A stretch of DNA of 34,107 nucleotides. It comes from Deinococcales bacterium (lineage in GTDB: Bacteria > Deinococcota > Deinococci > Deinococcales > JAAFIG01). Where the stretch lies: the NCBI GenBank assembly GCA_031414595.1, contig JANNVX010000073.1, forward strand, positions 1 to 34,107, read 5' to 3'. Within the stretch, counting starts at the first letter, position 1. Each line of letters opens with the position of its first letter. A program made the position numbers and the translations under genes. The notes below the pieces were generated by a model. That model did no database searches and was not told the DNA's origin. It saw only the letters and a program-made list of their open reading frames with translations. This document shows positions 1 to 34,107 of this stretch, in pieces.

Positions 1-134
1 CTTGAAAGTATGGAAGTAAGGCTTGGAATTCTTTTTTGGTTAGTCCAGTCAGGGCTAAGAAGCGAGTTTTATTCTTGACGAGTTTGTCGTAATGCAGCAC
101 TCGAATAGTTTATCCTAATTTCCGATAACGTCTA
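1..134 (-). mobile_element. End of an IS5/ISL2-like insertion sequence
   Basis: Minus strand TAGACGTTATCGGAAATT (134 downward) lies ~35 nt upstream of the transposase start. TAGAC-type termini occur in this IS group. The partner inverted repeat is outside the window, so the boundary is inferred. Confidence 0.5.
2..100 (-). CDS. Transposase N-terminus (IS5/ISL2-like DDE family), partial, runs off the window
   Basis: Own translation from GTG at 100: MLHYDKLVKNKTRFLALTGLTKKEFQALLPYFQ. It resembles the 'FLALTGLT..EF..LLP.F' N-terminal helix of HTH_Tnp_4/DDE_Tnp_4-type transposases. Not in the ORF track. Confidence 0.7.
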   Translation of the reverse strand, partial: MLHYDKLVKNKTRFLALTGLTKKEFQALLPYFQ

Positions 135-358
135 ATGGTTAGTAAAACTGTACCTGCCCCAAAAAGTGGTTTATGCCAAAACAACAATCGGCAACTGGTA
201 ATCCCCACCAAAACCAACAAGACCCGAAATAAGCCGCTCTCAAGAAATTGTTTAGGCGGGTTAAGCACACCATACGAAAATACACTGATACCCACACCGA
301 CAAACATCACCCACCAAATCAGGCGAGTAAATTGTTCTTGTAGTGTCTCCCGATACAT
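110..358 (-). pseudogene. Small membrane protein, probably truncated at the C-terminus by the IS
   Basis: Two or three hydrophobic segments, with GAGG just upstream of the ATG. The last codons (RRYRKLG*) are read from the putative IS end. Confidence 0.45.
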
Positions 359-387
359 GCCTCAAATCCTAACACGCGAACCAGCAC

Positions 388-442
388 TTGACAGACTTCA
401 AAGTTAGGTTTAGGCTTCTAACCAACCAAATACTTGTTTGGT
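388..442 (+). promoter_or_regulatory. Sigma70-type promoter with probable TetR operator
   Basis: TTGACA (388-393), 17 nt, TAGGCT (411-416). The imperfect palindrome ACCAACCAA-ATAC-TTGTTTGGT (421-442) overlaps the predicted start site. Confidence 0.7.
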
Positions 443-484
443 CTACTCGCTTCGGGGTTAATCCCCTAGCGGAATGGATCTTTT

Positions 485-1069
485 GTGAGCGAGAGCCGTC
501 GTCATGATTTAATTGCCATTGCTGCCACCGAATTTGCACGGCGGGGTTATCGTGCCACAACCATGCGTCATATTGCCGATGCCGCCGGAATTCTGGCGGG
601 TAGCTTGTATCATCATTTTAAGTCTAAAGAAGAAGTGCTGCGTGAAGTGATGCTGGAAAGTACCGTGCAGTACGTGGCAGAACTCGAGGAAATTGCAACC
701 CAAACAATACCCACGGCTGAAAAAATCGAAATGGCAATTGCCCACCGTCTCGAGCTATACCAACACCAAGGGATGTCTTTGGGTGTGGTCTTGCAAACCG
801 ATAAAACCACGCTGCAAGAAGCAATGTTTTTAGAAATGCGGCAATTGGGTAAACGCATAGATGCAGCTTGGGACAAGATGCTTGAAGAAGGTAAAGCGAC
901 AGGGCAATTAAGTCCAAACCTTGAAACTCGAGCCATTACTTATGGCATTGTTGGGATGCTGAATTGGGCGCATCGCTGGTACGACCCTGCTGGGCGGCTC
1001 GAGCCGAGGGCTTTGGCACGCATCTGGGCGCAGATGGTGCTGCAAGGTATTGTCCTAGGTGAATCATGA
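485..1069 (+). CDS. TetR/AcrR family regulator (KstR2/PaaR-like C-terminal domain)
   Basis: N-terminal HTH 'FARRGYRATTMRHIADAAGILAGSLYHHFKSKEE' and C-terminal 'GMLNWAHRWYDPAGRL'. Confidence 0.95.
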   Translation: MSESRRHDLIAIAATEFARRGYRATTMRHIADAAGILAGSLYHHFKSKEEVLREVMLESTVQYVAELEEIATQTIPTAEKIEMAIAHRLELYQHQGMSLGVVLQTDKTTLQEAMFLEMRQLGKRIDAAWDKMLEEGKATGQLSPNLETRAITYGIVGMLNWAHRWYDPAGRLEPRALARIWAQMVLQGIVLGES

Positions 1070-2052
1070 GCATCGGGATTCTCAGTACAGGGGTGTACTT
1101 GCCGCAACAACGCATGACGGCACTCGAGATTGCTAAGGCTTCAGGCTTACCTGTGGAGGTGGTACTGAACAAACTTGGCATTACCCAAAAACCAATTCCA
1201 AGCGCACATGACCACACCAATGCAATGGGTGTAGCCGCCGCTAAAATCGCCTTAGAAAAAGCCAAACTCGACCCTCGAGAACTCGACTTAATTATTTGTA
1301 TCACCGAAGAACACAAGGAATTTCCAGTCTGGACGGCTGGTATTGACCTTGCCAAACAAGTAGGCGCAACCAAGGCTTGGGCATTTGATGCCGCCCAAAA
1401 ATGTGGTTCGTTTGTACTAGCAACCAAACTAGCAAAAAGCATGATGCTCGAGGATGACAGCCTAAAAACCGTCTTGATTGCTGGGGGCTACCGCAATGGC
1501 GATTTGATTGATTACACCGACTCCAACGTGCGTTTTATGTACAATCTTGGGGCGGGTGGCGGCGCAGCTATTTTGCAAAAGGGCGCTCCACATCAAATCC
1601 TAGGCTCGAGTTTTATCACCGATGGCGAATTTTCACGCGATGTGATTGTGCCAGTTGGCGGAACTTGTGCGCCGCTCACGCCCGAAAATATTTTGCAGTA
1701 CCGTTTGCAAGTCCCAGACCCTACTGGCATGAAAGCCAGACTTGAGCAAAAAAGTTTAGATAATTTTGTGCAAGTAGTAGAAGAAACTGCCAAGCGCAGT
1801 GGCTTTAAGCAAATAGATTACCTTGGGATTCTGCACATGAAACCAAGCGCTCACAGCACAATTCTCGAGCGTTTGGGTTTAGGGGCAAATCAGACTATTT
1901 ATTTATCGGATTACGGACACATTGGACAAATAGATCAGTTGCTTTCTTTAGAACTGGCACTAGCACAGGGTTTGGTGCAAGCTGGCTCGAGAATTGTGCT
2001 GGCTTCGGCGGGCGTGGGTTATGTCTGGAATGCAGTGGGGGTGCAGTGGTGA
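1066..2052 (+). CDS. 3-oxoacyl-ACP synthase III (FabH-like, thiolase fold)
   Basis: 'GILSTGVYLP' start, Cys motif 'FDAAQKCGSF', 'ILHMK', 'YGHIG' and C-terminal 'ASAGVGYVW'. ATGA overlap with tetR. Confidence 0.9.
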   Translation: MSIGILSTGVYLPQQRMTALEIAKASGLPVEVVLNKLGITQKPIPSAHDHTNAMGVAAAKIALEKAKLDPRELDLIICITEEHKEFPVWTAGIDLAKQVGATKAWAFDAAQKCGSFVLATKLAKSMMLEDDSLKTVLIAGGYRNGDLIDYTDSNVRFMYNLGAGGGAAILQKGAPHQILGSSFITDGEFSRDVIVPVGGTCAPLTPENILQYRLQVPDPTGMKARLEQKSLDNFVQVVEETAKRSGFKQIDYLGILHMKPSAHSTILERLGLGANQTIYLSDYGHIGQIDQLLSLELALAQGLVQAGSRIVLASAGVGYVWNAVGVQW

Positions 2053-4397
2053 ACACGATTTTCTGGCGTGGCACTTGGCTGACGCGAACTGATTTTGAAA
2101 GACGAATCGGCAGACTGTGCAGCTACTTAGTTGAAGCTGGCGTGACCACTGGTGAGCGCGTCGCGGTGCTATCGCAAAATCATCCGATTCTGCTCGAGGG
2201 GATTTATGCTGCGCTCAGACACGGTTGGATTCATGTGCCACTGAATTACCGTTTGCCAGCGCTCGAGCTTGCGCCGTTGGTTAAATACATTGAGCCTCGA
2301 GTTTTGATTTATGCTATAGAATTTGCAGCACAAGCTGAGGAGGCAAAACGGCAATTGCCAGAATTGCAATTGGTCATACTCGAGGAAATAGAAGAATATG
2401 TAATAACGATTGGACAAAGCTCTTCTTTTATTGGCAATGAAAATTATTTACTTTCAGAGGGCGAGGCGTGCCTCGCCCCTACGGTACAGAACAATTTTTT
2501 TCGTAGGGGCGAGGTACGCGACCATGCCCGTCAGGTGCGTGCTTATGGTCAAGACAGCCTCGCCCAACTACCCAATAATGAAATAACATCTTCAAATCAG
2601 GAAATCTCGAGTTCACCATTTGACACAGTGATGCTCTTATTCACGGGTGGCACAACTGGCATTGCCAAAGCCGCACAGATTACTCGAGAAATGTTTGAAA
2701 CCAATATTTCTGACACGATAACTTCTTGGGGTTTAGAAAAGAATGATTGCACCATCATTGCTACACCGATGTTTCACGCTGGGGTTAATGCACTGGCAAC
2801 CCCATTACTCGAGCTTGGTGGACGGGTGGCAATTCTCGAGAAATTCAGCCCCCAAGCCTATTTACAAATGGTTGAGGATTGTGGTTGTACGCTTTTATTT
2901 GCTGTCCCGACGATGTTTCAAAAACTAATTGAGTTTCCAGTCTTTGAGGATTTTGATTTTTCGCAAATTAAGTACGCGATTACCGGTGGTAGCCCCTGTC
3001 CAAATCATATCCGAGAAGCATTTTATCAAAAAGGTGTGCAGTTCAAACTTGGCTACGGCATGACCGAAGCAGGAGTCAATTGTTTTACCCAGAACCTCGA
3101 GAATGCCCAACTTAAACCGAGCAGTGTTGGTTTGCCGATAGCGAGCTTAAAAGCTGTACTGCGTGACAAAAATGGCAATGAAGCCACCACTGGCGAACTG
3201 ACTTTATCAGGCAGGCAAATCATGGGTGGCTACTGGAAAAAACCACTCGAGACCAATGATGTGCTTAAAACCATCAATGGAGAAACATGGCTGTTCACTG
3301 GCGATATTGCCACCCGCGATTCTGACGGGCATTACAGCATCATCGGACGAAGCAAAGAGATGATTATTTCGGGCGGTGAGAACATTTACCCTTTTGAAAT
3401 TGAAGGTTCTATTTATGAACACCCAAATATCCTAGAATGTGCTGTGCTGGGCGTACCAGATGCCGATTGGGGTGAGGTTGCACTGGCGGCTGTGGTGACT
3501 CGAGAAAGCCTGAGTCTCGAGGAATTACAAAATTTCTTACGTCCTAAGTTAGCCAGTTATAAAATCCCCAAACATTATCTGTTCCTATCCGAATTACCAA
3601 AAAGTGCGACTGGAAAAATCCTCAAGCATGTTTTGCAAAAACAATTCATTGCCGAATCTCGGGCTACACAAGATTCGCCCCTACAAGAAAGCACCTTGAT
3701 TTTACTGCATGGTAATTATGCCTCGAGCCGTTGGTGGACTACTTTTCTGGCATCTGCTCCGTGCTTGTGCTTTGCGCCGACCTTACCCGGTTTTGCTTCT
3801 ATTCCACCACTCGAGGACACTAACATCAAAACCATTTGCGATTGGCTCGAGACGAAAATCCAGCACCTCGAGAGACCCGTTTTACTTGGGCATAGCCTCG
3901 GTGGTGTATTGGCACTTGAACTTGCGGCTCGAGACCCAAGTAAATACGCGGCGCTTGTCCTGGTTTCAAGCCCAAGCCTGACAGGTTTCCCACATAACCC
4001 TGCGGGGGATGCAATCCGCGCTTTAATCCCCACCAATCACCCTCTGCTCGAGCAGATTTTTAAGGTACAAAGCCCAAGTCTGCCTGCACATTCTGGCGAA
4101 CTCTGGGAAGCCATTTTAGATGATGCCCAAGCCCTACCTTTTGCAATCGGTAACGGCTTTGCAGTTGAACTCGGTACTTGGAATCGCCTCGAGTCTGCCC
4201 AGTCCCTCGCAAGCCTCCCGACCCTCATTTTAGCGGGTCAAGCCGATGTGCTGGTCACGCCAAGCATCACCCAAGAACTGACAACCCAACTGCCACACGC
4301 CATTTTCAAAACTCGAGAAAACATTGGGCATTGGCTACCACTTGAAGACCCTGAGTGGTTTTTAACCCAAGTCAAGACTTTTTTGGAGGATTTATGA
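2046..4397 (+). CDS. Acyl-CoA synthetase (AMP-forming) fused to a C-terminal alpha/beta hydrolase
   Basis: ANL motifs FTGGTTGIAK, GYGMTEAG, TGD, SGGENIYP and LPKSATGKILK, followed by hydrolase motifs LLHGN, GHSLGG and GHWLPLE in one open frame. Confidence 0.9.
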   Translation: MVNTIFWRGTWLTRTDFERRIGRLCSYLVEAGVTTGERVAVLSQNHPILLEGIYAALRHGWIHVPLNYRLPALELAPLVKYIEPRVLIYAIEFAAQAEEAKRQLPELQLVILEEIEEYVITIGQSSSFIGNENYLLSEGEACLAPTVQNNFFRRGEVRDHARQVRAYGQDSLAQLPNNEITSSNQEISSSPFDTVMLLFTGGTTGIAKAAQITREMFETNISDTITSWGLEKNDCTIIATPMFHAGVNALATPLLELGGRVAILEKFSPQAYLQMVEDCGCTLLFAVPTMFQKLIEFPVFEDFDFSQIKYAITGGSPCPNHIREAFYQKGVQFKLGYGMTEAGVNCFTQNLENAQLKPSSVGLPIASLKAVLRDKNGNEATTGELTLSGRQIMGGYWKKPLETNDVLKTINGETWLFTGDIATRDSDGHYSIIGRSKEMIISGGENIYPFEIEGSIYEHPNILECAVLGVPDADWGEVALAAVVTRESLSLEELQNFLRPKLASYKIPKHYLFLSELPKSATGKILKHVLQKQFIAESRATQDSPLQESTLILLHGNYASSRWWTTFLASAPCLCFAPTLPGFASIPPLEDTNIKTICDWLETKIQHLERPVLLGHSLGGVLALELAARDPSKYAALVLVSSPSLTGFPHNPAGDAIRALIPTNHPLLEQIFKVQSPSLPAHSGELWEAILDDAQALPFAIGNGFAVELGTWNRLESAQSLASLPTLILAGQADVLVTPSITQELTTQLPHAIFKTRENIGHWLPLEDPEWFLTQVKTFLEDL
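2459..2565. repeat. GTAG-type REP doublet inserted in frame in the ligase gene
   Basis: GGGCGAGGC-GT-GCCTCGCCC-CTACG (2459-2483) faces the inverted copy CGTAGGGGCGAGG...CAGCCTCGCCC (2502-2565). Confidence 0.7.
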
Positions 4398-4792
4398 TTT
4401 TTGCTGTTGGTGATTCAAGAACCCTGATTAAAACCATAACAGATGCCGATGTGCGCTTGTTTGCCGAAATTTCCGGCGACCACAACCCGATTCACTTAGA
4501 CCAAGCCTACGCTGCCCAAACCCGCTTTGGCAAACGAATTGTCCATGGTGCATTACTAGCCGCTTTTATTTCCAACATCATCGGCAATCAAATCCCCGGT
4601 CATGGCAGTATTTACCTTGCTTCAAACCTCAAATTTCGCGCTCCAACTTTTATTGACGATACCGTCAGCACCACCGCCACGATTACCGCCATTCGCCCAG
4701 ACAAACCCATTTATACCCTCGAGTGCATCTGCACAAACCAACACAAGGAGGTCTTATGCCAAGGTGAAGCTGTTGTGTTGTATGAGCTATGA
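4394..4792 (+). CDS. MaoC family dehydratase ((R)-specific enoyl-CoA hydratase, PhaJ-like)
   Basis: Motif 'FAEISGDHNPIHLD...RFGKRIVHG'. Start placed at ATG 4394 (GGAGG RBS, ATGA overlap). Confidence 0.93.
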   Translation: MIFAVGDSRTLIKTITDADVRLFAEISGDHNPIHLDQAYAAQTRFGKRIVHGALLAAFISNIIGNQIPGHGSIYLASNLKFRAPTFIDDTVSTTATITAIRPDKPIYTLECICTNQHKEVLCQGEAVVLYEL

Positions 4793-4859
4793 GCTATGAG
4801 CTATGAAAAAACTTTTGCCTTTTACTTTCGCCTTTCGCCTGCCCTTCCTAGGAGGATTT

Positions 4860-6068
4860 ATGAACTGGAAAACGATTTTCGCCCTGAGTTCTAGCACCGC
4901 GCTTGCCGTTACTTTGGGTATCTCGAGCGCCCAACAAACAAATGCTGTTAAAATTGGTAGTATTTTGCCTTTGACGGGGGCTTCAAGTGTTTCGGGTAAG
5001 GCTGCCGAGACGGGGTATCAATTGGCGCTTTCGGAAATCAATGCTTCGGGTGGCGTGCTGGGTAAGCCTTTGCAATTTAGTCTCGAGGATGATGCTTCTT
5101 CGCCAGCCACGGCAATTCAGACCTTCACGAAATTGTATACGGTAGATAAAGTTGATTTTTTCGCGGGTGGTTTTGGTAGTGGCAATGTGATTGCCATTTC
5201 AGGCGCAGCCAAGCAATTTAACGCCTTTATGTACACCCTTGGAGCAGCCGCCATTCCAGTTGAAGATGCTTACGCCACCTACCCGTATTTTTTCCATATT
5301 CATCCGTGGGCGTATTACAACAATCAAGCGGTGGTGGATTTCTTTAAGTTCTTGAGTCGTGCCAAAGGTGCAAAAAACATTGCGATTGCTTACGAAGATG
5401 GTGTCTTTGGTTCGGGCGCACCAATTTTTGCCGAACAAATCAAAAAAGAAGGCTTTAATGTCGTGCTGCTCGAGAAATTCAAAACTGGCACTGGACAATT
5501 TGCCCCGATTATCTCTAAAGCCAAAGGCTCGAATGTGGATATTTTTTACTGGATTGGTTACGACGCAGATGCCTTACCAATCGCCCAACAGAGTAAAGAA
5601 CTAAACTTTAACCCCGGAATTATTTATGGTGTGCCAGCCAGTTGGCCCGTTGGGTTTGAAAAGAATAAACTCAGTCAAGGGGTCAGTGGCTTAAGCCTAT
5701 GGTTGCCAACCAGCCCCTTAAAAGCCAGTAAAGAATTTGTGACCGCCTACACCAAGAAATTTGGCACAATCACCCAAGAATACATTGCGCCGCTTGCCTA
5801 TATACAACTTAAAACCCTTGCCGCCGCCATTAACCGCGCTGGCAGTACCGACAAAGACAAAGTGGCAGTCGAACTTGCCAAAACCGATATTTCCACACCG
5901 TTTGGCAGACTGACCTTCTCGCCAAGCCTGAAAATTAAAAATCAGGGTTTTAAGACCGGTGAATGGCTCAATTTCCAATTCCGCAATGGCAAGCGCGTAC
6001 CGATTTTTCCAATTCCAGTTGCCAGCGCGCCGATTATTTATCCTGTGCCAGATTGGAACTCGAGGTGA
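4860..6068 (+). CDS. ABC transporter substrate-binding protein (LivJ-like/PBP1 family)
   Basis: Signal peptide and 'VKIGSILPLTG...EINASGGVLGKPL...EDDASSP'. AGGAGG RBS precedes ATG 4860. Confidence 0.9.
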   Translation: MNWKTIFALSSSTALAVTLGISSAQQTNAVKIGSILPLTGASSVSGKAAETGYQLALSEINASGGVLGKPLQFSLEDDASSPATAIQTFTKLYTVDKVDFFAGGFGSGNVIAISGAAKQFNAFMYTLGAAAIPVEDAYATYPYFFHIHPWAYYNNQAVVDFFKFLSRAKGAKNIAIAYEDGVFGSGAPIFAEQIKKEGFNVVLLEKFKTGTGQFAPIISKAKGSNVDIFYWIGYDADALPIAQQSKELNFNPGIIYGVPASWPVGFEKNKLSQGVSGLSLWLPTSPLKASKEFVTAYTKKFGTITQEYIAPLAYIQLKTLAAAINRAGSTDKDKVAVELAKTDISTPFGRLTFSPSLKIKNQGFKTGEWLNFQFRNGKRVPIFPIPVASAPIIYPVPDWNSR

Positions 6069-6070
6069 GA

Positions 6071-6130
6071 AGAAGGCGAAGGGCGAAAGGCAAAAGGCAA
6101 ATTAAAACCCTTCGCCCTTTGCCTGCCCTT
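6071..6130. repeat. Heptamer-based hairpin repeat (AAGGCGA/AAGGCAA units); related copies at 12815-12866 and a half copy at 4813-4846
   Basis: The near-identical core AAAGGCAAATTAAA.CCCTTCGCC...CTTTGCCTGC is found at two gene 3' ends. Confidence 0.7.
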
Positions 6131-6141
6131 TGGAGGTTTTT

Positions 6142-7152
6142 ATGCCAATGATTCAAACAAGTCGGTTAAACACCCATATTCTCGAGCATGGCAGTGGAGA
6201 AACTCGGGTATTACTGCTGCATGGCAATGTCTCGAGCAGTGCCTTTTTTGCGCCGTTACTCGAGACCATGCCCAGTTCATGGTCGGTTATCGCCCCAGAT
6301 TTACGCGGCTATGGCGCTTCGGAAACTAAGGCTGTGGATGCGACTCGAGGTCTGCGCGATTGGGCAGATGATGTTTGGGCATTGCTCGAGCAAAAAGGCT
6401 GGACTCAAAACGTCCATATCCTTGGCTGGAGTATGGGCGGCGGGATTGCCACGCAGTTGTGTATTAAACACCCCACAGCCTTCAAAAGCCTGACCTTGGT
6501 TGCGCCAATTTCGCCTTACGGTTTTGGTGGCACACATGGCATAAACGGCACTGCCAACAGCCCCGAATTTGCGGGTTCTGGTGGCGGCACGGTCAATGCA
6601 GATTTTGTTAAAGCCGTAAAAAACCGTGACTCGAGCGATACCCAAGGCAGCCCACGTTGGGTGCTGAATAATTTTTATTTCAAAGCGGGTTTTCGCGTCT
6701 CCCTCCAACTCGAGCAGAACCTCTTAGAAAGCATGTTCAGTACAGCCTGCGGCGCAGACAACTACCCCGGCGATATGCTGCCCAGTTCGCATTACCCAAT
6801 GGTTGCCCCCGGGACTCGAGGGGTTGCCAATGCGTTTAGCCCCAAATACCAGAACTTAAGTGCCTTTGCAACCCAAAAACACATCCCCGTTCTTTGGGTG
6901 CGCGGCGCTCATGACCAAATTGTGTCCGACACCTCGAGTTTTGATATGGCATTTCTAGGCAGCCTCGGCATTATTCCTGGGTATCCTGGTGCGGATATTT
7001 GCCCACCACAAGCCATGAACAGCCAAACAAGGGCATTGCTTGAAGCTCATGGAGATTACCGTGAAGTGATTTTTGAGAACAGTGGTCACACGCCATTTCT
7101 CGAGGAACAAGAACGCTTTGTGGGTGTACTAACAGAATTTATTGGTTTATAA
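6142..7152 (+). CDS. Alpha/beta hydrolase (GWSMG nucleophile motif)
   Basis: LLHGN, APDLRGYG, GWSMGG and GHTPFLE motifs. GGAGG RBS precedes ATG 6142. Confidence 0.9.
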   Translation: MPMIQTSRLNTHILEHGSGETRVLLLHGNVSSSAFFAPLLETMPSSWSVIAPDLRGYGASETKAVDATRGLRDWADDVWALLEQKGWTQNVHILGWSMGGGIATQLCIKHPTAFKSLTLVAPISPYGFGGTHGINGTANSPEFAGSGGGTVNADFVKAVKNRDSSDTQGSPRWVLNNFYFKAGFRVSLQLEQNLLESMFSTACGADNYPGDMLPSSHYPMVAPGTRGVANAFSPKYQNLSAFATQKHIPVLWVRGAHDQIVSDTSSFDMAFLGSLGIIPGYPGADICPPQAMNSQTRALLEAHGDYREVIFENSGHTPFLEEQERFVGVLTEFIGL

Positions 7153-7197
7153 ACACAGAGAACAACAAAAACCCAGTTGCTCGAGGGTAATTTGTCC

Positions 7198-7438
7198 ATA
7201 CCGCGTTCCAGCCCTCACCCAACTTCTTGCTCATAAGACAGCACCTGACGGGCTATTCGCGCTCGCTTAGGCTCGTTACCCTCATCCCGCCAAAAAGCGC
7301 GGGAGGCGACCACGCCCGAAGGTGCGCGTATGTGGTCAAGAAAGGGTTGTTCGGTTTGCCGCTTCATTCCTATCCTTCCCCCAAGGTGGAAGGTGTCGAG
7401 CTTGCGAGACGGATGAGGGGCTGACCGAATGCGATTTT
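7198..7438. repeat. Composite MITE/REP-like structured intergenic element
   Basis: Imperfect inverted ends ATACCGCGTTC...GAATGCGATT, internal inverted pair CCCTCATCC (7279-7287)/GGATGAGGG (7411-7419), and a nested 36-nt hairpin (7306-7341) also found at 2518-2554. Confidence 0.55.
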
Positions 7439-7511
7439 GCGTGTACTGACGTGTACTGAAAGGCTTTTGTGCTTAAGCTGATGCTCTATATTCGCCCTGT
7501 CACAAGGCTAC

Positions 7512-9236
7512 TTACTGGTTGCCAATACCAAAAATGTTCTCTGGGTCAAGGTGTTCTTTTGCGCCTTGTATCCAGTCTAGTCCAGCTTTACTTTTAACAT
7601 CCTTCACAAAACCAGCCCGTAATTTGCCAATCCCATGATGATGCGAAATACTCCCGCCATGCTCGAGGATCGTTTCACGGGCAGTATGCTCAAGCATCGC
7701 AAATTGTTCGGCGGGGTTTTTAACACCAGTTGCAAGGGTCGCAAGGTAAAAATAAACGGCTGCGCCAGTGTGGTAAAGCTGGGTCACACGCCATGAAATC
7801 ATTGGGTAGCCGGGTAAACCTAGGCGTTTATGTTCGGCGAGGACTCGAGTTTTGACGGCTTCGCACATCTTGGGTAAGTCTGTCCATGAAACACTGGTTT
7901 CAAAGGATTCTGCCATCACCCCAAAGCGCATAAAAAAATCGCGGATATAGGCTATAGCGAAGGTCAGTTGATACCCGCGTTTGCCGTTTTCACTGCCTGC
8001 TCTGAATCCTCGGAATTGACGCGCCAACTGTCCGACTCGAGCCGACTGCAACGCAGTTTCTTGCTTAGAACCTTCGTAAAGTAATGTACAAGCACACATC
8101 GAATTCGGGTCAAAACCAAGTGGTCCTGTCACCAATGCTCGCTCGAGTTTAGATTTGGTGGCTTTCCAACCCAAGGTTTCTGGTTTTAAGGCTTGTCCAA
8201 ACTGAAATTGCAAATTGTCCATCAGTCTAGCGCTGGCTGGGTATGGTGGGAATTTTGCCAGTTCACGCATGAATTCGTAGCCATCGGCAAAGTTCTTAAA
8301 AAGCACCGAATCAAATTGATGGACTTCGGGCAGGGCAAAAATTTTCACAAAGGCACTGGTGATAATCCCGAAGTTGCCCTCTGAACCAAATGCCAAGGTG
8401 CGTGGGTCTGTCCCCATGCTTTCACGCGGCATGGCACGCCCTTCGATTAAACCTTGGGCTGTGACCATGCGAATATCCAGCACAATATCTTCTATATTTC
8501 CATAGCGATTTTTTTTCATCCCACTCGAGCGCGTGGCAATCCAACCACCAAGGGTAGAAAATTCGTTGCTGTCTGGCTCATGCCCTATCGTAAACCCATG
8601 CTTCTCGAGTTCGGCTTGCAGGTCAGAACCCACAATTCCCGCTTCGACATGGGCAACACGGTTTTCCTTATCTATGCTAATAATTTTATTCATTCGGCGC
8701 ATATCTACCGAAGCAATTGGGCGCGGGTCATTGGGTGGGCAAGCCAGTGCATGACTGACATTCGAGCCACCACCAAACGGCACAAGCAGCACATGATGTT
8801 CTTTTGCCAGTTGCACCAGTGTTTGCACTTGGGTTTCTGCAATCGGATACAAAATAATATCTGGTACTCGAGTCAAACGCCCATGACGAATTGCATGAAC
8901 CTCCTCGAGCGAATGCCCATGCCCATGTCTGCGCCGTGCATTGTCTTCTTGGCTATAACCAATATTGCCAAGGGCGGCTATGAAAGCGGGTAATTCTCGA
9001 GCGGCAGAAATGGCGCTTAAGTCATGAACCTCGAATTCGGGCTGCAAAACCAAAGTGGTTTTCAGAATCCCATTCGCCCAAGTCAGCAAGTTTGGCAAGC
9101 GCTTACCTGACATTTCATAACGCGCCCCAATCAGTTTAACCCCGTCATTCTCGAGGTCAAGTCCAGAATCGGTGTACCCCCAACCATCAAAGCGCTCACC
9201 ACGAGGTACGGACGGATCAACGGCAAATTTCGTCAT
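7512..9236 (-). CDS. Alkyl-dihydroxyacetonephosphate synthase (AGPS/ADAS)-like FAD oxidase
   Basis: GWGY, HGH, PFGGG, 'GHEPDSNEFSTLGGWIATRSSGMKKNRYGNIED', GSEGNFGII, ESFETSV and terminal SHHHGIGK. Start placed at ATG 9236, with TATACT 7 nt upstream (leaderless). Confidence 0.85.
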   Translation of the reverse strand: MTKFAVDPSVPRGERFDGWGYTDSGLDLENDGVKLIGARYEMSGKRLPNLLTWANGILKTTLVLQPEFEVHDLSAISAARELPAFIAALGNIGYSQEDNARRRHGHGHSLEEVHAIRHGRLTRVPDIILYPIAETQVQTLVQLAKEHHVLLVPFGGGSNVSHALACPPNDPRPIASVDMRRMNKIISIDKENRVAHVEAGIVGSDLQAELEKHGFTIGHEPDSNEFSTLGGWIATRSSGMKKNRYGNIEDIVLDIRMVTAQGLIEGRAMPRESMGTDPRTLAFGSEGNFGIITSAFVKIFALPEVHQFDSVLFKNFADGYEFMRELAKFPPYPASARLMDNLQFQFGQALKPETLGWKATKSKLERALVTGPLGFDPNSMCACTLLYEGSKQETALQSARVGQLARQFRGFRAGSENGKRGYQLTFAIAYIRDFFMRFGVMAESFETSVSWTDLPKMCEAVKTRVLAEHKRLGLPGYPMISWRVTQLYHTGAAVYFYLATLATGVKNPAEQFAMLEHTARETILEHGGSISHHHGIGKLRAGFVKDVKSKAGLDWIQGAKEHLDPENIFGIGNQ

Positions 9237-9412
9237 GGGCAACAGTATACGCCTCTGGGTCAGGGCATCCAAGCAATAAATGAACGCAACGAATACCACG
9301 GCATAATCGTAGACCGCGCCCAGAGTATTCTCGAGAACATAAAAAGCATGAATGGGCGGGTAGCTCAAATAAAGGCTGTGGCTCGAGCTATAGAAGTAAG
9401 GCTCATCAGTCG

Positions 9413-9441
9413 TTGCTAAGGCAACCAGTTTGCGCTATAAT
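9413..9441 (+). promoter_or_regulatory. Sigma70-type promoter
   Basis: TTGCTA (9413-9418), 17 nt, TATAAT (9436-9441). Confidence 0.75.
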
Positions 9442-9444
9442 TAA

Positions 9445-9590
9445 CCAGTCGAGGTTGAACCCGCAATTGCGAAAGCAGACCACTTCAATGTCCGCCCTTC
9501 ACCCTTAAAAGGTGGTTAGGTTTCTAGCTGGGACTGGAATACACAAGAGACTGGGAGTAGTACAAAAAACCACTGTTACGGTGGTTTTTT
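9445..9590 (+). ncRNA. Putative structured small RNA, family not recognised
   Basis: Lies between a near-consensus promoter and an intrinsic terminator and has no ORF beyond a 6-codon one. Several nested helices are visible, including a GAAA tetraloop hairpin. Confidence 0.6.
9564..9590. terminator. Bidirectional intrinsic terminator
   Basis: AAAAAACCACTG-TTA-CGGTGGTTTTTT. Confidence 0.85.
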
Positions 9591-9641
9591 GTTAATACTG
9601 ACAGTGTTCACAGTCTTTCTCTAGTCAATTCACAAACCAAT

Positions 9642-9665
9642 AAAAAAACGCCCAGTATCTGGGCG
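9642..9665 (-). terminator. Intrinsic terminator (minus strand)
   Basis: Minus strand CGCCCAG-ATA-CTGGGCG followed by T7. Confidence 0.7.
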
Positions 9666-9677
9666 CTGCTTATTTCC

Positions 9678-9706
9678 AATATAACTTGTTATGCAGCGCG
9701 TGTCAA
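9678..9706 (-). promoter_or_regulatory. Sigma70-type promoter (minus strand)
   Basis: TTGACA (9706-9701), 17 nt, TATATT (9683-9678). Confidence 0.65.
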
Positions 9707-9891
9707 ATCTATGCACTTTAAGCTGTTCAGGACATGATTTTTGACTCAAATAAGTGGATTTTGCTGGTTGTTTTTGGAACATATTGGTTTACATCAGCCA
9801 TTCTTTAAGCAGGTAGCAAAGGCTATGGCTCGAGCAAAGAAGATGAGCAAAGCACATCCTGCGCGACTAAAAAAATTACACATCAAAAAAA

Positions 9892-11421
9892 TCATGAACC
9901 TATTTCATTGGTTATGGATTCATATTGAATTATTTCTTGTCCACCAGTCAACTTAAGCTCAAGATTCCCGTTACTTTTTTCAAAAGCTGAGCTTAAACTT
10001 TCGGCTTCTATTTGAATCCCATTGCACGAAAAGTCAACATGGGCATTTCTAAGTGTAATAATTTGCTTTAAGATTGGCTCTTCATTTGAAATTAAAACTG
10101 CCGAAAAAGTAATTTCAGGGATTATATTATTTGTGATAATGTGATTTTGAGAGCCTTCAAACAGCTTATCAATAACCACTGAAAGCTCCCCCTTAAATGG
10201 TGTTTCTGGTATATCAAAGGCACGAATCACTCTTTTATAGAGTTTGTGCATTTCTTGCAAGTAAACCGAGTCACCACTTGGGAACAATAGTTTATTTTCA
10301 ATAATTCGATTTTTAAGCAAAAGATTATTGGCTTTAAGAAAATCAACAATGAAGGAAAGCCAGCTAGATAATTGGGAACGTTTTTCAAGGTCTATTCCAC
10401 TCATTTCAAGAATACTTTTGTTGCTGGAAGGAAAACAGACATTTAACTCACACGTCTTAAGAAAAGCGGCAAGTAATTCAAGAACTGGAATATCATTAAA
10501 AACGAAAAATTCAACATTGTCTGACATTTGAAAATTTAAGTTACCAGTATGTTTAGTAGATAATCTACTTTGTGTTCCAATGAAGTTCAGACTTATATTA
10601 GGCTGCCTATAAATAACTTTAAGGCTAATATCACCAGTCAGAATGTCTGTTTCAAATAATGCAGGAATCTGCCACTGCAAATCTTTAATCTTAAATATAA
10701 AGTTTTCTTGGACTCGTTGCACAACTGGAATAATTTGAAGATTAGCTTTGCTAATAACGTCTATCTTAGCAATTTCATCAAGATGTTTAGGTATTGCTTT
10801 TGCACGAATATTTTGCCCATCTACACTTATTGTTCCAGATTGCCCCAGCCTTAACAAATTGCTAACTTCTAAAAGATGTTTTTGCCCTTTTGGTGTAAGT
10901 GCCTTAAAATTTAATTCTCCACCTGACCCAAGTTCAAAGCTATTTTCGCCTTCAAAACGCAAAATATATTGAGGTGTAGATGATTGACGGGAAGGTTTTT
11001 TCTGTGAAAGTCGCTGGTTTTCAAGAATACGATGATGTACAGCATCGGGTTTTTCATTTTCCAACATACTAACCAGAACATCAACGAATCGTTCTTTTTC
11101 TCTAGGTGATAAATCGAACCTTAAATGAATATGACGTAACACCATCCAAATATCCGTTTGAGTTTTTGCTATACGCAACCGACCTTGAATATAAGGCTCA
11201 TCAATGCAGGCAACAATTTCCAATCTTTTTCTTGCATTCAATTTTTCGGTTTTCTCAAGCAATCGTTTAGCACAATCAATAATACGTTGCTGCCTCTGAT
11301 TTTCTGCTCTAACTCTATTACCATCTTTGAATGCCGAAGATGCACCTTGGATAAAACCAGTTGCCTGCATAATACCCATAACAACAGGATTACTTAAAAC
11401 GCTTACCAGAGAATCAAACAC
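9892..11421 (-). CDS. Hypothetical protein, 509 aa, AT-rich, probably horizontally acquired
   Basis: Long ORF with AGGA upstream of a GTG start. No motif recognised, and no CTCGAG site seen in it. Confidence 0.8.
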   Translation of the reverse strand: MFDSLVSVLSNPVVMGIMQATGFIQGASSAFKDGNRVRAENQRQQRIIDCAKRLLEKTEKLNARKRLEIVACIDEPYIQGRLRIAKTQTDIWMVLRHIHLRFDLSPREKERFVDVLVSMLENEKPDAVHHRILENQRLSQKKPSRQSSTPQYILRFEGENSFELGSGGELNFKALTPKGQKHLLEVSNLLRLGQSGTISVDGQNIRAKAIPKHLDEIAKIDVISKANLQIIPVVQRVQENFIFKIKDLQWQIPALFETDILTGDISLKVIYRQPNISLNFIGTQSRLSTKHTGNLNFQMSDNVEFFVFNDIPVLELLAAFLKTCELNVCFPSSNKSILEMSGIDLEKRSQLSSWLSFIVDFLKANNLLLKNRIIENKLLFPSGDSVYLQEMHKLYKRVIRAFDIPETPFKGELSVVIDKLFEGSQNHIITNNIIPEITFSAVLISNEEPILKQIITLRNAHVDFSCNGIQIEAESLSSAFEKSNGNLELKLTGGQEIIQYESITNEIGS

Positions 11422-11723
11422 TACATTAATTCCTGTGGAGCAACAGAATAGTTATTCACACGAGCATTATATCAAAGTCAAAAATCTTTCGCCATCATAA
11501 GTGCCTATGGTTGCTCAGTAGAAGCGTAGGTTGGGCTTTGCCCAAATCCTTTATCTCGAGCTACACTGTTTTCTTGCGACTCTTACACTCAAGCTATATC
11601 TTTTTAACCCTGATTCGTGAACAAGCCCAGCGTTTGCTCGAGCATTTGCCTGATGTAATACTTGAAGTACGCGAGTTGTTGCCTATTACCAAGACGACGT
11701 TATCGTCAAATAGGAGGACAATA

Positions 11724-12011
11724 ATGCAAGAACCAATTACTCAATCCAGTGGGAATGTTTTTACAGACCTTGGTTTTGACCCTGCTGAAGCTGCAATTTT
11801 GCAATTGCGCTCAAAACTCATCAATGATTTACGTGGTTTTATTAACGCCAAGCAATTAACCCAAACCCAAGCGGTTGAACAACTCGGCATTGCACAATCT
11901 TGAGTTTCTGATTTAATGCGTGGTAAGCATGATAAATTTAGCTTAGAAATGCTAATTACGCTCGAGGCTCGACTTGGGCGTGAAATCAGGCTCGAGTTAG
12001 TTGAGGTTTAA
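11724..12011 (+). pseudogene. HigA-like XRE/HTH antitoxin with an internal stop codon
   Basis: MQEPITQSSGNVFTDLGF...LTQTQAVEQLGIAQS*VSDLMRGKHDKFSLEMLITLEARLG. TGA at 11901-11903 falls where Arg (CGA) is expected in 'Q.RVSDL.RGK'. AGGAGG RBS. Confidence 0.8.
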
Positions 12012-12038
12012 CGAATGAATGGTGTTAGCGGATGCGTT

Positions 12039-12638
12039 TTAGAGCGCCTGATGAATCATCGTCTCGAGCGGCGGGATGGTCAGTAAACGCTGGTACGCCT
12101 CTAAGGTACGTGGATGAACCATCCGTCCTTTGCTTTGTAAATAATGCACTTTGCAGGTCAGGGCTTCGTGGTATGCCCGTTCTAAATCCAAAAAAGCCAA
12201 TTCGCGGATATTATCGTTGACCCCTCGTCCGGGTTCAGAAACATCTGCCACATAAACACAAATTGAGAGCAAATTTCCATCTCGCGGTCCGGTCACATGT
12301 TCTTCGACGGCATCCAAAATCACAACATCGGTAATTCCCCACTGCTCGAGAATAGCTCGTCCAGCCCGTCCATGTACTGCCAGTGGATGGTCAGCATCAG
12401 CAGCCGTTTCTGGAGGTGCAAGCCGCAGCAGTTCATGGTGTGGTAAATCCCGTGCGACATCATGCAGCACACCCGCTAAGTATGCCCTGTCAGAATCCAA
12501 ACTGTGAGCCGTGGCAATGTCTCTGGCTAAAGCCGCCACCCGTTCAATATGGGCAAAACGCTCAGGCTTTACCATGTCCCGTACTCGAGAAGCCCAAAAA
12601 GACACAGCAGGTAATTCTTGCAAAAGGACAGCCAACAC
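12039..12638 (-). CDS. yqeK: HD-domain Ap4A hydrolase
   Basis: 'RFAHIERVA', 'AGVLHDVAR', 'HGRAG', 'EEHVTG' and 'YVADVSEPGRG'. Start placed at GTG 12638 after GAAGGAG. Confidence 0.85.
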   Translation of the reverse strand: MLAVLLQELPAVSFWASRVRDMVKPERFAHIERVAALARDIATAHSLDSDRAYLAGVLHDVARDLPHHELLRLAPPETAADADHPLAVHGRAGRAILEQWGITDVVILDAVEEHVTGPRDGNLLSICVYVADVSEPGRGVNDNIRELAFLDLERAYHEALTCKVHYLQSKGRMVHPRTLEAYQRLLTIPPLETMIHQAL

Positions 12639-12865
12639 AATCACTCCTTCCCAATTTCTAAAAGTGATTCTACCGCGTTCACGACCTTTTGTCACGCATT
12701 TGTCAGCCATTTGTGAAATAGCAACACAAGCCCTAAGCATTGGTGAGATACAAGCCCCAGCATTGGTGGACGCGCCCTCGAGAAACACAGGATTTAGGGG
12801 TGTAGGGACAGTAGAAAAGGCGAAAGGCAAATTAAACCCCTTCGCCTTTCGCCCTTTGCCTGCTC

Positions 12866-13621
12866 TTAATCCTCGCCTAAATACTTTTTACGAACCGCTT
12901 CGTTGTTCTTTAAGTCGTTGCCTGTGCCTTGGAGAACAATTTCACCAGTTTGCAGTACATAACCTCGGTGCGAAATACCAAGTGCCATCAGTGCGTTTTG
13001 TTCGACCAACAAAATGGTTTTGCCAGCTTTGTTAAGGGCGACCACACTGTCAAAAATGGTTTCAACAAAAAGCGGGCTTAAACCCATGCTCGGTTCATCG
13101 AGCAAAATCAGTTCTGGGTCTATCATCAGCGCCCTAGCAAAAGCAAGCATTTGTTGTTCGCCACCCGATAATGTGCCACCAAGTTGACTTTGGCGTTCTC
13201 TAAGGCGTGGGAAAATCTCAAAGCCTTGCTGCATTCTTTGGTCAATGATTTTTTTGTCACGTACCGTAAATGCGCCAAGCTCGAGGTTTTCTTTAACACT
13301 TAAACGCGGAAAAATTCTGCGTCCTTCTGGGACATGGGCTAAGCCCATTTTGACAATATCGTGCGGGGCGGTGGTGTTGAGGTTTTGTCCTTTGTATTTG
13401 ACAAAGCCTTGCTTGGGCGGTTTAAGCATAGAAATGGTTCGCAGCGTGGTGGTTTTACCCGCACCGTTGCCACCGATTAGACAAACAATTTCGCCTTTTT
13501 GAACTGTAAAGGATAAGCCTTTCAAGGCGTGAATCTGCCCATAATAGGTGTGGAGGTCTGAAATCTCGAGCATTAGTTCGCCACGAGCTTCGGGCTTCAA
13601 TTCATTTTTGGTGTCGCTCAT
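12866..13621 (-). CDS. livF: Branched-chain amino acid ABC transporter ATP-binding protein
   Basis: GGNGAGKTT, VPEGRRIF, LSGGEQQML, LDEPSMGL. Confidence 0.95.
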   Translation of the reverse strand: MSDTKNELKPEARGELMLEISDLHTYYGQIHALKGLSFTVQKGEIVCLIGGNGAGKTTTLRTISMLKPPKQGFVKYKGQNLNTTAPHDIVKMGLAHVPEGRRIFPRLSVKENLELGAFTVRDKKIIDQRMQQGFEIFPRLRERQSQLGGTLSGGEQQMLAFARALMIDPELILLDEPSMGLSPLFVETIFDSVVALNKAGKTILLVEQNALMALGISHRGYVLQTGEIVLQGTGNDLKNNEAVRKKYLGED

Positions 13622-14424
13622 GCGGCTTCACCTCCTTCGGCAGTTTTGCCGAATTCACCAGCCGCCGCACCACGCCCAAGGTAGGCTTCAATCACTTGCG
13701 GGTTGTTGCGAACTTCATGCGGTAAGCCCTCGGCTATTTTCGTGCCGTAATCCAAGACCGTGACATTATCGGAAATCGTCATCACGACGCGCATATCATG
13801 TTCGATTAAAACCACAGTAATGCCTTGTTCGTCGCGCAAACGCCGAATTAAATGCTTGGTGGCTTCGGTCTCTTGGGGGTTCATACCGGCGGTCGGTTCA
13901 TCTAACAAAATCAGTTTGGGATTGGTTGCCAGCGCACGGGCAATCTCGAGCCGACGCTGTTCACCGTAGGGCAGATTCGCCGCCAGTTCGTCGCGTTTAT
14001 CGAGTAAGCCCACAAACTCGAGCAGTTCCTTAGCACGCAGCAGCCCAGCCCGTTCATCTTGCTTGTAGTTATTGTTGTGCAGAATCGCGTCTAAAAAACT
14101 GGTGGTGGCTCTGGTGTGCCGCCCAACCAGCACATTCTCGAGGGTGGTCATTGCTCCAAACAGCCTAATGTTCTGGAAAGTTCTGGCGATGCCTTTGGCG
14201 GTTACTTCATCTGGGCGTAAACCAATCATGTTCTGGTTATCAAACATAATTTCGCCCGAGGTCGGTTTGTAAATGCCAGTAATCATGTTAAAAAAAGTGG
14301 TTTTGCCCGCGCCATTTGGTCCAATCACCGAAATAATGCTTTTCTCGGGAACTTGAAAAGTCACATCATTGACCGCCGTAAGCCCACCAAAGACTTTACG
14401 GGCTTTATTGACATTAAGAAGCAT
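13618..14424 (-). CDS. livG: Branched-chain amino acid ABC transporter ATP-binding protein
   Basis: GPNGAGKTT, ARTFQNIRLF, LPYGEQRRLEIARALA, VIEAYLG. Confidence 0.95.
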   Translation of the reverse strand: MLLNVNKARKVFGGLTAVNDVTFQVPEKSIISVIGPNGAGKTTFFNMITGIYKPTSGEIMFDNQNMIGLRPDEVTAKGIARTFQNIRLFGAMTTLENVLVGRHTRATTSFLDAILHNNNYKQDERAGLLRAKELLEFVGLLDKRDELAANLPYGEQRRLEIARALATNPKLILLDEPTAGMNPQETEATKHLIRRLRDEQGITVVLIEHDMRVVMTISDNVTVLDYGTKIAEGLPHEVRNNPQVIEAYLGRGAAAGEFGKTAEGGEAA

Positions 14425-15701
14425 TATTTCACCCCTTTGGCGAGTTCGCCATGCTCGAGATTCTCGAGTTTCGCGGGGTTGCGTTTGGCGGGGACTAAGC
14501 CTTTAGGGCGCACAATCATCATCGCAATCAGAATCGCACCGTAAATCAGTTGTTGGTATTGGGTCGGGTCAAAACGCGGTGGGAGTTTCACCAGTTGTAA
14601 AACCCGACTGATCTCCACAAGCACCAATTGATTCAAACTAATCACAATCGCCGCCCCAACAATGACCCCTTGGATGCTACCAAGTCCGCCCAGCACCACC
14701 ATGGCGAGAATTTGGGTGCTGCGTTCAAAGTTAAAGTCGTTTGGCGAAATAAAACCAATCACCGCCGCATACAGTACACCCATTGCGCCAGCAAAACTCG
14801 CACCGGTCGCAAAGGCAATCAGTTTGGTACGCACAAGCGGAATACCCATGGCTTGGGCTGCCACTTCGTCCTCGCGCATTGCCACCCAAGCCCGTCCGAT
14901 TCTCGAGTTATCAAGCCGCGTTACAAAGACCGCCACAGCCGCCACCACAACCAGAATTAAGACGTAATACATGGTTAGCTGCATTTGAAAAAATGGGATT
15001 CCAGTCGCTTCGGATAACGGCACGGTAATAAAAGCCAGTGGACTGTTTTCTGGGTTTGGCGCAATCCGCACCCCCTGCGAACCATTGGTAATGTTGATTG
15101 GCTTATTTAAGTTATTTGCCAGTACCCGAATGACTTCACCTAAACCAAGCGTAATAATTGCCAAGTAATCGCCTTTGACTTTTAAGACAGGTAAACCCAA
15201 GAGCGCTCCAGCCCCAGCCGCTACAAACAACGCCAAGGGAATAAAGACAAAGACCAAATTGCCATTTAATGGAAAAAGATTGCCAGCAATAAACTCATTG
15301 GCTTGTGAACCGGCAAAAATCGCCCAGAGATACGCGCCGACCGCAAAGAACGCCGCATACCCAAGGTCAAGCAGACCCGCAAAACCAACCACCACATTTA
15401 AGCCTAAAGACATGGCTGCAAAAATACAGATGGTAACTGCCACTTGTAAATACAAGGAATTGGTAAAGCCAATCATCGGAATTCCAATTGCTAAGACCAG
15501 CACAAAAACCGCAATTTGGGCAACTCGAGAAACCTTCCAAGAACCCGCAAAATACAGGTTTAAGCAAAAAAACATCACTACAGGAGTCACGAAGTAACTT
15601 TCGATACCGTTCTTTTGTAGCACCATAAAGTACGCCACCAAGCCGCTAATAATGGTAGACGCAAGCAGCAAAGCACTTTTATCGTTAGAAGTTTGGGTCA
15701 T
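14424..15701 (-). CDS. livM: Branched-chain amino acid ABC transporter permease
   Basis: GLNVVVGFAGLLDLGYAAF, GDYLAIITLGLGE, VVLGGLGS. Confidence 0.95.
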   Translation of the reverse strand: MTQTSNDKSALLLASTIISGLVAYFMVLQKNGIESYFVTPVVMFFCLNLYFAGSWKVSRVAQIAVFVLVLAIGIPMIGFTNSLYLQVAVTICIFAAMSLGLNVVVGFAGLLDLGYAAFFAVGAYLWAIFAGSQANEFIAGNLFPLNGNLVFVFIPLALFVAAGAGALLGLPVLKVKGDYLAIITLGLGEVIRVLANNLNKPINITNGSQGVRIAPNPENSPLAFITVPLSEATGIPFFQMQLTMYYVLILVVVAAVAVFVTRLDNSRIGRAWVAMREDEVAAQAMGIPLVRTKLIAFATGASFAGAMGVLYAAVIGFISPNDFNFERSTQILAMVVLGGLGSIQGVIVGAAIVISLNQLVLVEISRVLQLVKLPPRFDPTQYQQLIYGAILIAMMIVRPKGLVPAKRNPAKLENLEHGELAKGVK

Positions 15702-16672
15702 ACTTTTTCAGCCACCGCCTTTCCAAGTAAACCGGCTGGCTTAAAAATCAGAATCACAATCAGTAAGCCGAATGCCACAATGTCTTTGTACTCTGTGCCA
15801 ATTTGTTCGTTGGTCATTAAAGGTAGATACGTTCCAGCCAGCGTTTCGAGTAAACCAAGCAGCAAACCACCAACCACCGCTCCCGGAATACTGCCAATTC
15901 CGCCCAGTACGGCGGCAGTAAATGCCTTAAGCCCCGGAATAAAACCCATCACGGGCGATGCCACACCATACTTGAGGGCGTAAAGCACACCCGCCACACC
16001 ACCCAATGCACCACCGATAAAAAAGGTTAAAACAATGATATTAGAAACATTAATCCCCATTAAACTACTGGTGGCTTGATCCTGTGCCACAGCCCGAATA
16101 CCACGCCCAAGATTGGTGTAATTAACCAAATAAACCAATCCTGCTAACATCACCATGACCACCACAAAAACGGTTAGGGTTTTATAGTTAATTTGCACAA
16201 ACCCAAAATCCAGTTGTTGTGAAAAAAATTCAAACGCCCCACCTGACGGAAACGGACGGTTTGGATTGGCTGGATTAAGGATTAGCCGCATGATGTCAAT
16301 CAATAACAAGCTCATACCAATTGCCGAAATAAGCGGCACGAGCTTCGGGGCATTCCGCATTCGCAAAGGACGATACGCCACCCGTTCAATCGTCACTGCC
16401 AAGACCCCAGCCGCAGCCGCCGCCACGACAATAGCAATAAATACTTGAATGAGGGCATGTAAACCAGTGGGTACTAAAATGGCGGTAATTAGCTCTACGC
16501 CAACCACTGCTCCAACCATAAAAATTTCTGAATGGGCGAAATTGATAAACTCGAGAACACCATAAACCATGGTGTAGCCAAGTGCTATTACGGCGTACAT
16601 CAAACCAATTGATAAACCATCTACAATGGTAGGCGGTAACAACCCCCAGAACAACTCTGCTGACATAATCAC
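15698..16672 (-). CDS. livH: Branched-chain amino acid ABC transporter permease
   Basis: YAVIALGYTMVYGVLEFINFAH and GLKAFTAAVLGGIGS. The start may be ATG 16666. Confidence 0.95.
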   Translation of the reverse strand: MIMSAELFWGLLPPTIVDGLSIGLMYAVIALGYTMVYGVLEFINFAHSEIFMVGAVVGVELITAILVPTGLHALIQVFIAIVVAAAAAGVLAVTIERVAYRPLRMRNAPKLVPLISAIGMSLLLIDIMRLILNPANPNRPFPSGGAFEFFSQQLDFGFVQINYKTLTVFVVVMVMLAGLVYLVNYTNLGRGIRAVAQDQATSSLMGINVSNIIVLTFFIGGALGGVAGVLYALKYGVASPVMGFIPGLKAFTAAVLGGIGSIPGAVVGGLLLGLLETLAGTYLPLMTNEQIGTEYKDIVAFGLLIVILIFKPAGLLGKAVAEKV

Positions 16673-16779
16673 CTCTTTTAGTGAGCTACTAGCGGCTAGT
16701 CTTCTAGCTTCTTAATGCTCTTTCTAGGTATTTGATTTTCGTCTATCTAACGACCCATTTTAGGCTCGAGAAACGACAA

Positions 16780-16801
16780 AAGGACGGGTTTCCCCGTCCT
16801 T
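16780..16801 (-). terminator. Hairpin after the liv SBP gene (terminator or stabiliser)
   Basis: AAGGACGGG-TTTC-CCCGTCCTT. Confidence 0.6.
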
Positions 16802-16819
16802 AATTGTGGTTACAGCTTC

Positions 16820-17983
16820 TTACTTCAGTTCTGGGGTTGGTGCAGCCACGCTAACAATTTTGTTGACTTTGTTGTCGTCGTAGTTGTTTTGGGCAGCCAC
16901 AATCACGTATTTTGCAACTGGCAAATCGCCACGGTTGTTAAAGGCAATTGCACCTGTAATGCCCTGCATTTTAACTTGACGGACAGCCGCAGCCACCGCT
17001 TCACGGCTTGGCTTGCCTTTTTTGCCAGCCGCAGCAATTGCACGGATGACCACACGGGCAGCATCGTAACCGTAGGCAGCGTAACCTTCGGCACTGACAT
17101 CAAATTTCTTGTTGTAACGTTGTGCAAAGCCTTTAGCGGCTGGCAAGCTCGAGATTGGCACAGCTGTGGTGGTAAAGTAGACATTCTTCATATCGCCACC
17201 AAGGGCTTGAAGATCAGAGCCGTCCAAGCCGTCGCCACCGACGAATGGTTGGTTCAAACCACGGGCGCGCATCTGCTTTAACAAAGGACCCGCTTGGTCG
17301 TAAATACCAGCGTAGTAGACAACATCAGGATTTTCGGCTTTTGCACGGTTGAGGATGCTGGCAAAGTCACGCTCGGAAGCCTCAATACCAATTGGGGTAG
17401 TGCTTGCACCAAGGGCTTTAGCGCGAGCATCAAATGCCGCAGCCAAACCTTCGCCGTAAGCGGTCTTGTCGTTAATCACGTAGATTTTCTTGGCTTTGAG
17501 GGTTTGAACTACATAGTCTGCCCCGGCTGGACCTTGAACATCGTCACGACCACAAATGCGGCTGGCAACATTAACAGTCGACTTACGGTCTGTGACCAGA
17601 GGGTTGGTGTTGGCTGGGGAAACCATGGCTAAACCAACGCGAGCATAAACTTCGCTCGAAGGAATAGCCACACCCGAGTTCAAGTGACCAACCACACCGA
17701 GAATGTCGGAATCGTTAATCATACGGTTGGCGTTTGCCACACCTTGTTCGGCTTTGGCTTGGTCATCAAACGGAGCGTACTCGAGCTTAAAGCCGAGGGC
17801 GGTGATCAGTTTTCCTTCGTCGTCAATTGCCAAACGTACACCGTTGCTGATAGCAACACCGAGCTTCGATTGACCGCCGCTAAGTGGGGTTTGCGAAGCA
17901 ATTTTAATTACACCTTTGTTCTGAGCTTCCGCACCCATTGCAAGGGCTGCCAAGACTGCTAAACCAACAAAACGTTTCTTCAT
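16820..17983 (-). CDS. livK: Branched-chain amino acid ABC transporter substrate-binding protein (LivJ/LivK)
   Basis: Signal peptide, GVVGHLNSGVAIPSS, RICGRDDVQG, DKTAYGEGLA. AGGAGG RBS. Confidence 0.92.
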   Translation of the reverse strand: MKKRFVGLAVLAALAMGAEAQNKGVIKIASQTPLSGGQSKLGVAISNGVRLAIDDEGKLITALGFKLEYAPFDDQAKAEQGVANANRMINDSDILGVVGHLNSGVAIPSSEVYARVGLAMVSPANTNPLVTDRKSTVNVASRICGRDDVQGPAGADYVVQTLKAKKIYVINDKTAYGEGLAAAFDARAKALGASTTPIGIEASERDFASILNRAKAENPDVVYYAGIYDQAGPLLKQMRARGLNQPFVGGDGLDGSDLQALGGDMKNVYFTTTAVPISSLPAAKGFAQRYNKKFDVSAEGYAAYGYDAARVVIRAIAAAGKKGKPSREAVAAAVRQVKMQGITGAIAFNNRGDLPVAKYVIVAAQNNYDDNKVNKIVSVAAPTPELK

Positions 17984-18302
17984 CCCATCCTCCTATAAAA
18001 ACAAGTCGCCTCGAGTCTCGAGACAAGCGTTTGTTTTTTATTAACCTCGAGGATTCTACGGAAAGCCAAGCCCTATTGTCAATCTTAACCAGCAAATTTT
18101 GTACTTAATTCAGTGCAGGGCAATCTAAAAAACCTATTAAAAAACACAGAGCAGCTTTGTCATACAAAGGCTTAAGCTAGATATTCAACGGTCTTTTAAT
18201 ACTTACGCTAAACTGAAAATTATTCAAATTTTAAGCGGTTCTTAAAGCCTAAACCCGAACATCTGTCCAAAAACGTTGGGTTAAAAACGTTAAAATAGAC
18301 CC

Positions 18303-19082
18303 ATGTCTGAACTTGTGCTGCTGGATATTCAAGACCAAATTGCCATTTTAAGCCTGAATCGCCCAGAGGTACGCCATGCGCTCTCTCCTGGACTGCTACG
18401 GGCATTACAAACACAGTTGGCAGCCCTCGAGACCAACCAGCAAGTTCGAGCCGTGGTGCTGACAGGAACAGCCAATACCTTCTCGAGTGGGGCTGACTTG
18501 GAGAACTTAAAGAATTTACTCGGTGCTTCGGCAGAACTGCAAAAGCAAGACTCGAGTTTAATTGCTCAGACCCTAAAACAGATTTATCAGTTTCCTAAAC
18601 CAATCATTGCCGCCCTTGAAGGCGCAGCCGTGGCTGGAGGGGCTGGACTCGCCACAGCTTGTGATTTAATTGTGGCTGGACAGGGTTGCAAAATTGGCTA
18701 CAGCGAAGTCAAACTTGGTTTTGTGGCAGCCATCGTCAGTGTTTTTTTAATTCGCGCAATTGGCGAAAAACATGCTCGAGAACTGCTTTTAACTGGTAAA
18801 CTCATCTCGGCACTCGAGGCATACCGCATGGGACTGGTCAATGAGGTCGTGCCAACTGGTAGTGCTTTAACTCGAGCCTTAGAAATTGCCCAATTACTCG
18901 CCCAGAACTCCCAAACTGCCCTGAGCAGCAGCAAAGAACTGCTCTCGAGTCTGTACAGCTTTGGTCTCGAGGATGGTTTGCAACATGCTGTCACAGTCAA
19001 TGCCTGGATTCGCGGAACAGATGATTTACAAGAAGGGGTGACGGCTTTTCTCGAGAAGCGCAGCCCAAAATGGAGTGTCTGA
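18303..19082 (+). CDS. Enoyl-CoA hydratase/isomerase (methylglutaconyl-CoA hydratase-like)
   Basis: LNRPEVRHAL, FSSGADL, AVAGGAGLATACD, SEVKLG, EGVTAFLEKRSPKW. Leaderless: TAAAAT, 6 nt, ATG. Confidence 0.92.
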   Translation: MSELVLLDIQDQIAILSLNRPEVRHALSPGLLRALQTQLAALETNQQVRAVVLTGTANTFSSGADLENLKNLLGASAELQKQDSSLIAQTLKQIYQFPKPIIAALEGAAVAGGAGLATACDLIVAGQGCKIGYSEVKLGFVAAIVSVFLIRAIGEKHARELLLTGKLISALEAYRMGLVNEVVPTGSALTRALEIAQLLAQNSQTALSSSKELLSSLYSFGLEDGLQHAVTVNAWIRGTDDLQEGVTAFLEKRSPKWSV

Positions 19083-19169
19083 CCATAACCTGAGTGGGTG
19101 CATCTGACCATCACCTGATTGGGAGTGTCTGACCATCATCACATTGGGAGTGTCTGACCGAAACCTGAC
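19070..19169. repeat. Tandem array, 4 x 25 bp, degenerate
   Basis: Unit is about TGGGAGTGTCTGACCATCACCTGA. The first copy contains the last codons and the stop of the hydratase gene. Confidence 0.85.
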
Positions 19170-19259
19170 AAGGTTTATATCAAATGCTAGAGTAACGGGA
19201 GTTGCTCGAATCTCGAGCCAGTACAAACTCGAGGAGTCTCGAGCCTAAAAGGAGTACAC

Positions 19260-20519
19260 ATGAAAAAAATAGCTATTCTAGGTGCATTTGGTGTGATTGC
19301 CGCCGCAACTTCATGGGCGCAACAAACCCCCGCCGATGTGGTCAAAGCCCAATGTGCCAAAGCAAGTACTGTGGCTGAATTCTGGCATGGTTTCCGTGAT
19401 GCGGTTCAGCAAAATGTGTTGAACGCCTTGGCTGCCGAGTTCAACAAAAGCGCAGGAGAAACTTGTGTGCTGCCAATTCCCCAAGGTGGTTATGGCGATT
19501 TGTCCACCAAAATTAAAGCCGGTTTTGCGGCTGGTAAAGTCCCCGCAATGGCACAGGCTTTTGAAAATAACATTGCCTTGTACCTCGAGGCAGATAAACT
19601 GACCGACCTAAAAACCGTGGGTGTACGAACCCAATACTTGCAAAAACGCTTTATCGAAGCCGCCACTTTTAAGGGCGTGTTGTACGGAATGCCGTTTAAC
19701 AAAAGTATTCAACTGATGTATAGCAACAAAGACTTGTTGAAAAAATACAATGCCAAAGTCCCCGCTACCCTTGCAGAATTCACCCAAACTGTGCGTGATA
19801 TTTCAAGGGCGCAAAATGCCCCTGCCTTTTGGTTTCAACCCACCGCCAGCACCTTCGCCCCAATTTTCTTAACATTAGGTGGGCAATACGAAGAAAACGG
19901 TAAGATTAAACTCAACAGCCCGATAGCGGTTAAAGCCCTACAATGGTTTTTAGACTTGACAGCCGAAAAAGCCGCCCGTCCAATCACCTCTGGTTTTATC
20001 AACAGCCAACTGAACGACACCTTTGGTTTTGCGCTTGATACCAGCGCTGGAATGCCATTCTATAAGAGCGCTGCCAAATTTAACCTTGGGATTGATACAC
20101 TACCCGGAGCAAAACGCGGCGTACCCGGCACAGCCCTCATCCAAGGTACAAACCTGGTTATTTTTAACGACGCAACCAAAGCCCAACAAGCCGTAGCCGG
20201 TAAATTTATGAACTTTGCGGTTCAAGCCCGTAACAGTGCGATTTTTGCCACCCAAACAGGCTATGTACCCTCGAGTGACTTGGCTTCTGAAACCACTGAG
20301 TACAAGAATTTTGTCAAAGCCAACCCCGACTTTAACAATGTGATTAAGCAAGCCCGTTTTGCCAATTATGAACCACGTATTTCTGATTGGGAAGCGATTC
20401 GTTTTAATATCCTCGAGGCTGCTATCAAAGAAGCCGTGGCAGGTAAAATCAGTGCTAAAGACGGACTCGACAAAGCCCAAAAACAAGCCGAGGACTTACT
20501 TTCTGGACGCACCAAGTAA
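19260..20519 (+). CDS. ABC transporter substrate-binding protein (sugar/glycerol-3-phosphate family), orphan
   Basis: Signal peptide, EFWHGF, LYGMPFNKS, YSNKDLLKK, TGYVP. AAGGAG RBS. Confidence 0.88.
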   Translation: MKKIAILGAFGVIAAATSWAQQTPADVVKAQCAKASTVAEFWHGFRDAVQQNVLNALAAEFNKSAGETCVLPIPQGGYGDLSTKIKAGFAAGKVPAMAQAFENNIALYLEADKLTDLKTVGVRTQYLQKRFIEAATFKGVLYGMPFNKSIQLMYSNKDLLKKYNAKVPATLAEFTQTVRDISRAQNAPAFWFQPTASTFAPIFLTLGGQYEENGKIKLNSPIAVKALQWFLDLTAEKAARPITSGFINSQLNDTFGFALDTSAGMPFYKSAAKFNLGIDTLPGAKRGVPGTALIQGTNLVIFNDATKAQQAVAGKFMNFAVQARNSAIFATQTGYVPSSDLASETTEYKNFVKANPDFNNVIKQARFANYEPRISDWEAIRFNILEAAIKEAVAGKISAKDGLDKAQKQAEDLLSGRTK

Positions 20520-20539
20520 GCAGTTTGGTTAAACCGTCA

Positions 20540-20570
20540 CAAAGGCTTTGGACTATTTCCAAAGCCTTTG
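20540..20570 (+). terminator. Intrinsic terminator
   Basis: CAAAGGCTTTGGA-CTATT-TCCAAAGCCTTTG. Confidence 0.75.
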
Positions 20571-20618
20571 TTGCACTGCAGACATCTTTAGACCACAAAT
20601 GGGCTTAGAATAGCCAGC

Positions 20619-21617
20619 ATGTCAACTCTTGAACGCCCAACTGTGCTGATTGATCGTTTTGGGCGAATCATTCGTGATTTACGCATTTCTGTCACACCGC
20701 GTTGCAATTTTCACTGTGCTTACTGCGACCCTTTAACCGATGCCCACCCCGAACCTCGAGGCGGATTAAGTGTCCAGGATGTGGACAATTTTGTTCGTGC
20801 CTCGGCTTTACTGGGTTTAGATGCGGCTCGGTTTACGGGGGGTGAACCGCTTTTACGCAAAGAACTACCACAAATGATGGACAATGCTCGTAACACCCCC
20901 GGTGTCAAAGATATTGCCATGACCACCAACGGCACAATGTTCAGGCGGCGACACAAAGAATTACTCGAGGCTGGCTTAAATCGGGTCAACATTTCGATAG
21001 ACGCGCTCAATCCAAGTATTTTTAGACAAGCCACAGGTGGTGGCGATGTTAAGCAAGTGCTTGATGCCATAGACCTTGCTTTAGAACTAAATCTGCACCC
21101 AGTCAAACTCAACGCTGTCACGATGCGCGGCATTAACGACACCGAACTGCTGGACTTGGCTGCCTTATCACTCGAGCAACCTTTGCATGTGCGGTTTATT
21201 GAATATATGCACCTCAATAATTCGGATTTGGAAAGCTATAACAGTGCTTTTTTGGCTGGAGCAACCGTTAAAGCCGTAATAGAAGAAGTGTACGGGGTGC
21301 TAGAAGTTGTTCCTACCGACCCAAGCAGCCCATCTCGAGTCTATAAAATCCCCAACAGTCAAGGCACACTTGGTTTTATCAACCCGATTTCTGAGCCTTT
21401 TTGTGGAGCTTGCTCGAGAATGCGTTTAACCGCCGACCGCAGAGTTCGTCCGTGTTTACTGACCGACCGAGAACTTGATGCCAATGCCGCTTTTGAAAGC
21501 TCGAACCCCATCGAAGCCTTGATAGATGTGTTACTCGAGGCAGCCCATCAAAAAGATCGCATGGGTGATTTACTACCGCAAATTCGGGAACGCACCATGG
21601 TTGCCATTGGTGGCTAA
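20619..21617 (+). CDS. moaA: GTP 3',8-cyclase (molybdenum cofactor biosynthesis, radical SAM)
   Basis: LRISVT, CNFHCAYC, FTGGEPLLR, FCGACSRMRLT...PCL and C-terminal M..IGG. Leaderless: TAGAAT, 7 nt, ATG. Confidence 0.96.
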   Translation: MSTLERPTVLIDRFGRIIRDLRISVTPRCNFHCAYCDPLTDAHPEPRGGLSVQDVDNFVRASALLGLDAARFTGGEPLLRKELPQMMDNARNTPGVKDIAMTTNGTMFRRRHKELLEAGLNRVNISIDALNPSIFRQATGGGDVKQVLDAIDLALELNLHPVKLNAVTMRGINDTELLDLAALSLEQPLHVRFIEYMHLNNSDLESYNSAFLAGATVKAVIEEVYGVLEVVPTDPSSPSRVYKIPNSQGTLGFINPISEPFCGACSRMRLTADRRVRPCLLTDRELDANAAFESSNPIEALIDVLLEAAHQKDRMGDLLPQIRERTMVAIGG

Positions 21618-21664
21618 ACAAGTCCTGCCATTGGTGGTTAAACAAGTCCTGCCATTGGTGGCTA
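21602..21664. repeat. Tandem array, about 2.6 x 24 bp
   Basis: Unit TGCCATTGGTGG(C/T)TAAACAAGTCC. The first copy carries the moaA 3' end and stop codon. Confidence 0.9.
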
Positions 21665-21695
21665 TGCCAAAGGTTCATTGCGTTTATTTTGCAGA

Positions 21696-22232
21696 TTATA
21701 AAGTCAAAACTACCTCCGTCTCGAGCGCCAAATACATCACGCGGACATCAAAAGCCTCGAGTGGCAGAGAATCTAATAGCAAAGCTGAATGGGTCACACC
21801 ACAAGTAACACAACTTGGGCGCAACTGCGGCAGTAACTGGTCATAAAACCCACCGCCGTAACCCAAGCGCCCACCAGCCTTTGTGAACGCCAAGCCCGGC
21901 ACAAGTGCCACATCCACTAAACTCGGCTCGAGAACAGGTGCAGTTAAAGGTGGCTCGAGAATACCATAGCGATTTGGCACAGTCGCCAGTGCAAAATCAT
22001 GCAAAGTTAAAACACCTGTTCTTTGTACTTGAGTGGTCAAAAAACGAATTTGTGGCAGGAGCAATGGCAAGGCATCCAAGGAAATTTCAGAACCAAAAGC
22101 CTTGTACGCCAAAACCGTGCTTGCTTGCAACTCCTCGAGCCACGCAGCCAGCCCAAGGCATACAGCCTCTGAGACATCGGGCAGCCCAGCGCGTTTGCGT
22201 TTTTGCTCGAGCCGAAGCTGATGTTTGGACAT
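21696..22232 (-). CDS. 5-formyltetrahydrofolate cyclo-ligase
   Basis: K..LR start, YGILEP and 'LVPGLAF...GGRLGYGGGFYD'. Start placed at ATG 22232 (TATCAT 5 nt upstream). Confidence 0.92.
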   Translation of the reverse strand: MSKHQLRLEQKRKRAGLPDVSEAVCLGLAAWLEELQASTVLAYKAFGSEISLDALPLLLPQIRFLTTQVQRTGVLTLHDFALATVPNRYGILEPPLTAPVLEPSLVDVALVPGLAFTKAGGRLGYGGGFYDQLLPQLRPSCVTCGVTHSALLLDSLPLEAFDVRVMYLALETEVVLTL

Positions 22233-22281
22233 GGCAGATGATACAAGTTTAATAGCCAAAGCTGATAGCCTCTAGAGAACC

Positions 22282-22527
22282 CTAAGTGTACAAAATGCCT
22301 TGCTGCACTAAGGAATTACCCTCAAGCGCTTGTCCAATCAGTTCATACAATCTTGTGGCAACATCACTCGACAATACTTGATGGACTTCGCCTGTATGGT
22401 CAATTCGAGTTTTAATTGGCACACCTTGCACTTGCACCATTCGACCTTCCGGACTTTGGTAATCGTAATCTATAACGGCAAGGTTTGGGTTTGGTGCTAT
22501 TTTTTGAGTTTCCATTACACTGTTCAT
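22282..22527 (-). CDS. Small protein, YgiT/MqsA-N-like antitoxin fold lacking the cysteines (tentative)
   Basis: GGAGG RBS. 'YDYQSPEGRMVQVQGVP...TGE...LSSDVATRLYELI' follows the YgiT-type pattern. Confidence 0.55.
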   Translation of the reverse strand: MNSVMETQKIAPNPNLAVIDYDYQSPEGRMVQVQGVPIKTRIDHTGEVHQVLSSDVATRLYELIGQALEGNSLVQQGILYT

Positions 22528-22589
22528 GCTGACCTCCGAATCGTAAGTACAAAACAGGCATCGTTTTGCAAATCGCGGTAGAATACTTC

Positions 22590-22790
22590 ATGGGCAAAAA
22601 CAAGCGCTTACGAAAACAATCAGATGGTTATGCCCGACAAGTAGAACTCCATAAAGCCAAAATCCGTGCCGAACTCGAGAAACCACAGCCAGACCGACGA
22701 CTGATAGAAAAATGGGTCAACGACATTGAACGAAACGAACGCTTACGCACACGCCGTGAAGAGAAATTACCACATAGGAGGAAACCATGA
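22590..22790 (+). CDS. Small basic helical protein, putative TA component
   Basis: MGKNKRLRKQ...HKAKIRAELEKPQPDRRLIEKW. Leaderless: TAGAAT, 5 nt, ATG. Coupled to the next ORF. Confidence 0.75.
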   Translation: MGKNKRLRKQSDGYARQVELHKAKIRAELEKPQPDRRLIEKWVNDIERNERLRTRREEKLPHRRKP

Positions 22791-23047
22791 TTGCTTTTCC
22801 AAAAAAACCAGAATCCGAGGAATTACCAGAGTTACAAGCTCGTATGACCATGCTCCTGCGTGAATTAGCGACTGAATGCCGTGAGTACCTGAATTTGTAT
22901 GCGGCGCTCGAGGCTGCAAAAACACCAGATGAACTCGAGGATGCTGAAATTGGTTTGACGGTTTTTGCTTCGCAAATTGCCAGTACAGTTGAGCAAATCG
23001 AATTAACCGATGTACAAATTACCGATGCCATGCCAGATGAGGCTTGA
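22787..23047 (+). CDS. Small acidic helical protein, putative TA partner
   Basis: AGGAGG RBS, ATGA overlap with the upstream gene, Glu/Asp-rich. Confidence 0.75.
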   Translation: MIAFPKKPESEELPELQARMTMLLRELATECREYLNLYAALEAAKTPDELEDAEIGLTVFASQIASTVEQIELTDVQITDAMPDEA

Positions 23048-23135
23048 GCCAAAGCTGATAGCCTCGAGACGATGAGAATTTTGGTGGGATGGTCTCGAGC
23101 AGTAAAGTTAGAATTTTGCTACGATAAACAGTACG

Positions 23136-23369
23136 ATGCCAACAATTCTTGAAATTCCAGAAAACACCAAACGCCAAGCTGAACGTTACGCCAAAGCCAA
23201 GGGTATCTCGAGTAGTGAATTATTCACACAGGCAATGAATGATTTTCTGGCAAAAGAAAAAAGTATCACTGAACAACTTAATAACGTCTATACCGATTCT
23301 GACTCGAGACTAGACAGCAAATTACACAAAATACAAATGGCATCGTTACCCGCCGAGGATTGGTCTTGA
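23136..23369 (+). CDS. Ribbon-helix-helix antitoxin (ChpI-like)
   Basis: 'AERYAKAKGISSSELF..A...FL...SITEQLNNVY...EDW'. Overlaps the toxin gene. Confidence 0.8.
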   Translation: MPTILEIPENTKRQAERYAKAKGISSSELFTQAMNDFLAKEKSITEQLNNVYTDSDSRLDSKLHKIQMASLPAEDWS

Positions 23370-23704
23370 CTCGAGGTGAAATTTGGTGGGCAGATTTACC
23401 CGAAGCTGTAGCTGCTGAACCAGGTGGCAGACGACCAGTTCTGGTTATTTCCAACACTGATTTTAATAAAAGCCGAATTCAAACCGTGATTGTTGTGATT
23501 TTTACAACCAATCTGACTCGAGCCGACGCACCCGGTAATTTATTTTTAACCAGTCAGGAAACGGGCTTAACAAGAGATGGTGTGGTCAATGTTTCACAGG
23601 TTCTTACGGTGGATAAAGCATTTTTGACCGAGTACGTTTCGACAATGCCTGAAGAGTTGATGGGTTTAGTGGATGACGGCTTGCGATTAGCGCTAAAACT
23701 TTAG
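23360..23704 (+). CDS. mazF: PemK/MazF family endoribonuclease toxin
   Basis: RGEIWWADL, EPGGRRPVLVIS, FNKSRI, TTN, SQVLTVDK. Confidence 0.93.
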   Translation: MVLTRGEIWWADLPEAVAAEPGGRRPVLVISNTDFNKSRIQTVIVVIFTTNLTRADAPGNLFLTSQETGLTRDGVVNVSQVLTVDKAFLTEYVSTMPEELMGLVDDGLRLALKL

Positions 23705-23925
23705 CGCCGCGAGAGGGTGAGAATTTTGGTAGGATGGTCTCGAGCAGGGAAGTTGTGGGCAAAGCCCACCCTACTAAACTCGAGAGAGGGAAAGTGTACG
23801 TGGGCGAAACCCTACAAAACTCGAGAGAATGAAAATTTTGGTATGATAGGTCTCGAGAAGGAAATTGTGGTCTGAGACCAGACCACCCTACTAAACTAAG
23901 ATTATAAACGGAGGTGAGGTTTTTA

Positions 23926-24747
23926 ATGGAAACTCAGAAAGACAAGTATTATTTTGATTATCTTTTAAGTCAGCATAAAATCTACTCGGAAGAAGTTCGT
24001 TTATACCTTGGTTTTGCAGCAGCTTCGCTGGTTGCTTTTACTACAATAATTGGATTTATGTTCAACATTAGTAAATCAGATAATTTCCTTGCTATCTCAA
24101 TTCCAGTGGTCATTGGTTTGTATGGTTCGTTTTTATTTTTATGGTTTTATAATATTTTGCTACTTAATTTTCAAATTCGCGAGTTTGAAATAGAAATTTG
24201 TGTATTCTCAAGTAAAAAGAAATCTCCATCTTTTATTGAAGTACGAAGTAATGAGCCTTATCTCTCAAGACGAGAGTTTTTTACATTTCTGTTATCTGTG
24301 GTAACACTTGTTTTTGTAGTTCTTTATTCAACTTCTTTAGCTTTTGGATCTAAAAAAATGACAAATTTTTTAACTATTCTACAAATATATAACGAAACAT
24401 CGGCTTTTTTGCTTACCTTTTTTGCAATTATTTTAGTTCTATTGTGTTTTTATACTTATTTTTATGAATATAAGTTTAGCAAAGAAGGCTCGTACAAAAT
24501 TATTATCTATGTATTTACCATATCTTTATTTTTTAGTTTGAGTTTAAATCATTTTTTTAGTATAGAAAATATCCAAAATGGAATTCAATTTGGCGCTTCA
24601 TTGGTAAACAGTCAGTTATTTTTATACTTCGCGTGGAGAGGTTTTGAAGGTTACAAATTAAAAAAATCTAAATACTTAGTAAAATATAAAAATAATGTAA
24701 AAGCAACCATAAGACGATGCCGCAAAAATACAAAAATACAAAATTGA
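23926..24747 (+). CDS. Hypothetical multi-pass membrane protein, very AT-rich
   Basis: About six hydrophobic segments and a Lys-rich tail. GAGG RBS before ATG 23926. No CTCGAG site seen. Confidence 0.75.
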   Translation: METQKDKYYFDYLLSQHKIYSEEVRLYLGFAAASLVAFTTIIGFMFNISKSDNFLAISIPVVIGLYGSFLFLWFYNILLLNFQIREFEIEICVFSSKKKSPSFIEVRSNEPYLSRREFFTFLLSVVTLVFVVLYSTSLAFGSKKMTNFLTILQIYNETSAFLLTFFAIILVLLCFYTYFYEYKFSKEGSYKIIIYVFTISLFFSLSLNHFFSIENIQNGIQFGASLVNSQLFLYFAWRGFEGYKLKKSKYLVKYKNNVKATIRRCRKNTKIQN

Positions 24748-24782
24748 ATTATATAGAGCTAGAATTCCATCGGAGTCCTTAA

Positions 24783-26027
24783 ATGAATTATCTCGAGTTA
24801 CAACAAAAAATCCTCCCCGAACTTCATCTTCTTGCCACCAAAGCTGGGGTGGAAAACGCTAAAGACCTCGAAAAAGAGGCTTTGGTACTGGCTATTCTCG
24901 AGAAACACGCGCTTGAGGACGGGTTTAGTCTGGCGCAGGGGTTTTTAGAAATCTCCGAGGATGGTTATGGCTTCCTGCAAGATAGTTTGCTCACCCCTGA
25001 ATCCAGAAACGTGATTGTTTCGGCTGGCTTAATTAAGCAGTTCCAACTTCGCACCGGCGATTATGTGGTTGGCGTGGCACGTCCGAGTAAAGAAATCGAG
25101 CGTTTTAACTCGATGATTCGGGTTGAAGCGGTCAATTCCCAAGACCCTGCTGCCGCCGCCCTGCGTCCCAAATTCGATGACCTGATTCCCGAACATCCAG
25201 ACAGCCAAATTATTCTCGAGACCGATGCGGCTACTGTTGCCTCGAGGGTCGTGGATTTACTCGCCCCAATTGGTCGAGGGCAGCGTGGGCTGATTGTCGC
25301 GCCGCCCAAAGCGGGTAAGACTACCCTTCTAAAGCGAATTGCCAACAGCATCACCGCCAATCACCCAGAAATTAAAGTGATTGTGCTACTGGTAGACGAG
25401 CGCCCCGAAGAAGTCACCGATTTTAGGGAGAGTACCACTGCCGAAGTCGTAGCAAGTACCTTCGATGAGCCACCAGAGAACCATGTGCGGGTTGCCGAGT
25501 TTGTCCATGAACGCGCCCGCCGCATTGTCGAAGAAGGCGGTCATGTTGTTATCCTGCTCGACAGCATCACGCGCTTGGCTCGAGCGAATAATCTGGTCAC
25601 GCCAGCCACAGGGCGCACCCTGTCGGGTGGTTTGGACAGCAACGCGCTCTATTTCCCAAAGCGTTTTTTGGGGGCTGCCCGTAAAATCCGTGACGGTGGC
25701 AGCTTAACCATTTTGGCAACTGCCTTAGTCGAAACTGGCTCGAGAATGGATGATGTGATTTTCGAGGAATTCAAAGGCACAGGCAATATGGAACTCCATT
25801 TAAGCCGCCGTCTCGAGGAACGCCGAATTTTCCCAGCCATTGATATTCTTAAATCGGGTACGCGCCGCGAAGAATTGCTATTACCCACTGATGTCCTGCA
25901 TAAAATGTGGTTGCTGCGAAAAGTCATTTCTGACATGGATCCCGCTGAGGCAATGGAAATGCTGCTCGAGCGCCTGAACCGCACCGACAGCAACAAAGAA
26001 TTCCTATCGCAACTCGGTGGCGGCTAA
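24783..26027 (+). CDS. rho: Transcription termination factor Rho
   Basis: [65 protein letters not shown]. Confidence 0.98.
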
Positions 26028-26085
26028 AACAGCCCCTAAACCGCTCTGAGCCTCCGAAAGACGGATAATCTCGGCGGCTCGAGGT

Positions 26086-27384
26086 TTATTTTTTAGCAGG
26101 GTCGTCATCGCGTAAAGGTTTTGTCCAACGAATACCGACATTAGATAAATCGCCCAAGGCATTGTCGCCTTCTGGTTTTTTGCCTGTGTCCACCCATTTT
26201 ACAAGGTCAGAAAACCCTTCAATCACTTCGGCATCGGTAAACTCGCAATGTCCCGGACGACGAATAAAGCGTTGCACCAACAAATCCCCTCGCCCTCGAG
26301 ACTCGACTTTTTGACGGTATGAAACCTGCATATTGACAGGCACAAGTGCGTCACCTGTGGTGTGGTAACTCATGACTGGCACAAAAATACGCCCGCTTGG
26401 AATCCCGTACCAATAGCGCCCCTCGAGAATACGGGCTTCGGAATTGGCAGTCACTCGACGGATATTTTTGTTCAGCACAGCCGCATCCAAACCCAGATTT
26501 GGGTCTATGCGGTACTCAACCCCAAGATTGGTCGTGACTTGTTTATCGATGTTGTGATTAAAGACACCAAGTCCAGCCCCAACAAATTGTGTGGCATACA
26601 AAGTGATGTCTGGTGAAGACCCTGATAACATCCCCTCGAGACGGTACGGACGTTCACCACCCGAAAGATGTTTAATCACACTGTCAAATTGCTGTCCCTT
26701 GGCGGTGTAGGCTTTTGGTTTACCAAGAATCGGCAATAAACCACCAAAGTATTTTTCAAAGAAAAAATCAACCAGATTGGCTGTGGCAATAGACTGACCA
26801 TTCAAGGACAGATTAACCCCAGAAATGTACTCACCGACCAAAGCATACGATAAAAAATAGTCAAATAACTCGAGTCCAGTCATCACCCCACAAAGCGGCA
26901 TTGCCCCAGCGTAAAAAATTGGAAAATTGCCAAGGCTGTCTGTCACCACATTGCCACCCATTGAGCCACCCACAATAAATATTCGTTTGGGCTTGGCGAC
27001 ACTGCTGGCAAAAAATTCGGCAAGGTCTTTGGTTTCGTCTGCACCCTGACGCACCGCCCAGCCATTGGCACTAAAACTCGAGCTTGCCCAAGCAAAACCA
27101 TTGTCAATAAACCATTTGCGAATTGGAATAAAATCGGCGTTCAGTTCAGGGTTCAGCCCCTTATTGCCGTGGGCGTACATCACCAAGTCGCCATTCCAAG
27201 TATTTGGCAACTCCATTCGGTAGGCGTACTGTCCTGCAAAGACCCCGGCTCGAGTGCCAAAAAAAGCCTTGGCATTGGGCAGCGCTGCAAATTTAGGGTC
27301 TACGATATTCCATGAGGCTGGGATTTGGGCATAGGCTAAACTCGAGACAAAGAAAAAAACCGTGACTAAAAAACGAATAAGCAT
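26086..27384 (-). CDS. Secreted alpha/beta hydrolase (tannase/esterase-like)
   Basis: Signal peptide from ATG 27384, WNGDLVMYAHG, GGSMGG, HTTGD, GHCEF. Confidence 0.8.
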   Translation of the reverse strand: MLIRFLVTVFFFVSSLAYAQIPASWNIVDPKFAALPNAKAFFGTRAGVFAGQYAYRMELPNTWNGDLVMYAHGNKGLNPELNADFIPIRKWFIDNGFAWASSSFSANGWAVRQGADETKDLAEFFASSVAKPKRIFIVGGSMGGNVVTDSLGNFPIFYAGAMPLCGVMTGLELFDYFLSYALVGEYISGVNLSLNGQSIATANLVDFFFEKYFGGLLPILGKPKAYTAKGQQFDSVIKHLSGGERPYRLEGMLSGSSPDITLYATQFVGAGLGVFNHNIDKQVTTNLGVEYRIDPNLGLDAAVLNKNIRRVTANSEARILEGRYWYGIPSGRIFVPVMSYHTTGDALVPVNMQVSYRQKVESRGRGDLLVQRFIRRPGHCEFTDAEVIEGFSDLVKWVDTGKKPEGDNALGDLSNVGIRWTKPLRDDDPAKK

Positions 27385-27461
27385 AAATACAGTATGCCCT
27401 ACAAAAACAAAAAAAGATGAAACTCGAGCTACAAAGCCTCGAGTTTCAAGGTTAAACCACA

Positions 27462-28403
27462 TTAAGCTGTAAAAATAGAATCGAGTTTATCCACAACACT
27501 GCTGTCTAAAACCAAATCCTTAGCCGCTAGGCTCTCGGACAGTTGTTCTGGTTTGGTTGCCCCAACAATTGCACTCGAGACGGCTGAGGTTCGTAGCGCC
27601 CACGCCAGCACCAAAGCAGTACGGGTAATGCCGAGGTCATCGGCAATTGGTTTTAATGTCCGTACTTTTTCGATGATTTCTGGGGTGTAGAGTTCGCGTC
27701 CAATTTTGGTTTCGGTCAGTCTCGAGCCACTGACTTCGCCCGCGTCGAACTTACCAGTCAATACACCCATGCCAAGTGGCGACCAGATAACCAAACCAAT
27801 CCCATGCTTGGTGGTGGTTGGAATAATTTCTTTTTCGACTCGAGACCGAAAAGCAAGGCTGTAATGTGGTTGCTCCACCACTGGTGCAACCAAGCCATTT
27901 TCTTTTGCCAGCAGCACGGCTGCCTCAATTTGCTCACCTGTCCATTCTGAAGTTCCCCAGTACAAAATTTTGCCCATTCGCACAAGGTCGGTCATGGCGT
28001 TGACCGTTTCCTCGAGTGGGGTCTCTAAATCATAACGATGACAAAAATATAAGTCCAAGTAATCCGTGCCGAGGCGTTTTAAGCTGCCGTCTACGCTCTG
28101 CATGATGTGCTTGCGCGACAAACCACGGTCATTTGGGTCTTCGGACATGTTCCAGTAGCATTTGCTCGAGATAACAAGGTTATTGCGGTTCTGGTCTTGC
28201 AAAATTTTACCCATCAGCTTTTCGGATTCGCCTTTGGCATAAATATCAGCTTGGTCAAAGAAATTAACCCCGCCATCTATGGCGAGTTCAATAATGCTTC
28301 GTGCCAGCGCTTCGTCGGTGACGCTTCCACCAAAAGTTGTCCAACCACCAAGGGCAATTCGAGAGATTTTTAAGCCACTGCTGCCAAGTCGTCTGTATTC
28401 CAT
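27462..28403 (-). CDS. Aldo/keto reductase (Kv-beta-like)
   Basis: MEYRRLGSSGLKIS, FFDQADIY, GLSRKHI, DLYFCHR, YWGTSEW. Confidence 0.95.
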   Translation of the reverse strand: MEYRRLGSSGLKISRIALGGWTTFGGSVTDEALARSIIELAIDGGVNFFDQADIYAKGESEKLMGKILQDQNRNNLVISSKCYWNMSEDPNDRGLSRKHIMQSVDGSLKRLGTDYLDLYFCHRYDLETPLEETVNAMTDLVRMGKILYWGTSEWTGEQIEAAVLLAKENGLVAPVVEQPHYSLAFRSRVEKEIIPTTTKHGIGLVIWSPLGMGVLTGKFDAGEVSGSRLTETKIGRELYTPEIIEKVRTLKPIADDLGITRTALVLAWALRTSAVSSAIVGATKPEQLSESLAAKDLVLDSSVVDKLDSIFTA

Positions 28404-28441
28404 AGAAAAATAGTCTAACCTCGGGAACGCAAATCCAAGTG

Positions 28442-29371
28442 CTACTTAGGCAACGAAAAAGAGGTATCCAAAACTGCAAGCGCCGCTTCCCTCGCCGTAA
28501 TCCGCCCCGCACTAATCTGTTCGAGCAAGGCTTGCTCACTATTTTTAGCTCGAGTACGGGCTTCTTCTTGAATCGCAGCGTTTAATTCAAATCTGGCTCG
28601 CTCGAGCCGACGCACCCGCAAGCCTTCTAAACCAAGATGCACCCGATGGGTTTCGACTGCCGCCAGCAATTCGGCAATGCCTTTTTGCTGACTGCCAATG
28701 GTTTGCAGAATTGGCGCAAACCAAGTGTTCTCGTCGTGCGCCCCCAGTTCTTGGGCGGCTCGAATTTCGCGCATTAAACGTTCTGCGCCCGGTAAATCGG
28801 CTTTATTGACCACAAAGACATCGGCAATTTCCATAATTCCAGCTTTGAACGCCTGAACCGCGTCGCCACCGGCTGGGGTCAGTACCAAGACCGTATGGTC
28901 GGCAACACTGGCAATGTCCACCTCCGATTGCCCCACACCAACCGTCTCGAGAAAAACATACTCAAAACCAAACGCCTCGAGCAGCGCCAGCACACTGACG
29001 GTAGTTTTAGCTAAACCGCCCAATGTCCCACGGCTTGCCATGCTGCGAACAAAGACCCCTGTATCTTGGTAATGCCGTCCCATGCGGATTCGGTCGCCAA
29101 GAATTGCCCCACCGCTAAACGGACTGCTCGGGTCAATACAAAGCACCGCCACTCGAGAACCAGCCGCTCGACAAGCCGTTATGAGCGCGTCGGTTAAGGT
29201 ACTTTTACCAGCCCCCGGCGCACCAGTCATGCCAATCACAAGGGTCTGAGAACCTTGGCGCTGAGTACGCAAATCAGACAATAATTCAAAACCACGCGGG
29301 TCAGCCGATTCGACTAGCGTGATGGCTCGAGCCAGAGAGCGGATATTGCCTTCTAAAAAAGATTGGAGCAT
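28442..29371 (-). CDS. meaB: Methylmalonyl-CoA mutase-associated GTPase
   Basis: GAPGAGKST, DPSSPFSGGAILGDRIRM, ETVGVGQSE, KAGIMEIAD, NKAD. Confidence 0.95.
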   Translation of the reverse strand: MLQSFLEGNIRSLARAITLVESADPRGFELLSDLRTQRQGSQTLVIGMTGAPGAGKSTLTDALITACRAAGSRVAVLCIDPSSPFSGGAILGDRIRMGRHYQDTGVFVRSMASRGTLGGLAKTTVSVLALLEAFGFEYVFLETVGVGQSEVDIASVADHTVLVLTPAGGDAVQAFKAGIMEIADVFVVNKADLPGAERLMREIRAAQELGAHDENTWFAPILQTIGSQQKGIAELLAAVETHRVHLGLEGLRVRRLERARFELNAAIQEEARTRAKNSEQALLEQISAGRITAREAALAVLDTSFSLPK

Positions 29372-29385
29372 TGCCTAATAGTAAT

Positions 29386-29823
29386 TTATTTAACCCGAAC
29401 CCGTGAGCTTTCGGCATTGGCATGAAAATCTAGGTATTTAAGCCAAGCCCTTGGGCTTAAATCGCCCATCATATTATGGGCAACTTTACCGCTTGCCGAC
29501 TCGAGAAAGGGGGTCAAAGTCACAAGTTCACGCCGCACATCCTTAAAATCGGTCAGCAAAACATTCCACGCTACCGTTTCGGGCGGATAGTGGTCTTTAC
29601 TTGAATCCATCTGCAAAGGTTTTTCGCCCAAAAGCATCCGCAAACGGTTCAAACCCCAACGTTCGATTGCCACGATATGCCGCAGAATCCGCCGCGAGGT
29701 TGGTGTATCTCCAGCCCGTTCAAAATAAGCCTCGAGTTTTGCGCCGTTGTCCCTAAGTTTACCAGCATAGGTAGCGAATGGGATTGTATTCTCGAGGAAA
29801 AGCGGCGCGAAGAACTTAATCAT
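29386..29823 (-). CDS. DinB family protein
   Basis: His pattern 'LRHIVAIE...HNMMGDLSPRAWLKYLDFH'. Confidence 0.7.
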   Translation of the reverse strand: MIKFFAPLFLENTIPFATYAGKLRDNGAKLEAYFERAGDTPTSRRILRHIVAIERWGLNRLRMLLGEKPLQMDSSKDHYPPETVAWNVLLTDFKDVRRELVTLTPFLESASGKVAHNMMGDLSPRAWLKYLDFHANAESSRVRVK

Positions 29824-29980
29824 AATTAACTGTAACCCAAAGCCAGAACGGGTGTTGTAGCAAGTACGTCATTTAGAATGATGGGCGTGGGTCTAGTAGG
29901 TCATTGGGTTTGCAAAGCATCTTTAGAAATACTCAAAAATTATGTTTAGCACATGATGGCTAAGAGCTAACAACCAGAAG

Positions 29981-31012
29981 CTAGTCGCTGAACCATAATC
30001 CTCGCGTCATCCGACTTGGTAACAATGGACCCTCAAAAATAAACCCACTGTACAGTTGCACCAAAGCCGCACCAGCCTCAAGCCTCGCTTTGGCATCGGT
30101 GGCACTGGCAACCCCACCGACGGAAATAATGGGGATTTTATGTTCAAGCTGCCGAACAAGGTAATGCAGTACCTCGAGCGAACGGTTTTTGAGCGGTTGC
30201 CCAGACAACCCACCTGTTTCTAAACTTGGGGTTTTTAGTCCATCTCGAGCCGTGGTGGTGTTTGTGGCAATTATGGCTGCAATGCCATGTGCAATTGCAA
30301 TTTCAAGGATTTCATCAATCTGAGACCAGGTTAAATCAGGGGCGATTTTTAAGGCAATCGGTTTGGGGGTTGTTTGGATTCGAGCAAAACCCATCACGGT
30401 ACTCAGTAATTCTTCGAGTGGGGCGCGGTCTTGGAGTTGTCGTAAGTTTGGCGTGTTTGGACTCGAGACATTCAAAACAAAATAATCACCATATGCCCAA
30501 AGTTTAGTCAGGCTGTCCAAGTAATCTTGTGGGGCATGCTCGAGCGGCGTGATTTTAGATTTACCAAGGTTAATCCCAAGCGGCACTTTTGGTTTTCCGT
30601 GGGTGTGCTGCCAAAGTTCAAGTCGGGCGGCAATCACACTTGCACCATGGTTATTAAAACCCATGCGGTTGATTAGGGCATCATCTTCGGGCAATCGAAA
30701 CAAGCGTGGTTTTTCGTTGCCAGATTGGGCGTGGGCTGTGACACTGCCAATTTCCACAAAGCCAAACCCCAAAGCCGCCCATATTGGTAAGGCAAGCCCA
30801 TTTTTGTCCAGTCCTGCGGCTAATCCAATCGCATTCGGAAACCTTAAACCCATGCACTGAACCTCAAGTTTTGGGTTGGTCACGCGGCAAAAGCGTTGGG
30901 TTTGCTCGAGTAAAAAATGTTGACGAGCCACAAATTCAAGTAAGCGCATCACTTGGTCATGAACTTGCTCGGCATCTACTGAAAAAAGCAAAGGTTTTAG
31001 CAGCCCGTACAT
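29981..31012 (-). CDS. pyrD: Quinone-dependent dihydroorotate dehydrogenase
   Basis: GLAAGLDKNG, GN.KPRLFRL, INRMGFNN, NVSSPNTPNLR, KIAPDL, TNTT, GGLSG. Confidence 0.97.
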   Translation of the reverse strand: MYGLLKPLLFSVDAEQVHDQVMRLLEFVARQHFLLEQTQRFCRVTNPKLEVQCMGLRFPNAIGLAAGLDKNGLALPIWAALGFGFVEIGSVTAHAQSGNEKPRLFRLPEDDALINRMGFNNHGASVIAARLELWQHTHGKPKVPLGINLGKSKITPLEHAPQDYLDSLTKLWAYGDYFVLNVSSPNTPNLRQLQDRAPLEELLSTVMGFARIQTTPKPIALKIAPDLTWSQIDEILEIAIAHGIAAIIATNTTTARDGLKTPSLETGGLSGQPLKNRSLEVLHYLVRQLEHKIPIISVGGVASATDAKARLEAGAALVQLYSGFIFEGPLLPSRMTRGLWFSD

Positions 31013-31147
31013 TTAATCCTCAAAGTCGTCTAAACCATGCCACGGGTCAGCTTTGCCAGTGCTACGGTCTGGGCGTAACTCATCATCTGGTTCAGGAATC
31101 GGCTCGAGTAAACCAAGTTCGTCTGGTTTGCTCTCATCTTGGGTCAT
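31013..31147 (-). CDS. Small acidic protein, 44 aa, unannotated
   Basis: MTQDESKPDELGLLEPIPEPDDELRPDRSTGKADPWHGLDDFED*. ATGA overlap with the upstream stop, and its TAA abuts the pyrD ATG. Confidence 0.65.
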   Translation of the reverse strand: MTQDESKPDELGLLEPIPEPDDELRPDRSTGKADPWHGLDDFED

Positions 31148-31575
31148 AAGGAATTCAGTAAACCAAGAATACCATCGCGTTTGACAGCAATGGCGTTGTC
31201 TGAATCGGCTCGAGTATCCAAATTGACCCCAAAAGTCGGTTCGGTTTTTATAAGCAAGGTACTGACCAGGCTTTGAATCTGCTCGAGTTCGGAGCGTTCA
31301 AGCAAACGCTTTTCGTCGGTTAGCTCATCAATATTTGCCATCAGTCCGCTGAGTGGACGCAACCACCCAAAAAAAGGGTCATTGGTGACCAATTGAAACA
31401 TATGAAACGGACCATTGGTTTTCCCATTGAGTTTTTCATAATCGGCTTTGACCGCATCTAACAACAAACTGTGTAACTGACGAAGCTCAATAGCCAAAGC
31501 ATCGAGTTGACCACGCTGTGCTTGTTGCACTGGGTCTACGGGGCGGGTGTCGCGGGTAATACTCACAAATCCCAT
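31144..31575 (-). CDS. Hypothetical helical protein
   Basis: 143-aa ORF in an operon with pyrD. Distinctive stretch 'LH..LLD....YE...FQLVTNDPFFGWLRPLS.L...IDE'. Confidence 0.75.
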   Translation of the reverse strand: MGFVSITRDTRPVDPVQQAQRGQLDALAIELRQLHSLLLDAVKADYEKLNGKTNGPFHMFQLVTNDPFFGWLRPLSGLMANIDELTDEKRLLERSELEQIQSLVSTLLIKTEPTFGVNLDTRADSDNAIAVKRDGILGLLNSL

Positions 31576-31738
31576 TGTAGTCTAAAAATGTGAGCGTTGT
31601 GGGTTAAACCAAGTGCAGCTTACTTGGGCAACCTCGAGAAGTGCCTAGCTTCAAGCATCCTGACTGAAGACACTATAAAAAAATTCCTAGGCATTAGAAG
31701 CTCGGTTAAACTATAATGACCCACAAGAGGTGATGCTT

Positions 31739-32344
31739 ATGGGGTTTATTCAACGATTCATTTTGGTTTTCTTATTTATTTTCGGGTCTGTCTCAGCACA
31801 ATTTTTGTATGACCCAGAACCACCAGCAAATTCGGCGTTTGTTCGCATTGTCAATGGTTTAGATTCTGCACAAAAAGTAGCCTTGGGCGGTCTGATTTTT
31901 GATTCAATTCAGGCACTTTCTGTCACCCCATATCGTGTACTTCCACAAGGCAAACAGATTTTTACTTTGATGGGCAAAAAAACCGAATTGAATTTTATGG
32001 CTCAGAAGTTCTACACCATTGTGGCTCGAGAAGGTAATCCAGTCGTTCTGGAGGACACCACTTCTTCTAAAACAAAGGCATTGATTTCGCTTTATAACCT
32101 TTCACAACTCGAGGTAGTCAGCCTAAAAACTGATGATAATAAGGTGACTGTTATCGCTGATGTTAAGCCCAGTGGGGTTAAGTCCCAGTTTGTGAATGCC
32201 ATTAAAATTGGTTTCTTGGTCGCCCAAAACTCAAAGAAGCTGACAGGATTCCCTGCGGTGCAGCTTGAACGAGGCATGAGTTACAGCGTTTTTGTTTTTA
32301 GCCCAACAAAAGCCATTTGGATGACCAATTCAACTCAAAAGTAG
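31739..32344 (+). CDS. algF: Alginate O-acetyltransferase complex protein, AlgF family
   Basis: Signal peptide, 'LYDPEPPANSAFVRIVN', 'KALISLYNLS'. Adjacent to an algI-like gene. Confidence 0.8.
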   Translation: MGFIQRFILVFLFIFGSVSAQFLYDPEPPANSAFVRIVNGLDSAQKVALGGLIFDSIQALSVTPYRVLPQGKQIFTLMGKKTELNFMAQKFYTIVAREGNPVVLEDTTSSKTKALISLYNLSQLEVVSLKTDDNKVTVIADVKPSGVKSQFVNAIKIGFLVAQNSKKLTGFPAVQLERGMSYSVFVFSPTKAIWMTNSTQK

Positions 32345-32349
32345 TTTTT

Positions 32350-33750
32350 GTGATTTTCACCAGTCATATCTTCCTTTTTGCCTTTCTACCTATTTTTCTG
32401 GGTATTTATTACCTCATTCCAGTAGGGTGGCGTTCCTTTTGGATTCTGATTGCCAGCTATGCTTTTTATGCTTGGTGGCGTTTAGACTTCTTGGTGCTTC
32501 TGGTTGCTATTACCGTCTTTGCCTATTGCACTGCTTTAATACTCGAAAAAGCCCAAAACCAGAAAATCCGTTTCTGGGTACTTTTTATAGCGGTGTCAAG
32601 CAACTTAATGGCATTGGCATATTTTAAGTATGCCAACTTTGGAATCGAAGCTCTGAACGCATTACTCACCTCGTTTGAGGTTCAGGCTTTAAGCTGGACA
32701 TCGGTACTTTTACCAATTGGCTTATCATTTTTTATTTTTCATGCGATCAGCTATCTTGTGGATATTTATCGCAAGGAAGCTCGCCCCGCCAAAAACATCA
32801 TTGATTTTGCGGCTTTTATTGCTTTGTATCCGCATTTGATTGCAGGTCCTGTCTTACGCTATCATTTATTGTCCGAGCAGTTCCGAACTCGAGAATATTC
32901 TTGGGATCGGTTTTCTCGAGGAACAATTCGTTTTATGGCAGGTTTTACAAAAAAAATTCTGCTTGCCGATACTGTTGCGCCACTTGCTGATGCGGTTTTT
33001 CAACTGAGTAATCCAACCCTACTAGATGCTTGGTTGGGTGTTCTTGCCTATGCCATTCAAATCTACTTTGACTTTTCGGGTTATTCGGATATGGCAATTG
33101 GTTTGGCACTGATGATTGGTTTTGAATTCCCAGAAAATTTCAGGCATCCTTACACCAGCCGCTCAATCACCGAATTCTGGCAGCGCTGGCATATTTCATT
33201 ATCGTCATGGTTGCGCGAGTACCTGTATATTCCACTGGGCGGAAACCGCTTTGGTCAACTCCGAACCCATTTTAATCTATTTACCACGATGGTCTTGGGT
33301 GGGCTTTGGCATGGTGCAAATTGGACTTTTATTGTTTGGGGAGCATGGCATGGTGGTATTTTGGTATTTGAACGTATTGCAAAAGAACGTCAAAAGCAAA
33401 CTTTAAGCCATTGGATTACCATTCCACGCACTTTTGTTGTGGTCTTAATTGGTTGGGTATTTTTTCGTTCACAGAATATGGAAGCTGCTATAACTATTTT
33501 AGCTGCAATGGCTGGGCTACAGGGCTTTGGGGTATCTGACAACTTGGCATTCCAGCTAACGGGTTTACAAATAATGATGTTATCTATTGGTGGCATTTTT
33601 ATTGCCATAAGCGCTTGGCTCGAGCAGAAAAGCAGTTTGCAGAAACGACTTCAAGCATTCTATATCCCAATGCTGATGGTACTCTTTTTGCTAAGTATCT
33701 TACGGATGTACGCTCAGAACTACTCGCCATTTTTATATTTCCAATTTTGA
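32350..33750 (+). CDS. algI: MBOAT family O-acetyltransferase (AlgI/DltB-like)
   Basis: FLFAFLP, YFKYANF, LPIGLSFFIF, QIYFDFSGYSDMAIG, FWQRWHISLSSWLREYLYIPLGGNR, GLWHGA, PFLYFQF. Confidence 0.93.
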   Translation: MIFTSHIFLFAFLPIFLGIYYLIPVGWRSFWILIASYAFYAWWRLDFLVLLVAITVFAYCTALILEKAQNQKIRFWVLFIAVSSNLMALAYFKYANFGIEALNALLTSFEVQALSWTSVLLPIGLSFFIFHAISYLVDIYRKEARPAKNIIDFAAFIALYPHLIAGPVLRYHLLSEQFRTREYSWDRFSRGTIRFMAGFTKKILLADTVAPLADAVFQLSNPTLLDAWLGVLAYAIQIYFDFSGYSDMAIGLALMIGFEFPENFRHPYTSRSITEFWQRWHISLSSWLREYLYIPLGGNRFGQLRTHFNLFTTMVLGGLWHGANWTFIVWGAWHGGILVFERIAKERQKQTLSHWITIPRTFVVVLIGWVFFRSQNMEAAITILAAMAGLQGFGVSDNLAFQLTGLQIMMLSIGGIFIAISAWLEQKSSLQKRLQAFYIPMLMVLFLLSILRMYAQNYSPFLYFQF

Positions 33751-33758
33751 GGAGCAAG

Positions 33759-34107
33759 GGTAGTTAAGTGGAATGATTCCGCGCAGCCAAAGCCCAAACA
33801 GTCGTGACCACCAACTCAGCCCAAGACCAGACTCGAGAAGTAATACCAATTACCATAGCAGGAGTACGTTGTTCAAATCGTTTACGCCCAATCGATTCTA
33901 CCAAAGGCACGCGTAAACTCCGATTTGTGCGAACCCAATTATAAGCCAAACGAGTAATTTCGGCCACGTAAACTCGAGACCGAGGAAGCCGAGCAAACAA
34001 TAAGCCTTTACGACCCATGAACATGGTGCTTTCGCGGGCAGAACCATTGTATCTCTCAATTGCACTGGTATTGGCAATATTGTACCCAAGTCGGGTATTT
34101 TCGAGTT
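33759..34107 (-). mobile_element. End of an IS1-family insertion sequence
   Basis: GGTAGT at 33759, 5 nt beyond the transposase stop, matches the GGTA(A/G)T start of IS1-family inverted repeats. Confidence 0.6.
33764..34105 (-). CDS. IS1-family transposase C-terminus, partial
   Basis: Frame open to the window edge: NTSAIERYNGSAR...RK...F...YNWVRTNRSLR...RTPAMVIGITSRVWSWAEL, a typical IS1-family C-terminal pattern. Confidence 0.8.
   Translation of the reverse strand, partial: LENTRLGYNIANTSAIERYNGSARESTMFMGRKGLLFARLPRSRVYVAEITRLAYNWVRTNRSLRVPLVESIGRKRFEQRTPAMVIGITSRVWSWAELVVTTVWALAARNHST

Follow-up and report, generated by a model that had tools for sequence, protein, structure and literature searches.

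Identification of a small-RNA gene in the window

This locus raised the question whether the stretch between positions 9413 and 9590 of the window (by which we mean the whole analyzed piece of DNA, 34,107 nt in length) encodes a structured RNA and, if so, to which family this RNA belongs and with which partner it is associated. The window is part of the genome of an uncultured member of Deinococcales (G000), which is, like most of its relatives considered here, a fragmented metagenome-assembled genome (MAG), and the absence of a gene from such incomplete genomes is not evidence of its loss. The original prediction described a stand-alone structured RNA gene of unrecognized family, placed between a near-consensus promoter and a strong terminator. 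Our analysis indicates that the segment 9446-9590 very probably encodes a genuine small RNA of defined structure, which has a promoter and a terminator of its own and represents a family adjoining YjaZ-family genes (NF007263, PF27200), both in Deinococcota and on plasmids from Beta-, Gamma-, and Alphaproteobacteria. The elements of the RNA gene are as follows.

Positions 9413-9441, forward strand: sigma-70-type promoter of the RNA (TTGCTA at 9413-9418, 17-nt spacer, TATAAT at 9436-9441).
Positions 9446-9590, forward strand: small RNA of about 142-145 nt ('type B', yjaZ-associated), supported by covariance model scores (R1/R2), covariation, and identity with the copy in the sister genome G005.
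Positions 9564-9590, no strand assigned: predicted intrinsic terminator hairpin of 13 bp, flanked by an A-run and a U-run and usable in both directions.

The promoter was found as predicted, with TTGCTA-17-TATAAT matching the consensus at 10 of 12 positions. The promoter scan returned five candidate sites, and shuffled sequences gave 2.5 on average, so the promoter by itself constitutes weak evidence. G005 retains it, 30 of 33 bases being identical, and an extended -10 box was seen by eye at an equal distance in most homologs of the RNA. We infer that transcription starts at about 9447-9449. In line with the claim that the stretch contains no real ORF, the ORF listing showed none of at least 40 aa within 9413-9590, and the frames of 22-31 aa present in the region are either encoded on the opposite strand or begin before the probable start of transcription. 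The strong terminator was likewise recovered as a predicted 13-bp terminal hairpin followed by a U-run. Its stem covaries among homologs (alignment columns 137-158), and in relatives the stop codon of a partner gene is located 0-3 nt past it, as seen from the geometry in loci L034 and L036 and in E. coli.

A search of the whole window with Rfam 15 gave no match at gathering level, while the best hit of a permissive search (E up to 10) restricted to 9350-9700 had an E-value of 0.41 and fell on the terminator; ARAGORN detected no tRNA or tmRNA. The Rfam comparison that had been suggested along with the original prediction thus produced no relevant match in either mode, and the description of the family as unrecognized was upheld. 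BLAST across the order gave only terminator-sized matches outside the family. A motif scan of 185,579 species genomes retrieved 12 stretches, nine of them in Deinococcales or Deinococcota MAG records; the three found in Clostridia were taken as chance on inspection by eye (aligned position, closely similar sequence, no RNA-like flanks). Two covariance models of type B (R1 and R2) and one of a second type, A (R3), were used. The RNA of the window scored 90.5 bits (E = 1.4e-22) with R1, which it had helped to train, and 68.7 bits (E = 4.8e-15) with R2, and sequences outside the training sets reached best E-values of 1.6e-14 (R1, Deinococcus) and 3.1e-13 (R2, Ralstonia), ranging down to 2.7e-3, with all E-values of R1, R2, and R3 stemming from short calibrations.

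Copies of the RNA in related genomes

BLAST located copies of the RNA in nine of the 19 genomes of the GTDB family, and the search with R2 found 24 places in 13 of the 19, with one to three per genome; 12 of the 18 family genomes other than G000 carry the RNA. A protein gene stands beside the RNA at 17 of these 24 places and is absent from six, and one place lies at a contig end. G000 has a second copy of the RNA on contig C49 (73% identity). Its pairs of RNA and protein gene comprise two of type B (C49 and C14) and one canonical SroH-like pair (C104).

The RNA of the window and its copy in G005 are identical at 144 of 145 positions; identity amounts to 90.2% in the neighboring FAD-linked oxidase CDS, 68% in the upstream spacer, and 82% in the right flank. 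The sole difference within the RNA, A9487 to G, keeps a base pair of the 5' helix (P1, see below). By this comparison, the RNA of the window is under strong constraint.

Two loci among the relatives showed unusual arrangements. In L093 (contig C292 of G009), type-B RNA copies are located at 2360-2464, 5330-5432, and 7216-7301, all within 5 kb, and an N-terminally truncated YjaZ-like fragment accompanies the middle copy only. In L002 (contig C49 of G000), about 500 nt (990-1500) devoid of any ORF of at least 60 aa precede the second RNA copy of this genome; this segment lies downstream of a protein that is SufB-like by eye and may be a decayed gene.

Secondary structure of the type-B RNA

The folding energy of the single sequence was not significant (z = -1.80; 10 of 200 shuffled sequences folded equally well), and the case for a structure therefore rests on covariation. 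An unfitted MAFFT/RNAalifold alignment of 13 RNA copies gave a consensus with 34 predicted pairs, 17 of which showed compensatory changes. In a second alignment, composed of 30 sequences fitted to R2, some of them from Deinococcus and from proteobacterial plasmids, pairing occurs in 92.3% of the cells, compared with 33-43% for slid partners, and 20 of the 25 pairs have changed on both sides, the observed values being reached in none of 500 shuffles; since the sequences are related and the alignment was fitted to the model, these figures lean towards structure. Covariation was also computed on an R2-fitted set of 27 sequences. The consensus structure comprises the following elements, all on the forward strand.

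Positions 9454-9459 and 9484-9489: P1 helix (GUUGAA/UUCAAU), a 9-bp 5' helix in the consensus.
Positions 9468-9470 and 9475-9477: P2 hairpin (UGC-GAAA-GCA) with a GAAA loop, enclosed by P1.
Positions 9491-9493 and 9554-9556: P3, a long-range helix that pairs to GGG near the 3' end.
Positions 9494-9496 and 9519-9521: P4, which closes a hairpin present or absent among copies.
Positions 9500-9503 and 9511-9514: variable hairpin within P4 (CACC/GGUG).
Positions 9522-9527 and 9534-9539: P5 (UUCUAG/CUGGAA), with the loop CCAGGA at 9528-9533.
Positions 9540-9553: conserved single-stranded stretch between P5 and the terminator, AAUA-CCAAGAG in the consensus.

By eye, the P2 loop is a tetraloop of GNRA type in most copies. 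P1 is followed by a CCGCC box, whose flanks form P3 and P4. Compensatory changes in the homologs preserve the GUUGAA/UUCAAU helix, the UGC-GAAA-GCA hairpin, and the CACC/GGUG hairpin, which had thus been drawn correctly from the single sequence. The remainder of the originally proposed fold was not confirmed. The closing helix CCAGUC (9445-9450)/GACUGG (9549-9554) occurs in the single-sequence fold but is not conserved in the other 12 aligned homologs; moreover, its CCAGUC strand starts 4 nt after the -10 box and is therefore probably partly untranscribed. In the comparative model, P3, P4, and P5 take the place of the GUCC/GGAC and GUUAG/CUAGC pairings of the proposed three-way junction, and the suggestion of two alternative conformations depends on the nonconserved CCAGUC strand.

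Association with YjaZ-family genes and deletion of the partner gene in the window

Inspection of the gene neighborhoods, a further step suggested at the outset, disclosed a conserved neighbor, which is a YjaZ-family gene. In all other RNA copies that were first collected, except L022, an ORF of about 180 aa lies in convergent orientation, and 0-3 nt separate its stop codon from the RNA 3' end. The partner proteins are homologous among themselves (34% identity, E = 9e-29 between two paralog types). The paralog of L034 matched NCBIfam NF007263 ('stationary phase growth adaptation protein YjaZ') with an E-value of 2.1e-17 over positions 6-174 of 179, and the partner in G005 matched it with an E-value of 5.6e-6, both matches being far below the equivalog cut-off of 324 bits. 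In the ESM Atlas, the G005 partner was placed within PF27200 (YjaZ) clusters (feature score 0.95, structure TM 0.84).

Between the FAD-linked oxidase gene and the RNA, both included, G005 and the window are collinear (90% identity); G005 then continues with an intact YjaZ-like gene. Alignment of the two genomes revealed the following features to the right of the RNA.

Positions 9603-9605, no strand: deletion junction, at which 514 bp of G005 (2083-2596 of L036), comprising most of the YjaZ-like gene, are missing (blastn and alignment).
Positions 9606-9629, reverse strand: remnant of the YjaZ-like gene, its first 8 codons, with ATT instead of the ATG start and TAG as codon 3 (alignment with G005).
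Positions 9647-9667, reverse strand: G+C-rich hairpin followed by a U-run, in the former leader of the deleted gene; kept in G005.
Positions 9678-9706, reverse strand: TTGACA-17-TATATT, the promoter of the deleted YjaZ-like gene, which agrees with the consensus at 11 of 12 positions; G005 keeps both hexamers.

Since the 514-bp deletion removed the protein gene, the RNA of the window is an orphan copy from a previously undescribed small RNA family, which we named type B. On the reverse strand of 9647-9706, the promoter of the deleted gene stands almost directly upstream of the terminator-like hairpin, an arrangement retained in G005; the hairpin could be an attenuator that keeps the gene tightly off, or it could give a very short transcript.

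The original prediction had tentatively assigned the RNA to a protein-RNA module, as the RNA subunit acting with the convergent 509-aa orphan protein (9892-11421). The idea of a protein-RNA gene pair was sound, whereas the partner was misassigned: it belongs to the YjaZ family. What speaks for the orphan is its proximity and convergent orientation, seen in this window only. Its homologs are present in none of the 18 other family genomes, compared with 12 of 18 for the RNA; it shows no similarity to the YjaZ partner (E = 0.11); it is encoded in an insertion of 34-40% GC that is free of the palindrome CTCGAG; and in G005 the 99%-identical RNA has a different neighbor. We thus regard this reading as very improbable. 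The low GC content, the lack of CTCGAG, and the absence from all 18 relatives indicate that the gene of the 509-aa orphan is a foreign insertion next to a variable spot. The protein belongs to no Pfam, NCBIfam, or PHROG family and gave only a weak match in PADLOC (NERD+UvrD model, E = 0.0079, 13 bits). The low-GC island (34-40%) at 9750-11950 contains, besides this gene (9892-11421, reverse strand), that of a 130-aa HTH_37 protein (11511-11903, forward strand), and in G005 an AriAB-like (PARIS) gene (E = 1.1e-130) is located on the corresponding side of the RNA. The segment 9750-11950 looks like a variable defense or accessory hot spot.

Deinococcus possesses Ro60 and Y RNAs, and a Y RNA-like molecule working with a Ro60 (Rsr) ortholog had been considered as a weaker alternative, in keeping with the affiliation of the host to Deinococcales. 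No match to Y RNA or YrlA was obtained in Rfam even at E up to 10, none of the 30 window ORFs scanned contains a TROVE/Ro60 domain, and the conserved neighbor is YjaZ-like rather than Ro60, so the RNA is almost certainly not of this kind.

Distribution and linkage of the RNA-yjaZ pairs

Among 364 Deinococcota genomes, 21 contain NF007263-like genes, at 26 places altogether. The RNA adjoins 25 of these places (22 of type B and three of type A), and the only one devoid of it is truncated by an IS. At two loci (L059 and L060), broken protein genes stand beside intact RNAs. Tblastn retrieved 580 plasmid records with YjaZ-like genes when the protein encoded on C104 was the query and 267 with a type-B partner as the query, while no match to the YjaZ-like protein was found in 50,697 phage records. 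The protein family is sizable, as judged from these 580 plasmid records and from 1328 representatives at E up to 0.001 among 1.84 billion cluster representatives.

Fourteen plasmid loci were fetched. The models detected type-B RNA at the expected convergent spot on plasmids of Fluviibacter, Burkholderia, Ralstonia, Erwinia, Agrobacterium, and Pantoea, and gave a weak match at the Xanthomonas plasmid locus (E = 0.55). Type-A RNA was present on plasmids of Klebsiella quasipneumoniae, Proteus, and Thiothrix, and a type-A variant on one of K. pneumoniae (R3, E = 3e-4), whereas a promoter and a terminator were recognized by eye at the Pseudomonas savastanoi plasmid locus, with no significant model match. 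On a Vibrio parahaemolyticus plasmid (L080), the type-A RNA (655-824; R3, E = 2.4e-11) is located upstream of the yjaZ-like gene (856-1407) on the same strand and ends 31 nt ahead of its start codon, so the two do not overlap. This same-strand layout indicates that the pair survives a change of layout. In E. coli, the islet was present in 3741 of 5426 complete genomes, with at least 80% of it in 3722 and only a part in 19; RNA and protein gene are acquired and lost together.

Several of the plasmid loci have additional features. In L080, a convergent gene for a 115-aa hypothetical protein occupies the usual position of the RNA. On the Burkholderia and Ralstonia plasmids (L076 and L077), a gene for a helix-turn-helix regulator of about 200 aa precedes the yjaZ-like gene with a 4-nt overlap, and such a regulator may be a third component in some lineages. 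The 2,462-bp Proteus plasmid (L083) and the 7.6-kb Klebsiella plasmid (L070) are very small ColE1-type plasmids that carry little besides the yjaZ-SroH pair, and in the former yjaZ is annotated in two pieces next to an intact RNA.

Comparison with SroH and YjaZ of Escherichia coli

In E. coli K-12, SroH has been known since 2003 and YjaZ since 1990, the gene of the latter having formerly been named htrC. The yjaZ gene (4189786-4190325, forward strand) is followed by sroH (4190327-4190487, reverse strand). Like the type-B pairs, this pair combines an RNA of about 140-160 nt, transcribed from its own promoter, with a convergent YjaZ-family gene for a protein of about 180 aa, and it has the same shared-terminator geometry, the SroH 3' end lying 1 nt from the yjaZ stop codon. 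Contig C104 of G000 encodes a closer YjaZ homolog (120 bits) together with a convergent RNA of visible similarity to SroH of E. coli; we refer to such RNAs as type A, several of these assignments, as well as of the promoter calls, having been made by eye.

A set of six type-A sequences (E. coli, two small enterobacterial plasmids, a Thiothrix plasmid, and two Deinococcales copies) gave a fold with P1 enclosing P2, a long-range helix around a short hairpin, one additional hairpin, and the terminator, with compensatory changes in 16 of 34 pairs. Common to types A and B are the 5' helix with its small enclosed hairpin (by eye, most copies have a tetraloop here), a long-range helix that follows directly and encloses a short hairpin, the terminator, and, by eye, a GAAUA-CCA(A)GA motif and two CCAAG-like elements in each type. 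The 3' halves differ: in type B, the P5 hairpin is followed by a single strand, whereas type A has an internal region and a CCAGAA/UUCUGG hairpin. The Rfam model of sroH (RF00372, gathering threshold 80 bits), which is almost structure-free and derived from close enterobacterial sequences, scored 201 bits on E. coli sroH as a control and matched neither the window, nor the segment 9350-9700 at E up to 10, nor six related loci. R1 and R2 gave no match on type A/SroH, R3 matched type B weakly (E = 0.0078 for Burkholderia L076 and 0.63 for the window, the terminator contributing), and a joint MAFFT/RNAalifold alignment of both types yielded no consensus. The covariance models did not connect the two types at a significant level. 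On the whole, we lean towards the view that types A and B are diverged versions of one RNA. The window thereby provides a second, sequence-divergent RNA family in the genomic role of SroH, with a structure backed by covariation, and this family merits its own Rfam entry or a rebuilding of RF00372 with structure.

The accessible portions of the literature on the E. coli genes report that SroH binds kbl mRNA in vitro and call it under-characterized (PMC6172242); an envelope-stress phenotype of the sroH deletion is described in PMC5389530. Two papers present the deletion strain as viable with envelope-stress sensitivity only, and SroH is referred to as an RNA of unknown function and the htrC designation of yjaZ as retracted. 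In the parts available of five articles, SroH and YjaZ are named without an assigned function (PMC5389530, PMC13572404, PMC6172242, PMC11551758, PMC3318445). Within the literature outside subscription journals and supplements, bioRxiv included, we found no function for the pair and no pair outside enterobacteria, and, outside the same journals and supplements, neither a type-B RNA nor a toxin-antitoxin proposal. New in the present work are the type-B family and its structure, the orphaning deletion, the orphan asymmetry, the tandem layout in Vibrio, and a RelE-like lead for the protein.

Predicted structure of the YjaZ protein

The partner is a protein of 170-186 aa, for which a mixed alpha/beta model was predicted (AF2; pLDDT 90.7, pTM 0.86). 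In an alignment of 79 sequences, H23, H52, S84, and F126 are invariant, and R74, R80, and Y122 are among the near-invariant residues (G005 numbering). No match to the partner was found in Pfam (a set without PF27200), PADLOC, or PHROGs; the best hit by sequence in the PDB had an E-value of 0.67, and Foldseek of the model against the PDB returned none at E up to 0.001. The Atlas structure search pointed to RelE, Gp49, PBECR2, and DUF4258 clusters at TM 0.38-0.43. Residues of about 43-155 of the model could be superposed on toxin chains over almost their full length (70-85 residues aligned), and the proteins concerned are toxins of the RelE/ParE superfamily and of the BECR fold (BrnT, RelE, HigB, YoeB, CdiA-CT). 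Invariant His and near-invariant Arg residues are present as well. A RelE/BrnT-like fold of YjaZ is thus a consistent but weak lead from predicted models and does not amount to a fold assignment.

Possible role of the RNA

The data show an RNA that has a defined structure, is subject to selection, and is coupled genetically to genes of the YjaZ family. We infer that this coupling is functional and takes effect at the RNA-protein level. Co-duplication has given rise to several diverged pairs within one genome, and the linkage holds in different phyla, on plasmids, and despite a change of layout. Furthermore, six of 24 RNAs lack the protein gene, as opposed to one of 26 protein genes that lacks the RNA, although these counts mix related genomes. 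This asymmetry, together with the broken protein genes beside intact RNAs, is the pattern expected of a neutralizing RNA and a potentially harmful protein. Tentatively, and with somewhat less than even confidence, we therefore suggest that the RNA acts on the YjaZ protein in an antitoxin-like or inhibitory role. Against this role, it must be said that the fold evidence is weak, that linked genes are co-inherited anyway, and that E. coli, according to two papers, tolerates the deletion of sroH with envelope-stress sensitivity only. The co-duplicated pairs, the clean deletion of a protein gene with its RNA kept, and the rearranged Vibrio version are natural experiments, which point to a functional RNA-protein pair that is directly testable in E. 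coli.

In such a scheme, the RNA would bind the YjaZ protein, a putative RNase of RelE/BrnT-like fold, and hold it inactive or otherwise control it, so that it would be comparable to a type III antitoxin made of one structured RNA. The CCAAG/CCAGG motif, which is present twice (in the P5 loop and in the single strand after P5), might be the likely contact or a pseudo-substrate. An orphan RNA would be harmless or might still protect against a paralogous YjaZ, while an orphan protein would be selected against. The proposal in its entirety, namely that the window holds a type-B RNA which is related to SroH, was orphaned by the yjaZ deletion, and acts on the YjaZ protein, seems to us only just short of an even prospect.

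The type III systems ToxIN, CptIN, and TenpIN consist of an RNA and a toxin of RNase fold, and their classic order is RNA, terminator, and protein gene on one strand. The pairs studied here resemble them in the tight linkage of a small RNA to a gene for a protein of about 170-200 aa with an RNase-like fold, the latter as far as the predicted models suggest, in the tolerance of RNA-only remnants, and in the Vibrio order, which equals the classic arrangement. They differ in that the type-B RNA is one structured unit free of tandem repeats, that the usual layout is convergent, and that YjaZ shows no sequence match to toxin models of PADLOC or Pfam. A ToxI-like tandem repeat array was considered and rejected, as Tandem Repeats Finder gave no rows on 9200-9900, and every alignment shows the RNA as a single unit.

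In type I systems such as txpA/RatA and bsrG/SR4 of Bacillus subtilis, an antisense RNA overlaps the toxin gene at the 3' end. The yjaZ pairs likewise have a convergent RNA gene whose 3' end overlaps that of the protein gene, but their overlap is restricted to the terminator and is absent in Vibrio, and the protein is not a small hydrophobic peptide. A type I antitoxin, antisense to a toxin of less than about 60 aa, was ruled out by the mixed alpha/beta partner of 170-186 aa and the terminator-only overlap. More generally, the RNA could be a cis-antisense regulator, with the overlap at the shared terminator controlling the 3' end, stability, or read-through of the yjaZ mRNA. This would agree with the symmetric terminator and with the stop codon located 0-3 nt from the RNA 3' end in Deinococcales, E. 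coli, and most plasmids examined. However, only the hairpin of about 27 nt overlaps, and about 115 nt of covarying structure with invariant loops lie outside; the Vibrio RNA precedes the gene on the same strand and does not overlap it at all; orphan copies are kept; and the protein, with about 180 aa, is soluble and not a small membrane peptide. Such a cis-acting role is accordingly quite unlikely.

Another explanation is that the RNA base-pairs in trans with mRNAs, with the CCAAGAG stretch or the P5 loop as the seed, and that YjaZ merely co-travels on a small mobile islet. Six of the 24 RNA copies persist without the protein gene, the window's orphan is strongly constrained, and the accessible parts of the reports on E. 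coli, which describe kbl mRNA binding in vitro (PMC6172242) and an envelope-stress phenotype of the sroH deletion (PMC5389530), fit such a riboregulator. The near-obligate adjacency to yjaZ across phyla, on plasmids, in paralogous duplications, and through the gene-order change in Vibrio would, however, be unexpected for a regulator of core mRNAs, which would also need targets common to Deinococcales and to the hosts of the proteobacterial plasmids. We consider this explanation unlikely, though deserving attention. Returning to the action of the RNA on the YjaZ protein, it might extend to a whole class: yjaZ/SroH-type pairs may form a widespread, unrecognized toxin-antitoxin-like or defense class, present in Deinococcota, in Proteobacteria, on many plasmids, and in E. 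coli K-12, in which a single structured RNA neutralizes an RNase of RelE/BrnT fold, and the window would then hold an orphan antitoxin. This generalization is speculative and, in our estimate, rather unlikely.

Other features of the window

The palindrome CTCGAG occurs 171 times in the 34,107 nt, whereas the expected number was 3.64 (sd 1.76; no more than 9 in any of 100 shuffles). This amounts to roughly one copy per 200 nt, in genes and spacers alike. Highly iterated palindromes such as the cyanobacterial HIP1, as well as uptake sequences, are known, and CTCGAG is reminiscent of these. Two gaps, 9835-11554 and 23858-24791, are free of it; since they coincide with low-GC segments, the motif marks native versus foreign DNA. 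At 23360-24747, a gene for a MazF/PemK-type toxin (23360-23704, E = 9e-27) adjoins a 277-aa ORF that belongs to no family, in a CTCGAG-free segment of 32% GC located just upstream of rho.
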